Shown here in pieces: positions 1 to 64,000 of a stretch of DNA of 64,000 nt. Origin of the DNA: Patescibacteria group bacterium (GTDB lineage Bacteria; Patescibacteriota; Saccharimonadia; Saccharimonadales; 2-12-FULL-41-12); the NCBI GenBank assembly GCA_038064875.1, contig JBBTSC010000001.1, forward strand, positions 379,004-443,003, in the 5' to 3' direction. The notes below the pieces were generated by a model. That model saw only the letters and a program-made list of their open reading frames with translations. It did no database searches and was not told the DNA's origin. Within the stretch, counting starts at the first letter, position 1. Each line of letters opens with the position of its first letter. The position numbers and the translations under genes are program-made.

Positions 1-962
1 GATGCTATAAGCTCACCTACAGCCTTGTGAGCATCAGCTGAGAATTCACCAAGCTCATTCATGTTACCTATAACTACGATTTTTTTTGCTTGATCTAGTT
101 CGTCAACATAATTCAGTGCCTGAACTACTGCGTCAGGACTAGCATTATAAGTATCATCGATCACGAGGCTACCGTCTTTGCCTTTAAGTTTTTGCATTCT
201 CCCGGGCATCGGCAGGACCGAGCTAACTCCATTTTCTATCTGCGAATCTTCCAAACCAAGTTGCTTTGCTACCAAAGCTCCTGCAGAGAGACCATTCATT
301 TGATGTTTTCCTGTTAGATTTGTCTGGCAGGCCAGAACCCTGTTGCCGATAAATATGTTGACATTTCTTCCCTCTGTAACAAAATATGCATCCGCCCTGT
401 CATCCGGACCAAACATTTTAAAATCATTTTTAATTAAATCGCCAAATCTTTTTGCACTACCGCTGTCTATTATCAAATTTCCAGCGAAATCTTGGATACT
501 TAACTCTTCTGAAGCCACGGAGCGAACATCATCAAAGTTCTCCATATGCTCCTCTGAGATATGAGTTACGACTGCGATATCTAGCTTGAGATATTTTCCA
601 AACTCAGCAATTTGCCCAACACCGTCTGTCCCAAGCTCCAGAACAACTACGTCATGCGGATAATCTTTGATCTTTTTATTCATTTTTATAAATGTCGCTA
701 GCCAACCGAAAGGATTCAAAAGAGAAGGTAATTTTAAGTCAAAGAACACTAATGGCACAGTGGTAATGTCGTTGTAGTTACCGTCTTGCCATGCTACGGA
801 GTATTTCTGGTCCAATATTGTTGCGATCGCTTTTTTTGTGCCGGATTTGCCGACACTTCCAACCACTGCGACAACTTTAAGATTGGGTTTCTTGGCAATT
901 AATTTCGCAACCAGAAAATATTCTATCCTGACTACAACTGATTTGAGTAATCTCTTTAACAC
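1..962 (-). CDS. Mur ligase family protein, MurF-like (N-terminal part; gene continues past window start)
   Basis: Own translation from GTG at 962 gives VLKRLLKSVVVRIEYFLVAKLIAKKPNLKVVAVVGSVGKSGTKKAIATIL... The GSVGKSGTK stretch is the Mur-ligase P-loop. Later motifs are LVIDDTYNASP and NELGEFSADAHKAVGELIAS. The frame is open to position 1, and the ORF is absent from the track because it has no in-window stop. Confidence 0.7.
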   Translation of the reverse strand, partial: MLKRLLKSVVVRIEYFLVAKLIAKKPNLKVVAVVGSVGKSGTKKAIATILDQKYSVAWQDGNYNDITTVPLVFFDLKLPSLLNPFGWLATFIKMNKKIKDYPHDVVVLELGTDGVGQIAEFGKYLKLDIAVVTHISEEHMENFDDVRSVASEELSIQDFAGNLIIDSGSAKRFGDLIKNDFKMFGPDDRADAYFVTEGRNVNIFIGNRVLACQTNLTGKHQMNGLSAGALVAKQLGLEDSQIENGVSSVLPMPGRMQKLKGKDGSLVIDDTYNASPDAVVQALNYVDELDQAKKIVVIGNMNELGEFSADAHKAVGELIA

Positions 963-976
963 ATTATCTATTATAA

Positions 977-2902
977 CTAATTTAGTGCAGTTTTAGCGTA
1001 TTGCTCCCCGGAGGACTGAACAGCTACTAGAGTATACCCTGTGCAACTTTCATTCTGGCACCCTGCAGGAGAAACAGCATATGAATAGACATTTTTAGCC
1101 GGAACGGCAACTAGATCATTCGAATTTCCTGCCGGGTCCTGAAGACCTGCTAAATTAAACTGTGGGAAATTGGCCTTAACCCAGTTATCATCATTCAGGT
1201 TTTGAAGAGTTGGATAATAGCCGTTTTCGGCATAGTATGCCTCAAGCTGACCATATATGGCTTTTATATCTGTCTGTCTTTCCGCATCATCTGCTCGAGC
1301 ACCTACAGGTGTTGCAACTGAGGGAGTAAGTACGCTCGGGTCGACACCCAAGAGCTTCATGACTTCTGTGATTGGTATAGCACCTGCTGGTTTTTCTACC
1401 TTGATCTCACCGGTGTATGGGTTAACATCTAGGTTGTATGATAACTTGCCAGTTGAATCATCACTACCGCTAAAATTAGAGCTACCTTCTAGCTTAAAGT
1501 TCGAAGTCTTCTTGTTAGCAGTTATTTTGATATCGGTATTTGATTTACTACTCTCTTCTTCTGTGACTATCTTTACGAACATTGGAATTTCATCACCTTT
1601 TTTGTATTCTTGACCAATTTCTAAGATATTTTTTGTATTTTCTTTGTCAGTTATTTTGACCTTGTAGACCAGCTTTGAACTTTTATCAACCCAAGCATCA
1701 AATGACTCATCGTCCCCAATCCTGTCTATCTCTTTGTTTGTTGACTCAATTGCATCTTTCTTTTGCTTATCAATATCTTCTTGCTTTGTGCCTTTGTTGA
1801 CCTTCTTCATCAAATTACTTGAATACGCTGCTTCTGTTATAACTTTGTTGTATTCTTTCAGGTTAGCTTTGTTGACTTTTACTGTGTAGTGGTACGTCTT
1901 TTTGCCATCTACGGTTTCCTTACCGATGAACTTTTTGTTTTCAAAAACAGCTACCTTAGCGTCTGTGCCAAAAACTCGTTCCACTGTTGGCTGACTGAGT
2001 TTGTTAGCGAGATCACTGATGTCTTCTGGCTTTACAGGATCAAATTTTTCATCTGGCGTAGAACTCTGAGCTACCAATTGCTGGAATAGAGTGTGATTCA
2101 CCTCGATCCACTTACCGTCAAGTGACTCCAGCTGGGGAGAACCGAGGAAAGGAGTAACTGTTTTTAGGCCTGTTACCTGGAAATACACGTCTGGAAATTC
2201 ACTGTTATCTGGAATAGTTGTGTTGGCTTTTGAGCTAATTTTACCAAGTGGTGAGTTGATTTCGCCTTCAAAAATTGCATTTTTAGTATCAGCTTTGAGA
2301 TTCATCTTACCGTCTGCATTTATCTCTTTAGATTCATATTTAAAGCTAGCAGTGGCTTCTGTTTTCTCAATTTTCTTTAAATATTCTTTATTTGTGTAGC
2401 TATCCACAGTCGATTTAAACACTTTTCCAGTTCTACCCATTGCAGACTTATAGACATTTTCTGGTTTGCTCGGCACAACTAAACCAAAATATACCCCGAG
2501 ACTAGCTACTATCAGAAAAGCAACTACGCCAATTATCAAAAAGGGTAACTTTGACTTACCTGGACCCCCGGCACCAGCTACTACTGGGGGGAGGTCATCG
2601 CCTGCTGGTCTGTCCTGCTCTACAGGTTGGTCAAATGAAGGCGAGACAGGCGCCTCTACAGTTGGCGCAACTACTTGTTCCTGCAACGGATCAGTATTTA
2701 GGGGAGCAGGGTCAACTGATACCTCAGGTACCGCGGGAATCTCAGGCTCTGTTGGTACTTCTGGTGTTAGGTTTTGATCTGGCGAGATTGTTTGCCCAAT
2801 ATTAACCGGTATTGATACACCCTCTGGTGGGCTAGTTATTCCATTATTCTCCTGAGCTGAGCCAAGTGGATCAGTTCCATTTTCGTTATTCATAAAAGTC
2901 AT
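977..2902 (-). CDS. Membrane-anchored protein: Pro-rich N-terminus, one TM helix, large extracytoplasmic region, C-terminal type IV pilin-like globular domain
   Basis: 641-aa ORF. TM helix is LPFLIIGVVAFLIVASLGVYFGLVV. The C-terminus RADDAERQTDIKAIYGQLEAYYAENGYYPTLQNL...PAGC...C.GYTLVA resembles the region just after the N-terminal helix of Gram-positive/CPR pilins. Confidence 0.55.
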   Translation of the reverse strand: MTFMNNENGTDPLGSAQENNGITSPPEGVSIPVNIGQTISPDQNLTPEVPTEPEIPAVPEVSVDPAPLNTDPLQEQVVAPTVEAPVSPSFDQPVEQDRPAGDDLPPVVAGAGGPGKSKLPFLIIGVVAFLIVASLGVYFGLVVPSKPENVYKSAMGRTGKVFKSTVDSYTNKEYLKKIEKTEATASFKYESKEINADGKMNLKADTKNAIFEGEINSPLGKISSKANTTIPDNSEFPDVYFQVTGLKTVTPFLGSPQLESLDGKWIEVNHTLFQQLVAQSSTPDEKFDPVKPEDISDLANKLSQPTVERVFGTDAKVAVFENKKFIGKETVDGKKTYHYTVKVNKANLKEYNKVITEAAYSSNLMKKVNKGTKQEDIDKQKKDAIESTNKEIDRIGDDESFDAWVDKSSKLVYKVKITDKENTKNILEIGQEYKKGDEIPMFVKIVTEEESSKSNTDIKITANKKTSNFKLEGSSNFSGSDDSTGKLSYNLDVNPYTGEIKVEKPAGAIPITEVMKLLGVDPSVLTPSVATPVGARADDAERQTDIKAIYGQLEAYYAENGYYPTLQNLNDDNWVKANFPQFNLAGLQDPAGNSNDLVAVPAKNVYSYAVSPAGCQNESCTGYTLVAVQSSGEQYAKTALN

Positions 2903-2981
2903 ACTCCTCGGATTTTAAGCTTAAACATTATATAAGCTGAATTATATAGGACTAACAGTCTAAAAACAACTAGTGGTTAGT

Positions 2982-3872
2982 CTATTGCAAGGACTGAATT
3001 TTTTGTGAAAGCTGATCAAATGATATTGGCTGTTTTGGAATGCTAATTTTTCGATATTGACCGTAGGCACCATACTGCTCAACGCGTTGACCACCAGCGT
3101 AATTAATTTCACTTATCTGACGAGAAACCAAATCAATCCTGATATCGAGCGATATTGGCTCGTTACTAAGACCTTCGCTATCAAGCTTATCAACATCGAT
3201 ATAACCTGTCTGACCTGCATAATATTTTATTGATTCTACTAAGTTTTTTGGCTTAACTTTGATTACCATATTGGCTACTAAACGACCGTTGTGGCTCTTT
3301 GTAGAATAGCTGTCGATTGCATAGACGTCTTGGCTTAGGAGCCTTTGCATCACCTTGTCAGCTTGATCATCAGGCAAATCACCAAATATAATCACACTAA
3401 AGAGGGCATCATTATAAACACTTGGTTTTTGTCCTGACGCTTCATCTTCTCCTACCTTTGCCCAGACACCTTCAATATCTTTTCTCTTTTGATCTGAAAT
3501 CTGAGGGGACTGTATTTTGTTGTATCTAATATAATCTGCGTTCTTAAGCCCTAAAACCTCTGTTTGAGTATATGCCTGCTGATCACCTTCACCCCTTTTT
3601 AGCTCGTATTTTGAAGCTACACCAAGTGATGGGCTGAATCTAAGCGCAATAGTTTGCTTACTATAATTGCCCTCTTCTTTTTGTTCAATAATTTTAGTAA
3701 CACTCTTTGTTTGTAAACTATTTCTGAGAGCTCCTTCAAAGACTTTATCCGGGTCAGTAAGAATATACTTCCAGTAGCCAACCGCGCTGATAAGTAAAAG
3801 TAGTATAGACAAGGCAAAGACTGTTTTGATTGATACTTTTGAGACTGACTCTAGTAAATTGATTTTTTTCAT
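2982..3872 (-). CDS. Hypothetical N-terminally anchored protein
   Basis: 296-aa ORF with the N-terminal hydrophobic segment VFALSILLLLISAVGYW. No recognisable catalytic motif. Confidence 0.5.
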   Translation of the reverse strand: MKKINLLESVSKVSIKTVFALSILLLLISAVGYWKYILTDPDKVFEGALRNSLQTKSVTKIIEQKEEGNYSKQTIALRFSPSLGVASKYELKRGEGDQQAYTQTEVLGLKNADYIRYNKIQSPQISDQKRKDIEGVWAKVGEDEASGQKPSVYNDALFSVIIFGDLPDDQADKVMQRLLSQDVYAIDSYSTKSHNGRLVANMVIKVKPKNLVESIKYYAGQTGYIDVDKLDSEGLSNEPISLDIRIDLVSRQISEINYAGGQRVEQYGAYGQYRKISIPKQPISFDQLSQKIQSLQ

Positions 3873-3891
3873 ATTTCTCCCGAATTTAGTT

Positions 3892-3968
3892 TGGTGGAGA
3901 TACAGGGATTCAAACCCTGGACCTCAGCGCTGCCAGCGCTGCGCTCTAATCAGCTGAGCTATATCCCC
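3892..3968 (-). tRNA. tRNA-Ala (anticodon GGC)
   Basis: The reverse complement GGGGATATAGCTCAGCTGATTAGAGCGCAGCGCTGGCAGCGCTGAGGTCCAGGGTTTGAATCCCTGTATCTCCACCA folds as a cloverleaf. It has the G3:U70 Ala identity pair, anticodon loop CTGGCAG and an encoded CCA. Confidence 0.9.
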
Positions 3969-4016
3969 TCAACCATTGGTCATTATTATAACATAATGTA
4001 CTTTTGATAGTTATTA

Positions 4017-7638
<3,622 letters not shown>

Positions 7639-7650
7639 CTGCCTATCCTT

Positions 7651-8523
7651 TTACGCCTTGGTTCCCATGCTCCTTAGGCGAGCAACACGATCTTCAATAG
7701 GTGGGTGTGTGCTAAAAAGCCCCATTATTGAGTTCTTAGAAAGTGGATTCGCAAAAAAGAGATGAGCTGTTGACGTATTTTGTTTTTGAAGATTGCTTCC
7801 GTGCTGTCCAATTTTTTCAAGAGCACTAGCCAGACCTTCTGGATACCTTGTGGTTAGTGCGCCGGTAGCATCTGCTAGATATTCACGCTTCCGCGATATA
7901 GCCATCTGGATCATTACTGCTACAAGTGGCGCAATAATAGCAGCCAAAATACCGACAATGACGAAGATACCATTTCTATTATCTGAGTCTCCTCTGAACC
8001 AAAAAGCATGCATGATCACATCCGCCAGGACAGATATTACTGACACTAGAGCAAACGCGTACATTGAGACTCTAATGTCGTAGTTCTTTACATGTCCAAG
8101 TTCGTGAGCCATCACACCCTGCAGTTCTTTGTCGTCCATCATTTCAATAAGCCCAGTTGTTGCGCAGACAATAGCATGTCGAGGATCCCGGCCGGTAGCA
8201 AAAGCATTCGGCGCTGGGTCATCCATAATATAAACCTTCGGCATTGGCAGACCTTCTGTAATTGCCAGATTCTCGACTATCCTGTAAAAACGCGGATTGT
8301 CCTTCTTTTCAATTTCCTTTGCTCCATTGACAGCTACTGCCATTTTGGCACCAGCAAAATAGGTGATCAGTGCGTAGATCAAACAACCTACTAAAACGTA
8401 CGGTGTTATGTAACTTGAACCAAAATATTGCGCCACCAGCCAAGCCATCGCACCAACGAGCAGAATGAAAAATATAAATATATAAAAGGTCTTACGCTTG
8501 TTTTTAGCTATCTCTGAGTACAT
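7651..8523 (-). CDS. htpX: Zinc metalloprotease HtpX (M48 family)
   Basis: HELGHV zinc-binding motif, four TM segments, and a conserved C-terminal STHPPIEDR. Confidence 0.9.
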   Translation of the reverse strand: MYSEIAKNKRKTFYIFIFFILLVGAMAWLVAQYFGSSYITPYVLVGCLIYALITYFAGAKMAVAVNGAKEIEKKDNPRFYRIVENLAITEGLPMPKVYIMDDPAPNAFATGRDPRHAIVCATTGLIEMMDDKELQGVMAHELGHVKNYDIRVSMYAFALVSVISVLADVIMHAFWFRGDSDNRNGIFVIVGILAAIIAPLVAVMIQMAISRKREYLADATGALTTRYPEGLASALEKIGQHGSNLQKQNTSTAHLFFANPLSKNSIMGLFSTHPPIEDRVARLRSMGTKA

Positions 8524-8531
8524 GGTTTTGG

Positions 8532-9098
8532 CTAGAACTTAACCTCTGTAGGTTTTTGTATAGCTTCATTTTCTTTTTCGTCTACTTCAAAGAATTCTCG
8601 TTCTTTAAATCCGAGCGGTCCAGCAAAGATAATGTTCGGGAAAGTCTTGATCTTGATGTTTAGATCTCTTGCAGAACCGTTATAAAATCTCCTGGCTGCT
8701 TGGATTTTATCCTCGGTATCAGTAAGTTGTGCCTGCAAGTCTAGAAAGTTCTGATTTGCTTTTAGGTCTGGGTAACTTTCTGCGACAGCAAATAGACTCT
8801 TTAGAGCACCACTGAAAATATTGTCGGCTTGAGCAGCTTCCTTGACTGATCCACCACCTTGTAGCGCTGACCCACGTTCTTCAGTTACTTTCTGTAAGGT
8901 TTCTGCCTCGTGTTTGGCGTAGCCTTTAACGCTACTTATCAGATTCGGGATTAAGTCATATCGTCTTTTTAGCTGGACTGTAATATCGCTCCATGCTTCG
9001 TCAACTCTGACTTTCAATTTAACAAGTCCGTTATAAATCCCGATTAGTCCCAGGACCAGTACTACGGCGATTATTCCTAGTATTACAATTAGCGACAT
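8532..9098 (-). CDS. lemA: LemA family protein
   Basis: 188 aa with an N-terminal TM helix. Typical LemA stretches are present: WSDITVQLKRRYDLIPNL and ARRFYNGSARDLN. Confidence 0.85.
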   Translation of the reverse strand: MSLIVILGIIAVVLVLGLIGIYNGLVKLKVRVDEAWSDITVQLKRRYDLIPNLISSVKGYAKHEAETLQKVTEERGSALQGGGSVKEAAQADNIFSGALKSLFAVAESYPDLKANQNFLDLQAQLTDTEDKIQAARRFYNGSARDLNIKIKTFPNIIFAGPLGFKEREFFEVDEKENEAIQKPTEVKF

Positions 9099-9161
9099 TT
9101 CCCCTCCTTATTTTCCAAATTTGTAAATATATTTTAGCACATATTGTGCGTGTAAAACAGC

Positions 9162-9249
9162 TGGTGGGCGAGGAGGGACTCGAACCCTCAAGGTTTATTC
9201 AACCAACGGATTTTAAGTCCGTCGCGTATACCAGTTCCGCCACTCGCCC
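9162..9249 (-). tRNA. tRNA-Leu (anticodon UAA)
   Basis: Reverse complement reads GGGCGAGTGGCGGAACTGGTATACGCGACGGACTTAAAATCCGT...GAGGGTTCGAGTCCCTCCTCGCCCACCA. It has a long variable arm and anticodon loop CTTAAAA. Confidence 0.9.
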
Positions 9250-9263
9250 TGAGTGAGATATTT

Positions 9264-9337
9264 TGGAGGCACGGACGAGATTCGCACTCGTGTAGGCGGT
9301 TTTGCAGACCGCTGCCTAACTCCTCGGCCACCGCGCC
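9264..9337 (-). tRNA. tRNA-Cys (anticodon GCA)
   Basis: Reverse complement reads GGCGCGGTGGCCGAGGAGTTAGGCAGCGGTCTGCAAAACCGCCTACACGAGTGCGAATCTCGTCCGTGCCTCCA. Anticodon loop is CTGCAAA and the discriminator is U73, as expected for Cys. Confidence 0.85.
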
Positions 9338-9348
9338 ATAAAAATATC

Positions 9349-9423
9349 TGGTGATCTCACGGGGAATCGAACCCCGATTTTCAGGATGAGAACCTGATGT
9401 CCTAACCGTTAGACGATGAGACC
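9349..9423 (-). tRNA. tRNA-Glu (anticodon CUC)
   Basis: Reverse complement reads GGTCTCATCGTCTAACGGTTAGGACATCAGGTTCTCATCCTGAAAATCGGGGTTCGATTCCCCGTGAGATCACCA. All four stems pair and the anticodon loop is TTCTCAT. Confidence 0.88.
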
Positions 9424-9676
9424 CTACCTGTTAATATGTTAAAATTCATGCCGATTATCCTGGGGATCCTGATACCCTAAATTTGTCCGCCAATTAGGTC
9501 GCAAACTTCTGTAAATTATATCATAGGTTACTTCTGTATATACACAGTCGCTAATAATACGTTCAAGTATAAAGTTGTATTATGTACAATTTTGTTGACG
9601 AGTATGGTAAAATTATTGACGTAAGTGGGCATATAAGAAATAAAAACTTAAACTATATTTATAAAAACATATTGTT

Positions 9677-10630
9677 ATGATCGAAATGATGAACAGAACT
9701 ACTGAATTAAGAGTTGGTACGCATGATGGAGAATTTCATGCGGATGAAGTGCTCGCTATTGCATCCTTGAAAATTGCAGCCAGTAAATCTGAAGGGCTGA
9801 TTATCCCTGAAATTGAAGTGGTGCGTACAAGAGATCCTGAAGTTCTCGAAACCTGCGATGTTCTAGTAGACGTAGGTAGCGAATATGACCCTGCTCGTAA
9901 CCTTTTCGATCATCACCAAGAAGGTGGAGCCGGAGAACGGAGCAACAAAATACCTTATGCGTCTCTTGGTCTTATCTGGAAAGAAGTCGGACCCACCGTT
10001 TGTGATGATTCACAAGACTGTGCAGACTTCGTTGATGAACACTTAATTCAACTTATTGATGCCTACGATAACCACTTCCCATTATTCAAAAAGGGAGATA
10101 TCCCTCATGTAGGTGATCTTTTGCCTGGAGTATCTATCACCAACAACAACTTCTTGCCCGGCATGACCGAAGAAGAGAAATTCAACGAAGCACTGAGAGA
10201 CGGGCGGAAATTGATCTTAGGGCACGCATCGAGAGCGGTCGCTATGCACGAGGGGACTCCTGAAATACGTGAAGCGCTTGAAAATGCTCCTCAGCCAGAG
10301 ATAGTATTGCTACCAACTATCGAGGGTGTTCGATGGCAAGCAACACTACCTGATATTTCTGAAGAGGCACTTCTGGTCGTACAACCAGACAGTGGAGGAA
10401 CAAGATGGGCAGTTCGCACCGTGCCAAAAGACCCTAACAGTACTGATATGAGAATACTGTTGCCAAAAGCATGGAGAGGCATAGAAAACTCAGAAGAAAT
10501 CAAAAGAGTAACTGAAGGTATTGATAACGTAACGTTCATCCACCCTAAAGGATTTTTTGCAGCAACAACCACCCAAGATTCAGCTATGGAGTTGGCAGAT
10601 AGAACTGTCGAACTCGCTCAAGCTGCCTAA
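9677..10630 (+). CDS. MYG1/UPF0160 family metal-dependent hydrolase
   Basis: N-terminal signature VGTHDGEFHADEVLA, then DVGSEYDP...FDHHQ, typical of the MYG1 family. Confidence 0.8.
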   Translation: MIEMMNRTTELRVGTHDGEFHADEVLAIASLKIAASKSEGLIIPEIEVVRTRDPEVLETCDVLVDVGSEYDPARNLFDHHQEGGAGERSNKIPYASLGLIWKEVGPTVCDDSQDCADFVDEHLIQLIDAYDNHFPLFKKGDIPHVGDLLPGVSITNNNFLPGMTEEEKFNEALRDGRKLILGHASRAVAMHEGTPEIREALENAPQPEIVLLPTIEGVRWQATLPDISEEALLVVQPDSGGTRWAVRTVPKDPNSTDMRILLPKAWRGIENSEEIKRVTEGIDNVTFIHPKGFFAATTTQDSAMELADRTVELAQAA

Positions 10631-10673
10631 GATTAAATTTGATCTAGTCTGATCGAAGCTCCAATTTTATTGA

Positions 10674-11465
10674 CTAACCCTCAACAGGATCACGTGTTGT
10701 ACACCCTGGGATAGCTACTTTTGACTCATCATAGATACTACTGTCTCCACGGTACTGCTCCCAGGATTTCTGAAGAGCAGTTATTTTTTTAAGAGTACTG
10801 TCTTTTATCGAATCATCCAGATAGTCAAACGGGCAAACATGTGACGGAGGATTCCCGCCTTTGAGTACCCCAATCTCTACTAACCCCATACCTGCATAGT
10901 TCTTGGCATCATAGTCGCTGACTTCAGCTATCACGTCTCCAGCCTTCACTTTATCGCCCTTTTTAACTTTTACATTTATGACATGCTCTGTTTCAAATAT
11001 TAGCTCACTGCCTTCACCCTTAACCATAACGCTGTAGTCGTTGCTGTAAAGTTTTGGTACATCAAATACTTCTCCATCGACTAGTGAGTGAACTTTAGTG
11101 CCTAGTGGCAAGATAAAGGTTGGTTGCGGATTCTTCTTTGCAGGTCCAGCTGAATTTGCCGGTACTTCAAACCCATAGTCAAAGAATAAACGACTAAATT
11201 CTAGTTTTTCTTTGGTAAAAACAAAATCACCAGCCCTATTAGTTGCTGGATCATATTCATCCAAATTTACCCCTAGATGCTTGATTTTAACTTCAGACTT
11301 CTTTGCAACTTCTTCGGTATTTGATGTTGTGCCCTGACCATCTTTATTATCTTTATTCTTGCCTACTACAAAAAATCCTGCGCCAGCAATAGCCACAATA
11401 ATGATTATTACAATGATCAGTTCTACTAAAGCGAACCCATTTTGTCTTTGTTTTATATCTATCAT
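10674..11465 (-). CDS. Prepilin-type N-terminal cleavage/methylation domain protein with a C-terminal M23/LytM-like (possibly degenerate) domain
   Basis: Class III signal QNG|FALVELIIVIIIIVAIAG. The C-terminal half PLGTKVHSLVDGEVFDV...TEHVINVKVKKGDKVKAGDVIAEV resembles an M23 peptidase core, but the terminal HxH motif is not evident. Confidence 0.55.
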   Translation of the reverse strand: MIDIKQRQNGFALVELIIVIIIIVAIAGAGFFVVGKNKDNKDGQGTTSNTEEVAKKSEVKIKHLGVNLDEYDPATNRAGDFVFTKEKLEFSRLFFDYGFEVPANSAGPAKKNPQPTFILPLGTKVHSLVDGEVFDVPKLYSNDYSVMVKGEGSELIFETEHVINVKVKKGDKVKAGDVIAEVSDYDAKNYAGMGLVEIGVLKGGNPPSHVCPFDYLDDSIKDSTLKKITALQKSWEQYRGDSSIYDESKVAIPGCTTRDPVEG

Positions 11466-11596
11466 ACGTTTAATTGTAAATTGCTTATGCTATAAATGCA
11501 ATCAATCAAAACGAGCCAGTTTTTACATCGCCAGCTCTTTTGTAGTTAGCTATTAGTGCAATATATTTGACTTATTAAAATATCTAGCTTAGGAGT

Positions 11597-11977
11597 TTAG
11601 CCTTCGACAGCCACCTCAAATCCTCCGTATGCCATTTGGCTCATCTCAAAGGGCGATTTAAAGTCACTTTGTTCACTGTAAGCTTCGTCCATCTCTTTCA
11701 TCACTTTTTTATTTACCTCATCACGGTGTTCCTTGGATTCAAAAACGATAAAAGAGAACCATACGTCGTCCGCATCTTCTGCGCCAGCCATTTCGCTAAA
11801 AGAACGTGATTTCTCTGGCCCCATTTCTTGTCGTTTGAGGTCATCACCTTTACATTCGAAGTATTGGAGCGCACCATGGCGTGTCCAAGAATCTCGCCCT
11901 TCTTCTGCCATTTTTTTATATTCTTCCGCTTTTCCTTTTGGTACGACTAATATAAAACCATCAACATATTTAGACAT
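11597..11977 (-). CDS. DUF1428 (YbaA-like) family protein
   Basis: 126 aa. MSKYVDGFILVVPKGKAEEYKKMAEEG...HGALQYFEC matches my memory of the DUF1428 N-terminus. Confidence 0.7.
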   Translation of the reverse strand: MSKYVDGFILVVPKGKAEEYKKMAEEGRDSWTRHGALQYFECKGDDLKRQEMGPEKSRSFSEMAGAEDADDVWFSFIVFESKEHRDEVNKKVMKEMDEAYSEQSDFKSPFEMSQMAYGGFEVAVEG

Positions 11978-12150
11978 CTAAAATACCCTTTCTAAATTAT
12001 TAATATTCTTCAATAAGTTTAGCACCTGAAATACGGCCAACAAAAGAAAATGCCTCGAACAAAATCGAGAATCTTTCTTTGGTGCTGCGTGTGAGCGAAA
12101 GTTACCACGAAATCAGGGATGAGATACTTCGCTGGAGAGATATTTTAATT

Positions 12151-12189
12151 GTTCCTTATCAAGGGTACTTACTCTCCTGAGCTAACTGG
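12151..12189 (-). pseudogene. Decayed tRNA-Gly-like 5' fragment (D-arm plus anticodon-arm remnant)
   Basis: The reverse complement CCAGTTAGCTCAGGAGAGTAAGTACCCTTGATAAGGAAC aligns by eye to tRNA-Gly(GCC) residues 6-44. TAGCTCAG is identical and ACCCTTGATAAGGAAC matches ATCCTTGCCAAGGATG at 11/16. No acceptor-stem partner or T-arm follows. Confidence 0.35.
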
Positions 12190-12219
12190 AGGAGATGAGG
12201 GACTTACATATCCACACTG

Positions 12220-12291
12220 TGGAGGTTACGAGAGTTGAACTCGTTCTGTCGGGTTTCAACCCGCCGTGCTAACCGTTAACACTAAACCCCC
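12220..12291 (-). tRNA. tRNA-like gene with non-canonical anticodon loop (type undetermined, possibly a pseudogene); no encoded CCA
   Basis: Reverse complement reads GGGGGTT TA GTGT TAACGGTTA GCAC G GCGGG TTGAAA CCCGA CAGA ACGAG TTCAACT CTCGT AACCTCC A. The acceptor (7 bp, one G:U), D stem and T arm all pair. The anticodon stem gives only 4 Watson-Crick pairs plus a G.A, and it closes a 6-nt loop (TTGAAA) instead of 7. Confidence 0.5.
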
Positions 12292-12338
12292 CACACTATG
12301 GACATGATTCAATAATAACCCTTTTTGCCATCAATGGT

Positions 12339-14153
12339 TCAATCAATCCATTCGGCTTTTATTTTCCAGTCTTTGCCACTCATTAGTTGAATATGAGTGA
12401 CTATCATCATACTAGTAGGGTTGTCCATGCTGGATGACATGGCGTGCCTTCCTGACCAAGTAGGTCGCTTCTCTCCGGCAGGTATTTGCAAGGCAACCCT
12501 GGTTATAAATGCTTTTGAAATTTGCTGGAGGTCATATAATTTGCGTTGAACTTTCGCATATTCTTCTGGATGCCATTCAGAATAAACTTCGTGGACTAGT
12601 TTTCCTCTTACATCCCATATGCCTTCATCTTTCTGGAAATAATCATTCAACACAGGATTTCCTTGTCCGAATACTGACGTGAGTGCCTGCTCAAGATAGT
12701 GTTTTATAGGAACAATGCCTTCAAAGTATGATTCCTTGATCATCTTTTCGATATCTGTTGAGTAGTAGGCCGCATAGTAATTATCAAACACAGCCTTAAT
12801 ACGCTTCTTACGTTCAGGCCTTGACTCCTTAGCTAATCCATAGAAGGCGCTAGCCTTTAGCTTGTCCTGGGCCAACTTTGCAGCTAATCCTTCTATTGAA
12901 ATATGGTAGCAGAGGAAGGCGTTGAGAGGATTTTGAATAGTATTGCCTAAGTTATACCAGTTAATCGCAGCATCGATTGCCAAATCTTTCTCTTTGTTTG
13001 AGTTTGCTATAAGCTGATTCAGAAACTTCAAGTCTTTCTCATTCGGTTGCGCAGACCCGCGCGTGTGGTTGTACATACCATACTTAAGGCGCCACCGAAT
13101 CTCCTTATCAAATGCAAAACCCAAGCTTTCCATTGATCTCTGAATGGACTCAATACCAATACGCACACCCTCTACAGAAGTGTCTTTAAGTCTTAGTGTG
13201 CCGTCATAAATATACTCATTTGCCAATTGAGTTTCATCACCTACGCGCAGTAGGTGAATGCCTCCTTCGATTTCAGTTTCTTTTTCAGGAAGATTAATTG
13301 CAGTTCGAGCAGCAAACTCGATAACAGGATAGCCTGTAGCCAGCATGTAGAAGAAAACGTTTTGAATGCGCTCGTCCTCACTTTTCTCTTTGGCCTCTTT
13401 TTGTATAAGATCCGAGCTTCCCTTATATTCCAGAGGTTTCCATTCTTCCGGATCATTGTATCTGCCAGGGAGTCCAACTTCGTATAACCATTTACCTTCC
13501 ATTCGCCATGCTTTGATAAGGCCGTCGTTGTCGCCAACCATAAAACCAATTCCATTATTATCGGGAATAATATTAAATCCCTCAGTTCCCGCGTTTGTAC
13601 GCTTGAACGATGCCTTAGTATCGTTAGAAAAATAAACGTTAAAGCCGTTCAAACCGTCCTTAGATGCAAGGATTTCAAAAACCTCAAACATACCTTGATT
13701 GACGTTGATAGGGAAAATTGTATGATTACTGCCAGTAAATTCCTTCAAAGCACCGTGATAGTGTTCAAGGAATCTTGCAATAAAGCTCATCAATTTTACG
13801 GTCTCACCACTATCACTAAGCTTTTTGATTTCCTGACCTACACTACCCGTAACGTGCAGGTTAAGCGCTGCCTCCCTGAAACTTCCGTCCTTTTGAGCAA
13901 GAGGTGGAAAGGGCATATAGTGTACCTTGCGTTGCAGTCTGGATAAGTTAGTTAGAAGCACCCATAGGTCCTCGCAGCTATCAATATCAGCCTCACTCGC
14001 TTTGCCTGATTTTAAGTTTCGCGCAAGCTCCTTCAGAGGTTCACTTTTATAAGACTCAATACCCCTAACCCTCAATAGCGTAAAAACATAATCAAGAGGG
14101 TAATTTGAGGCATCTCTAAATAGCTCGAGGATTAGCTCATCGGTTTTAGTCAT
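12339..14153 (-). CDS. Hypothetical protein with C-terminal HEPN-type Rx4H motif (third gene of candidate defence operon)
   Basis: 604-aa ORF whose start overlaps the upstream stop by 8 nt (ATGACTAA). The C-terminal helical region contains WDV-R516-GKLV-H521-EV (nt 12591-12608). I recognise no other family. Confidence 0.45.
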   Translation of the reverse strand: MTKTDELILELFRDASNYPLDYVFTLLRVRGIESYKSEPLKELARNLKSGKASEADIDSCEDLWVLLTNLSRLQRKVHYMPFPPLAQKDGSFREAALNLHVTGSVGQEIKKLSDSGETVKLMSFIARFLEHYHGALKEFTGSNHTIFPINVNQGMFEVFEILASKDGLNGFNVYFSNDTKASFKRTNAGTEGFNIIPDNNGIGFMVGDNDGLIKAWRMEGKWLYEVGLPGRYNDPEEWKPLEYKGSSDLIQKEAKEKSEDERIQNVFFYMLATGYPVIEFAARTAINLPEKETEIEGGIHLLRVGDETQLANEYIYDGTLRLKDTSVEGVRIGIESIQRSMESLGFAFDKEIRWRLKYGMYNHTRGSAQPNEKDLKFLNQLIANSNKEKDLAIDAAINWYNLGNTIQNPLNAFLCYHISIEGLAAKLAQDKLKASAFYGLAKESRPERKKRIKAVFDNYYAAYYSTDIEKMIKESYFEGIVPIKHYLEQALTSVFGQGNPVLNDYFQKDEGIWDVRGKLVHEVYSEWHPEEYAKVQRKLYDLQQISKAFITRVALQIPAGEKRPTWSGRHAMSSSMDNPTSMMIVTHIQLMSGKDWKIKAEWID

Positions 14154-16839
14154 AAAAGCCTATCCTTTTTAGATCATCACGCAGCCACTCGTATACCAGC
14201 TCAGTGACAGGACTAATGTGAAAGACATCCATTAGAGAGGCTTGGTGATGAGTACTGCTAATCCACTGCTGAGCATTTGGCCGTAACTGTCGGATAAGTT
14301 GATAGTTTTTTTCAAGATCTTCTCTCAAAGATGCGTGATCTAGCTTCTCGTCTCTTATCCGAATATCAACCTTATTCACACCATTACTAAGTGGCTCAAA
14401 ATGCCAACTTAAAACTGGTCTTGGACCCGGTTGTAGATAGCCCTTTAGTATCGCAGGAAACGTAACATAGGTTTGAAAACGATACTTCATACTCGGAAAG
14501 TACCGATCCACTATTTCTGTATATGCTTGGATGGCATTTTCGTACACAGCTATAGTTCTCTCAAGCTGGCGTTCGTCTGTATAAAGATTCGAGATTAGTC
14601 CTCCCGAAAAATCACGGTCTGGTTCAGGCCACGGGGATGCGAGTTCCACTAAGCCTAGTTTTTTCATACGAAGGGTATGTTGACGCAAAAGTTTCAGATC
14701 AAGGATCTTGCCATCGTTAAGAAGCGCTGCATTGGGTGTCATTCTATTTAATCGCTGTTCGATATCTTCTAATTTGAATGGGCCTGGATGCAAAGAACCG
14801 ACACCCATCACGGCGTGAGCTTCCACCCATACGCATTCGTCGTGAATGGGTCCGGCCTCAAGCATAAAGCGTCTTTTTTCTACGAGCCGTTTTAGTTCAC
14901 CGGAAAGCTCGCTATGTGCCCATTTCCACGCCCATGCTGGATCCGTGGTTGGTCTGTTCCAATGAGCGTGGCCCCAGTCAGATTTATGAAACGCATGCAC
15001 GTCGTATGGTATATCCTCGACGTCGTTTGCTAAATCATTCTGCGGTCTCCAAAGGACTAGCAACCCTTCACCATCGGAGCGAACTCCAAATTGATGCGGT
15101 CGACCATCTTCGCGAGAAATGCTCATTAAACCTGCCAAAGGACCCACTCCCTTTAATAATGCAACGAGAGCCTGTCTTATATGGCCACCCAATTCTTTTG
15201 CTGGCGGAGATGATACGGGTTCGCCAGGCATAGCGTATTCACGAAGTGACTCGTCGAGTATTTCACTCGTAAAACCAACATCTTTCTCCGCTAATATCTC
15301 TATCAACCTGCAGGATCCGTTCCAATCAACCTCGCCCAGGGCAATAATAAATGCGTAACGCCATAGATCGAGTCGCTCAACATCACCGGTAAGCTCTGAT
15401 ACGTTTACCTCTTCTCTCATCAAGCTCTCTGCAGCGAACCACTGTGTTAAAATCGCGGTCGAGAAAGATAGCATTCTTTCATTTTTGACTACGAGCCCCG
15501 TCTTCAGTAGGTCGTCTAGATTTGAACCTAAGTCAAGCTCGGCAATCGGCACAGGATTATCACGTCGATCGGTCGAGAGAGTTGCAAGTTTTCTGAGTAT
15601 AAATTGAACTTCTTCACTCTTTTCCGGTAGTGAGCCGCTAATAAGAAAACGAAGAAGTTCACCTTTAGACTGGGGAAGTTGCCGTGAGTCATTATCGCGC
15701 AAACGTATCCCAAGGATGATAGCCCAAAATGGTCGCTTTATGGCGTCTTTTATCGACGGCGGCCAGTCATATCCTTTCACTTCTTTATGTGCAATTTTTC
15801 TAACTAAGGCCAAGGAATCATCTTCCGCTAGTGGACCTAGTATCGAAACTTCTTCTTTCTGAAGCCGGTTCAAGATCGGCCTTGAAGTAATGACTATATA
15901 GATGTTAGGCCAGGTGTTCGTCACTAGTCGCGCACTCTCTAGTAAGTTGTTAGCCGTACCGGCACCGGCCTCATCTGCTCCATTTATTACTACAAACGCA
16001 CCCTGACGCTGTAGGTCACCTAATCCATTCGCTTTCTTTTGAATGACACCATAAAGGTCTGCGTCACCAACTACACTTGCCTCAAGCCAGATAGGCACAG
16101 GGGCATCTCGGTCCGTGATTGATTTTGCAATTGCTTGCTGCATCATCCTTTCAGCAGTTAACGACTTTCCGGACCCCATCTCGCCGACTATAACGACCAA
16201 AGGTCGATCAATTGTCGGTAGAATCGTATCACTCGGAAAACCAACTGACATATCGTCCGCGAGTCCAATAGCTTCAGACTTAGATAAACCAGCGGCCTGC
16301 CACCTAACCATAGCCCTCGCCCTCGACTCCTTGCCGAGGGTATCTAGCAGTACTGGACGACTGGCCGATGGGCTCGCTGATCTCCACGCTCGTGCCGTCT
16401 CATCGCCAAAACTTAAAGCAATAGTACTACGTAAATCCTCAAAGCTGGTTTTGAAGTATTTTGCTCTTAACCCGATTTCAGAGATAAGATCATTTGTTGG
16501 TTTGTCCGGCGCCGCCGCCTTCATACGCAATACTATAAGCCTGCGATTGTTTGCAAGTGCCTCGCGGATTTCATTTATAACAGGCTGTGTTGTTTTACTG
16601 CCTACAAGCCAAAGGACGGAATCTGCCTCGCGTACATGCCGGAGGTAATTTTCATCAGTCGCCTCTGCGCTAGCTGGTGTGTATTCAAAAGTCCACGGCC
16701 ACATGTACTTTGCGTCACTTAGGGCCATGTGCGCTTCTTTGCGCCAAGGCCCCATCTCCTTATCCATTACACTCGAAATAAATACTCTCAGGGGCTGTTC
16801 TGCAGGATAGATGATGGGTTCTTTGTTACCTTTGTTCAT
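14146..16839 (-). CDS. STAND NTPase: DUF4062-like N-terminal domain, NACHT module and a large uncharacterised C-terminal region
   Basis: 897 aa. The N-terminus RVFISSVMDKEMGPWRKEA...EADSVLWLVG is DUF4062-like. Walker A is GEMGSGKS (aa 219-226, nt 16162-16185) and Walker B-like is FVVINGADE (aa 282-290). IVITSRP (aa 315-321) is a NACHT signature. The C-terminal region is Trp-rich, e.g. DWGHAHWNRPTTDPAWAWKWAH. Confidence 0.7.
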   Translation of the reverse strand: MNKGNKEPIIYPAEQPLRVFISSVMDKEMGPWRKEAHMALSDAKYMWPWTFEYTPASAEATDENYLRHVREADSVLWLVGSKTTQPVINEIREALANNRRLIVLRMKAAAPDKPTNDLISEIGLRAKYFKTSFEDLRSTIALSFGDETARAWRSASPSASRPVLLDTLGKESRARAMVRWQAAGLSKSEAIGLADDMSVGFPSDTILPTIDRPLVVIVGEMGSGKSLTAERMMQQAIAKSITDRDAPVPIWLEASVVGDADLYGVIQKKANGLGDLQRQGAFVVINGADEAGAGTANNLLESARLVTNTWPNIYIVITSRPILNRLQKEEVSILGPLAEDDSLALVRKIAHKEVKGYDWPPSIKDAIKRPFWAIILGIRLRDNDSRQLPQSKGELLRFLISGSLPEKSEEVQFILRKLATLSTDRRDNPVPIAELDLGSNLDDLLKTGLVVKNERMLSFSTAILTQWFAAESLMREEVNVSELTGDVERLDLWRYAFIIALGEVDWNGSCRLIEILAEKDVGFTSEILDESLREYAMPGEPVSSPPAKELGGHIRQALVALLKGVGPLAGLMSISREDGRPHQFGVRSDGEGLLVLWRPQNDLANDVEDIPYDVHAFHKSDWGHAHWNRPTTDPAWAWKWAHSELSGELKRLVEKRRFMLEAGPIHDECVWVEAHAVMGVGSLHPGPFKLEDIEQRLNRMTPNAALLNDGKILDLKLLRQHTLRMKKLGLVELASPWPEPDRDFSGGLISNLYTDERQLERTIAVYENAIQAYTEIVDRYFPSMKYRFQTYVTFPAILKGYLQPGPRPVLSWHFEPLSNGVNKVDIRIRDEKLDHASLREDLEKNYQLIRQLRPNAQQWISSTHHQASLMDVFHISPVTELVYEWLRDDLKRIGFYD

Positions 16840-16840
16840 A

Positions 16841-19003
16841 TCATTTTCTACCTTTTCTTCTATTTTTTCTGGCGGCTTTCTTTTTTGCTTTCTCTTTCTT
16901 GGATTTAGTTAGCGACACTTTTTGCGCTACTATCTTTTTCTTACGGTTGCCCCCGTTCTGTTCATGCTGATTTACTAACTTGTCCATAGATTCTGATGGC
17001 TCCCAGGGCTTATTGCTATAAAGCGCATAGCTAACGAGTCGTTCTTCTCCAGGAACTGTACCCAAGGCTAACCATTGCTCGCTTTTTGATCTGTGCTTGT
17101 TGATTTCTGACAACGCAAGCATTGCTTTATGTAACTCAGGGTAGGTTGGTGCGCAAACATATGTTAGACCGCCCCATCGTTCGCCAAGCGCTACAGACAT
17201 ATCATTGGTTTTACCAGTCGTCCGCACACTCTGCTTAATACGCTCCATGTGCCCACCGATTTCCTCAAGATCATCATCTGAGATGCCGTAGAGAAACATT
17301 ACTATATCGGTGATGTCGGGCGATGGGTGCGACGATACCTCTTTGATAATTCTTGCGCGTGTAGGATTATCCTCGTCGCTTATTAAGCGATGTTCTTCGG
17401 GTGGCTCAGGGAGACGACCTTTTCTGTGCAAGAAGTCAGCATCGATAAGCTGTCCGAAATCTTGGGTAACAAGAACCTTATCCTTCCCTTGTGGCATAAT
17501 GAGACGCTTCCGTAGGTGATAGCCAAGATATGCCATTTCACTTTCGGCTTTCAAGCTCTCGATCGTATCGAGTCGTTGTTTGACGTAAAACAGGAATTCA
17601 AAAGGATTCTTTAGATACTCGGCCGTCGTAGCCAGGTCAAATAGGCTTATCGGTAAACAATAAGGACCGTCGTCAGTTCGAATTAGGTATTGGCTAGCCT
17701 GGTGAAGTGCCGCAGGGTATACGTCAGCTGTCACACAAACGATGTACGCATCGTCAAGACCGTTTGGTAAAGTGATCTCTTCACCGGCTTCGTTCACTAG
17801 TTTATATTCTTCATCGCCAAGCAGAGTGGTGCGGATTGTAACTGCCTCATCGTAAGACTTCTGGATAGCGTTCTCGAAGTCGCGTTTAAGGGTCTCTGTA
17901 TCACCACGACGTGAAAGCTCAGTGAGCTTCTTGCCTTTACATTGAAATATAATCGCCTTATTACCGACAATTACCATGACGTCTATATCAGTCAGGGTGC
18001 TATTGCCTTTGTTGACCTTGACTCGCTTATAGACCTTGTCGCCAAAGGTGCCTGTCAATATGTTGTGGGTGATATCTTCAACCGCATCGCCACGATGTTT
18101 AGCTACTTTGTCTTTGTATGCTGGGTCTGTAATCATGCCATAAAAAGGGTTCAGGTAAATTGCTTCAGCAAGGTTTAGGTTTATTGGCATGAAATAGTAA
18201 TCGTCGGCAACCTCAATCAACGGGTGCGAGTTAATAACGTTGTACTCACCAGGAGTGCTGAACGCCTGATTGTCATTGCCTGGTTTTGCACCGAATAACT
18301 CTAAAAATCTAGTGGCAGATGCGTCATTTATGTCTTCGTCATTAGGTTGGAATTTCTTTGCGGCATCAATGAGCTGATCTTTGCTGAAAGCCATTATCTC
18401 AATTGGCGCTAAGGCCTGATCCTTGTCGATCTGTCCTATAGTCGCCTTAGCCAAAATGTAGTTGTATGCAGCCCAGTAGTATTTTCCCGCCGTTTTCAAG
18501 TCCATGAAGTTGGCATCTAGCCAAGTTTCATCTTCAGCGTAAAGCTCAGGTGCTGTGTCGATAAACTGAAAATCATACGCTCCTGAGTCACCATAAAATA
18601 TCGGCTCAACCATACTTGAGCCTTGCGAGTGTGCCGTTTTTAGCTTTGTCTCAATTTCTTCAGGACTAAGCCCCTGGAATTCTCGTGGTTCAAGATTCTC
18701 AAACATTTTAAGTGACTGGAGATTGTGAAGCTCGTCTAGCAACTTACGTACCTCGATAACACTTGCATCGATTTGCTTCTGGGTAAGCGAGGTGTCGTCA
18801 AGAACTGGCTTCTTAACCATATAGCCGGCCAATAACGTTGCTTCTTGATTTGATACACGCGATCGCCAATCTACTTCAACGGCCTCTTCGACTGCATAGA
18901 ACATGTCGCTAACCATGATATCGGCGAGTACACGTAGAAATCCCGGCTGTTGCGCCAGTTTTTCGAGTTTCGATAGTATTTTACGGGATTTTTCATCATC
19001 CAT
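16841..19003 (-). CDS. NERD / PD-(D/E)xK nuclease-like protein with Lys/Arg-rich C-terminal tail (first gene of candidate defence operon)
   Basis: 720 aa. Residues 304-358 read RGDAVEDITHNILTGTFGDKVYKRVKVNKGNSTLTDIDVMVIVGNKAIIFQCKGK, giving E309, D339/D341 and Q354-x-K356 with NERD-like spacing. The tail is RKKKIVAQKVSLTKSKKEKAKKKAARKNRRKGRK. The stop lies 1 nt from the next ATG. Confidence 0.55.
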   Translation of the reverse strand: MDDEKSRKILSKLEKLAQQPGFLRVLADIMVSDMFYAVEEAVEVDWRSRVSNQEATLLAGYMVKKPVLDDTSLTQKQIDASVIEVRKLLDELHNLQSLKMFENLEPREFQGLSPEEIETKLKTAHSQGSSMVEPIFYGDSGAYDFQFIDTAPELYAEDETWLDANFMDLKTAGKYYWAAYNYILAKATIGQIDKDQALAPIEIMAFSKDQLIDAAKKFQPNDEDINDASATRFLELFGAKPGNDNQAFSTPGEYNVINSHPLIEVADDYYFMPINLNLAEAIYLNPFYGMITDPAYKDKVAKHRGDAVEDITHNILTGTFGDKVYKRVKVNKGNSTLTDIDVMVIVGNKAIIFQCKGKKLTELSRRGDTETLKRDFENAIQKSYDEAVTIRTTLLGDEEYKLVNEAGEEITLPNGLDDAYIVCVTADVYPAALHQASQYLIRTDDGPYCLPISLFDLATTAEYLKNPFEFLFYVKQRLDTIESLKAESEMAYLGYHLRKRLIMPQGKDKVLVTQDFGQLIDADFLHRKGRLPEPPEEHRLISDEDNPTRARIIKEVSSHPSPDITDIVMFLYGISDDDLEEIGGHMERIKQSVRTTGKTNDMSVALGERWGGLTYVCAPTYPELHKAMLALSEINKHRSKSEQWLALGTVPGEERLVSYALYSNKPWEPSESMDKLVNQHEQNGGNRKKKIVAQKVSLTKSKKEKAKKKAARKNRRKGRK

Positions 19004-19038
19004 ACTCTCAATAATAGCCCTTACGCACCGCTAAACAT

Positions 19039-19073
19039 ACCGTTTACGCTTGTACTGTTTAAGCGTAAACGGT
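19039..19073. repeat. Perfect 13-bp inverted repeat with 9-nt spacer
   Basis: ACCGTTTACGCTT (19039-19051), gtactgttt, AAGCGTAAACGGT (19061-19073). It lies 36-70 nt upstream of the defence-operon start codon. Confidence 0.9.
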
Positions 19074-19081
19074 TGGCTTGA

Positions 19082-19107
19082 CCAGAACGTCGCCAGAACG
19101 TCACCAG
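19082..19107 (+). repeat. Tandem 11-bp direct repeat (2.4 copies) containing AGAACG
   Basis: CCAGAACGTCG CCAGAACGTCA CCAG, read directly from the sequence. Confidence 0.9.
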
Positions 19108-19212
19108 TTTGGGGTGGGTAAAGCGCCGGTAAAACGTAGGCAATTTTGACTCGTTTTCTAAGAACCTAAAGAGTTAATTGGGTGGACGGAGCTTAGGCGA
19201 AAGTTAGTCGAT

Positions 19213-19255
19213 TATTAGCCGGCTAATATGCAGTCAGAACGCGGGTAGAACGCGG
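19213..19255. promoter_or_regulatory. 16-bp palindrome followed by a second AGAACG tandem pair (operator-like or recombinase-binding-like sites)
   Basis: TATTAGCCGGCTAATA (19213-19228) is a perfect palindrome. AGAACGCGG gt AGAACGCGG follows at 19236-19255. Function is inferred only. Confidence 0.4.
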
Positions 19256-19418
19256 TCGATTCTGTGTCTATTTATAGCTCCAACATCTATCGACAAGGTG
19301 GTATGATGGAATAGTCTAGGATTCAAACAATTAGTTAACGTGACCCCGTCGCGTAGTTGTGCCATAAAATGGGCAGCTACGTAAAAAAGAATAGGCATAA
19401 CTGCTTGTTTGGGTCCTA

Positions 19419-19448
19419 GACAGTCCAGCGTGGCTGTCCTTTTTATTT
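19419..19448 (+). terminator. Rho-independent-terminator-like hairpin plus T-tract inside the divergent intergenic region
   Basis: GACAGTC cagcgt GGCTGTC forms a 7-bp stem with one G:U. CTTTTTATTT follows. No annotated plus-strand gene lies upstream, so it may end a small RNA or act as a leader attenuator. Confidence 0.35.
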
Positions 19449-19485
19449 GGAAGCCACGGATCATCAACCTGAACAAGGAGAAGCC

Positions 19486-20103
19486 ATGGCTACCAAACAA
19501 AAAGAGTGGAAAGATATGTCAAAAGTTGAAAAGACGATGACTGTCCTCATCCTACCGATTATCCTAATAGTTATTATTGCAGTCGCGTCAGCAATATTCG
19601 GCGGCGACAAGAAGACTGACGAACAGTTATCTAAAGCCGATACTAGCGAAACAGAAACTGCGCAACCCGCTCCTAAATTCGATACGTACCTAAATCGCCC
19701 TATGAGCGAAGTTGCGTCGGAATTTGGCCAGACCTACGATCCGGCTAACAGTACGCAGATACGGGCCGACAAAGCCGGATACAAGCTATTCTTTGAGGAT
19801 GGTGGGCGCGATGATCCGACCAACCCACTTAAGAAGCAAAATACGGGCCAAGTAACGACTGTTAACATGGATTTGCCACAGATGGGTAAATGCAAACAGG
19901 ACCAGGTATTGGATAAAGTCGATGATGCCATGCGAGCTGCCGGTCTCAATCCAGACATGAAGGGCGACAAAAGCGGCACACAGGAAGGTTACGCGACCTA
20001 CAAAAACTACTTAGATAAAGAGAGCCTGGAGCTGACCTTGTTTTGTGAGTACAACGACGCGAACTACAAGCTGCAGATACGTGTACTCCCTGAATTTAGA
20101 TAG
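19486..20103 (+). CDS. Hypothetical N-terminally anchored exported protein (island cargo)
   Basis: I prefer the in-frame ATG at 19486, preceded by AAGGAG, over the track start at 19447. TM helix is MTVLILPIILIVIIAVASAIFGG. No known motif. Confidence 0.5.
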   Translation: MATKQKEWKDMSKVEKTMTVLILPIILIVIIAVASAIFGGDKKTDEQLSKADTSETETAQPAPKFDTYLNRPMSEVASEFGQTYDPANSTQIRADKAGYKLFFEDGGRDDPTNPLKKQNTGQVTTVNMDLPQMGKCKQDQVLDKVDDAMRAAGLNPDMKGDKSGTQEGYATYKNYLDKESLELTLFCEYNDANYKLQIRVLPEFR

Positions 20104-20155
20104 CATACCGTTCGCGCTTTAGTCGTCTTCACTCCTGTGGGATAATCAGAGTAGT

Positions 20156-20791
20156 ATGGACAAGGCTGATGAGTTAAGACCTGATGAGTATGAGATAAAA
20201 GATCTGATTGCTAATGATCGGTTTATTAAAAGCGTAAACGCTTTGAGAAAGAGATGGAAGATTCCGATAATGGGCTTTGGTTCAAACTGGGATCAAAACA
20301 AGTGGAATGAGCAAAATCAAGAATCAATGCCGGATTATATTGCTGATGTAGAAGCGCTGCGAATCGAGTTTGACCTTACTTTTCGATGGAAGACCGCTCT
20401 ACTCCACTTCATACCTACTGCTAACCCGCTGGTGCTGCGAGCTCAATCACCCTGGGAGATAAGGTATACCTATGAAGGAAGCACCGTGGCGAGTAGAAAA
20501 AATGTTCGAGATTTAATGATACTTACCGATGAGTCTATCAGCCAAGATGAAATACTGGATGCCCAGAGAACTATTAAACGACTGGCAAAGCGACCAAAGA
20601 AACAACTAATCACAAATATTGATCGTGACAATAAAGCTTACGCGCTTCATCAATCAGGTGAATCAAATATGCAAATTGCGGCTTGGCTAAATAAGACTCA
20701 TCCCGGGCAGGCATTCAACACTGACAGTGTTGCAAAGATTATCAAAAGAGTGTCTGCACGGCGCACAAAAGGACACCCTACCCAAGATTAG
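20156..20791 (+). CDS. Hypothetical protein with C-terminal helix-turn-helix-like segment
   Basis: 211 aa. The C-terminus HQSGESNMQIAAWLNKTHPGQAFNTDSVAKIIKRVSARR looks like a resolvase/sigma-r4-type HTH. This is inference from the residue pattern. Confidence 0.45.
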   Translation: MDKADELRPDEYEIKDLIANDRFIKSVNALRKRWKIPIMGFGSNWDQNKWNEQNQESMPDYIADVEALRIEFDLTFRWKTALLHFIPTANPLVLRAQSPWEIRYTYEGSTVASRKNVRDLMILTDESISQDEILDAQRTIKRLAKRPKKQLITNIDRDNKAYALHQSGESNMQIAAWLNKTHPGQAFNTDSVAKIIKRVSARRTKGHPTQD

Positions 20792-20835
20792 GCCGTCCAC
20801 GCAATAGTGCCTAGGTTGCCCTTAAATAGGCAGGT

Positions 20836-20991
20836 ATGGCTACCACATCAACGGATATTGCCAAAAGACGCAAGCAAGACGCAATGGAACTTGCTCTTCT
20901 TCTTTACGACATGTTCAAAGAAAGCCAAACCAATGGTAATGTGGACGATGACAAAGGACAAAACAATGCAGACCAATCTAATAAAAACTAG
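20836..20991 (+). CDS. Small 51-aa ORF upstream of the recombinase (possible regulator or directionality factor)
   Basis: Own translation gives MATTSTDIAKRRKQDAMELALLLYDMFKESQTNGNVDDDKGQNNADQSNKN. AGGCAGG lies 5 nt upstream of the ATG. The ORF is below the track size cut-off. Confidence 0.3.
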   Translation: MATTSTDIAKRRKQDAMELALLLYDMFKESQTNGNVDDDKGQNNADQSNKN

Positions 20992-21077
20992 TTTATCGGT
21001 AGTAATGGAAGCTCCTGTTGGCTTAACTGCAAGCCTTGTCCCAGGAGTTTCCACTACTACTTGTAAGGGATTGGGTG

Positions 21078-22676
21078 ATGAAGCAATACGCGATAGCTAC
21101 CTGTAGGGTATCTTCAGTCGAGCAGCTTGACAGCAATAGCTTAAATCGCCAAGCAAAATCAGTAACTGAAGCAGCAAAATACTTGGGCGTGACCATCCCG
21201 CCAGGTGGTATCTGGAGTGGTAGCGTATCGAGCAAAGAAGGCAGAAACTATAGCCGCAAAGACCTCAGGGCTATGTTGGACTATTGCAAAAAGAACCCTA
21301 GAGTAAAATACCTGATCGTAGATGAAATAGATCGATTTATGCGGAGCATTGATGAGATGTTCTATTTTGAAGTTGAATTTCGTAACAAGGTTGGCGTGAA
21401 GGTTTGGTATGCAGGCGATCCAGCACTAAATAGCGATGACCCTTTGACGAAGTTGAGAAGAGCTATGGAGGCATTTAAAGCGGAGGGTAGTAATCTTGAA
21501 CGACAACTTAAATCGATTAAGGGCCAAGTAGCTGCTATAGAAGATGGTAGATGGCCTTTTTCTCCGAAGCCAGGATATAAACGGGGCTATGATAGAGGAA
21601 TTCAGGAAGTGCATCCAACTCGCGGTAAGTCTCTGCAATCTATCCTGATCAAAATTGCTTCCGGCTTAGTTACGCCTACCCAGGGACTAATTGAGCTTAA
21701 TAGAAGTGACTTTATGAGCGACGGTCATGCTCCTTACAAAATGGATAAATTCAGAAAAATAGTCACCGATCCTTTTTATGCTGGTATTTTAGTCATGGAT
21801 AAGCAAGTTAAGGCTCGAAACGAATATGGAATGCACGAAAAACTTATTACAAAGGAGCAGCATTTAGCACTCATCAGAATCATGGATAGTAAAAAGAAGA
21901 CCCAGTCAGGGCCAAGGAAGAACGGAAATCCTGAATACCCGCTATCGAATCATGTAAGTTGCGATTTATGTAAAGATAAGAAAAACGGAAGGTATGTCGG
22001 CTTTGATCACGGGAACGGAAGTAATCCCCGACTTGTCTACAATAAATATCGCTGTAGGGCCTGTAAGCGGTATCTCAAGCGCGAAGAGCTACACCCGCAA
22101 GTGATTAAGCTGTTTGAAGATAGGCCAATTTCAGATGAGGGCGTGAGTGACTTGATCGAAGCAATAGAAAAGGTATGGAAACAGAAAGAAGATCAGTCGG
22201 TCCAAGATGCAAATTACATAAAACGCAAGATTAGCAACCTCAACAAAGCAATCGCCGAGAAAGTAGACGCTGCGACCGATCCTAGTAATATTACGATTAA
22301 GGCCGAAATCCTCGAAGCCATAGAGAAAAAGAAGAACGAAGTTGCTGAATCAGAAGAAGAGCTCGCAAAACTAAGCGGTAATGCCGAAAGAGACCTCGAG
22401 CGCTTTTTGCGCTTTGCTTTTGATTTTGTAGACAATATGGGTAGCAAGTTTCTAGAAACCACCCCTGATAATAGGCTCCGGTGTAAACTTATCGTTTTTC
22501 CTGCCGGTTTCTACCTCGATGCAAACAATAAAGTTTACACTCCAGAAATTAGCCCACTTTACGGGTTAGCGACAAAGAAAAAGAGCGCCGAAGCGCTCGA
22601 TAATTCCCATTTGGTGCGGGTAAGGAGACTCAAACTCCTGGCCTCATCCTTGGCAAGGATGCGCTCTATCAACTGA
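21078..22676 (+). CDS. Large serine recombinase (integrase)
   Basis: The preferred start ATG at 21078 follows AAGGGA. The N-terminus MKQYAIATCRVSSVEQ carries the catalytic Ser motif. There is a recombinase domain, a zinc ribbon (CDLCKDKKNGRY...YRCRACKRY) and a coiled-coil region. The last 21 codons are antisense to tRNA-Gly. Confidence 0.85.
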   Translation: MKQYAIATCRVSSVEQLDSNSLNRQAKSVTEAAKYLGVTIPPGGIWSGSVSSKEGRNYSRKDLRAMLDYCKKNPRVKYLIVDEIDRFMRSIDEMFYFEVEFRNKVGVKVWYAGDPALNSDDPLTKLRRAMEAFKAEGSNLERQLKSIKGQVAAIEDGRWPFSPKPGYKRGYDRGIQEVHPTRGKSLQSILIKIASGLVTPTQGLIELNRSDFMSDGHAPYKMDKFRKIVTDPFYAGILVMDKQVKARNEYGMHEKLITKEQHLALIRIMDSKKKTQSGPRKNGNPEYPLSNHVSCDLCKDKKNGRYVGFDHGNGSNPRLVYNKYRCRACKRYLKREELHPQVIKLFEDRPISDEGVSDLIEAIEKVWKQKEDQSVQDANYIKRKISNLNKAIAEKVDAATDPSNITIKAEILEAIEKKKNEVAESEEELAKLSGNAERDLERFLRFAFDFVDNMGSKFLETTPDNRLRCKLIVFPAGFYLDANNKVYTPEISPLYGLATKKKSAEALDNSHLVRVRRLKLLASSLARMRSIN

Positions 22677-22687
22677 GCTATACCCGC
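22612..22687 (-). tRNA. tRNA-Gly (anticodon GCC)
   Basis: Reverse complement reads GCGGGTATAGCTCAGTTGATAGAGCGCATCCTTGCCAAGGATGAGGCCAGGAGTTTGAGTCTCCTTACCCGCACCA. All stems pair and the anticodon loop is TTGCCAA. Confidence 0.9.
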
Positions 22688-22788
22688 ATTTCCTTGAGAC
22701 AAACCTACGGTTTTTCTCAACGCTCGTCGGCAAAGCCGAGTTTGCAAGCAAACCATGCTCGCTTCTCTTTTCCCTTCCGACAAATTTA

Positions 22789-22864
22789 TGGTGGCTCCTC
22801 CCAGACTCGAACTGGGGACACAAGGCTCTTCAGGCCTCTGCTCTACCAACTGAGCTAAAGAGCC
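22789..22864 (-). tRNA. tRNA-Phe (anticodon GAA)
   Basis: Reverse complement reads GGCTCTTTAGCTCAGTTGGTAGAGCAGAGGCCTGAAGAGCCTTGTGTCCCCAGTTCGAGTCTGGGAGGAGCCACCA. Anticodon loop is CTGAAGA. Confidence 0.9.
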
Positions 22865-22958
22865 ATACCGTGGTAACTTGGTTTCAACGATTTGTTAATG
22901 TTTGCCTGAAGATCTTGTGTCCCCAAAGGGACAAGTTATGATCTGCCGGCTCCGCCTT

Positions 22959-23002
22959 GGGCTCTTCAGGCCTCTGCGACAATCCGACTGAGCTAAAGAA
23001 CC
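22959..23002 (-). pseudogene. tRNA-Phe 5' fragment (acceptor 5' strand to anticodon loop); no T-arm or 3' acceptor strand
   Basis: The reverse complement GGTTCTTTAGCTCAGTCGGATTGTCGCAGAGGCCTGAAGAGCCC parallels tRNA-Phe residues 1-41. The D-stem 3' strand is corrupted. No sequence complementary to GGTTCTT follows. Confidence 0.6.
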
Positions 23003-23029
23003 ATAGGTTGAAACAAAATATTCTGTTAA

Positions 23030-23106
23030 TGGTGGGTGATGAGGGATTCGAACCCCCGACCCCCTCGGTGTAAACGAGGTGCTCTAGCCAACTGAGCTAA
23101 TCACCC
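23030..23106 (-). tRNA. tRNA-Val (anticodon UAC)
   Basis: Reverse complement reads GGGTGATTAGCTCAGTTGGCTAGAGCACCTCGTTTACACCGAGGGGGTCGGGGGTTCGAATCCCTCATCACCCACCA. Confidence 0.9.
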
Positions 23107-23138
23107 AAACATTCAATGCATTATACCAAAAAATACCC

Positions 23139-23225
23139 TGGTGCGCGAGAGAGGACTTGAACCTCCACGTCCCAAAGGACACTACGACCTCAACGTAGCC
23201 TGTCTACCAATTCCAGCACTCGCGC
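23139..23225 (-). tRNA. tRNA-Leu (anticodon GAG)
   Basis: Reverse complement reads GCGCGAGTGCTGGAATTGGTAGACAGGCTACGTTGAGGTCGTAGTGTCCTTTGGGACGTGGAGGTTCAAGTCCTCTCTCGCGCACCA. It has a long variable arm. Confidence 0.9.
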
Positions 23226-23262
23226 TTAACTACAGTTATTTTACCATAAAACTTCTCTAGGA

Positions 23263-24882
23263 TCAGCTTCTTGGAACGTGTTGGTCTATAGAATACTCAC
23301 TTCTGAGAAGCGGAAGGGTGTCTTCGTTCTTAACATCAATCTTAACCTTTGGATTTAGTATAAAGTAGGGATCAAAGATAGCTTTTACCTTCATAAAGAG
23401 TTCATAAATCTCATCGCCAAATTGTTGCCGAACATATGGACCACGAAGTCGCCCGTCGTTATACTCACCAGTTATTGAGCCACCTAGTGACAGAACCAAG
23501 TCATGATATTCCTTCATCAGCCTAAAGATCTTTTGCCTATCCCCTAATTGCCCTATATTGAGAAGAGGTTGCATATGCAAGTTGCCTTCGCCGATATGTC
23601 CCCAAACCGCTATCTGCAGTCCGTGTTTTTCCAAAATCTGATAAACACCGTTAAAGTACTCTTCTAATCTCTCAATACCTACAACGCCGTCATCGACTAA
23701 GGGCAGGGGAGCGGTCAAAGAATCGTTGTGAAGGTGAACCGACCCAACGCTCCGCCTTAGTTTCCAAAGATTTTGTCGTTCTATCTCTTCTGTTTCTACC
23801 CTGTACTCAATCTGCAAACCATCTAATATCTTTGCAGTTTTCTTAACGTTTTTGGCCTGTTGTTTTACAGAATCATCAAATTCTATCAGCAAGACTAACT
23901 CTGGCAAACGACTCGGCAGACTACCCTTCAGGTAATTTGGGCTTTGTTTTACAACACGTTCTATTGAGTATTTGTCTACAACTTCAAACGCACTTGGCTT
24001 GAGCTTGAGGATGTCTTTAATAACTTTCTCTGTGTTTGAAAAATCATGCAGATAGACCGCAACGAGGCTGGTCTCTGGGTTATAGTCTGCAGTAGTCATG
24101 GTGACTTCGCTGATGACACCGAGTGTCCCCTGCGCACCAACGATCAACGGAGTTAGGTCAAATGAACCATCCTTGTTCTTTACAGAGAAGATATCATAGC
24201 CACTGACATTTTTAGTCCAAGTTGGCTTGAAGTTATTGATCAAATCATGATTTTCTTCTATCAGAGCGTCTAAATTGCGATATATTTCTCCCTCGAAAGA
24301 CGAAAGCCCCATCTTCTTGCTAAGTTCTCTCTTGGAAAGCCTTTTGGTGTCTATAACTTCTCCGTTGGCAAGCACTACTCTCAGGCTGTTTACATACTTC
24401 TTTGTGTCGCCATATTTAACTGACAATTCACCGCTCGAGTTATTTGCTACAGCGCCACCAATAGTCGAATACTCTAAAGACGCAGGATATGCAGGCAAAA
24501 ATCGTCCGTGAGTATGTAGGGTCTGCTGTAATTTAGCATAGTTGATACCTGGCTCTACCACTACGAATCCACTCTTTGAGTCAAATTCTAGAATCTTATT
24601 CATATGAACAGGCGTGACCAACATAACACCAGCGCCAATAGCACCCCCGCTAAAGTCACTACCTCCACCACGAGCAGTTATAGGAATTATCCGACCTCTC
24701 TCTGCCAACTGCCAGGCGAAGCGAGCTGTCTTTCTGATATCTCCTTCATCCATAGGATAGGCAACTAGGCTCGGCATTTGCTCAAATATACTAGCGTCTG
24801 TAGCGTATTTGTTTCTAACGCTTTCAGATACTATGACCTCACCACGCAAGTGCTCCTGTAAATAGTGAGCCAATTTATTCAT
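23263..24882 (-). CDS. FAD-linked oxidase (GlcD / D-lactate dehydrogenase family)
   Basis: 539 aa. The N-terminal FAD-binding PCMH-type region reads PITARGGGSDFSGGAIG. The C-terminal FAD-oxidase_C-like region ends in DPYFILNP. Confidence 0.75.
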   Translation of the reverse strand: MNKLAHYLQEHLRGEVIVSESVRNKYATDASIFEQMPSLVAYPMDEGDIRKTARFAWQLAERGRIIPITARGGGSDFSGGAIGAGVMLVTPVHMNKILEFDSKSGFVVVEPGINYAKLQQTLHTHGRFLPAYPASLEYSTIGGAVANNSSGELSVKYGDTKKYVNSLRVVLANGEVIDTKRLSKRELSKKMGLSSFEGEIYRNLDALIEENHDLINNFKPTWTKNVSGYDIFSVKNKDGSFDLTPLIVGAQGTLGVISEVTMTTADYNPETSLVAVYLHDFSNTEKVIKDILKLKPSAFEVVDKYSIERVVKQSPNYLKGSLPSRLPELVLLIEFDDSVKQQAKNVKKTAKILDGLQIEYRVETEEIERQNLWKLRRSVGSVHLHNDSLTAPLPLVDDGVVGIERLEEYFNGVYQILEKHGLQIAVWGHIGEGNLHMQPLLNIGQLGDRQKIFRLMKEYHDLVLSLGGSITGEYNDGRLRGPYVRQQFGDEIYELFMKVKAIFDPYFILNPKVKIDVKNEDTLPLLRSEYSIDQHVPRS

Positions 24883-24957
24883 ATGTACCCCTCATAATCT
24901 ATATACTACGATAGCATAAGCACCGTCTCGAAGTAAACATACTTGGGTCTAATATTT

Positions 24958-26748
24958 TTACTGGTTTTTTCTAACTTTTTTATCTTTGACTGTCCAGTTG
25001 TGGACATTGTTGTACCTGTCGGTATTAGAACTGATACTTGCTGTATCAAAATTGTAAAATGGCTCTCTCACTATAAATACATACCTTGGCTGGTACAGGG
25101 TAAGGGCTGGAGCATCATTGAGCCAATTTACTAAGAACGGCGCGTATTTTACTGCACGAACACTCGGGTCACTCCGAGATCGGCCGCCTTCCAGGGCCTG
25201 GTCAGCCGGCTTTGAAGCATATTCGCTAAGGTTTAACTTTGAGGACGCACCAATATCTTTTTGTGAACTGTGCCAAAAAGCAAAGATATCAGGGTCATAG
25301 CCCAGACTAATAGCTGACAGCACTGAAGAGTAACTGTGCGATGCTATTGCTGTCTGCATCTCCTCTTCATCCAAAGAAACTATTTTGACAGTAACACCTA
25401 TTTCTTTCCACTGACTCGCCAACGATTCTGAGACTTTCTTGTAGTCATCCAATGACCTCGCTGTCAGGCTAAATTCTAACCTTTGCCCGGCTTTTTCTCG
25501 TTGCCCAGAAGATTGATTCATCACCCAGCCAGAGCTATCGAGCAACTTGCCCGCCTCGGCGATATTATTTGTCTTTTGAATTTGATTTTTGTCATAAGCA
25601 AAAGTTGTATCTAGGAAAGGACTATCAGATATCTTGACTGGGTAGCCAAGGTCCTTGACCGCCTCACCCCGATTTGTTGCCAGGACCAAAGCTTTTCTAA
25701 GATTAGGGTCATTAAATGGCGGTTCACTAACCTTGAAGAAAACATTCACCTGACTGGTCAGAGTCCTGGACATATCTTGGATGTTGGTATCTTTTGCGAT
25801 GATTTTCTCAGGATTAGTCACGCCGTTGATAGCATCAAGCCGATTTGCCTCCATGTCTTGTTTGACCGAACCTTCATCTCTATATGTCTGTATAAAATAC
25901 TGATCGATCTTTGGCTTGCCCAAGTGGTAATTCGTATTTGCTGTGAGAGAAATACGCTCACTGGTTTTATTCTCTTTCAATTTCTGGACTTCAACCTTGT
26001 TGATCTTAAATGGGCCTGAGCCGACTATATTTTGGTTGTTGTGACTGTCAGATCTGATCTGAGCTATGTCGATTTTGCCGTAAATATGCTCCGGAATAAT
26101 CCCATTAGTCAGGTAGTGGGGAAATGAGCTGAGCGAGCCTTGTAACACAAAAGTGATTGTTCGATCGTCAACGACTTTTATACCGACACCCTGCCAGCTA
26201 CTTCTAAGAGGTGACTTTAGATCAGGATTTTGAATCAACTTATAAGTGAATTCAACATCTTTGGAGGTAATAGGTTTTTTATCGTGCCACTTGAGATCTT
26301 TTCTTAGTTTTACTGTGTACGTACTCCCGCTCGCATCAACTGTCCAGCTCTCTGCTAAATCATTGGTTAATTGACCATTGCCGTCATATTTTAGAAGCCC
26401 TGAATGTAATAATTTTGATACCGACGTATCGACAGCTCCTGTGGCAAATACAGGATTTGCATTGGTGAATTTGCCAATAATCCCTTCCCTAAAAACTCCT
26501 CCCTCTGCAGGAACTGCTTTGCGAGTTGCACCATAGAAAACATTGAATTGATAAAACGTTACGCCTGTTATGAGTAGAACTATCGCTACCCAGCCAAAGA
26601 TAAATCTACGTACTGACTCAAAACGATGAACTTTGTTCGCAAGGTGTTGGTCTATCCGTGAGTCTGCGGAGGCTGCGCTTTTTTCTGCCTTACGCCTCTG
26701 TCTCCTGAGAAGACGTTTTATCCTTGTTGTTTTTTCAGTCTCTAGCAT
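24958..26748 (-). CDS. ABC transporter substrate-binding protein, family 5 (peptide/nickel type), N-terminally anchored
   Basis: I prefer the start at ATG 26748 (MLETEK...) because the track start at 26796 overlaps secG. There is a TM anchor, then SBP_bac_5-like stretches such as GLLKYDGNGQLTNDLAESW. Confidence 0.7.
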   Translation of the reverse strand: MLETEKTTRIKRLLRRQRRKAEKSAASADSRIDQHLANKVHRFESVRRFIFGWVAIVLLITGVTFYQFNVFYGATRKAVPAEGGVFREGIIGKFTNANPVFATGAVDTSVSKLLHSGLLKYDGNGQLTNDLAESWTVDASGSTYTVKLRKDLKWHDKKPITSKDVEFTYKLIQNPDLKSPLRSSWQGVGIKVVDDRTITFVLQGSLSSFPHYLTNGIIPEHIYGKIDIAQIRSDSHNNQNIVGSGPFKINKVEVQKLKENKTSERISLTANTNYHLGKPKIDQYFIQTYRDEGSVKQDMEANRLDAINGVTNPEKIIAKDTNIQDMSRTLTSQVNVFFKVSEPPFNDPNLRKALVLATNRGEAVKDLGYPVKISDSPFLDTTFAYDKNQIQKTNNIAEAGKLLDSSGWVMNQSSGQREKAGQRLEFSLTARSLDDYKKVSESLASQWKEIGVTVKIVSLDEEEMQTAIASHSYSSVLSAISLGYDPDIFAFWHSSQKDIGASSKLNLSEYASKPADQALEGGRSRSDPSVRAVKYAPFLVNWLNDAPALTLYQPRYVFIVREPFYNFDTASISSNTDRYNNVHNWTVKDKKVRKNQ

Positions 26749-26762
26749 ACGAACCTGCGACT

Positions 26763-26975
26763 TTAAACCAAAACGCTCAGCAGGAGAGACGCACAAAATA
26801 CAATCACCAGAATGATAGTCAACTGATGAATTGTTTTGTCCGTGCCACGCCTGACTGTGTTAACTTCCCCACCTCCGCCGAGTCCAGCACCAAGTCCAGC
26901 ACCTCGAGTTTGCATCAGTATAAGTATAGTAAGAAGAACCATTGATATAACAGTTATGTAACCAAAGATATTCAT
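26763..26975 (-). CDS. secG: Preprotein translocase subunit SecG
   Basis: 70 aa with two TM helices flanking a Gly-rich loop: LMQTRGAGLGAGLGGGGE. Confidence 0.8.
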   Translation of the reverse strand: MNIFGYITVISMVLLTILILMQTRGAGLGAGLGGGGEVNTVRRGTDKTIHQLTIILVIVFCASLLLSVLV

Positions 26976-27355
26976 GCGTCCTCCTTTTTAGATTCTAAGA
27001 TAGTCACTACTAGATAGTTTACCAGTCCAATGATCATTCCTGCAAGCATGGCTGAGCCAAATCCATCAATATGAAGTGGTCCATATAGGTTACTGACTAA
27101 AGCCAGCAATAAGCCATTTACTACAATCATAAAAAGCCCCAAACTAAGTAAGATAAAAGGAAATGTCAGGAATACCAGAACAGGCTTGATCAATGTGTTT
27201 ACTATCGCCAACATCAGACCAGAAAAAATAATTACTTTCAAACTATTCTGATAATCTATCTTTCCGCCCAATATGCCTGAAGCAATCCAAATACCCAAAG
27301 ATCCGACGAACCATCTCAGAGCAAAAAGACTAAAAAATCCGTGCCTTCTACTCAT
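26972..27355 (-). CDS. Phage holin family 4 / DUF360 membrane protein
   Basis: Pattern LIKPVLVFLTFPFILLSLGLFMIVVNGLLLALV...IDGFGSAMLAGMIIGLVN. The start at 27355 avoids overlap with the upstream stop. Confidence 0.65.
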   Translation of the reverse strand: MSRRHGFFSLFALRWFVGSLGIWIASGILGGKIDYQNSLKVIIFSGLMLAIVNTLIKPVLVFLTFPFILLSLGLFMIVVNGLLLALVSNLYGPLHIDGFGSAMLAGMIIGLVNYLVVTILESKKEDA

Positions 27356-27356
27356 A

Positions 27357-28589
27357 CTAGCTGTCACTCTCCTCGATGCCAGGAGCATCAGAAGTTAGGT
27401 TTTCGTAACCTGTCTCTGTGATTAGAAGTGTGTCCTCAAATCTCATGCCGAACCCTTCGTCTTCAATATAAATACCAGGCTCTATTGTTATCGCCATGCC
27501 TGGCTCCAAAGGCTTATCTATCTGCCCGCCATCATGCACATCTAGTCCGATAAAATGTCCAAGTCCATGAGGGAAAAATTGAGCCGTAGACTCAGGACTA
27601 ATCACATCGACTAAGCCAACTTCTCGCAATTTCTCTCCCATAAATTGTCTGGTTCTTTGTTCGATAACCAACATCGTCATCCCAGGCATAACCAAAGAAC
27701 AAGCATAATTAAAAACATCCATTAGGGCTTTATGAATAGCTTGGTATCGTTGATTTGTTACGTCAAAGTAAGTTCTGGTTACATCAGAAGCGTATCCGCT
27801 CCGTTCAACCCCAATATCAAGAAGCACTATATCTGACACATTACCTGACCCATCTGTCTGATAATGCAAAGTGTTTGCGTTTGCTCCACCAGCGATTATT
27901 GGTTCATAGGCAAGTTCTAAATTTTGTTTTAAAAGAATGGTTTTTAGGGCTAGATCTATGTCTCTCTCTGAGGAAAATTTTGAAAGCTTGGAATAAATAT
28001 TCTTATAAATCTTTGCGCTCTCTTTGGCAGCCTCCCGCATAGCTTTGATTTCTTCAGGTTGCTTCATCTGCCGGAGCGCTACAAAATTCGTCTTCAAATC
28101 AATAAACTGAACATTCTGATTAACACCGAGTATAGTGCTTGCAAGTTGCCTCTTGGCAGGGTTTGTAAATACATTGTGCTTTGGGTCATAGATCGGCGGA
28201 GGAGAAAGAGTAGCTATAAACTTAGCTTTTTTGATCTTCCTGTTCAGCAACTGCCAGCCTTTGTCATATTCATAGACTTTTTTGATGCCTGAATTATTTT
28301 TGATAGTGTCTTTGTCTATAGCACCGTCAAACTTTATGTTCACTTCGGTGCGCTCTGGCAAAATCAAGAACTCTTTTTCGCCGTCTATCACCAAAACAAC
28401 TTCCGGATCATTAATACCCGTCATATACCAAAAGTTTGAATCTTGCTTGAAAGGATATGTCTGATCTGGGGTCTTCTCTAATTTACCGTTGGCAGTCAAA
28501 ATTATCATCGCCTCACCGACAAACCCGGTACGCAACTTTTGCCTGTTACCTATAAAAAATTCTTTTGAAAATATACCCGTATCACTCAT
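27357..28589 (-). CDS. Xaa-Pro aminopeptidase (M24B)
   Basis: Metal-ligand motifs DIGVERSGYASDVTRT, HGLGHFIGLDVHD and EPGIY..., typical of the PepP/PepQ family. Confidence 0.85.
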   Translation of the reverse strand: MSDTGIFSKEFFIGNRQKLRTGFVGEAMIILTANGKLEKTPDQTYPFKQDSNFWYMTGINDPEVVLVIDGEKEFLILPERTEVNIKFDGAIDKDTIKNNSGIKKVYEYDKGWQLLNRKIKKAKFIATLSPPPIYDPKHNVFTNPAKRQLASTILGVNQNVQFIDLKTNFVALRQMKQPEEIKAMREAAKESAKIYKNIYSKLSKFSSERDIDLALKTILLKQNLELAYEPIIAGGANANTLHYQTDGSGNVSDIVLLDIGVERSGYASDVTRTYFDVTNQRYQAIHKALMDVFNYACSLVMPGMTMLVIEQRTRQFMGEKLREVGLVDVISPESTAQFFPHGLGHFIGLDVHDGGQIDKPLEPGMAITIEPGIYIEDEGFGMRFEDTLLITETGYENLTSDAPGIEESDS

Positions 28590-28618
28590 AAGATAAGATC
28601 TAATTATATCACTTTTAG

Positions 28619-30055
28619 TTACTTCTGTAGATTCTCTTGTAAAACCTTTGCTTTGTGAGGACCTATCGCTGCTTCTAGGTCTTCTAAACTTGCAGAATTT
28701 ACTCCCTTGTAGCTACCAAATTTCCTAAGAAGAAGCCGGCGAGTTGATGGGCCAATGCCTGGGATCAAATCAAGACTACTAATAGTATTTCTCTTACGCT
28801 TTAAGGTGCTGTGATAGCTCAGAGCAAATCGATGAGACTCATCCCTCACCCTTTGCAATAATTTGGTAATTTCATTACTAAGACCCAAATTTATAATTTC
28901 GTACTTATATCCCTTTTCGATCTGCTTAGGCACAATTATCTCTTCAAATTGCTTAGCTAGACCTATCAGAGGAACACTAATTTTTAGTTGGTCCAGAGCT
29001 TCGAGCGCGCTCGACACCTGACCCTTACCGCCGTCTATCAAGACCAAATCTGGCATTCCCCAACTCTTAATATTACGCTCACTAAAGCGACGAGTCATCA
29101 CCTCTCTCATATGCGCAAAATCATCATTACCGTGAAGTTTCATCTTATACTTCCTATAACTTGGCTTGTCTGGCATACCAGCTAGAAATACCACATTGCT
29201 CGCAACATTATCTGTGCCACTCATATGACTTATATCAAATCCTTCAATTCTAAGCGGTGGCTTCTCCAGATTCAGCAGATCTTTTAGCCCATTGAGTGCA
29301 TGGTCTCGACTGAGATCAAGCCTCTCGATATCACTAAAAATTGTTTTGTTATCTAGATATTTCAGTGTCGTAAGTTGATTTCGCACTTTTGTTGCTTGTT
29401 CGAATTCATGATTTTTTGCTAGCGCCTTCATTGATTTTTCTAAAGATTTGATCACAGCCACTCGACTGCCTTTTAGATAAGAGATCAAACTACTCAGATT
29501 GTGACGATAGTCTGCTATTGAAGTTATGTTCGCCTCAAGCCCCGGACAAAGCCCGAGCTGAGCCTGCAGACAAGCTCTATTCGGGATTGAGCTGTAGTGG
29601 GTTGAATATGGAAAAGCCCGGCGCAAATATCTCAGAGCTTTATCTACCACGTATTTTGACTGAAATGGCCCAATATACTCAGCACTGTCATCCATCGGTC
29701 TGCGAACCAGCCTCACTGTCGGATGAGATGATTTTTTGTCTATCCTGACATAGATAAAGCTTTTGTCATCACGAAGCAGAATATTGTACTTGGGGCGATA
29801 TCTGCGAATCATCTCAGCTTCCACAAACAGTGCATCTAGCTCTGTAGCAACTTCTAGCCAATCAATATCTTTTATCTCAGCAACGAGCGCATCTGTCTTT
29901 GCATCACGCAGACGGCTTGCCTGAAAATACTGACGCACTCGATTTCGGAGGTTTGCAGCTTTACCAACGTAAATTATCTTGGCTGATTTATCTTTATGAA
30001 AATAAACACCGGGTGTTGTCGGCAAGGTTTTGAGTTTTTCTTCGATGGACTTCAT
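28619..30055 (-). CDS. uvrC: Excinuclease ABC subunit C (compact, 478 aa)
   Basis: GIY-YIG domain (GVYFHKDKSAKIIYVGKAANLRNRVRQYF), UVR motif, endonuclease domain (IEGFDISHMSG) and a C-terminal HhH (IPGIGPSTRRLLLRKFGS). Confidence 0.9.
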   Translation of the reverse strand: MKSIEEKLKTLPTTPGVYFHKDKSAKIIYVGKAANLRNRVRQYFQASRLRDAKTDALVAEIKDIDWLEVATELDALFVEAEMIRRYRPKYNILLRDDKSFIYVRIDKKSSHPTVRLVRRPMDDSAEYIGPFQSKYVVDKALRYLRRAFPYSTHYSSIPNRACLQAQLGLCPGLEANITSIADYRHNLSSLISYLKGSRVAVIKSLEKSMKALAKNHEFEQATKVRNQLTTLKYLDNKTIFSDIERLDLSRDHALNGLKDLLNLEKPPLRIEGFDISHMSGTDNVASNVVFLAGMPDKPSYRKYKMKLHGNDDFAHMREVMTRRFSERNIKSWGMPDLVLIDGGKGQVSSALEALDQLKISVPLIGLAKQFEEIIVPKQIEKGYKYEIINLGLSNEITKLLQRVRDESHRFALSYHSTLKRKRNTISSLDLIPGIGPSTRRLLLRKFGSYKGVNSASLEDLEAAIGPHKAKVLQENLQK

Positions 30056-30066
30056 CTATTGCCTAC

Positions 30067-30966
30067 TTAGGTGGCGCCGATTAGAGATTTCTTTTCGCAA
30101 GTTTTGGTATGAAAGAGTAGTTCAGGATTGGTTTTGCAGTCCTCACAAATCAACACTAAGTCATTACAGCCAACCCACGCACAATTTTCGAAGTTGCTTG
30201 TTTTGCCCTGGCAGTGCGAACACTCACCGATGGTTTTTGCATCTTTAGAGAACTCGACAGTCATTCGATCATCAAAAACTCTTAGACTACCTTCCCAGAG
30301 ACCTTCGTCCTTGTATGCTTCACCGTATTTAACAATTCCGCCATCTATCTGGTAGACCTCTTTAAATCCACGATTCTTCATCAGGCTCGATAGAATTTCA
30401 CAGCGAATCCCCCCTGTACAATAGGTCACAATTGGCTTGTCTTTGATCTCGTCATATTTGCCACTCTCTAGCTCTTTTACAAAATCATGTGTGGTGTTGG
30501 TATCAGGAACAACTGCGTCTTTGAATTTACCAATTTTTGCCTCATGCGCATTACGACCATCAAAGAAAACTACTTCACCTTTTTTCTTCTCAACAAGTTC
30601 GTGCACGGCCTTTGGTTTTAGATGTTTACCACCACCAACTATGCCATTTTCATCAACTTTTACTTCGTCAGGCACACCGAAACTGACAATTTCTTTGCGG
30701 TGCTTTACGCTCAGCCTGGGAAAATCATCTCGCTTGCCGTCACTCCATTTGAAAGCAATTCCTTTGAAAGCCGGGAAAGATTTTGTCTCTTTGACGTATT
30801 TTTTAAGGTCATCAATATCACCACCAAGTGTTCCGTTAATACCGTGACTAGACACCAAGATGCGACCTTTTAAATTTAAAGATCCGGCCAGTGATTTTTG
30901 CCAATATTTAACAGCCTCAGGGTCGCTAAGTGGCGCAAATCGATAGTACAAAATTACCTTCTCCAT
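30067..30966 (-). CDS. trhO: Rhodanese-domain tRNA uridine(34) hydroxylase (YceA/TrhO, UPF0176)
   Basis: N-terminus [13 protein letters not shown], rhodanese active-site loop YCTGGIRCE, and a Cys-rich C-terminus. Confidence 0.8.
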
Positions 30967-30987
30967 TTACCACCCATTATAGCAAAT

Positions 30988-31016
30988 TTGCAAAGGTGTT
31001 ACTAAGGAGTTATAAT
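30988..31016 (+). promoter_or_regulatory. Sigma70-type promoter (TTGCAA-N17-TATAAT)
   Basis: -35 TTGCAA at 30988-30993, a 17-nt spacer, and -10 TATAAT at 31011-31016. It lies about 170 nt upstream of the ABC exporter start. Confidence 0.6.
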
Positions 31017-31186
31017 TTAGTCTTAAATATTATTAATGGAAAGGACTAAAATGTTAATCCTAGATTTACCGCCCCAAAGAGAAACAACAGGTTCTTTCCT
31101 ATTCTCTTTATAAAATAACACTCGGATAACATAAAATAAACTTCAGAAAGCATTTGCTTTTACTGGTTTTGAAAGGACCAGACACT

Positions 31187-32968
31187 ATGCAAGAACAAAG
31201 AAATAAGCAAGCCTACAAGCTTGCAGTAAAACACTACTGGATCATTACCCTAAAAAACTGGAAAACAAGTTTTTCTAGCATACTACTGACTGGCGTTGGG
31301 ACAGTTCTTAGTTTTTACGTGCCACCACTAATAATTGCTAAAATTCTAGCAACGTACCAAGACAACAATCTGCCTTCGACAGCAGACTTATTGCCATATA
31401 TATTGGGTTTTGGTGGTGCTTGGTTGGCTGGTGAGATTTGTTGGCGAATAGCAATTTTCCTTTTGATCAAAACTGAAACTAGGGGCATGAAACAACTCTA
31501 TATGCAGGCAATGCAGAAAATGATGGAGAAAGATCTGGCTTTTTTCCATAATAACTTTGCTGGATCACTGACCAAAAAAACAAATGGCTATGCGCATCGC
31601 TATGTTGACGTTATGGACACAATGGTTTTTAACGTAGCAGCCAATCTTCTCCCTGTATTCTTTATTAGTTTTATATTATGGAGATTCTCCCCACTGCTGG
31701 TGCTTGGGCTTGTTGGTATGGTAGCTCTTACTATCGCTCTGATCATGCCTTTGATCAAATACCGCGCAAAGCTTGTGGCAGTTAGAGAAATAGCTAGCAA
31801 CAAAGTTTCAGGTCTAGTTGCAGATATATATTCAAACATCGACGCTGTGCGCGCATTTTCACAGGAAAAATTTGAAAATGATCAACACAGGAAAAATGTA
31901 GAGGACTTAACAGTCAAAACTAAAAGATCTTGGGATTTTCATAACCAAAGAATTGATGTAGTCATATCTCCACTATACGTATTAACTAACTTACTTGGTT
32001 TGGTATTGGCAGTCCACATCGCGAGTACGACAAACGCCCAGATAGAAGTTGTCTTTATCACTTTCACTTACTATGTGGGGTTCACCCGCTTTATGTGGGA
32101 ATTTAATAGCTTGTATCGCAGGCTTGAATCTGCTTTTAGTGACGCAGGGCAGTTCACAGAGCTACTACTAGATAATACTAATGTAAAAGATGTTGACAAC
32201 CCTTCCGAGTTCAATGTTAAGAACGGAGCTATTGAATTTAGTGGTGTCAATTTCCACTATCAAGAAAATGAGAAACAAGAACTGTTTGAAGACTTTAGTC
32301 TGTCGATTAAGCCTGGTGAGAAAATTGGGCTTGTTGGACATTCTGGCGGGGGTAAGACAACCCTGACTAAACTACTGCTACGATTTATGGATATAGACTC
32401 TGGAGCTATTTTGATTGATGGTCAAGATATTGCTAAAGTCCGCCAAGAAGACTTAAGAAAACGCATAGCTTACGTCCCGCAAGATCCATACATGTTCCAC
32501 AGGAGCATCACTGAAAATATCAAATACGGCAAACTCGATGCTAGCGACGGTGATGTTAAAAAGGTTGCCATACTCAGTCATAGCGCAGAGTTCATAGACG
32601 ACCTACCAAAGAAATACGACACGCTAATAGGCGAACGTGGGGTCAAACTTTCTGGCGGCCAACGTCAAAGAATCGCTGTAGCTAGAGCGATGATCAAAGA
32701 CGCACCAATACTACTTCTAGATGAAGCCACTAGCGCACTTGATAGTGAATCAGAAAAGTTGATTCAAGACGCTCTGTGGAAATTGATGGAAGGACGCACC
32801 ACCATAGTGATTGCCCACCGTCTCAGTACTATCCAGAAAATGGACCGTATACTTGTACTAGAAAACGGCAAGATCGCGGAACAAGGCTCCCATAAGCAAC
32901 TACTTAAAAATGGCGGGATATACTCTGACCTTTGGCAACACCAATCTGGAGGATTTTTAGAAGACTAG
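31187..32968 (+). CDS. ABC transporter permease/ATPase fusion (type I exporter, MsbA-like)
   Basis: Start ATG at 31187 follows AAAGGA. There are six TM helices. Motifs are Walker A GHSGGGKTT, signature LSGGQRQR and Walker B ILLLDEATS. Confidence 0.88.
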   Translation: MQEQRNKQAYKLAVKHYWIITLKNWKTSFSSILLTGVGTVLSFYVPPLIIAKILATYQDNNLPSTADLLPYILGFGGAWLAGEICWRIAIFLLIKTETRGMKQLYMQAMQKMMEKDLAFFHNNFAGSLTKKTNGYAHRYVDVMDTMVFNVAANLLPVFFISFILWRFSPLLVLGLVGMVALTIALIMPLIKYRAKLVAVREIASNKVSGLVADIYSNIDAVRAFSQEKFENDQHRKNVEDLTVKTKRSWDFHNQRIDVVISPLYVLTNLLGLVLAVHIASTTNAQIEVVFITFTYYVGFTRFMWEFNSLYRRLESAFSDAGQFTELLLDNTNVKDVDNPSEFNVKNGAIEFSGVNFHYQENEKQELFEDFSLSIKPGEKIGLVGHSGGGKTTLTKLLLRFMDIDSGAILIDGQDIAKVRQEDLRKRIAYVPQDPYMFHRSITENIKYGKLDASDGDVKKVAILSHSAEFIDDLPKKYDTLIGERGVKLSGGQRQRIAVARAMIKDAPILLLDEATSALDSESEKLIQDALWKLMEGRTTIVIAHRLSTIQKMDRILVLENGKIAEQGSHKQLLKNGGIYSDLWQHQSGGFLED

Positions 32969-32980
32969 TGGTCTGCTAGA

Positions 32981-33685
32981 TTATTCTTTGCTTTCAGATT
33001 TTGATTCAGCGGACTGTTCAGAAGTTGATTCTTCAGATGATTCACCCTCAGCTGGTTGCTCAGACTCTTCAGTCAATCCATCTGCTTCTGCTTGCTCTGC
33101 AGCAGCTGCATCAGCTTCAGCAATTTGGTCTTTTGGCATTTCAACAATTGCGACGAGCTGATCTGGATCAGTCTTTATGACTACATTTCCTGTAACTTTC
33201 AAATCACCAACTCGGATTTTGTCACCAACTTCTACAAGCACACTTGCATCGACGATAATTTCGTCAATAAGCTCGGACGGGATTGCTTCAACATCAACGT
33301 TATCAAGACTCTTGATAACCTGTAGGCTTGCCTTTTCGGCTGGAATTTCACCACTCAAATGTATTGGTACCTGTGCGGTAACTTTTTCTTTAGCATTAAC
33401 AGCCTGAAAAACAACATGTGTTGGCACAATTCCAACAGGTGGACGTACAACTTCACGAATTAAGGTGTTATAACCTTTTTCTTTGTCTATATTCAGCTTT
33501 ACTGGGTGGTGTTTTCCTGCAGATGAATAGGCTTTTTGAAAATCTTTTGTTGGAACGCTTATATGGATAGACTCTTTGCCGTGGTTTTGGATAACGGCTG
33601 GCGTTAGACCTTCTCTTCGCAGGCTTTTGACCTTTTTACCAAGTAACGTTCTTTTTTCTACAGTTAATTCAATAATTTCTGACAT
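32981..33685 (-). CDS. rplY: 50S ribosomal protein L25 / general stress protein Ctc
   Basis: The internal start at 33685 (MSEIIELTVEKRTLLGKKVKSLRREGLTPAVI) follows GGAG. The C-terminal tail is acidic. The 33-aa N-terminal extension in the track overlaps the divergent gene region. Confidence 0.85.
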   Translation of the reverse strand: MSEIIELTVEKRTLLGKKVKSLRREGLTPAVIQNHGKESIHISVPTKDFQKAYSSAGKHHPVKLNIDKEKGYNTLIREVVRPPVGIVPTHVVFQAVNAKEKVTAQVPIHLSGEIPAEKASLQVIKSLDNVDVEAIPSELIDEIIVDASVLVEVGDKIRVGDLKVTGNVVIKTDPDQLVAIVEMPKDQIAEADAAAAEQAEADGLTEESEQPAEGESSEESTSEQSAESKSESKE

Positions 33686-33751
33686 ATTTTCGTGCTGTCT
33701 CCTTTTTATGCACTTATTATACCACTCTTTGGGGTATAATTGGTCGTATAG

Positions 33752-34339
33752 ATGTTTGGAATTGAAATCACAGAGATTCTTCAAAACGGTGGACTTATTG
33801 TCATCGCGCTAATACTCTTCGCGGAAACAGGTCTGTTAGTCGGATTTTTCTTGCCCGGAGATACTTTGCTTTTAGCTGCTGGGATATTGGTAGCAAGTGG
33901 AACGTTCTCTTTTGCTACACTATTGCCAGTAATTGTTATAAGTACAATTCTTGGGAATATTGTGGGTTATGAGATTGGACATCGCGCAGGCCCTAGGCTA
34001 TTCCAAAAAGAAGACAGCAAAATATTCAGAAAAGAATACCTTGAAAGAGCAGAGCAATTCTACGAAAAGCATGGGGGCAAAACAATATTATTCGCCAGGT
34101 TCATCCCAATAATTCGTACCTTTGCACCAATAGTCGCCGGTATTGGCAAGATGGACAAAAAGCTCTTTAATTTTTATAACATACTAGGTGGTATTGTCTG
34201 GGGTGTTGGGGTAACCTTGATTGGCTATTACTTTGGGTCAAAAATTCCTAACATAGATCACTACATATTGCCTGTGATTTTAACTGTAGTATTACTCAGC
34301 TTTTTATCCCCACTGGCTCACAAAATCATAAGACGCTAG
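33752..34339 (+). CDS. DedA family membrane protein
   Basis: ETGLLVGFFLPGDTLL and ARFIPIIRTFAPIVAG motifs. Confidence 0.85.
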   Translation: MFGIEITEILQNGGLIVIALILFAETGLLVGFFLPGDTLLLAAGILVASGTFSFATLLPVIVISTILGNIVGYEIGHRAGPRLFQKEDSKIFRKEYLERAEQFYEKHGGKTILFARFIPIIRTFAPIVAGIGKMDKKLFNFYNILGGIVWGVGVTLIGYYFGSKIPNIDHYILPVILTVVLLSFLSPLAHKIIRR

Positions 34340-34817
34340 CTACTCTGTTGATCTTCTCATCTGTTCCGGCTATGCCATCTGGGCAAAAGTTTTCTATTGC
34401 AAATCTCAACGTTTGTAATTCATCAGTATCCTGAGGTAGTGCATTAAACACCTGGGATCCATTTACAATTATTGGCAGGCCTGTAACTAATTTCGGGTCT
34501 ATTGTCATCACCTGTTCTCCGATTTTCTTTAGTCTGCTGGGAACTATGTCTAATCTATCAGTATACGATTCTATCCTGTGCCGAATTAAGTTTGGCCATG
34601 TTATTTCGGCAACACCCAGCATCTGTGCTGGATAATTTTTTTCGTGTTGTGCTGAATATTCAATGGTGCTCAATAGAAATAATTGGGTAACTAAATTTTT
34701 GGCCTCCGCCTCAGTGCTAAAGCCAAGTTGTACAAATAATTTTTCATATGCAGAGCTAAAAAGTTGCTCTACTTCTTGGGGTTTATCTGATTCTGGAGAA
34801 GATATAATTTGAGCCAT
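34326..34817 (-). CDS. Hypothetical protein
   Basis: 163-aa ORF that fills the gap between uvrA and dedA. No motif recognised. Confidence 0.4.
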   Translation of the reverse strand: MAQIISSPESDKPQEVEQLFSSAYEKLFVQLGFSTEAEAKNLVTQLFLLSTIEYSAQHEKNYPAQMLGVAEITWPNLIRHRIESYTDRLDIVPSRLKKIGEQVMTIDPKLVTGLPIIVNGSQVFNALPQDTDELQTLRFAIENFCPDGIAGTDEKINRVASVL

Positions 34818-34849
34818 ATTAAGTATATTATACCATATTTGTCAATCAT

Positions 34850-37660
34850 TTACAACATTTTCTTGAGGTAATATCCAGTATAGCTATCTTTGTTTTTGGC
34901 AACCTGTTCTGGTGTACCGATGGCGACAACCTGTCCGCCACCTTCCCCGCCTTCAGGTCCCATGTCTATAATATGATCTGCTGATTTAATAACATCCAGA
35001 TTATGCTCGATAACAATCATGCTGTTGCCACTATCGACAAGCTTGTGCAAGATACTTAGTAGCTTTTTGACATCTGCCATGTGAAGTCCAGTTGTGGGTT
35101 CGTCTAGTATATAAAGGGTCTTGCCACTGGCACGACGCGATAGCTCACTGGCAAGTTTGATCCTCTGCGCTTCACCGCCACTCAAGGTTGTGGCTGATTG
35201 CCCAAGCGAGATATAGCCAAGACCCACATCAACAAGAGTCTGCAATTTCCGAGCAATATTAGGTATATTTGTGAAAAATTCTAGGCCCTCTTCGCAGGTC
35301 ATGCCTAGCACATCACTGATATTTTTGCCTTTGTAGGCAATCTCGAGCGCTTCACGGTTATATCTCTTTCCGTGACAGACCTCACAAGGAACATATACGT
35401 CAGGTAAAAAGTGCATTTCAATCTTAATGATTCCATCACCCGCACAGTTTTCACAACGTCCGCCTTTGACATTAAAGCTAAATCTTCCTGCTGAATAGCC
35501 ACGTAGTTTTGCTTCAGGCAATGACGCGAAAAGCTCACGTATTGGGGTGAAAAGTCCTGTGTATGTCGCCGGGTTACTGCGCGGGGTACGACCTATCGGT
35601 GATTGATCGATAATAATCACTTTGTCCAGATTACTGATGCCTTCTATGTCTTTGTGAGCACCGGGAGTTGTATGCGCCCGCATTAATCTAGCGGATAGCT
35701 CTTTAGCCAAAATATCGTTAACGAGACTTGATTTGCCTGAGCCTGATACGCCAGACACAACGATCATCTTGCCAAGCGGAAATTCGGCTGTAACTTCTTT
35801 TAGATTGTTTTCTTTTCCGCCAATAACTGTGATTGATTTCCCGTTACCTAAGCGTCGTTTTTTCGGCACAGCTATGGACTCTTTTCCGCTAAGATATTGC
35901 CCTGTGATACTCGATTTATTCGACTCAATTTGCTGAGGAGTCCCGGATGCAACCACATGCCCACCGTGTGTTCCGGCACCTGGGCCAATATCGAGCACGT
36001 AGTCACTTGATCTTATGGTGTCTTCGTCGTGCTCGACAACTATCACGCTGTTACCTAAATCTCTCAAGCGTTTTAATGTGCTGATTAATTTATCGTTATC
36101 CCGCTGATGTAGACCAATACTTGGCTCATCAAGTACATAAAGCACTCCCTGCAGACCGCTTCCGATTTGTGTAGCGAGACGAATCCTCTGGGCTTCCCCA
36201 CCACTAAGACTTCTGGCACTACGAAGGAGATTTAGATAATGCAGACCGACTGACTGCAGGAAAGTTAGCCTTGCTAAGATCTCTTTCATGATTTGTTCTG
36301 AGATAATTATTTCTTCTTTAGAGAATTTGATCGATGCAAAATGTTTAAGTGCATCTGCTATTGAAAGCTGACAAACATCCATGATTGAAAATTTGTCGAT
36401 AGTTATGGCTAGGACTTCCGGCTTGAGCCTTTGTCCTCGGCAACCATGACATGGACGCTCGCGCATGAATCTTTCAATATCTCTGCGCATAAATTCACTA
36501 TCTGTTTCTTTCCAACGTCGCTCTAAATTTGGGATAACTCCTTCATAAGTTGTCTCGAACGACCTCCCGCCAGATAACGAAATGGTGTATTTTTCGTCTC
36601 CAGTTCCATAAAGAATCTTTTCTAGATGATCATCATTAAGCTCTGCTGTGGGCACCTGAACAGAAAATCCATATCGTTCAGCAACAGCGATTATTTTTTT
36701 CATATACCACGCGTCACTACTGACTCTGTTGTACGGACGAATCGCACCTTCTGAAATGGTCAGCTTGCCATTTGGAATGACGAGCTCCGGGTCAACCTCG
36801 AGTCGGCTACCCAAGCCGGTACAGACAGTACATGCACCTGCTGGGGAGTTAAAGCTGAAAGTCCTTGGCTCCAACTCCGGAATAGTCACTTCTGGATGAT
36901 CAACACACGCATATTTTAGACTAAAAACATGATCCTCAGTCTTATCAATATTATGAATCATCAACTTACCGTCAGCTATCTCAAGAGATTGTTCTATACT
37001 CTGTGACAACCTCCCGACATTTTCTTTATCCGCAATTAATCGATCAACTACGATCTGTATATCGTGGCGGATATTTTTGTCCAAATCCGGCCATTCATCA
37101 AAATTATAGACAATACCATCAACTCGCGCTCTAGCAAAACCAGCCTTTTGGTATTGCTCTGGTATATGTTCAAATTGGCCTTTTTTGCTAGTAGCTACGG
37201 GAGCGAGGACCAATACTTTTACATCTTTGTTGAGAGAACATACCTGATCAACGATAGCCTGCACTGTTTGCTTTTTGACAGGTTTAGAACAGACTGGACA
37301 GTGGGGTTTGCCAACTCTTGCATACAGCAAACGAAGATAGTCATATATTTCGGTGACGGTTGCTACGGTACTTCTGGGGTTTCTACTGGTTGATTTTTGG
37401 TCAATAGAAATAGCCGGAGAAAGACCATCAATCTGATCAACGTCTGGCTTTTCCATAACACCAAGAAATTGTCGAGCGTATGCGCTCAAAGACTCAACAT
37501 AGCGACGTTGTCCTTCCGCATATATTGTGTCAAATGCCAGTGAGGATTTTCCTGAACCACTCAGTCCAGTTATGACGACTAACTTATCGCGCGGTATCTC
37601 CACATCGATGTTTTTTAGGTTGTGCTCCCTGGCACCAACTACTTTAATTACTGAACTCAT
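34850..37660 (-). CDS. uvrA: Excinuclease ABC subunit A
   Basis: True start at ATG 37660 ([59 protein letters not shown]). It has two ABC modules and Zn fingers. The 45-aa upstream extension in the track looks non-coding. Confidence 0.93.
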
Positions 37661-37692
37661 ATAACGTACCATTATAGCAAAAAATACCCTCG

Positions 37693-38010
37693 ATGTCGAT
37701 GAGTTATAATAGAGGAACAATGAAGAAATCAGCAGGAATAATATTTTTTGACACATTAGGAGTACTGGCAATTCTCTTAGGGCTGATACTTTCACCTCTG
37801 CCTGGACCTTGGACTATACCACTATATATTATCGGGTTAAGCCTATTTGCAAAAAATCACCACTGGGCAAAACGAATCTTTGAATATGTAAAAGAGAAAA
37901 GTGACGAGCTAATACCTAAGAAATATATAAAGCCATTAATTGCTCTAGGCTTTATTCTAGTCATACTCATCACTATCCTAAGTGTAGTTATATATAGTTC
38001 GTTTAAATAA
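37693..38010 (+). CDS. Small membrane protein (PGPGW-like motif LPGPW)
   Basis: About three TM helices. An alternative start at ATG 37720 (MKKSAG...) follows GAGGA. Confidence 0.45.
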
Positions 38011-38015
38011 CTTTA

Positions 38016-38043
38016 TTGACTTTTTTACAAAAATCTGTATAAT
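38016..38043 (+). promoter_or_regulatory. Sigma70-type promoter (TTGACT-N16-TATAAT)
   Basis: -35 TTGACT at 38016-38021 and -10 TATAAT at 38038-38043. GGGAG then lies 6 nt before ATG 38069. Confidence 0.55.
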
Positions 38044-38068
38044 CTGATTCAGCTAACGGGAGTCTTTT

Positions 38069-38260
38069 ATGCTAGAATTCATCGTTCTGGGTCAAATACC
38101 AGGACTTCACTATACTATTACCTTCACAACTGTTTTATTTATTTTAGTCAGTTTATGTGGCGCCTACTGCTACCAAACTGTTAAAAATAAATACAAGGAC
38201 CTAAAGAGATTAAGTTCACGAAGACTTATCTACTATTTCAACCCAGAGGGTCAGGCATAA
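38069..38260 (+). CDS. Small hydrophobic protein (63 aa)
   Basis: It has its own near-consensus promoter and RBS, and one TM helix (ITFTTVLFILVSLCGAYCY). Its 3' end overlaps the sbcB 3' end convergently by 23 nt. Confidence 0.45.
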   Translation: MLEFIVLGQIPGLHYTITFTTVLFILVSLCGAYCYQTVKNKYKDLKRLSSRRLIYYFNPEGQA

Positions 38261-39677
38261 TACTTTCTGCCCAAAGCACCAGCTCATCAAGTAAATACTT
38301 CTGATCTTTGTTTAAAGATTCTTGTTTTTTAGCCTCAATATATTTCATGTACTGAACCATTCGGCTCTCACTCTGACCGCCAAGCAAATATTCGGTCCGA
38401 TACTTTTCCCAAACTTCACGCTCATGATCATCTAGATACTTCTGGTAATTCCTTGCTTTGTACAGTGGAGCCATAGTTTTAAGCCTTGAATCTTTTAAAG
38501 ACTGAGTGGAGCGTGTGATCTCTTCTGGAGCGGATTCGCGGATTTTGGGAAATAGCTTTTTATCTGTGTCTGATATAAAGCCATCGTAAAGTTTTGCGTC
38601 AACTACAGTAGGAGTAGACTTAAATTTTTCTTCTCTCTCTTTATTTACTAATTCAAGCATTTGCTCTAGCTTTGAAAAAAACTCTTTATCCTCTAGGAGC
38701 TTTTTATGATTTCTATCTATCTGCGTCAAGTCAAGATTCAATCTCTTTGCTGAATCTTTATCGAGCACGCTCATCGGAGCAATTGCAGGACAACGATTTG
38801 GTTGCAAGCTTTTTATTGGCAACCTGATAAGTTCTGAATCTTTACTATATCTCCATCTTTCAGCCAGTTCTTTTGGAGTTAATTTGGTGAACTCATATGG
38901 GTCATAACGAAGATCGTAGACTAAAACACCACCTAGATTGTCAGGATGTGGCCCAAGATTTAAGACAACTGCAGTTTTTTCAGACTCTGAAGGGTATTTT
39001 CCTGAAGAGTAAACAAACATTTTGTTTTTTGATAGAAAATCTTGAACTTGTTTTTTTGTCCGCAGATTGAGCAAATAATCAAACAACTTCTGCTGTTTGG
39101 TTCGAAGTAAGTCTGCCAAAGCTATCGTTGCCATAACGTCACTGAGAGCATCGTGAGCAGAATGATGATCAAGGTTATTGGCCTTACTGAGAAGTTCTAG
39201 CCTATTGGCAGGCTTGCCATTGTCATCGACTGGCCACTTAATTCCTTCTGGACGAAGTGCTCGTGTCATCCGAGACAGATCGAGCAAATCCCATCTGCTT
39301 TTGCCATCTTTCCACTGCCATTCATATGAATCATAAAAATTACGAAAGAATAGAAATCTCATGAATTCATCGTCAAATCGAATACTATTAAAGCCGAGGA
39401 AAATCGTTCCTGGTTTTGATATCTCGCTGTCAAATATCTTTATGAACTCAGCTTCACTAATTCCTTCCTCGACAGTCTTTTGAGGGGTGATCCCTGTAAG
39501 CAATACTGCGTCAACACCTGGGATACGATCACTTGTCATGGTTATAAAATAATTGATTGGCTCACCGATCGGCTTGAGATTCATATCTGTGCGCTGTCCG
39601 GCAAATTGCATTATTCTGTCTTCTCTAGCACTAAAGCCACTGGTCTCAAGATCGTAGAAGAAAAATGTCTCAGTCAT
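38238..39677 (-). CDS. sbcB: Exodeoxyribonuclease I
   Basis: DEDD exonuclease motifs FFFYDLETSG, GFNSIRFDDEF and HSAHDALSD. The length (479 aa) and C-terminal domain fit ExoI. Confidence 0.85.
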   Translation of the reverse strand: MTETFFFYDLETSGFSAREDRIMQFAGQRTDMNLKPIGEPINYFITMTSDRIPGVDAVLLTGITPQKTVEEGISEAEFIKIFDSEISKPGTIFLGFNSIRFDDEFMRFLFFRNFYDSYEWQWKDGKSRWDLLDLSRMTRALRPEGIKWPVDDNGKPANRLELLSKANNLDHHSAHDALSDVMATIALADLLRTKQQKLFDYLLNLRTKKQVQDFLSKNKMFVYSSGKYPSESEKTAVVLNLGPHPDNLGGVLVYDLRYDPYEFTKLTPKELAERWRYSKDSELIRLPIKSLQPNRCPAIAPMSVLDKDSAKRLNLDLTQIDRNHKKLLEDKEFFSKLEQMLELVNKEREEKFKSTPTVVDAKLYDGFISDTDKKLFPKIRESAPEEITRSTQSLKDSRLKTMAPLYKARNYQKYLDDHEREVWEKYRTEYLLGGQSESRMVQYMKYIEAKKQESLNKDQKYLLDELVLWAESIMPDPLG

Positions 39678-39684
39678 GGACTAA

Positions 39685-40107
39685 TTATACCCCGGACAGG
39701 ATTCTGGTTCTCAGAACTTTTGTGCTGAACACTACCCCTGGCCAAGTTATAGGATGTACTGCCAACGTATGATTGCCTGATGATTCTGCCTTGTTATTAT
39801 AAATTGTAGAAGGATTGAGATGCATACTAATGCCTTCCAGCCTATCTGTCCTATCACCGATAAAAACCATCAATGGAATATTATATTTTTCTAAGTCGTG
39901 TTCAAGTTCTTCAAGTTTACCAAGAACTAATTTGTTTTCTAACTTTACAGATTTATTGGGGTGAAAATAAATAACAGCGAAAGGTAGCCTGCTATCAATT
40001 GCTATCTTCTGGGCAAAAGCTAAACTATTGTTGCCAGCTACAGGCTCAGCAATATTGATTTCATACAAAATGGATTGATCTGGGTTATGGGGTGACTTCA
40101 AATCCAT
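39685..40107 (-). CDS. Hypothetical protein (faint photolyase N-terminal alpha/beta domain likeness)
   Basis: 140 aa. NNSLAFAQKIAIDSRLPFAVIYF...LEELEHDLEKYNIPLMVFIGD recalls the photolyase N-terminal domain. This is weak. Confidence 0.35.
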   Translation of the reverse strand: MDLKSPHNPDQSILYEINIAEPVAGNNSLAFAQKIAIDSRLPFAVIYFHPNKSVKLENKLVLGKLEELEHDLEKYNIPLMVFIGDRTDRLEGISMHLNPSTIYNNKAESSGNHTLAVHPITWPGVVFSTKVLRTRILSGV

Positions 40108-40111
40108 TACG

Positions 40112-41392
40112 TTAATATTCTATGTATTTGTCTTTCTTCTCACCAAAGAAAATCTTGCATCCAGCAGGAGCATTCATCCTACTGAGTTCGTGCATGATAC
40201 CAATTTTGCGCATAATATTTTTGAGTCGTCCGATCGCCTCTTCGTTTTCAAAGTCGGTTCTTCGGGCAAAACCTTCAATCTTTTTACCTGTTATCAGGAA
40301 GTTTTTACCTGACTTTTCAATATTCCACGGTTTTTCTGACTCATCCAATGTTATCCTAAAAACACCATTATCTTCGGGTTCATCTTCCGGCACAGATTCT
40401 TTAGCGAGCGCGGTGATTTGCACCTGAACTTCATCTAAAAGCTCTTTCAAATTAAGTTTGCTCAGAGCAGATATTTGAATCACCTTTGCTTGTTTTCCAA
40501 CTAGTTTTTTCATAACTTTTAGCTTTTTAGCAACTTCTTCTTTCGAAAGACTATCGATTTTATTAAGAGCAACAATAAAAGGCTTTTTGCTAAGATCTAC
40601 TCTGTATGCCGATAACTCATCGCGGACAGTATTATAATCTGTCTCGATGTCTTCTGAGTTCGCATCAACCAAGTGAATTAGAACTTTTGTCCGCTCAACA
40701 TGGCGTAGAAATTCATCCCCCAGACCCTTGCCCAAACTTGCACCTCGGATTAACCCAGGAATATCAGCAAATAAAACTGAAGATTCATAGATATCCACCA
40801 CACCTAGATTTGGTATTAGTGTAGTGAAGGGATAATTGGCTATCTCTGGTCTTGCGTTACTGACAGATGCAATTAATGTAGATTTGCCAGCATTCGGTAA
40901 CCCTACCAGCCCAACATCTGCGATCATCTTAAGCTCTAGCGTGACTAGCATCTGATCTCCAGGGTCACCTTTTTCGGCAAATCTCGGAGCCTGACGAACA
41001 CTACTCTTAAAATGCGCATTACCAAACCCCCCGCGACCACCGCGGGCTACGAGTATTTTCTGTCCTTCGTGAGTTAAGTCAGCTAAGACCTTGTCTTTTT
41101 CATCTGTGACTATCGTACCCACTGGAAGAGCCACTTCTAGATCACTACCTGATCTACCAGCTTTTCGTCTCTTTGAACCAGCCTTACCACTATTTGCCAC
41201 TATTTCTTTTTGGAATCTAAATTTTGCAAGCGTGTTTTGACTGTTTGAGGCAACGACTATTATGTCCCCGCCCTTACCACCATCGCCACCATCCGGACCT
41301 CCACGGTCAATAAATTTTTCATGACGAAAACTCATGGCACCATTACCGCCATCGCCGGCTTTCAACTCAACACTTACCTTATCTACAAACAT
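40112..41392 (-). CDS. obg: GTPase Obg/CgtA
   Basis: N-terminal Gly-rich Obg fold (GGNGAMSFRHEKF..GGPDGGDGGKGG). G motifs are GLPNAGKST, DIPGLI and NKID. Confidence 0.93.
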   Translation of the reverse strand: MFVDKVSVELKAGDGGNGAMSFRHEKFIDRGGPDGGDGGKGGDIIVVASNSQNTLAKFRFQKEIVANSGKAGSKRRKAGRSGSDLEVALPVGTIVTDEKDKVLADLTHEGQKILVARGGRGGFGNAHFKSSVRQAPRFAEKGDPGDQMLVTLELKMIADVGLVGLPNAGKSTLIASVSNARPEIANYPFTTLIPNLGVVDIYESSVLFADIPGLIRGASLGKGLGDEFLRHVERTKVLIHLVDANSEDIETDYNTVRDELSAYRVDLSKKPFIVALNKIDSLSKEEVAKKLKVMKKLVGKQAKVIQISALSKLNLKELLDEVQVQITALAKESVPEDEPEDNGVFRITLDESEKPWNIEKSGKNFLITGKKIEGFARRTDFENEEAIGRLKNIMRKIGIMHELSRMNAPAGCKIFFGEKKDKYIEY

Positions 41393-41427
41393 TTACAGCT
41401 ATTATAACACCTTAGGTAGACAACAGA

Positions 41428-42582
41428 TTAGTATATGTAACCGTATTTGCCAACTTCACTTGCTGGAATCGTTCCGTGACTGACCCTGTTCCAACCTGCT
41501 CGGTTCATTTCAGAGATATTTGCGCTTCCATCTGGGTTAACACTTTCTACAAAACCTACGTGGCCGTATCCACCCTGTGGGAACCAGATAACCGCGTTCT
41601 GACGAGGCACATTACCAACACCAAATCCAGCTCTAGCTGCCAAAGTTTTCCAAGACACTGCATTACCTAAATTGCTCGGTATAGGCATGCCAACCTGTGC
41701 ACGACGAAGAGCCGCCCAGTATGTACAGTATCCGTACGCATATCCGTTACCACCGCCACCATAGACAGGACCATCACCAAAAGAGAACCCTCCGGTTGTA
41801 GCCAAGCCAGCGTTACGTGAAGTTGCTGTTTGTACCACTACTGTACCGTCTGGGATAACGATAACTTCACCTACTTTGAAGGCATTTGTAAGCTCTGCAT
41901 CGTTAAAAGCTATCAGTTGTTCTTTATTGGCTCTATAAGTAGATGCGATGGCATCTGGAGTGTCACCTGACTTAACAGTATAGACAATTCCATTTATCGG
42001 ACTGATTACTAGATCTTTGCCTGCTGGTATTATTTCTGAATTCAATCCATTAGAAAGGCGAATGGTGTCAGATGAGACACCAAATTTTGTTGCAACCGTA
42101 GAAACTGTTTCTCCGGCAGAAGTCACATAGCGCTTAATGTCTTTCCTGGATTTGCTTGTACCAGATATGACCTGCGGTTTGCTGATGACGACGTTATCAT
42201 TACTGCTCACTGCCACCTGTGCATTAAGTGAGTCAGCAGCATTGGCAACGGCAACACCTTCATCCATATGAGAAATACGAGCGATATTGACAGCTATGTC
42301 GGCTGAAGACACTGTATCAAGGGGATTAATCTCTTGAGCCTGGCCAAGAGCAGGAACCGACGCATTGATCGATGTTTGGTTATTACTTGAAAATAGATAG
42401 AGGCTTACTCCTAGAGCCAAAACAAAGCCAACATTAGAAACAATCAGCAACTTACGCACTTGCTTCTTCCTGAGTTTTCTAAAACGGAACAAGTTCCGAG
42501 ATTTTCTTTGTGAAGTCGCTTTACCGTGTCCAGCTATAGCAACTTGGTCAAATATACGAATACTTCTCTCCTTAGTGATCAC
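41428..42582 (-). CDS. LysM-repeat / CHAP-domain peptidoglycan hydrolase
   Basis: N-terminal TM anchor and two LysM-like repeats (YVTSAGETVSTVATKFGVS; YTVKSGDTPDAIASTY). The C-terminal CHAP domain has C in GYCTYWAA and H in GHVGFVESV. Confidence 0.8.
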   Translation of the reverse strand: MITKERSIRIFDQVAIAGHGKATSQRKSRNLFRFRKLRKKQVRKLLIVSNVGFVLALGVSLYLFSSNNQTSINASVPALGQAQEINPLDTVSSADIAVNIARISHMDEGVAVANAADSLNAQVAVSSNDNVVISKPQVISGTSKSRKDIKRYVTSAGETVSTVATKFGVSSDTIRLSNGLNSEIIPAGKDLVISPINGIVYTVKSGDTPDAIASTYRANKEQLIAFNDAELTNAFKVGEVIVIPDGTVVVQTATSRNAGLATTGGFSFGDGPVYGGGGNGYAYGYCTYWAALRRAQVGMPIPSNLGNAVSWKTLAARAGFGVGNVPRQNAVIWFPQGGYGHVGFVESVNPDGSANISEMNRAGWNRVSHGTIPASEVGKYGYIY

Positions 42583-42693
42583 TTTAGGATCCTAGTTGAT
42601 AATTATTTGTTTGATTTTCTATTCGTTGACTTAGTTCTTCTAAAGGGTCCCATAACTCCTGAAATACCCTTAAAATACAACTAAGTAGCTTAT

Positions 42694-42723
42694 ATTTTAC
42701 CAAATTTTAAAGCATTAGTGCAA
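42694..42723 (-). promoter_or_regulatory. Candidate promoter (TTGCAC-N18-TAAAAT) for the LysM/CHAP gene
   Basis: The minus strand reads TTGCAC taatgctttaaaatttgg TAAAAT. A nested hairpin leader follows at 42629-42686. Confidence 0.4.
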
Positions 42724-42762
42724 GTACCCCTAAAATACCCCTATTGTCCCTCTTTAAAATTC

Positions 42763-43791
42763 TTACTGACAGAGCTGTTTACAATGTTGTTCTGTCAAGG
42801 CTTCGTGCTCTTCGTTGGTCTTTGAGAAATATGTTTTTCCGTCGTCACCAGCTACAAAATAGACCCAATCAGTGCTTGCAGGATAGGCAACTGCCTCTAA
42901 GGAACTCTCTCCTACGTTACTAATAGGCCCTACTGGCAGGCCACCGTGAATACGTGTGTTATATGGGCTGTCGTAGACAACTGTCGGTGTTTGTCCGGCT
43001 ACTACAGCTCCGTAAAATGCTGTAACATCAGATCCCAAGTTCATGCCGTCTTTTAGCCTTTTTAGGAACACTTGGGCAACTTGTGGCTTGTCGTTTTTGT
43101 TACTGACTTCTCTCTCTACCATAGAGGCAACTATAATCGCCTGGTGAGTGGTCAACCCTCTCTTGGCAAACTCCTGACGTCGTTCTTTGGTCAATTGACG
43201 CGCTAGTTCATCAAGAGCTGACTTAACAATAGTCTTTGGCTTTGTCTCAGCCGTCTTCTGATAGCTTTCTGGATACAAATAGCCCTCCAAATTAGAGCCT
43301 TCTGGAAGATCTGCTAGTGCTTCGTGTCCTTTATAATTAGCTGGCTTCAGGGCTTCATCAACTTCCGATTCGGCAAAACCAGCTTTTATCATAGCTGACC
43401 TTATCTCATCAATCCTCTTGCCAGGAAGTATTGTGAATAAATCAGTAGCTACCTTGCCCTCAGCAATAGCTCTAGCGATAGTTGGAACATCTTGGTTGGT
43501 GTATACGATATAGGTTCCGGCTTTGAGCTCATCTATCAGATTATTATTACGAACGTACCATTCAAATGCCCAGTCACTCTTTATTGCACCCTTGTCATGT
43601 AGATTCTGCCCAATCTCAGCCACGGTACTTCCAGGTGTTACAGTTACAGACACGGCCTTTTTCTCTGTGCTGACAGCCTGGAGGTTACTCTGGTAAACCT
43701 GACGAATAACCACAGCACTACTTATAAATAAAATCACAAAAATACTAATAACTATTGTTAGCAAACTAAAATTGGCTTTTACTTTCTTCAA
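42763..43791 (-). CDS. mltG: Endolytic murein transglycosylase MltG (YceG-like)
   Basis: N-terminal TM helix. YceG motifs are LEGYLYPESY, ASMVEREV and YNTRIHGGLPVGPISN. Confidence 0.88.
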   Translation of the reverse strand: MKKVKANFSLLTIVISIFVILFISSAVVIRQVYQSNLQAVSTEKKAVSVTVTPGSTVAEIGQNLHDKGAIKSDWAFEWYVRNNNLIDELKAGTYIVYTNQDVPTIARAIAEGKVATDLFTILPGKRIDEIRSAMIKAGFAESEVDEALKPANYKGHEALADLPEGSNLEGYLYPESYQKTAETKPKTIVKSALDELARQLTKERRQEFAKRGLTTHQAIIVASMVEREVSNKNDKPQVAQVFLKRLKDGMNLGSDVTAFYGAVVAGQTPTVVYDSPYNTRIHGGLPVGPISNVGESSLEAVAYPASTDWVYFVAGDDGKTYFSKTNEEHEALTEQHCKQLCQ

Positions 43792-44186
43792 TTCAAACCT
43801 CCCTTAAGGTGTTCTTCTAATATATAACAAGCTGACAGATCATCATAGTACTTCCTATCCTTGTACTTCTTATTTTTGGCAATAAGCTCTCTGGCATCCC
43901 GACTACTCAGTGACTCATCTGCAAATGTTATTTCGAGTGTGGTCTGCTGTTTTAATGTCTCTGCAAAAGCACGGATTTTTCTAGTCTGTTCGCTATCAGT
44001 TCCATCTATTCTGGTTGGCAGTCCGACGATAATCTCTTTGATATTGTGCTCTTGGATTATTTTGTCAAAATCGGCTACTAACTCTTCTGGACTGACGATA
44101 CCTAGTGGTGAAGGTATTTGAGCCACTTCGTTAGCTAGCGCCATGCCAATTCTTTTCTCACCAACATCCAGACCTAATAAATTCAC
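43788..44186 (-). CDS. ruvX: Holliday junction resolvase-like nuclease RuvX (YqgF)
   Basis: LGLDVGEKRIGMALA N-terminus and GLPTRIDGTDSEQ motif. Confidence 0.88.
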   Translation of the reverse strand: MNLLGLDVGEKRIGMALANEVAQIPSPLGIVSPEELVADFDKIIQEHNIKEIIVGLPTRIDGTDSEQTRKIRAFAETLKQQTTLEITFADESLSSRDARELIAKNKKYKDRKYYDDLSACYILEEHLKGGLN

Positions 44187-45790
44187 TTTTTCTCGACGGT
44201 GACTTTTATCTTGTTCTCTTTCGTTGGAACCTTAGTCTTCCAGAAAGGCGAAATCTTTACTTGTGCTTCGACTATGCCCTTTTTATTCTTCAGGATATCT
44301 TCTGCTTCACCACTTTTTCGGCCGATTATCATAGACTTGATCTCATTTTCATCCATCTTTGGACCAATACTTATTGTTGTTTGAACTGCGATGTTTTTGT
44401 TGTCTTTATCGGGTGTAAATCGTGCTTGATCAAATCCATAATTTGATATGTCAAATCCGAGATCTTTGAGTTCTTGTTCATATTCTTTATCCAGAATTTT
44501 CTTTAGATCAGACTCCTTGACACCAAGCATTGATGAAGTCACGGTCATGCTTACAGTCACTTCGTTTGCTTCTGTGCCCACGGCAGGAGAAATCTTTACT
44601 TCTGATTCTTTTGAGGCAAATGACTCTTCTACGGGCAAATATTCTACCTTTGTTAGCGTCTTCTTTAGATCATCTCTATCATTCTTTCTTTTCTCTAGTA
44701 TCTTAGCCTTGGCACTATCAATATCAGCCTGTGCTACTACTTTAACCACCTGGCTTGAACCACCTGTCATTGAATCACCTTGACCAGTCACGCTAGAGAA
44801 ACCTGCGACTGTGTAGCTTCTTGCGCCACTGTTGTATTGCTCTCCGTTACTCTGAGCTACCACGCTAACAGTACCAACATGAGAACCACTACTCTTACAG
44901 TTACCACCACCATCAAAATTACCGTCACTCAGGCTGACTGACGATTGGGTTATATAAGTTGAAGAGCCATTACTAACGCCTGTGCCAGCAGGGATACTTG
45001 CTGAGCTACCACCACAATTTTTCAAAGTTACGTTACCACTGGCTTTTGCGCCCTTATCTTTGGTGCCTGTGGCGGCAACTTTTTCTGAGCCTGCTTCGCG
45101 TAGTTCTTCGTTTTTGGCTGGAACAGTCTTGGCATCGACATCAACTTCATCAAGTTTTGTATCTGGCTTTACTGTTATATTAGCTACTTTCTCGGTAGTA
45201 TCTGTCTTTAGCTTTACATTGGCGCTTCCAGCAAAGAATATTGCCCAAACGAGAAAAGCTATGAGCACCACAAGCGCTATACCGCCTGCAATCAACAATG
45301 TTCTAAATTTATTAAAATCTGGTATCTTGATCTTGGACTTTTTGCCCTTTGATGATTTTGAGCCTTTGGATGCCAGTGCCGCCCCGGCAACACCAGTAGC
45401 AACCTTTGAAGCAGTGGATGCAGATGAGCTCTCAGCAGGTGCTTGTTGGTCAATTTCTAGTTCTTCATCGTTATCCTCAGCTGAAAGAGCTGGTGCTGGA
45501 GCTGATTTGGCAGGCAAATAAGGCTTTGAGGTCAAGTTGTCGGCCACATGCATGCCTACTTCACCGGCATGTGAAATCACGGTTGGATCGGAGGTGATAA
45601 GCACAATATTTTTATCATTTTGCTTGGCAGAACGTGCCAATAACCGAACATTGACGATAGACTGCATCACAGGAGCACGCTTAGGCAGTACCAGCGCCAC
45701 AATACTCTGTTTTGAAGCTTGGATTTTGCCAACTAACTCAGTGATATCTTCGTCGATGTCTAGGTATACTGTGTTCTTTTTTTCTGTCAC
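44183..45790 (-). CDS. Hypothetical bitopic membrane protein
   Basis: 535 aa: a cytoplasmic N-domain, a low-complexity linker, a TM helix (LLIAGGIALVVLIAFLVWAIFFAG) and a large external domain. It is translationally coupled to ruvX. Confidence 0.5.
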   Translation of the reverse strand: MTEKKNTVYLDIDEDITELVGKIQASKQSIVALVLPKRAPVMQSIVNVRLLARSAKQNDKNIVLITSDPTVISHAGEVGMHVADNLTSKPYLPAKSAPAPALSAEDNDEELEIDQQAPAESSSASTASKVATGVAGAALASKGSKSSKGKKSKIKIPDFNKFRTLLIAGGIALVVLIAFLVWAIFFAGSANVKLKTDTTEKVANITVKPDTKLDEVDVDAKTVPAKNEELREAGSEKVAATGTKDKGAKASGNVTLKNCGGSSASIPAGTGVSNGSSTYITQSSVSLSDGNFDGGGNCKSSGSHVGTVSVVAQSNGEQYNSGARSYTVAGFSSVTGQGDSMTGGSSQVVKVVAQADIDSAKAKILEKRKNDRDDLKKTLTKVEYLPVEESFASKESEVKISPAVGTEANEVTVSMTVTSSMLGVKESDLKKILDKEYEQELKDLGFDISNYGFDQARFTPDKDNKNIAVQTTISIGPKMDENEIKSMIIGRKSGEAEDILKNKKGIVEAQVKISPFWKTKVPTKENKIKVTVEKK

Positions 45791-45806
45791 TATCTTCCTT
45801 CTTCCC

Positions 45807-47102
45807 TCAGGTCCTTAATACTCTATCAATTTTTGATTTAATCGGGTTACCTGCACTGTCACCTACTTCTTGTTCTAGTGTGTCTACACCGACGCGGAGC
45901 AAGCCCATAGCAGTTATGTAAGTATGATCTGTTATTTGCCCGGTTGCATCCACCATACCATCAACTTGGCTTGGCGTGATATATGCAACACTTGGTCTTT
46001 TTGTAAATGGCAGACTACCATACCAATTAGTCTGCTCAATAGATAATAGCAATTTTTCGAGTGATGCACCACCACCACAGAGAAGGATTTTGTGTGGCAA
46101 ATGCTCGACTTCCGTAAATTCACTGAGCGCAAGTTCTACACCTGATAGCCAGACATCACAAGTCCTATCAAGAGCCTCGCTGGCTTTTTTCTCATCATCA
46201 CTGTTTGTCTCTGTAGAAAGAGTCAATTTGATCTCTTCCGCCTCCGCAAATTTGATCCCAAGCTCACGCTGAATAGACTTAGTAAAAGCACGTCCACCAA
46301 TGCCAAACATTTTAGTGCCTTGGACTCCACCTTCGTTGATCACAGCAATATCTGTTGTACCACCTCCCACATCCATAAGCACCGCGCTGATGGAGCTATT
46401 GATATCATCACCGATAACAGACCGAGAAACCGCAAAAGGCTCAGCTGCAACAGCCAAAAGATCAAGATCTAGCAATGTAGCCACACGTTCAAGCGCTGCG
46501 ATGTGGATCATCGGCGCAAATGCAGTGTAGAGCTGTACGACGACTTCTCTTCCGGTAAATCCTATCGGGTTGTTGACCTGGTAGCCATCGATATAAATAC
46601 TGACAAGTGCACTGTTGACCATCCGTGTGTCGATTTCTTTACCGCCAAGTTCTACCTTTAGCTGTGCTTTTACTTTTTCTTCTGCTCGTTCTTGAGCCAT
46701 CTCAACAATTCGCGCCATCTCTGTATCTTCTATCTCGAATTGGCTATTTTTGCGACGGATTTTGATGGTGTGTGTCATACCTTTGACTAGCTCTCCAGCA
46801 ATTCCAATCACAGCTGTACGGACGCTCACACCAGCTTGATTTTCTGCTTCAACAAGTGCTCTGTTACAGTTCTCGACAACACCACTGATATCTGCAATAG
46901 CGCCAGCCTGCATGTCTGAAAGTTCCTGATGATACCTTCCGGTACCAATAATCTCAATATCACCATTTTTAGCAACTTTGCCGATCAGAGCTTTTACATA
47001 CTCCGTACCAATATCAAGTGCTAAGATGTGATTTTCTTTGGTGAATAAGTTCTGGTTGTCAGAACCAAGTAGCTGATTTACCTTGTCGAAGATCTTAACC
47101 AT
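45807..47102 (-). CDS. ftsA: Actin-like ATPase, probable cell division protein FtsA
   Basis: ALDIGTEYVKALIG, DVGGGTTDIAV and LCGGGASL phosphate/adenosine motifs. A PilM-type assignment is not excluded. Confidence 0.7.
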   Translation of the reverse strand: MVKIFDKVNQLLGSDNQNLFTKENHILALDIGTEYVKALIGKVAKNGDIEIIGTGRYHQELSDMQAGAIADISGVVENCNRALVEAENQAGVSVRTAVIGIAGELVKGMTHTIKIRRKNSQFEIEDTEMARIVEMAQERAEEKVKAQLKVELGGKEIDTRMVNSALVSIYIDGYQVNNPIGFTGREVVVQLYTAFAPMIHIAALERVATLLDLDLLAVAAEPFAVSRSVIGDDINSSISAVLMDVGGGTTDIAVINEGGVQGTKMFGIGGRAFTKSIQRELGIKFAEAEEIKLTLSTETNSDDEKKASEALDRTCDVWLSGVELALSEFTEVEHLPHKILLCGGGASLEKLLLSIEQTNWYGSLPFTKRPSVAYITPSQVDGMVDATGQITDHTYITAMGLLRVGVDTLEQEVGDSAGNPIKSKIDRVLRT

Positions 47103-47133
47103 AAGTTCTATTATAACAGATTGAGAGTCGTGT

Positions 47134-49038
47134 CTATACTAAAGATGCTTTTATCCGACGAACACCGGCGGAGGAGGCTTCTTCTTTGGTTATTTTAAAT
47201 GCTTTTCCACCATCTGCGAGTTGCCCAGTGTGGTCGACGTGAGGGCCTCCACATATTTCGACAGAAAAGGGCTTTTTGCCTTCCGCACCCATGGTATAGA
47301 CTTTTACGGTATCACCGTATTTGTCACCAAAAGCACCTTTTGCTCCCATTTTAAAAGCCTCCTCCGTCTTATATTCTGCCCATGAAACCCTTAAGTCTTG
47401 CTTAATTTGTTCATTAACTATCTTCTCAACTTCATCGAGTTTATCCCTAGTTACTTTCTCAGGGTGTGAGAAGTCAAATCGTGTTCTGTCTGCAGTCACT
47501 TTAGAACCTCTTTGAACCACATGCTCACCTAGAACTTGGCGAAGCGCCTCATACATCAAATGCGTTGCGGTGTGATGCCGAATAGTATCTTCAGAATGAT
47601 CTTCTAGCCCTCCTTTGAACATACCCTTGCTCGCAGTCTGAGATCGCTCACGTTGTCCTTGCATTAACTGATCAAAATCCTCTTTGATCATAGGACTATG
47701 CTTGATACCTCTTTTTGACGCTTCTTCAAGACTCAAATCATATGGAAATCCATGTGTATCATGGAGCATAAACGCTACGGCTCCAGTAAGTATTGGTGTG
47801 CTACCAGCTGGTTCGTGTGCATAAACAAGTTTTTCAAATACACGGATGCCCTTGCGGAGGGTTTGGCGGAAGGCTTTTTCTTCGCGGACTAGGATATCAA
47901 TAATTTTCTGACGATCTTTAGCTACTTCTGGAAAATCCTCATGATAAAGATCAACAATTACTGGGACAATTTCCTCTAAAAAGTTCTGCTCAATTCCTAG
48001 ATCATGAGCTTTGACCATAGCTCGGCGGATCAGTCGACGCATCACATAACCCTGCTCTTTGTTACTCGGCACTACACCATCTACGGCTAGGAAAGTTGCT
48101 CCTCGCAAATGATCTGCGATAACTCGCATGCTGACTGTATGGTCATCATATTTTTTCTTAGATAACTTCTCTAGTTTCTCAACAATTGGCCATAGCAAAC
48201 TGATTTTGAACACATCAGGGTCATCAATAGCAGCAGCTGCAATTCGCTCCAGTCCCCCACCAAAATCAACATTTTTCTTGGCCAACGGCTCAAAGCCTTT
48301 TTCTGTACGGCGATATTCCATGAACACTTGGTTGCCGATTTCCATAAATTGTCCGCTATCACTAGCTGGGTGAGCTTTACCAAATCCTTCGGCATGATTA
48401 TCTGGGCCAAAGTCATAAAACACTTCACTGTCAGGGCCACACGGGTCACCCATCGGCGTTGTGGCTAGTCCGCCGTTACGGCTCCACCAGTTTTCTCCGT
48501 CATCGTAGAAAAATATCTTCTCACCTGGCTTAATACCACGCTTGTCTCCATCTTTGGCACTGCCTATTTCAACAATCTTGGCATCAATTCCTTTAGATTT
48601 GAAAAGTTCCTGCCAGATCTTGGCAGCTTCGTCGTCCCGTGGAATTCCGTGCTCATCACTACCGATAAAACACGACACGTATATTTTGTTAGGGTCTAGT
48701 CCAACCACGTCTACTAGAAATTCAAAAAACCAAGTGATCTGATCTTTTTTAAAATAATCACCTAGTGACCAGTTACCAAGCATCTCAAAAAATGTCGTAT
48801 GCCGGTTATCACCTACCTCTTCTACGTCTTGCCCACGAAAACATGTCTGACTATCTACTAGGCGTACACCTTTTGGATGCTCCTTGCCCAAGAGATATGG
48901 AATCAGTGGTTGCATTCCGGATCCTGTAAACAGAGTTGTTGGATCGTCTTTTAGATACAAACTATCACGTTCAATTACAACGTGCTTTTTTGACTCAAAA
49001 AACTTTAAATAAGCTCTACGGATTTCTTGCGTATTCAT
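47134..49038 (-). CDS. alaS: Alanine--tRNA ligase (short form, 634 aa, no C-Ala domain)
   Basis: Class II motifs including HTTFFEMLGNWSLGDYFK. Editing-domain motifs are HTATHLMYEALR and CGGPHV. The protein ends just after the editing domain. Confidence 0.9.
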   Translation of the reverse strand: MNTQEIRRAYLKFFESKKHVVIERDSLYLKDDPTTLFTGSGMQPLIPYLLGKEHPKGVRLVDSQTCFRGQDVEEVGDNRHTTFFEMLGNWSLGDYFKKDQITWFFEFLVDVVGLDPNKIYVSCFIGSDEHGIPRDDEAAKIWQELFKSKGIDAKIVEIGSAKDGDKRGIKPGEKIFFYDDGENWWSRNGGLATTPMGDPCGPDSEVFYDFGPDNHAEGFGKAHPASDSGQFMEIGNQVFMEYRRTEKGFEPLAKKNVDFGGGLERIAAAAIDDPDVFKISLLWPIVEKLEKLSKKKYDDHTVSMRVIADHLRGATFLAVDGVVPSNKEQGYVMRRLIRRAMVKAHDLGIEQNFLEEIVPVIVDLYHEDFPEVAKDRQKIIDILVREEKAFRQTLRKGIRVFEKLVYAHEPAGSTPILTGAVAFMLHDTHGFPYDLSLEEASKRGIKHSPMIKEDFDQLMQGQRERSQTASKGMFKGGLEDHSEDTIRHHTATHLMYEALRQVLGEHVVQRGSKVTADRTRFDFSHPEKVTRDKLDEVEKIVNEQIKQDLRVSWAEYKTEEAFKMGAKGAFGDKYGDTVKVYTMGAEGKKPFSVEICGGPHVDHTGQLADGGKAFKITKEEASSAGVRRIKASLV

Positions 49039-49041
49039 TTG

Positions 49042-49491
49042 CTATATTTTATCACGAGACGTCTCTTTAAGCGCCTTCTTAACTTCTTCTATGAAATCTG
49101 CTTTTAATAACTGGTCCCAGACAACGAACCTAGGCGTAGGTAGTGTTTCAAAATCGCACCAAATAAGATCTGTTAATTTATCTGGCTCAGTCTCTGTTGG
49201 TTCAGTGCTCGCCCATTCTGCCAAAACATATAGATTCACATAATGACGATTGTCTTTTTTGAACGCTTCGTTGTCGTTGGTCATACCTATATATCTAGGG
49301 TTTCTGATCTCCACACCTGTCTCTTCCATTACTTCACGGATGGCTGTTTGTTCTATAGACTCACCCATTTCCATATGGCCACCTATCAACGACCATGTAC
49401 CGGCACCGTGTGCGCCTTTTCGTTTGCCAATTAAAAACTTACCGTCTCTGACAACAAAGACCCCGACACCAACTCGAACGATATTCTCCAT
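49042..49491 (-). CDS. NUDIX hydrolase
   Basis: Nudix box GGHMEMGESIEQTAIREVMEETG. Confidence 0.88.
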   Translation of the reverse strand: MENIVRVGVGVFVVRDGKFLIGKRKGAHGAGTWSLIGGHMEMGESIEQTAIREVMEETGVEIRNPRYIGMTNDNEAFKKDNRHYVNLYVLAEWASTEPTETEPDKLTDLIWCDFETLPTPRFVVWDQLLKADFIEEVKKALKETSRDKI

Positions 49492-49581
49492 ATATACAGT
49501 TTAACAGAAGATCAATATTGACTTTATACAAATTTAGTTTTATAATTATGTAAATTTTGATCAGATTAGGAGAGATATTTT

Positions 49582-49893
49582 ATGGCAACAGATGGAATAG
49601 AAGCCAAAGGAACAGTTGCTGAATTAGAATCGGATATACAGAGGACGGCTTATGAAAATGTAGCTGTAGAATGTGTAGAAAAAGCACAAATGCTTCTTAG
49701 TGCAGTGGGATTTGTTTTGGCTGCGGCTGATCGAGGTCTAATACCGGACGCATCGCATATGCAACACCTAGATGGTTCGCCAGATGAGGAGTGGCCTGAT
49801 GCAAGCGAAATAGTTGCATTTCTGCATTCTCAAGCAAGAAGCGAAAGAGATACAGCTAAAGACGTAGAAATAACAAAAAGCTTTATAACCTAA
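49582..49893 (+). CDS. Hypothetical acidic protein
   Basis: 103-aa ORF preceded by AGGAGAG. No motif recognised. Confidence 0.4.
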   Translation: MATDGIEAKGTVAELESDIQRTAYENVAVECVEKAQMLLSAVGFVLAAADRGLIPDASHMQHLDGSPDEEWPDASEIVAFLHSQARSERDTAKDVEITKSFIT

Positions 49894-50927
49894 GTTATAA
49901 TCCCGCCACCGAGAACCTGATCACCATCGTAAATAACCATTGATTGACCAGCGGTAATTGCACGTGCTGGATCTTTCAAAGTGATTTTTAGTCCATGTTT
50001 TGATTTGGATAGCTTTGCTTTAGTGTGTTGCGCCCGATAGCGATGACAGACTGTATATTCTTTGCTCAGATCTGGCTCATCACCTATCCAGTGAAGTCCT
50101 GAAATTTCAAAATCATTTAACCATAGCCTTTTGTCATCGAGGTCTGTGCTGACGTAAACTTCGTTTTTATCCATATCTTTGCCAACAACATAGTATGGCA
50201 GGCCACCACCGACACCTAAGCCAGACCTTTGGCCAATAGTATAGAAAATCGCTCCGTCATGCTGACCAATCTCTTTATCGTTTTGATCTAAGATTCGACC
50301 TGGCTTAGGGCTAACGTATTGTTCCAAAAACTCTCTGATCCCAACTTTTCCTACAAAACAAATTCCTTGAGAATCCTTTTTTTTCGCTGTCGGTAAACCG
50401 AATTTTTCAGCTAAATCTCTAACTTCTTGTTTTGTATTAAAGTCACCAATAGGCATGAGGCTTTTTCTAAGAGCATCTTTTGTAACTCTGTAGAGAAAGT
50501 ATGTCTGATCTTTGTCTTTGTTCTTGGCTTTAAATAATTTGCCATCGTCTATTCGGGCGTAGTGACCTGTTGCGATCATGTCGGCACCATCTTCCAGCGC
50601 AGTGCTCAGAAATAATTTGAATTTTACTTCTTGGTTGCACATGATATCAGGATTAGGAGTTCGACCAGCTTTGTACTCATCTATCATGTAATCCACTACT
50701 TTTTGTTTGTATTCTTTCTGAAAATCATACATTTTAAAGTCAATTCCCAAATGCACAGCTACACGCTTGGCATCCATATAATCCTCACGCCAAGGGCACT
50801 CAAAACCAGGCAAATCTGTTGCCCAATTTTTCATATAAACACCCACTACTTCATGCCCTTGCTCTTTGAGCAAAGCTGCGGTTACAGACGAATCAACGCC
50901 ACCGGATAGACCAACAAAAACTTTCAT
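49890..50927 (-). CDS. mnmA: tRNA 2-thiouridine(34) synthase
   Basis: PP-loop VGLSGGVDSSV. Also RTPNPDIMCN and catalytic Cys in DSQGICFVG. Confidence 0.92.
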   Translation of the reverse strand: MKVFVGLSGGVDSSVTAALLKEQGHEVVGVYMKNWATDLPGFECPWREDYMDAKRVAVHLGIDFKMYDFQKEYKQKVVDYMIDEYKAGRTPNPDIMCNQEVKFKLFLSTALEDGADMIATGHYARIDDGKLFKAKNKDKDQTYFLYRVTKDALRKSLMPIGDFNTKQEVRDLAEKFGLPTAKKKDSQGICFVGKVGIREFLEQYVSPKPGRILDQNDKEIGQHDGAIFYTIGQRSGLGVGGGLPYYVVGKDMDKNEVYVSTDLDDKRLWLNDFEISGLHWIGDEPDLSKEYTVCHRYRAQHTKAKLSKSKHGLKITLKDPARAITAGQSMVIYDGDQVLGGGIIT

Positions 50928-50962
50928 CTATTAATTCTACCACTTTTAGGCTTACTAACTAT

Positions 50963-51853
50963 CTATAGCTCGTTGAGTTTTTTCTTCAGAACGAACAACT
51001 GGTGTCTCTTGCCTAGCCAAAATGCAATAAGTATCAGAGGAATGGTTACTAGGAGTGGCCACCAAATAATCTTGATTATCTTGTTCTTGTCATCCGTGGT
51101 ACCCGCCTTGCTAGAGTCTTGACTGAGAGCTCCGTTTGCCACACCCACTAATTGCAGGAAAGCCACATTGCCGTTTTTATCTACGGCACGAATGATAACC
51201 GTATAGACACCTGGTTGCGAATAGACATGCGAAACGTTGAAATTACCAGCGAACTGTTGACTGATAATATCCGGCGGGGTTCCATCACCCCAATCAACAC
51301 TAATTGCATAAGGCCCGTCACCACCACTGAGAGCAATCGGCCAAATTAGCGTTTGACCCACACCAGCACCACGCTTGGCATAGTTAGAGGTCAGAGATAC
51401 TCTAGAACCTAAAGATCCACCGGCGATATTGTAATTAACGATTACAGTGTTCGAATCAGGTCCAGCTTCATCAAGCTCATTATAGACTCTTGCTACAATC
51501 TCGTTCACTCCATTGAACAAGTCGATCTGAATGCTAAAACTACCATTTTTACATTGAACAGATCCCGCAAACACATTGTTTTTAAATATCTTGACCAAAC
51601 TGCCATTGGGACACAGCCCTGTTACGGTTATGGTGCCTGTGCTGGAATTGCTATTGTTGGTCGGAAAAGATATGACTGCAGGCTGTGTTGGCGCATTTGC
51701 CGGAATTGTGCCTTCTATACCTACTGACCCACTTTGAGGATTGTCCACGGCGCCAGCACCACCAACCAACACTACAGATAGACTGACAAGCAGAAGCATG
51801 AGAGCCTGAACGTAAGTTTTCCTCCACCATGAAACTTGACGCATTATTATCAA
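50963..51853 (-). CDS. Secreted PKD-domain protein with C-terminal TM anchor
   Basis: Signal-like N-terminus. PKD signature is VDWGDGTPPD...HVYSQPGVYTVIIRAVDKNGN. C-terminal helix is WWPLLVTIPLILIAFWLG. Confidence 0.7.
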   Translation of the reverse strand: MIIMRQVSWWRKTYVQALMLLLVSLSVVLVGGAGAVDNPQSGSVGIEGTIPANAPTQPAVISFPTNNSNSSTGTITVTGLCPNGSLVKIFKNNVFAGSVQCKNGSFSIQIDLFNGVNEIVARVYNELDEAGPDSNTVIVNYNIAGGSLGSRVSLTSNYAKRGAGVGQTLIWPIALSGGDGPYAISVDWGDGTPPDIISQQFAGNFNVSHVYSQPGVYTVIIRAVDKNGNVAFLQLVGVANGALSQDSSKAGTTDDKNKIIKIIWWPLLVTIPLILIAFWLGKRHQLFVLKKKLNEL

Positions 51854-51862
51854 AACCTCATT

Positions 51863-52897
51863 TTACTTTTTATGTTTTTTGAATCGGTGAGATTGCTTGT
51901 TATAAGTGTAGTATCCGCCTCCGCCAACAACGAGCACAACGGCTAGTATCAGGATGATGAACCATGCTGGTAGGTACCAAAAGACTGCCTTAGCATTAAT
52001 TTCACGTGTATTTGTTCCATTTTCTCCATATAGAGTGGATAGCTCGATCTTATAGCGTCCAGGGGCTAATTTGATAGGTTTACATGTCTCTGAATCAACT
52101 TCCTTGCCAGACTCGTCTTTGATTTTGGTCTTCTCAGTTTCTATACATGTTATGAATTTTCTAGTTTGACCAATCAAAATCAGTGAATTGTGCGGATTGA
52201 TCTGATCAACCTGTTTGACTGTCTTGCCAAATGTATTCTTTATGACCGCACTACCGGCTGGTTGCTCTGCGATATTACCTTCGTTCTTAAGCCTAAAAGC
52301 AAACTCCTTTGGTGGCTTGCTCGAAAATAGCTTCTTAAAACTACCCTGTGTCTCGTTCTTTGATACGTACGCGCCAAGTTGTTGCAATTTCAAAAGTTGT
52401 TTGGTCTCACCTGGAACCTTAACAAATACTAATGTCGCACTTGAAGCCAGCAAGTTTACTGACCCACCTGCGCTTGAAGTAACTTCATACTTAATAGCAC
52501 TGTAGTAGCTACCAGCACCCTGATTCGGCGGGATGGTGATTGATATTGGGAGTTGGATTGATTTGCCTGCTTCAATATCTACAGATTCAGGAACGCTAAC
52601 AAATGGTCGAATTGACCAGCTTGTTGGGTCAACTTTTTCACGAAGTTCAAGAGCAGGTGCCCCTGTCTCGTCCTGTGCCTTAAAATCAACGACCTTTGCA
52701 CTGAGTTTTAGATTTTGGTCTTTACTAAGATTACCGATAAATAGATTGTCTTTTATGGTCTCACCTGGCTTTACAACATAGTCTCTTCTAGGTGTAATCC
52801 CCAAGCCGTTAGATTGAGCGTCACCTAAACCTACCAATGCAGTAAATGAGGTTAACAACACAGCCACCGCCACAAAAATTAGACTTAATCTCTTCAT
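51863..52897 (-). CDS. DUF916/DUF3324-like cell-surface protein with C-terminal TM anchor and basic tail
   Basis: Signal peptide, then ITPRRDYVVKPGETIKDNLFIGNLSKDQNLKLSAKVVDF...AGKSIQLPISITIPPNQGAGSYYSAIKYEV. The C-terminus is a TM helix plus HRFKKHKK. The architecture recalls WxL-locus anchor proteins, from memory and not searched. Confidence 0.5.
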   Translation of the reverse strand: MKRLSLIFVAVAVLLTSFTALVGLGDAQSNGLGITPRRDYVVKPGETIKDNLFIGNLSKDQNLKLSAKVVDFKAQDETGAPALELREKVDPTSWSIRPFVSVPESVDIEAGKSIQLPISITIPPNQGAGSYYSAIKYEVTSSAGGSVNLLASSATLVFVKVPGETKQLLKLQQLGAYVSKNETQGSFKKLFSSKPPKEFAFRLKNEGNIAEQPAGSAVIKNTFGKTVKQVDQINPHNSLILIGQTRKFITCIETEKTKIKDESGKEVDSETCKPIKLAPGRYKIELSTLYGENGTNTREINAKAVFWYLPAWFIILILAVVLVVGGGGYYTYNKQSHRFKKHKK

Positions 52898-52936
52898 CTA
52901 TACCCTCCAGATCAAATATTTAACTTTATTGTAACA

Positions 52937-53965
52937 TCAAAAAGTGGCTACGCAAATATAGGTTATCGTGCTTGTATAGACGCCAGGCGCTTGCCCATTT
53001 GGAACATTAACGATGTAACTAACGGTGAATTTAACAGTATTAGTCTCGTCAGCAGAGCTAGCAACAACCTCTCCTGGGACAAATTTAAACTGATTTGGAA
53101 CATTATAGTCACCGGTAGGAGATGCTATGCCAAGCCCGCTCGGTTCAGCCCCAAGCGCAGGACTCGAATTAGCCCTGAGATTTAGCCCGAACTGGCTTGC
53201 ACCAACAACGCTACCCCCGCGAATACTCATTTGATCTATCGCGTTGGTACCTGAAGCCATTGTCGTTCCGTTTGCGCTAATAACGTAGCCGAAATCAGCG
53301 TTAGTCCCCCCCATCATCTGCGAAGTCGCGAACCGTGTCTGATTTGACCTGAGTTCTCCCAGATTAATGCCATAGCCACTTGCACTGGAACAATCAGTCG
53401 GGATAGAAGTACCAACACAAAATACTAATATGGGAGGAACTTCCGTTGTGATGCCAATTCCTTGAGTGGTGCTACTTACCACAGAACCACGATCAACATG
53501 CGGTCCTGTGCCATCTATTGAACTATGGGTGCTGATTCTTACGCTAAAGCTATCAATCACAGACGGGTTAGTCGCGTTACTAAAGACATATGTTGCAGTC
53601 ACTAAATTTGCAGGTACACTAGCGCGAGAAAGAATTATTTGATTGTTGGTGGCACTGTATATAGAAAATCCTGTTTCTCCACTCTCTGACGATAAGGTTA
53701 CACTCGATACATCAAGTCCAGCGGGAGCAACACAAGCTACTGTCGGTAGCGGACTTTCGCAGTACTCAAAAATGATTGAGCCAAGAGGATCACCCGAGCC
53801 AATGTTGAACTTAAATGTGTGCTGGTTAGAGGTGCTAACTTCTGTATTTTGAAGCGCAATACTTCTCTCTGAGAGATTTAACGCCTGTGCACTCCCCTGT
53901 AACATCGCGGTGGCAGACACAAAGAGCACTAATAGCAAGCTAACTGTTTTCATACCTTTAATCAT
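52937..53965 (-). CDS. Secreted beta-rich surface protein, paralogue family member 1
   Basis: Signal peptide ending AQA. It shares HTFKFNIGS..LGSIIFEYC, FSVRISTHSS...VDRGSVVSST and FGLNLRANSSP with the 54044-55291 product. It ends APGVYTSTITYICVATF. The start is uncertain: GTG 53980 in the track, ATG 53965 or ATG 53953. Confidence 0.6.
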   Translation of the reverse strand: MIKGMKTVSLLLVLFVSATAMLQGSAQALNLSERSIALQNTEVSTSNQHTFKFNIGSGDPLGSIIFEYCESPLPTVACVAPAGLDVSSVTLSSESGETGFSIYSATNNQIILSRASVPANLVTATYVFSNATNPSVIDSFSVRISTHSSIDGTGPHVDRGSVVSSTTQGIGITTEVPPILVFCVGTSIPTDCSSASGYGINLGELRSNQTRFATSQMMGGTNADFGYVISANGTTMASGTNAIDQMSIRGGSVVGASQFGLNLRANSSPALGAEPSGLGIASPTGDYNVPNQFKFVPGEVVASSADETNTVKFTVSYIVNVPNGQAPGVYTSTITYICVATF

Positions 53966-53981
53966 AATCAATTTGAACACT

Positions 53982-54021
53982 TAAAAGCAAACAACCCTGA
54001 GCTAAAATACTCAAGGTTGTT
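53982..54021 (-). terminator. Rho-independent terminator after the 415-aa surface protein gene
   Basis: The minus strand reads AACAACCTTGAG tattttag CTCAGGGTTGTT, a 12-bp stem with one G:U, followed by TGCTTTT. Confidence 0.6.
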
Positions 54022-54043
54022 TTACTAGTTTTGTTAACTTGCG

Positions 54044-55291
54044 TTAGTAAGTAGGGACAGCTATGTAAGTAACTGTAGTGGTGTAGATACCAGCTGGAGT
54101 GTTAGTAGCTATGTTACCAACATACCGAACCGCACCGGTGTCACAGACCACAACCCCGCCAGGTGCAGCCGAAGCTACCGCGACTGGAGTAGTTACTGAA
54201 GCTGTAGCAAAATTGAATTTGGCTGTTCCGAGAGCACCGTTACCCTCGTCATATCCGGTAGCAGCAGTGAGTCCTGTAGAGCCACCTGCAAATGAGTGGT
54301 TAGCGTTACCGCTGTTGATAGCAAGTCCAAAGGCTTCCGTACCAGCGGCTGTTGTAACTTCTGAGCTGAGAGCGTTGATATCATTGCTTCCATCTTCAAG
54401 AGTATCGGCAGAATAGTAGACGGACGTACCGTTAATCGCATTTGTGGATAGCCTGAAGTAAGAATGTGCGTCATATTGAGTAGCTGTATCTAGCACCCCA
54501 TCAACGTCACCAAGTGCAAGTGCACCCGTATCGTTAAGAGCCGTACAAGTACCTCCAGGGGCCACATGAGTTGAACCTACTGAGAAGTTAAGCTTTTCCT
54601 GAACCTTGGCTGTAATATCAATCTGTTGAGCTGTTGAGCTAGCTACTGTTCCACGATCTACCTGTGTAGTATATGCTGTGTCTGAGAAGGTGCTAATCCT
54701 AACAAAAAAGGTTTGGTTATCAGTAGTCGGATTAGTGATATATTCACCTGAAGTTCCACCAAATCCAATATTAATAGTCGCTCCAGAAGTTTCTGAAGCT
54801 GCTGTTCCTCTATTTATAAGGATACAGTTAACACGGCTAGCGGCCGAACCACCGTTACATCCAGTTGGCTGAGCTGTGGTTGTGTCAACAGTGAAGTTGT
54901 TTGTGCTAAAACCAGTCTGAGTGTTAAAACCTGTAGCTGAATCAATTGTGTCAGAAGTAAGTCCTGTAGGTGTAGTACAGGTAGTACCAGGAATTGGAGT
55001 TGTACAGTACTGAATCAAGACCGAACCTACGTTTCCAGTTGTGCCGATGTTAAAGGTAAATGTGTGCTTGGCTTTCTGACCATTTCCGCCTTCGCCAGGG
55101 TTTTGTGCAACACCTGCGACGTTGGTGGTTACGTTACCGTTTGCGGAGCTACTAAGTGTTAATTTTCTACTTTGAAGCTGTGCTGCGCTCGCCGATCCAC
55201 TGTTGAATGCCGGCAAAACGACTGCACTCAACATAAAAACAGCAACTACAGTTGATGAAAGCCGTATCAAACTCTTCTTGAATGTTTTCAT
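54044..55291 (-). CDS. Secreted beta-rich surface protein, paralogue family member 2 (likely major subunit)
   Basis: Signal peptide ending ASA. Thr/Gly/Ala-rich. Shared blocks are HTFTFNIGTTGNVGSVLIQYC and FFVRISTFSD...VDRGTVASST. It ends TPAGIYTTTVTYIAVPTY and is followed by its own terminator. Confidence 0.6.
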   Translation of the reverse strand: MKTFKKSLIRLSSTVVAVFMLSAVVLPAFNSGSASAAQLQSRKLTLSSSANGNVTTNVAGVAQNPGEGGNGQKAKHTFTFNIGTTGNVGSVLIQYCTTPIPGTTCTTPTGLTSDTIDSATGFNTQTGFSTNNFTVDTTTAQPTGCNGGSAASRVNCILINRGTAASETSGATINIGFGGTSGEYITNPTTDNQTFFVRISTFSDTAYTTQVDRGTVASSTAQQIDITAKVQEKLNFSVGSTHVAPGGTCTALNDTGALALGDVDGVLDTATQYDAHSYFRLSTNAINGTSVYYSADTLEDGSNDINALSSEVTTAAGTEAFGLAINSGNANHSFAGGSTGLTAATGYDEGNGALGTAKFNFATASVTTPVAVASAAPGGVVVCDTGAVRYVGNIATNTPAGIYTTTVTYIAVPTY

Positions 55292-55413
55292 GTTTTTCCT
55301 TTTAATTTCTGTTATTTTTGTTTTTGTGTAGTTTACGACAGTATTTAACCATAATTGTTATAGTAATTTCAAGTATATTTTGGAGTTAGCTGTGGAAAAC
55401 TATTATTAGAACC

Positions 55414-56145
55414 TTAAAACGTAGGTATTGCAATCACAAAATAGCTCCCGCCATATTGTCCGGAAGGAGTAATCGTTGATATGTTCATGATAAATGATAT
55501 TGTGTAGTCCGTTGTTCCGGTACTACTGGAAGAGCTAGCAATAACATCATTTTCTACATACTTAAATTGGTCAACAATATTATATCCCGTGGCAGCCGCA
55601 CCGAAGCTAAAAGTTGAATCTGGGGCCTGAGAAGGATCAGCGCCAACCGGCGGAGTTGTGTTCGCCCTCAAATTAATACCGAACTGCTCAGTTCCTGGAG
55701 AAGCGACAGCAGTTGTGGCCATTGCTGTAATTTCATTATTCGTAAATCCTGAGTTGGTTGGCGGTTTTCCTACCATTCGGACAACATAACCACTTGAGAG
55801 GTAATTCCTAACAGCAAAAGTTGTACTAGCAAATTTGGTAGTGGCTGCATCAAGAACATCAAGATCATTACTCCCACCAGCCACAGCAACTTCGAGAAGC
55901 TCCACATCAGTCGTATTAAATCCAACCCAAGACTGGTAGTTCCCGCTAGCAGTGTTACCAACAGTCAGCTCTCCGGCAGCAAGCCTTGCTTTGTAGTTAG
56001 CAGATCCAGCTTCAAGTTCTCCGCCAATACCAAAGAACGTTTCATTAACTTGATAATTTGGCGAAGTCAGCTGGGCAAACGCGTTTGCTGGCAAGGCAAC
56101 AAGTACCAAAACTACTGCTAGTGACAAAATTCTAAGCTTAACCAT
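55414..56145 (-). CDS. Secreted beta-rich surface protein, paralogue family member 3 (short)
   Basis: Signal peptide ending AFA. It shares FGINLRANTTPPVGADPS with members 1 and 2, plus the terminal motif TPSGQYGGSYFVIAIPTF. Confidence 0.55.
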   Translation of the reverse strand: MVKLRILSLAVVLVLVALPANAFAQLTSPNYQVNETFFGIGGELEAGSANYKARLAAGELTVGNTASGNYQSWVGFNTTDVELLEVAVAGGSNDLDVLDAATTKFASTTFAVRNYLSSGYVVRMVGKPPTNSGFTNNEITAMATTAVASPGTEQFGINLRANTTPPVGADPSQAPDSTFSFGAAATGYNIVDQFKYVENDVIASSSSSTGTTDYTISFIMNISTITPSGQYGGSYFVIAIPTF

Positions 56146-56261
56146 CTGTCTCTAGTTTGCGTGAAAAAGCAAAAAAGTTCAACCTTTGACGTCAGTAATC
56201 TCGAGTTTTGTATTGCTTATGCTATGGTCTATAATTACTAAAGTAGATTAACGGGGTAGAA

Positions 56262-57203
56262 ATGGAAGAGAAAAAGACAGAAGATACTGGCGTTGATGAC
56301 CTAGAGGCGGTAGAGACCAGCGAAGATACTTCGTCGGAATCAGTCGCACCTAAGCCAAAGCGACTGCCATCACTTCGACAGGTTATCGGCAAGCTCAATA
56401 TATACTTGCTCGCTTTTATATTGTTGGTACTTATTTCTGCTGTTGGTAGCTTTTTTGCATTTTATAAGGCCAAGAATTCAAATGAAATTGCTGGAGTTAG
56501 CAGTTCTCAGCTAGACCAAAGCTCTCTCGACAAACTTAAAGAAACAGACGTGAAAGTAGGCGATCCAAAGCAGATCTTGAGTGTTGAATCTAATGCAATT
56601 TTTGCCGGAAAAGTCTTGGTCAGAGACAGTTTAGAAGTAGCCGGTCAAATAAAAGTAGGTGGGCCGCTGAGCCTGCCTGGTATATCCGTGTCTGGAACAA
56701 GTAATTTTGATCAAGTTCAAATCAACAATCTACAAATTGCAGGAAATACTACCATACAAGGACAGCTCAATGTGCAGAAGGGAATGAATATAAGTGGCCC
56801 GCTGAACGTAGGCGGTACATTATCGGCAGCCTCTTTGAATATTCAAACACTGCAAATCAATGGTGATATTCTGCTAAATCGCCATATCGACGCTGGCGGG
56901 GGCACGCCAAGTCGTAGTAATGGCGGTGCTCTTGGAAATGGGGGGACTTCTTCAGTTAGCGGAACAGACACTGCTGGTACGGTAAATATAAATGTGGGTA
57001 GTAGCCCAAGTGCTGGTTGTTTTACTACTATTACTTTTTCTCAAAGATTTAACACCCCACACATAGCAATAACACCTGTTGGCTCTTCCGGAGGTGGTAT
57101 AAATTACTATATCAATAAATCGTCTGCAAACTTTAGTATTTGTACATCGTCACCAGCACCTGCTGGATCCACGTTTGCCTTTGACTATATCGTCATAGAC
57201 TAA
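56262..57203 (+). CDS. Bitopic membrane protein with beta-helix-like G-x-(L/I/V)-x repeats
   Basis: Acidic N-terminus and TM helix LNIYLLAFILLVLISAVGSFFAF. Repeats follow: VAGQIKVGGPLSLPGISVSGTSNFDQVQINNLQIAGNTTIQGQLNVQKGMNISGPLNVGGTLSAASLNIQTLQINGDI. Confidence 0.5.
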   Translation: MEEKKTEDTGVDDLEAVETSEDTSSESVAPKPKRLPSLRQVIGKLNIYLLAFILLVLISAVGSFFAFYKAKNSNEIAGVSSSQLDQSSLDKLKETDVKVGDPKQILSVESNAIFAGKVLVRDSLEVAGQIKVGGPLSLPGISVSGTSNFDQVQINNLQIAGNTTIQGQLNVQKGMNISGPLNVGGTLSAASLNIQTLQINGDILLNRHIDAGGGTPSRSNGGALGNGGTSSVSGTDTAGTVNINVGSSPSAGCFTTITFSQRFNTPHIAITPVGSSGGGINYYINKSSANFSICTSSPAPAGSTFAFDYIVID

Positions 57204-57204
57204 T

Positions 57205-57504
57205 TTATACATCAAGGAAAATTGTCACGCTGTTCTTTTTGACATGCATAATGCCTCTGGAAATTTTGAATTTTAATTCTTGACCATTTTGCCGAATAAC
57301 GACTTCGCATTTTTCAAGCAATGTCATAAAGTTATGATGTCCAGGCAAGATATCAAAAGGACCGGTTTGGTTAAGAGCAGACACGCTTTGTGCTGTGTCA
57401 TTAAAATAAACTTTATACGGAGAATAGAGCTTAACCGTTAAGTCTTTTGGTAACTCTTTTTTCTCTGATTTTTTTTCACCTTTTTCTTCTGTTTTTTTGG
57501 CCAT
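57205..57504 (-). CDS. atpC: F-type ATP synthase subunit epsilon (short)
   Basis: Position directly after atpD. Beta-sandwich-like sequence with GPFDILPGHHNFMTLL. Confidence 0.7.
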   Translation of the reverse strand: MAKKTEEKGEKKSEKKELPKDLTVKLYSPYKVYFNDTAQSVSALNQTGPFDILPGHHNFMTLLEKCEVVIRQNGQELKFKISRGIMHVKKNSVTIFLDV

Positions 57505-57506
57505 TT

Positions 57507-59663
<2,157 letters not shown>

Positions 59664-59667
<4 letters not shown>

Positions 59668-61094
59668 ACTTTAAGCTCCACAAGGACTTTGCTCTTGAGG
59701 TCATTTCTGACCTTATCATAGTCTTCATCTTTTTTAATCTTGCCAGCATATTCTATAGCCATGCTCTTAAGCTTTGCTATGTCGACTTTTTCGTTAGCAT
59801 CAGCTTCAATAACAATATCTAACATCAATTGCTGGGCCATAAGAGTATAGACATCCGTTGGACCTTGTCCTAAGATACTAAAAATATTTTTGCCTCGCTC
59901 GAGCACTGCCTTTGACTCAAGGGCAAGTTCTGATCCGAAGTGTGAAAACTCTTCTGCCTGACGGTACTCTGCCAATATTTTCATAATTGACGCTGCAATG
60001 TGTTTTTGACGCTTGTTATGGCCAACCCCACCAACACGGGTAACACTCAGACCGATGTTAACAGCAGGTCTAATACCACTCCTAAACACATCCATATCCA
60101 AGATCCACTGTCCGTCTGTGATGGACATTATGTTTGTTGGTAAATAAGCGGTAATATCTCCGCTGGAAGCTAAGACGATCGGGATACTCGTGAGGCACTT
60201 GCCGTTGCTCTCCAGCCGCCCGGCGCGCTCCAGCAAGCTTGAGTGGGCATAGAACATATCACCTGGATATGAATCTCGTCCTGGGCTAACTCCTGACAAT
60301 AGAGCAATTTCTCGACAGGCATGAGCGTGAGAAGTTAAGTCATCATAGATAATAATCGTATCTTGGTCCAGCTTTTGCCATAAAAATTCGGCCATAGACA
60401 CCGCCACATAAGGCGCAAGATAACTCATGATGAGTGAATCAAACATGGTTGACACTATGACAATTGCTGACTCCATACCTCCTGTTGCCTCTAGTTTTGA
60501 GATAAGAGCATCAATATCACTTCTTCGCTTGGCAATCATACAATATACCACTACTTGATCTGTGTTTTTCTGGTTAATAGCTAGCTGTGATGCGAGTGTT
60601 GTCTTTCCAGATTTACTGTCACCTAAAATAGCTATTCTCTGCCCCCTAACTATTGGGAATATAGCATCGATCGTTGTCACTCCACTTTCTAGTTGAGTGT
60701 CTAGAAGCTTCCTGCTCCAAAGAGGAGGAGCCGGTGAAAAGACTGGCCATGTACTATCGGCCGCAATTGGCCCTTTCCCGTCAAGTGGTTGCCCTGTAAC
60801 AGATATAACTCGTCCAATATAGTCCTTGCCAACTTTTGTTACTAACTCTTGATGTTGGATAACTGCTATAGCCCCACGTGCAATCGTCTCATCTCCCAGG
60901 TGAAGCACTGAAACAAGATTTTCATCAACCTGCTTAACTACGCCTTTACTACCGTCTTCGAACATAACTAGCGCATTGATCTGGATGGGATGCAGTCCCT
61001 TTACTTTGACTAAAAATTTATCAACAGACACAACTTCACCTACCGGCTTGCCACTTTCGACAATTTTCTGGAACATTGTTCGGCCTTCACTCAT
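59664..61094 (-). CDS. atpA: F-type ATP synthase subunit alpha
   Basis: P-loop [17 protein letters not shown], and the [20 protein letters not shown] block. Confidence 0.92.
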
Positions 61095-61591
61095 TGTTTT
61101 GATACCTTTTCAATACCTTGCTTTAGCAGAACCTTTTTTTCTTGCAGACGATTTTTAAGACTGCAGTCAAAGATCTTGTTTTCTGTCCTCACCACGCAAC
61201 CAATTCCAATAGTAGGTTCTAGTCCAATCCTAACCAAAGAGTAGTGGTTAATATTCCCTCTGAGCCAACCTACTATAGTCTCAAGGCCGGAGCGTGATGG
61301 CTCAGACGGAAAACTAAAATGCACCACTGGTGCATGCTTATCGATAATATCAAGTTGCTTTAGAAGAAGCTGTCTGTCTTTGGGTTCTAAAATAGATAGT
61401 CCGTTATCTTGAGCTAATTCCTCAACTGCTCGACTAACTTTAGGTATTGCAGTTGGTTGACCTTTGCCTCGTAATTTAGCCTGGTGAAAATATTCATCAA
61501 GTTGCTTAACTTCTCTAATAGTCCTACTAAGATCTGTGCTTGTTAAGACCCAATTACTTAGTTTGAAGGCAGGTTTACTACGCTTTTCCAT
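61091..61591 (-). CDS. atpH: F-type ATP synthase subunit delta (OSCP)
   Basis: Operon position. The C-terminus [28 protein letters not shown] matches the OSCP C-terminal pattern. Confidence 0.65.
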
Positions 61592-61597
61592 AAATAC

Positions 61598-62221
61598 CTA
61601 GTAGCTTGATTTTATGTCCTCAAGCATATGTTTTTTATTCTTCTCAAGCTCGCTCAGGATAAAGTCCATCTGATCATCGATACTAACTTGATTGCCGATA
61701 GCTTCTATCAGATAGTGATTAACTATCTCTGCCAAGTTTTTGTCGAATTGTTCGATTGTCCGTTGTTTCTCTTTGTCTATCTCTTCCCTGATTTGTTCGC
61801 CCATAATTTTACGTTGTTCTTCTACTGAATCTTGGGTCTTTTTGATAGTGTCGAGAGCGACTTGTTTAGCGTCCATGATGGATTCTTCGTATTTAGAGAA
61901 TGTTTCCTGAAGCGTCTTGGTAATTTCCTGCTTCATAAATTCATTGATCTGTGAGGCTGTGAGACGAAGATCTTGTTGCAGAAACATTGCATTATCGCTA
62001 ATAATTTTTTCAAAGTGGAGACGCCCTCGGTTACGAAGTTCTTCTCTAAATTCATTGTTAAAGATATGCTCTACATCATCTTCGGCTGCGTTGGCAATAT
62101 CTTGATTATCTCTGCTCTTTTTCTTAGGACCCCTAGATACGTTTACTGCGACCCAGATGAAAGCGAGCGTCACCGACACTAGTGAGCCAACAATGAGAAT
62201 TGTGTTCCACCACCCTGACAT
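61598..62221 (-). CDS. atpF: F-type ATP synthase subunit b (by position and architecture)
   Basis: Single N-terminal TM helix followed by about 170 aa of charged coiled coil. It lies immediately upstream of delta. Confidence 0.55.
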   Translation of the reverse strand: MSGWWNTILIVGSLVSVTLAFIWVAVNVSRGPKKKSRDNQDIANAAEDDVEHIFNNEFREELRNRGRLHFEKIISDNAMFLQQDLRLTASQINEFMKQEITKTLQETFSKYEESIMDAKQVALDTIKKTQDSVEEQRKIMGEQIREEIDKEKQRTIEQFDKNLAEIVNHYLIEAIGNQVSIDDQMDFILSELEKNKKHMLEDIKSSY

Positions 62222-62240
62222 GATCCACCCCTTTTAAAAG

Positions 62241-63065
62241 TTACAATCTTAAGATCAAGTATACCGCAAATAACCCTAGAATGAAAATAATAAAACTGGT
62301 TAAAACAACTTGAGCAAGGTTCTTTATGATCAAGCTTTTAGACAGAGGATTACGCCCGATAGATATCAGACTACCCTTGACCGCTCCATAAAGTAATGTT
62401 CCTGAGATGAGAGAAGTTATTATCAGTAGAGTAAAAGCTAGATAGACTCTCGGCAAACTGACGTCTCTCTTGGCAATACCACGACTGGCTTTAGCAAGTA
62501 TTTCAGGCACATTGCTAGATTCATCGGCTTTTTGCAGAGGATTCTTGCCAATTGCTATATTAACAGGCACACGACTGATCTGAAGCGTCTTACCACCACT
62601 TTCAATTGCCCCTAAAGACCCCGTCTTGCTGTCAAAAGAAGCAGCTGCTCTGCCAAGAACAATACTCTGCTGATTTCCAGCTTTTGTACCGATACCAGCA
62701 AGTGAAGAAATACTAATGTAATCACCTTGCTTGATATCACCATTTTCCCCGCTTACAATTACTTCGTGTGTTCCGGAATCTGCCACAAATACTTGTTCGC
62801 CCTCTGTGCTGAGAGTTACGGGTGAATCATTTTTATTGATCACTACACCACGCATTTTTTCTATATTCTGACCGGTGAGTGGTTCGATTTTTCTGTCGTT
62901 ATCAGATTTTACCGCGACCAACATACCTCTTTGGATAGGAACATCTGAGGAGAATCCTTCGCTGACGGTTTGAGAAACAGCAATACCGAGCCAGCTAACT
63001 GACATCAATACGCCCAGGAAAAGGCATGCGAGAATCTTTGATCTGTTTTTATATGAAATAAACAT
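62241..63065 (-). CDS. Membrane protein: signal/TM, external beta-rich domain, C-terminal two-helix hairpin resembling ATP synthase subunit c
   Basis: 274 aa. The C-terminus GAVKGSLISIGRNPLSKSLIIKNLAQVVLTSFIIFILGLFAVYLILRL parallels the c-subunit loop ([15 protein letters not shown]...GLF). There is no acidic residue in the second helix. Confidence 0.4.
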   Translation of the reverse strand: MFISYKNRSKILACLFLGVLMSVSWLGIAVSQTVSEGFSSDVPIQRGMLVAVKSDNDRKIEPLTGQNIEKMRGVVINKNDSPVTLSTEGEQVFVADSGTHEVIVSGENGDIKQGDYISISSLAGIGTKAGNQQSIVLGRAAASFDSKTGSLGAIESGGKTLQISRVPVNIAIGKNPLQKADESSNVPEILAKASRGIAKRDVSLPRVYLAFTLLIITSLISGTLLYGAVKGSLISIGRNPLSKSLIIKNLAQVVLTSFIIFILGLFAVYLILRL

Positions 63066-63147
63066 GTTTATTTACTGATTATCCAGCAGTTATGATATAC
63101 CAGTAAACTAGTCATTTGCAACTTTACCAAGAGGTTATCCACCACTT

Positions 63148-64000
63148 CTAGGCTAAACTGTTGGCAAGTGACTGGCAAAGCTTACTGATCGCTTCTTCGT
63201 CTGTACCTCTGCCCAGAGTAATTCTCAACGAGCTTTTGATTTCTGGTTCACCGATCCCGATGGCTCTTAAAACATGAGATGGTTCGTCGCTACTCGCCGA
63301 ACAAGCTGAACCGGTCGCTACACATACTCCCGCCTCGTCAAGAAGCATCATCAAACGCTCATTGTCTTGGTCTGGAAAAGTTATGTTGAGATTATTAGCA
63401 ATCCTGTTATCAAGCGATCCATTAACAACTGCCTCAGGACAAATCTTGAAAATTGAAGTGAGTAGACTATCTCTTAGATCTGCTATACGTTTTTCTTCTG
63501 ACTTATGATTTTTTACAGCTTTCTCTAGTGCTAGCGAAAAGCCATAAACACCTCCAACATTTTCGGTACCACTACGCATAGATCTTTGCTGACCTCCACC
63601 CAAAATCTGCGGATAAATATCCTTCACTTTCGAACTTATACACAAAGCTCCGACACTTTTTGGACCATATATTTTACCTGAATTTACCGTCATCATGTCC
63701 ACACCGAGTCTTGTTGGATTTACGGCAATATAGTTGAGCGCTTGACAAGCATCCGTGTGCAAATAAATCGGCGATGTAATGTTACGACTAGCACGATCTT
63801 TTCGAACTTCATCGATAACCTTAGCAACTTCACGAATTGGTTGAATAGTTCCGATTTCATTATTAACCAACATAACGCTAACAAGTATAGTCTGATCGTT
63901 AATCTTATTTTTCAGGTCATCAATATCCAGACGACCACTGGCTTTGACCTTAATCATTTTATGTTTTCCTAATTTTGCAGGCTCAATAACTGACGCATGT
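63148..64000 (-). CDS. Cysteine desulfurase (NifS/IscS family), C-terminal part; N-terminus beyond window end
   Basis: The frame stays open upstream of the track ATG (...HASVIEPAKLGKHKMIKV...). The PLP-Lys region is TVNSGKIYGPKSVG and the catalytic Cys loop is ATGSACSAS. Confidence 0.85.
   Translation of the reverse strand, partial: HASVIEPAKLGKHKMIKVKASGRLDIDDLKNKINDQTILVSVMLVNNEIGTIQPIREVAKVIDEVRKDRASRNITSPIYLHTDACQALNYIAVNPTRLGVDMMTVNSGKIYGPKSVGALCISSKVKDIYPQILGGGQQRSMRSGTENVGGVYGFSLALEKAVKNHKSEEKRIADLRDSLLTSIFKICPEAVVNGSLDNRIANNLNITFPDQDNERLMMLLDEAGVCVATGSACSASSDEPSHVLRAIGIGEPEIKSSLRITLGRGTDEEAISKLCQSLANSLA

Follow-up and report, generated by a model that had tools for sequence, protein, structure and literature searches.

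The question raised by this locus is whether gene 1, which encodes a protein with a nuclease-like core set between large uncharacterised domains, specifies a working nuclease and, if so, whether it acts by itself or with the genes around it, and to what end. The locus was studied within a window of 64,000 nucleotides, this being the whole stretch of DNA that was analysed. On the basis of sequence comparison and structural models, we propose, with a probability of about 0.55, that gene 1 encodes a self-contained, horizontally mobile, metal-dependent PD-(D/E)xK nuclease that functions as a single-gene conflict or defence effector.

Domain organisation of the gene 1 protein

The gene and the parts of its protein are located as follows.

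16841..19003, minus strand: gene 1, the whole open reading frame (720 residues plus stop codon, ATG start)
18404..19003, minus strand: N-terminal all-helical domain, residues 1-200 (the AF2 secondary structure consists of helices alone)
18566..18598, minus strand: FYGDSGAYDFQ, residues 136-146, the most conserved motif of the family (conservation in 136 relatives)
18116..18403, minus strand: small alpha+beta connector, residues 201-296 (AF2 model)
17564..18115, minus strand: NERD/Can2-like PD-(D/E)xK nuclease domain, residues 297-480 (AF2, Foldseek, Pfam NERD, PADLOC PD_DExK)
17936..17989, minus strand: catalytic motif T-D339-I-D341 ... Q354-x-K356, on beta2 and beta3 (conservation in 136 relatives)
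16949..17563, minus strand: C-terminal alpha/beta domain, residues 481-685 (modelled separately by AF2, pLDDT 88.7)
16844..16948, minus strand: poly-K/R tail, residues 686-720

The protein is 100% identical to the NCBI entry 'MAG: hypothetical protein AAB423_02175 [Patescibacteria group bacterium]', and its C-terminal end is ...NGGNRKKKIVAQKVSLTKSKKEKAKKKAARKNRRKGRK. The AF2 model of the protein has a pLDDT of 87 and a pTM of 0.86, and contains an alpha-beta-beta-beta-alpha-beta core at residues 297-453.

A profile search with a cutoff of E<=1e-3 identified 3705 cluster representatives, of which 911 also passed E<=1e-30; almost all are 650-780 residues long. They form a large unnamed family of constant length (about 700-780 residues) and constant architecture, for which there is no family model in Pfam, NCBIfam or PADLOC. 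Members share an all-helical N-terminal domain and a central nuclease domain, followed by a C-terminal alpha/beta domain that carries a short appendage at its end. The gene 1 protein itself has no match in NCBIfam, and searches against the PDB sequences with phmmer and with a profile gave chance matches only. A search of viral folds in BFVD returned weak matches, to generic nucleases only.

The nuclease domain and its active site

In the AF2 model the nuclease domain is laid out as alpha1 (297-323), beta1-3 (324-356), alpha2 (369-395), beta4 (418-425) and beta5 (449-453), and is closed after beta5 by the helices carrying YLxxPFEFxxYxxQR (463-477). Comparison of the whole model with the PDB using Foldseek gave matches to Can2, Card1, Cdn1, VC1899, McrC, lambda exonuclease and Cas4, the best overall being Upx. 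The preliminary description of this DNA had placed a NERD-like PD-(D/E)xK core at residues of about 304-358, between uncharacterised domains of a 720-residue protein; these residues correspond to nt 17930-18094. The reading frame, the AF2 fold and the Foldseek matches all agree with it: the segment falls in the alpha-beta-beta-beta element of the model, and the restriction-endonuclease-like fold that it implied is indeed predicted, as a PD-(D/E)xK fold over residues of about 297-480.

The Pfam model NERD aligns with residues 308-394 of the window protein (E=0.025), scoring 15.5 bits against a gathering threshold of 22.1, that is, below threshold. It matches 25 of 42 family members at E<=0.1, with a best E of 3.3e-5, and is absent from the precomputed Pfam annotation of all 74 homologues; one plasmid homologue is named 'nuclease-related domain-containing protein' by NCBI. 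The PADLOC model PD_DExK, described there as 'same family as 1XMX', matches the window protein at E=1.7e-4, and the PADLOC model CARF_PDDEXK falls on the same stretch. All PADLOC and Pfam matches of the window protein lie within residues 233-394. The Pfam model Mrr_cat (PF04471) gave no match to it at E<=1.

Conservation was assessed in an alignment of 136 non-identical relatives from bacteria and archaea. Q354 and K356 are present in 100% of these, D341 in 99%, and position 339 is D in 92% and E in 7%. In the AF2 model, D341 and Q354-x-K356 sit on the strands 335-346 and 349-356. E309 occupies the position of the usual first acidic residue of such active sites; it is conserved in 86% and replaced in 14%, position 309 or 310 being acidic in 93%. 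Of the residues picked out beforehand as catalytic, D339, D341, Q354 and K356 are therefore conserved and E309 is less so. The essential invariance of D341, Q354 and K356 is what would be expected of a working active site. Taking the modelled fold together with these residues, the gene 1 protein has the predicted fold and the active-site residues of the PD-(D/E)xK superfamily, and the pattern of invariant residues, D341...Q354-x-K356, identifies the putative active site as being of the Mrr type.

The glutamine had been read as a sign that the domain could be a sensor or binder instead of an active nuclease. The evidence does not support this reading. In Mrr-type nuclease domains PD-QxK is the usual catalytic motif, native to both EcoKMrr and MspJI, of which MspJI cuts DNA in vitro (PMC12707154, PMC6765204); as the normal active-site form of these enzymes, Q-x-K gives no hint of an inactive domain. 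It could still be argued that the domain is catalytically dead and that the protein acts as a sensor or in binding nucleic acid, since a glutamine, Q354, stands where an acidic residue is canonical, E309 is incompletely conserved, and the tail and flanking domains could provide binding functions. Degenerate domains, however, usually lose just those residues that are invariant or nearly so across these bacterial and archaeal relatives, and we regard a dead domain as most unlikely. The invariant Q-x-K would instead be a further case in which this form of the motif is compatible with strong conservation of the active site.

The flanking domains

Neither flank of the nuclease domain (about 296 residues on the N-terminal side and about 240 on the C-terminal side) matches any sequence family in Pfam, NCBIfam or the PDB. 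The N-terminal domain (residues 1-200) is without a match in Pfam or among PDB sequences, and the Pfam models for VHS, DUF647 and S4 match neither flank of the window protein. E54, G60, Y137, Y155 and W161 are invariant in the N-terminal domain, as are N255, P261 and Y296 in the connector. Within FYGDSGAYDFQ, Y137 is conserved in 100% of the 136 relatives and G141, Y143 and Q146 in 99%, and it is from this motif that a tool picked the pattern used for the species-wide scan below, Yx[DG][ST]G[AS]YDFQ.

The C-terminal domain (residues 481-685), when folded alone, has no significant Foldseek match in the PDB. The weak matches obtained (E 4e-3 to 1, TM <0.3) are headed by Cas4 SSO0001, lambda exonuclease, RecE and CidB, the best ones again being PD-(D/E)xK proteins. 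A conserved D...(D/E)xK motif was sought in this domain in the 136-relative alignment, and none was found. On the model, the domain could represent a second nuclease-like fold that has degenerated.

The C-terminal appendage

The last 35 residues contain 19 K/R and one acidic residue (net +18), compared with 10.9% K/R and a net charge of -37 in the first 685 residues. All other 35-residue segments of the protein have at most 9 K/R. The binomial probability of such an enrichment is about 4e-10 per segment, or about 3e-7 after correction for the number of segments, and the basic tail pointed out in the preliminary description is thus real and far from chance. AF2 models it as a helix of lower confidence (pLDDT 65-74).

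Among the 136 members the appendage is a SEC-C zinc-knuckle motif in 84, a K/R tail in 30 and neither in 22. In the 84 members it has the canonical ending ...GRN(D/E)PCPCGSGKKYKKCCG, and Pfam detects SEC-C (PF02810) in 17 of 42 members. The zinc motif CxC...C(C/H) was sought in the window tail, which has no Cys and no His. Compared across the alignment, the K/R tail is a clade-specific substitute for SEC-C in Saccharimonadia-type Patescibacteria, including the organism of the window. The tail had been described as typical of nucleic-acid binding. Its strongly basic character stands, but because SEC-C lies at the same position in 84 of the 136 relatives, nucleic-acid binding becomes only one of several possible roles. 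SEC-C tails occur also on the CBASS E2-like and PDC-S12 defence proteins.

A known SEC-C domain for comparison is the C-terminal metal-binding domain of SecA (PF02810), whose motif the 84 members share. In SecA this domain binds SecB and ribosomes (bioRxiv 10.1101/613315, PMC6620043). The window tail differs from it in being K/R without Cys or His, and there is no evident tie to protein secretion. By analogy with SecA, the appendage, whether SEC-C or the poly-K/R of Saccharimonadia, might be a device for docking to ribosomes or RNA. The family would then be a new and widespread group of ribosome-associated single-protein immune nucleases, cutting RNA (mRNA, rRNA or tRNA) or nascent transcripts of an invader once the helical and alpha/beta sensor domains have detected infection. 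We offer this as a speculation with little chance of being correct. If it were, the exchange of SEC-C for poly-K/R in ultra-small CPR bacteria would amount to a natural experiment, indicating that the tail needs just an affinity for polyanions. More generally, the replacement of SEC-C by a plain poly-K/R sequence provides a tractable handle on the roles of SEC-C outside SecA.

Distribution and mobility

A scan of 185,579 species, with one genome each, found 90 relatives of gene 1. The 80 loci retained come from Patescibacteria, Acidobacteriota, Chloroflexota, Bacteroidota, Desulfobacterota, Nitrospirota and several archaea, and the distribution of the family is therefore extremely patchy. Members are carried by 41 plasmids, 22 of them conjugative, and are found in ICEs and recombinase islands as well, while many chromosomal copies are flanked by ordinary housekeeping genes. 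No family match was obtained by tblastn against 50,697 phage records. The gene 1 family is horizontally mobile.

In the window the gene lies in an island with the following further features.

12220..12291, minus strand: left island edge, a tRNA-like gene with GAA in its anticodon loop (Rfam tRNA, 46.2 bits; gathering score 29)
12339..14153, minus strand: gene 3, 604 residues, uncharacterised, conserved partner of gene 2 (ORF call)
14146..16839, minus strand: gene 2, 897 residues, a STAND NTPase with an N-terminal DUF4062 (Pfam)
19447..20791, plus strand: two small genes divergent from gene 1, of 218 residues and of 211 residues with a weak HTH match (ORFs, Pfam)
21036..22676, plus strand: large serine recombinase of the island (Pfam Resolvase 1.7e-11, Recombinase 4.3e-5)
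22612-22687: tRNA-Gly, overlapped by the 3' end of the recombinase gene

The island is about 10.5 kb long and has a GC content of 0.45-0.47, against about 0.41 elsewhere in the window. Gene 1 thus sits in a GC-richer island that has a large serine recombinase beside tRNA genes. The tRNA-like gene at the left edge was not called by ARAGORN. At the island ends, a search for att-type direct repeats revealed just short repeats, at chance level or derived from tRNA, and a scan for promoters and terminators gave 14 promoter-like sites where 13.2 were expected.

Genetic context

Genes 1 to 3 are packed on one strand: the start codon of gene 2 follows 1 nt after the stop codon of gene 1, and genes 2 and 3 share 8 nt. 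A link among the three genes had been implied in the preliminary description. Gene 1 might then supply the nuclease of a system of three genes that includes gene 3, and in which the STAND NTPase senses infection and switches the nuclease on. Operons of a nuclease and an NTPase are a common defence layout (bioRxiv 10.1101/2025.07.10.664194), and close Saccharimonadia relatives also have a gene following tightly, which encodes either a 460-residue uncharacterised protein or an OLD-like TOPRIM protein. A STAND neighbour is, however, absent from the other 82 loci of gene 1 relatives. Conversely, the STAND gene and its 604-residue partner occur without gene 1 in loci L093 and L094, gene 3 being 76% identical to the 606-residue gene after the STAND gene of L093. 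In both loci the pair is preceded by an unrelated protein of about 300 residues; this was considered as a possible gene 1 homologue and rejected (hhalign probability 0.05, nothing in Pfam). Gene 2 also belongs to a family that swaps its N-terminal effector domain among DUF4062, metallophosphatase, lipase and SEFIR/TIR, which is typical of self-sufficient Avs/NLR-like proteins. Sequence comparison of these loci marks genes 2 and 3 as an independent pair, the implied tie to gene 1 is not conserved, and a three-gene system is rather improbable.

Nor is there another constant partner. Clustering of 83 loci, together with a Pfam scan of the 145 immediate neighbours, revealed no conserved partner gene: the neighbours match 103 different Pfam families, none of which occurs in more than 3 neighbours, and a tightly coupled downstream gene is present in 11 of 79 loci only. 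No type III CRISPR or cas genes were seen among the recurrent and immediate neighbours. Gene 1 travels alone. Within 6 kb, large serine recombinases are the most frequent companions (15 of 83 loci), followed by HsdR (8), HsdM (6), HsdS (4), a TOTE AEP-helicase-PLD protein (3) and YgjP (3). Single loci have HigB/M78/DUF4411, an OLD-like TOPRIM protein, RelE/ParE, or PLD and AAA genes.

Gene 1 relatives lie inside or beside type I restriction-modification genes in about 10 of the 83 loci, with start and stop codons overlapping hsdR (L007), hsdS (L091, L092) or hsdM (L044). They could therefore assist or back up type I systems in the manner of PrrC/RloC, with the Hsd complex restraining them until restriction is inhibited by a phage. 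Most loci, the window included, have no restriction-modification genes within 6 kb, so that dependence on Hsd cannot be general, and unrelated defence genes are known to settle in type I operons (PMC11411939). We consider this role very unlikely.

A further alternative is that the protein is a nuclease of maintenance or housekeeping, serving mobile elements or the host in recombination, repair, plasmid or ICE stability, entry exclusion or addiction, with no immune function. Members do ride on plasmids, ICEs and recombinase islands, many chromosomal copies sit among housekeeping genes, and the HMMs of known defence proteins fail to recognise the family: in 42 members no PADLOC defence-protein model matches besides generic nuclease models and SEC-C-driven ones. 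Against this stand the extreme patchiness of the family and a position within mobile elements that varies and is not linked to replication, transfer or repair genes. The repeated embedding in type I restriction-modification operons also argues against it, as does one Saccharimonadia ICE slot in which a STAND module takes the place of gene 1, this being the behaviour of defence cargo. A housekeeping role is unlikely, and the gene context suggests that the family probably functions in defence.

Proposed function

The gene 1 protein is thus probably a stand-alone, mobile, defensive nuclease. Acting in conflict or defence as a single-gene effector, it would rely on its non-catalytic domains to keep the nuclease off and to sense a cue from the invader, as in Upx, ZwsA and Avs-type proteins, the sensor role being purely conjectural. 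Once the protein is activated, D341, Q354 and K356 would coordinate Mg2+ with the help of E309 and D339 and cleave nucleic acid. The basic tail on an acidic body could provide non-specific binding to a polyanion, be it DNA, RNA, the ribosome or an anionic membrane; alternatively, it may fold back onto the body as an autoinhibitory element. In either mode the tail would stand in for the SEC-C knuckle.

Patescibacteria and Saccharimonadia have reduced genomes and few recognised defence systems. If gene 1 encodes an immune nuclease, it would be among the few candidate defence systems identified in these groups, and the family would be a sizeable addition to the single-gene defence systems, with hundreds to thousands of 50%-identity clusters in bacteria and archaea.

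Comparison with known systems

The only Pfam domain matched by the nuclease core of the family is that of the NERD proteins (PF08378). One of these is ZwsA (Zowangsin) of Pseudomonas aeruginosa, a stand-alone multidomain defence protein that cuts the genomes of RNA phages, and whose central NERD domain (E535, D567, E580, K582) is preceded by additional N-terminal domains and followed by a C-terminal module for binding nucleic acid (bioRxiv 10.64898/2026.04.06.716636). Compared by described architecture alone, the gene 1 protein is likewise stand-alone and multidomain with a central NERD-like core. It differs in having QxK and not ExK, and in lying below the NERD gathering score.

With the Mrr-type catalytic domain of EcoKMrr and MspJI the protein shares the PD-QxK form of the active site, although its flanks differ, lacking a winged-helix or SRA reader domain.

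Can2, Card1, Cdn1 and VC1899 (1XMX) provide the next-best solved nuclease domains after Upx (E 2e-3 to 7e-2), Card1 aligning with the window model over 165 columns at 5.7 A. The Can2/Card1 effectors have ExK where gene 1 has QxK, and they have a CARF domain where the N-terminal 200 residues of the gene 1 protein are all-helical. A CARF-type sensor in the gene 1 protein was considered and rejected, as the long alignments to Can2 have an rmsd of 16-20 A and the N-terminus is helical throughout.

A last comparison is with Upx (PDB 9wuf), a single-protein PD-(D/E)xK anti-phage system encoded by a solitary gene (PMC13099982, PMC13601566). It has 1272 residues in an NTD-MD-CTD arrangement, with a canonical core at its extreme C-terminus (D1161, E1176, K1178; PMC13099982). 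The gene 1 protein, at 720 residues, is smaller, and its core is central and has QxK. Sequence gives no support for a relationship: 9wuf is matched neither by phmmer nor by the profile, and no Upx model appears in a PADLOC search of 42 members at E<=10. The Foldseek match of Upx to the whole window model has E 2e-5 over 606 aligned columns, at low TM-scores of 0.37 and 0.23. Both proteins are large single chains from solitary genes, with a PD-(D/E)xK core embedded in big uncharacterised domains, and the dual-nuclease layout of Upx is echoed by the weak likeness of the gene 1 C-terminal domain to a nuclease fold.

Nuclease core and active site

Gene 1 belongs to a family with a conserved PD-D...QxK restriction-endonuclease fold and a constant multidomain architecture; its gene is mobile and inherited alone, and its C-terminal tail is swapped between lineages.

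Gene 1 and the regions of its protein
16841-19003, minus strand: gene 1, ORF of 720 codons with an ATG start
Residues 1-200: N-terminal domain, predicted all-helical (AlphaFold2)
Residues 201-296: connector, predicted small α+β domain
Residues 481-685: C-terminal domain, predicted α/β

The putative nuclease core, which a preliminary description had placed at residues 304-358 and called NERD-like, is present in the sequence and maps to nucleotides 17930-18094. From gene 1 alone the sequence evidence for it is weak: the Pfam NERD model matches residues 308-394 with an E value of 0.025 and 15.5 bits, below the 22.1-bit cut-off, the PADLOC model PD_DExK ("same family as 1XMX") matches with E 1.7e-4, and searches of NCBIfam and of PDB sequences gave no match. 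The family as a whole supports it far better: 5.8 billion proteins were searched, yielding 74 full-length homologues, and NERD matches are found in 25 of 42 aligned family members (best E 3.3e-5). The NCBI entry [quoted passage not shown], one of the proteins found, matches gene 1 exactly.

An AlphaFold2 model built on the alignment from this search is confident (pLDDT 87, pTM 0.86). The modelled core runs from a helix (297-323) through three strands (324-332, 335-346, 349-356) to a second helix (369-395) and two further strands (418-425, 449-453), and is predicted to be the αβββαβ core of restriction-endonuclease-like enzymes. Foldseek against the PDB matched the model to Upx (9wuf, E 2e-5), to the nuclease domains of the CARF effectors Can2, Card1 and Cdn1 together with VC1899/1XMX (E 2e-3 to 7e-2) and, more weakly, to McrC, Cas4 SSO0001 and lambda exonuclease.

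Among 136 non-identical relatives, Q354 and K356 are conserved in 100% and D341 in 99%; position 339 is Asp in 92% and Glu in 7%. E309 is conserved in 86%, with an acidic residue at 309 or 310 in 93%. The core thus stands, since the residues named for it are not variable and a restriction-endonuclease-like fold is predicted. The suggestion that Q-x-K in place of E-x-K marks an inactive sensor is unsupported. PD-QxK is the usual catalytic site of Mrr-type nuclease domains, including EcoKMrr and the MspJI family, the latter of which cleaves DNA in vitro (PMC12707154; PMC6765204). Given that Q-x-K and the Asp of the strand before it are both invariant from bacteria to archaea, the conservation pattern is that of a working active site, as judged from the alignment. 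The PD-QxK form of the motif is all that gene 1 shares with Mrr, and the Mrr_cat HMM does not include it.

Flanking domains

The most conserved motif of the family, FYGDSGAYDFQ (residues 136-146), lies inside the helical N-terminal domain, where E54, G60, Y155 and W161 are also invariant; in the connector N255, P261 and Y296 are invariant. The all-helical N-terminus rules out a CARF domain in gene 1. None of the three flanking regions matched Pfam, NCBIfam, PADLOC or PDB sequences. The C-terminal domain folds confidently alone (pLDDT 88.7), and its model has no significant match among PDB structures. Its top weak matches are all PD-(D/E)xK proteins (Cas4 SSO0001, lambda exonuclease, RecE and CidB; E 4e-3 to 1, TM <0.3), and it contains no conserved D...(D/E)xK motif. 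It may be at most a degenerate second nuclease-like domain, which we offer only as a lead.

The basic tail

Gene 1 ends in ...NGGNRKKKIVAQKVSLTKSKKEKAKKKAARKNRRKGRK-TGA, and the ATG of gene 2 lies 1 base past the stop codon. The Lys/Arg tail noted previously is where it was said to be and exceeds chance: the final 35 residues (686-720) contain 19 Lys/Arg and one Glu, a net charge of +18, while the remaining 685 residues have a net charge of -37 and 10.9% K/R, with at most 9 K/R in any other 35-residue window. The binomial probability is ~4e-10 per window, or ~3e-7 when corrected for the number of windows.

In 84 of the 136 relatives the C-terminus is instead a canonical SEC-C zinc knuckle, ...KIGRN(D/E)PCPCGSGKKYKKCCG. 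In 30 others the tail is K/R-rich and Cys-free, with a sequence that varies, and the remaining 22 carry neither form. Wherever the source genome of a K/R tail is named, it belongs to the Saccharimonadia-type Patescibacteria; SEC-C is retained in other Patescibacteria (Paceibacterota, Daviesbacteria, Moraniibacteriota). On this distribution the basic tail is a lineage-specific replacement of the SEC-C motif, conserved in composition and not in sequence in the relatives compared. The SEC-C metal-binding domain of SecA is reported to bind SecB and ribosomes (bioRxiv 10.1101/613315; PMC6620043). Ligands of the basic tail may be DNA, RNA, the ribosome, an anionic membrane, or the very acidic body of gene 1 itself. 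PADLOC models for CBASS E2, CBASS E1-E2 and PDC-S12 match 16-17 SEC-C-bearing members of one family alignment (E down to 2e-8), presumably via SEC-C, since the number of matching members equals the number with the motif. This suggests that SEC-C is a repeated C-terminal element of unrelated defence proteins.

Distribution and neighbours of the family

When 1.84 billion cluster representatives were searched with a profile, 3705 proteins passed E<=1e-3, of which 2462 reached E<=1e-10 and 911 reached E<=1e-30; the best 150 are, with few exceptions, 650-780 residues long and matched end to end. Scanning one genome per species (185,579 species) gave 90 relatives, of which 80 loci were kept. They are scattered among hosts both bacterial (Patescibacteria, Acidobacteriota, Chloroflexota, Bacteroidota, Desulfobacterota, Nitrospirota, Gammaproteobacteria) and archaeal (ANME-2, Aenigmatarchaeota, Altarchaeum, Methanoflexus). 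Members occur on 41 plasmids (Agrobacterium 19, Streptomyces 5, Halobaculum 2), with 22 of the 41 being conjugative, and in none of 50,697 phage records. One Caldilineaceae chromosome (OZ242330.1) carries two diverged copies ~115 kb apart (L035 and L033), both without the SEC-C tail. Neither Pfam nor NCBIfam nor PADLOC describes the family, whose members appear in public records only under the labels "hypothetical", "SEC-C domain-containing" and, in one case, "nuclease-related domain-containing".

ORFs were called in 83 non-redundant loci, and everything within 6 kb was clustered.

Recurrent neighbours of family members (loci out of 83)
Large serine recombinase: 15, window included
HsdR: 8
HsdM: 6
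HsdS: 4
TOTE AEP-helicase-PLD protein: 3
YgjP-like peptidase: 3

No consistent partner family was found among these loci. A same-strand downstream gene lies within 40 nt in only 11 of 79, and the 145 immediate neighbours, many housekeeping enzymes among them, match 103 Pfam families, each in at most 3 neighbours. Where type I restriction-modification loci are present, the family gene is physically embedded in them: it overlaps hsdR by 4 nt in L007-L009, hsdS in L091 and L092, and hsdM in L044. In L007-L009 it is followed by a T1RH-like_C fragment ORF, and in L082 by an HsdR-fragment ORF, as though the gene had inserted into the 3' end of hsdR or recombined beside it. These short ORFs (88-110 residues) match only the T1RH-like_C end of HsdR. 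In L007 the gene occupies 10001-12154, overlapping the end of a 1002-residue hsdR. Elsewhere, one locus has HigB/M78/DUF4411 beside a terminase, a 15-kb plasmid has RelE/ParE and an integrase, and an Agrobacterium pAt has PLD and AAA genes and HxsABC. This is the pattern of solitary, horizontally mobile cargo, with an apparent, moderate association with defence loci and mobile elements.

Genes 2 and 3

Gene 2, downstream of gene 1, encodes 897 residues, DUF4062 followed by a P-loop STAND NTPase. Members of its family exchange this N-terminal effector, which may be DUF4062, metallophosphatase, lipase or SEFIR/TIR, much as Avs/NLR proteins do. Gene 3 (604 residues) has no family or domain match. 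The pair occurs without gene 1 in two other Saccharimonadia contigs (L093 and L094, 63-76% identity), preceded there by a ~300-residue protein unrelated to gene 1. The pair is a conserved module whose genes overlap (window 12339-16839, minus strand; L093 7001-11505; L094 6923-11424).

In turn, the nearest relatives of gene 1, at 77-94% identity, have downstream genes that differ from those in the window: an unrelated conserved 460-residue protein in L005, L010 and L012, an OLD-like TOPRIM protein in L003, and in L013 only an 84-residue ORF, 249 nt downstream. The ~460-residue gene (L005 12160-13533, L010 12163-13545, L012 12226-13608) overlaps the family gene's stop by 4 nt; its products are 54-76% identical to each other with no Pfam match, and are possibly a partner or second cargo gene in that sub-clade. 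One Saccharimonadia ICE has a cargo slot flanked by RadC and the TrbC/TrbL T4SS genes. This slot, a candidate defence hotspot of a CPR element, holds either gene 1 with the OLD-like TOPRIM gene (L003) or the ~300-residue, STAND and 606-residue genes (L093); it spans 9546-15488 in L003/L004 and 5131-11978 in L093.

Because the pair is found without gene 1 and gene 1 with other followers, the apparent operon in the window is two independent modules side by side in a cargo hotspot. Co-transcription of genes 1-3 is likely; functional dependence between gene 1 and genes 2-3 is not supported.

Possible function

The gene 1 protein is quite probably an active, stand-alone PD-(D/E)xK nuclease, as predicted from fold and motif. 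We propose that it would be Mg2+-dependent, that its non-catalytic domains would gate the activity and recognise an invader cue, that the tail would provide polyanion affinity or autoinhibition, and that the protein would act alone as a conflict or defence effector. As a whole, this stand-alone defence-nuclease reading is slightly favoured (probability roughly 0.55).

By analogy, the closest functional counterparts would be Upx, a PD-(D/E)xK defence protein of one chain that detects phage terminase (PMC13099982; PMC13601566), and ZwsA, a multidomain NERD protein that stands alone and acts as an RNA endonuclease against RNA phages (bioRxiv 10.64898/2026.04.06.716636). Gene 1 matches Upx neither in architecture nor in sequence, and membership is not established; nor is it for ZwsA, which was compared by its described architecture alone. 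The fold, the motif form and the concept of a large single-protein nuclease are already known, and the finding would not surprise a specialist. Its interest lies in a candidate defence family of CPR bacteria and archaea, and in a natural swap of SEC-C for poly-K/R.

The integrative island

Around gene 1 the GC content is 0.45-0.47 across ~14-20 kb, against ~0.41 elsewhere in the window.

Features at the ends of the GC-richer stretch
12220-12291, minus strand: tRNA-like gene (Rfam tRNA 46.2 bits, gathering 29; missed by ARAGORN)
21036-22676, plus strand: large serine recombinase
22612-22687, minus strand: tRNA-Gly, at the right end

The 3' end of the recombinase gene runs ~65 nt into the opposite-strand tRNA-Gly. 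This overlap and the raised GC mark the stretch between the tRNA-like gene and tRNA-Gly as an integrative island ~10.5 kb long. A search for att direct repeats of the island gave none. The tRNA-like gene coincides with the left edge of the GC-richer stretch; its anticodon loop, UUGAAAC, gives GAA (Phe-like), and its sequence is strongly unlike the canonical tRNA-Phe at 22792-22864. The 18-nt sequence GGCTCTTCAGGCCTCTGC occurs twice without a mismatch, at 22824-22841 and 22960-22977, adjoined by a 29-nt repeat of 76% identity (22846-22874 and 22984-23012). The two repeats combined resemble part of an additional tRNA-Phe copy lying between tRNA-Phe and tRNA-Val, which may be the scar of an earlier integration.
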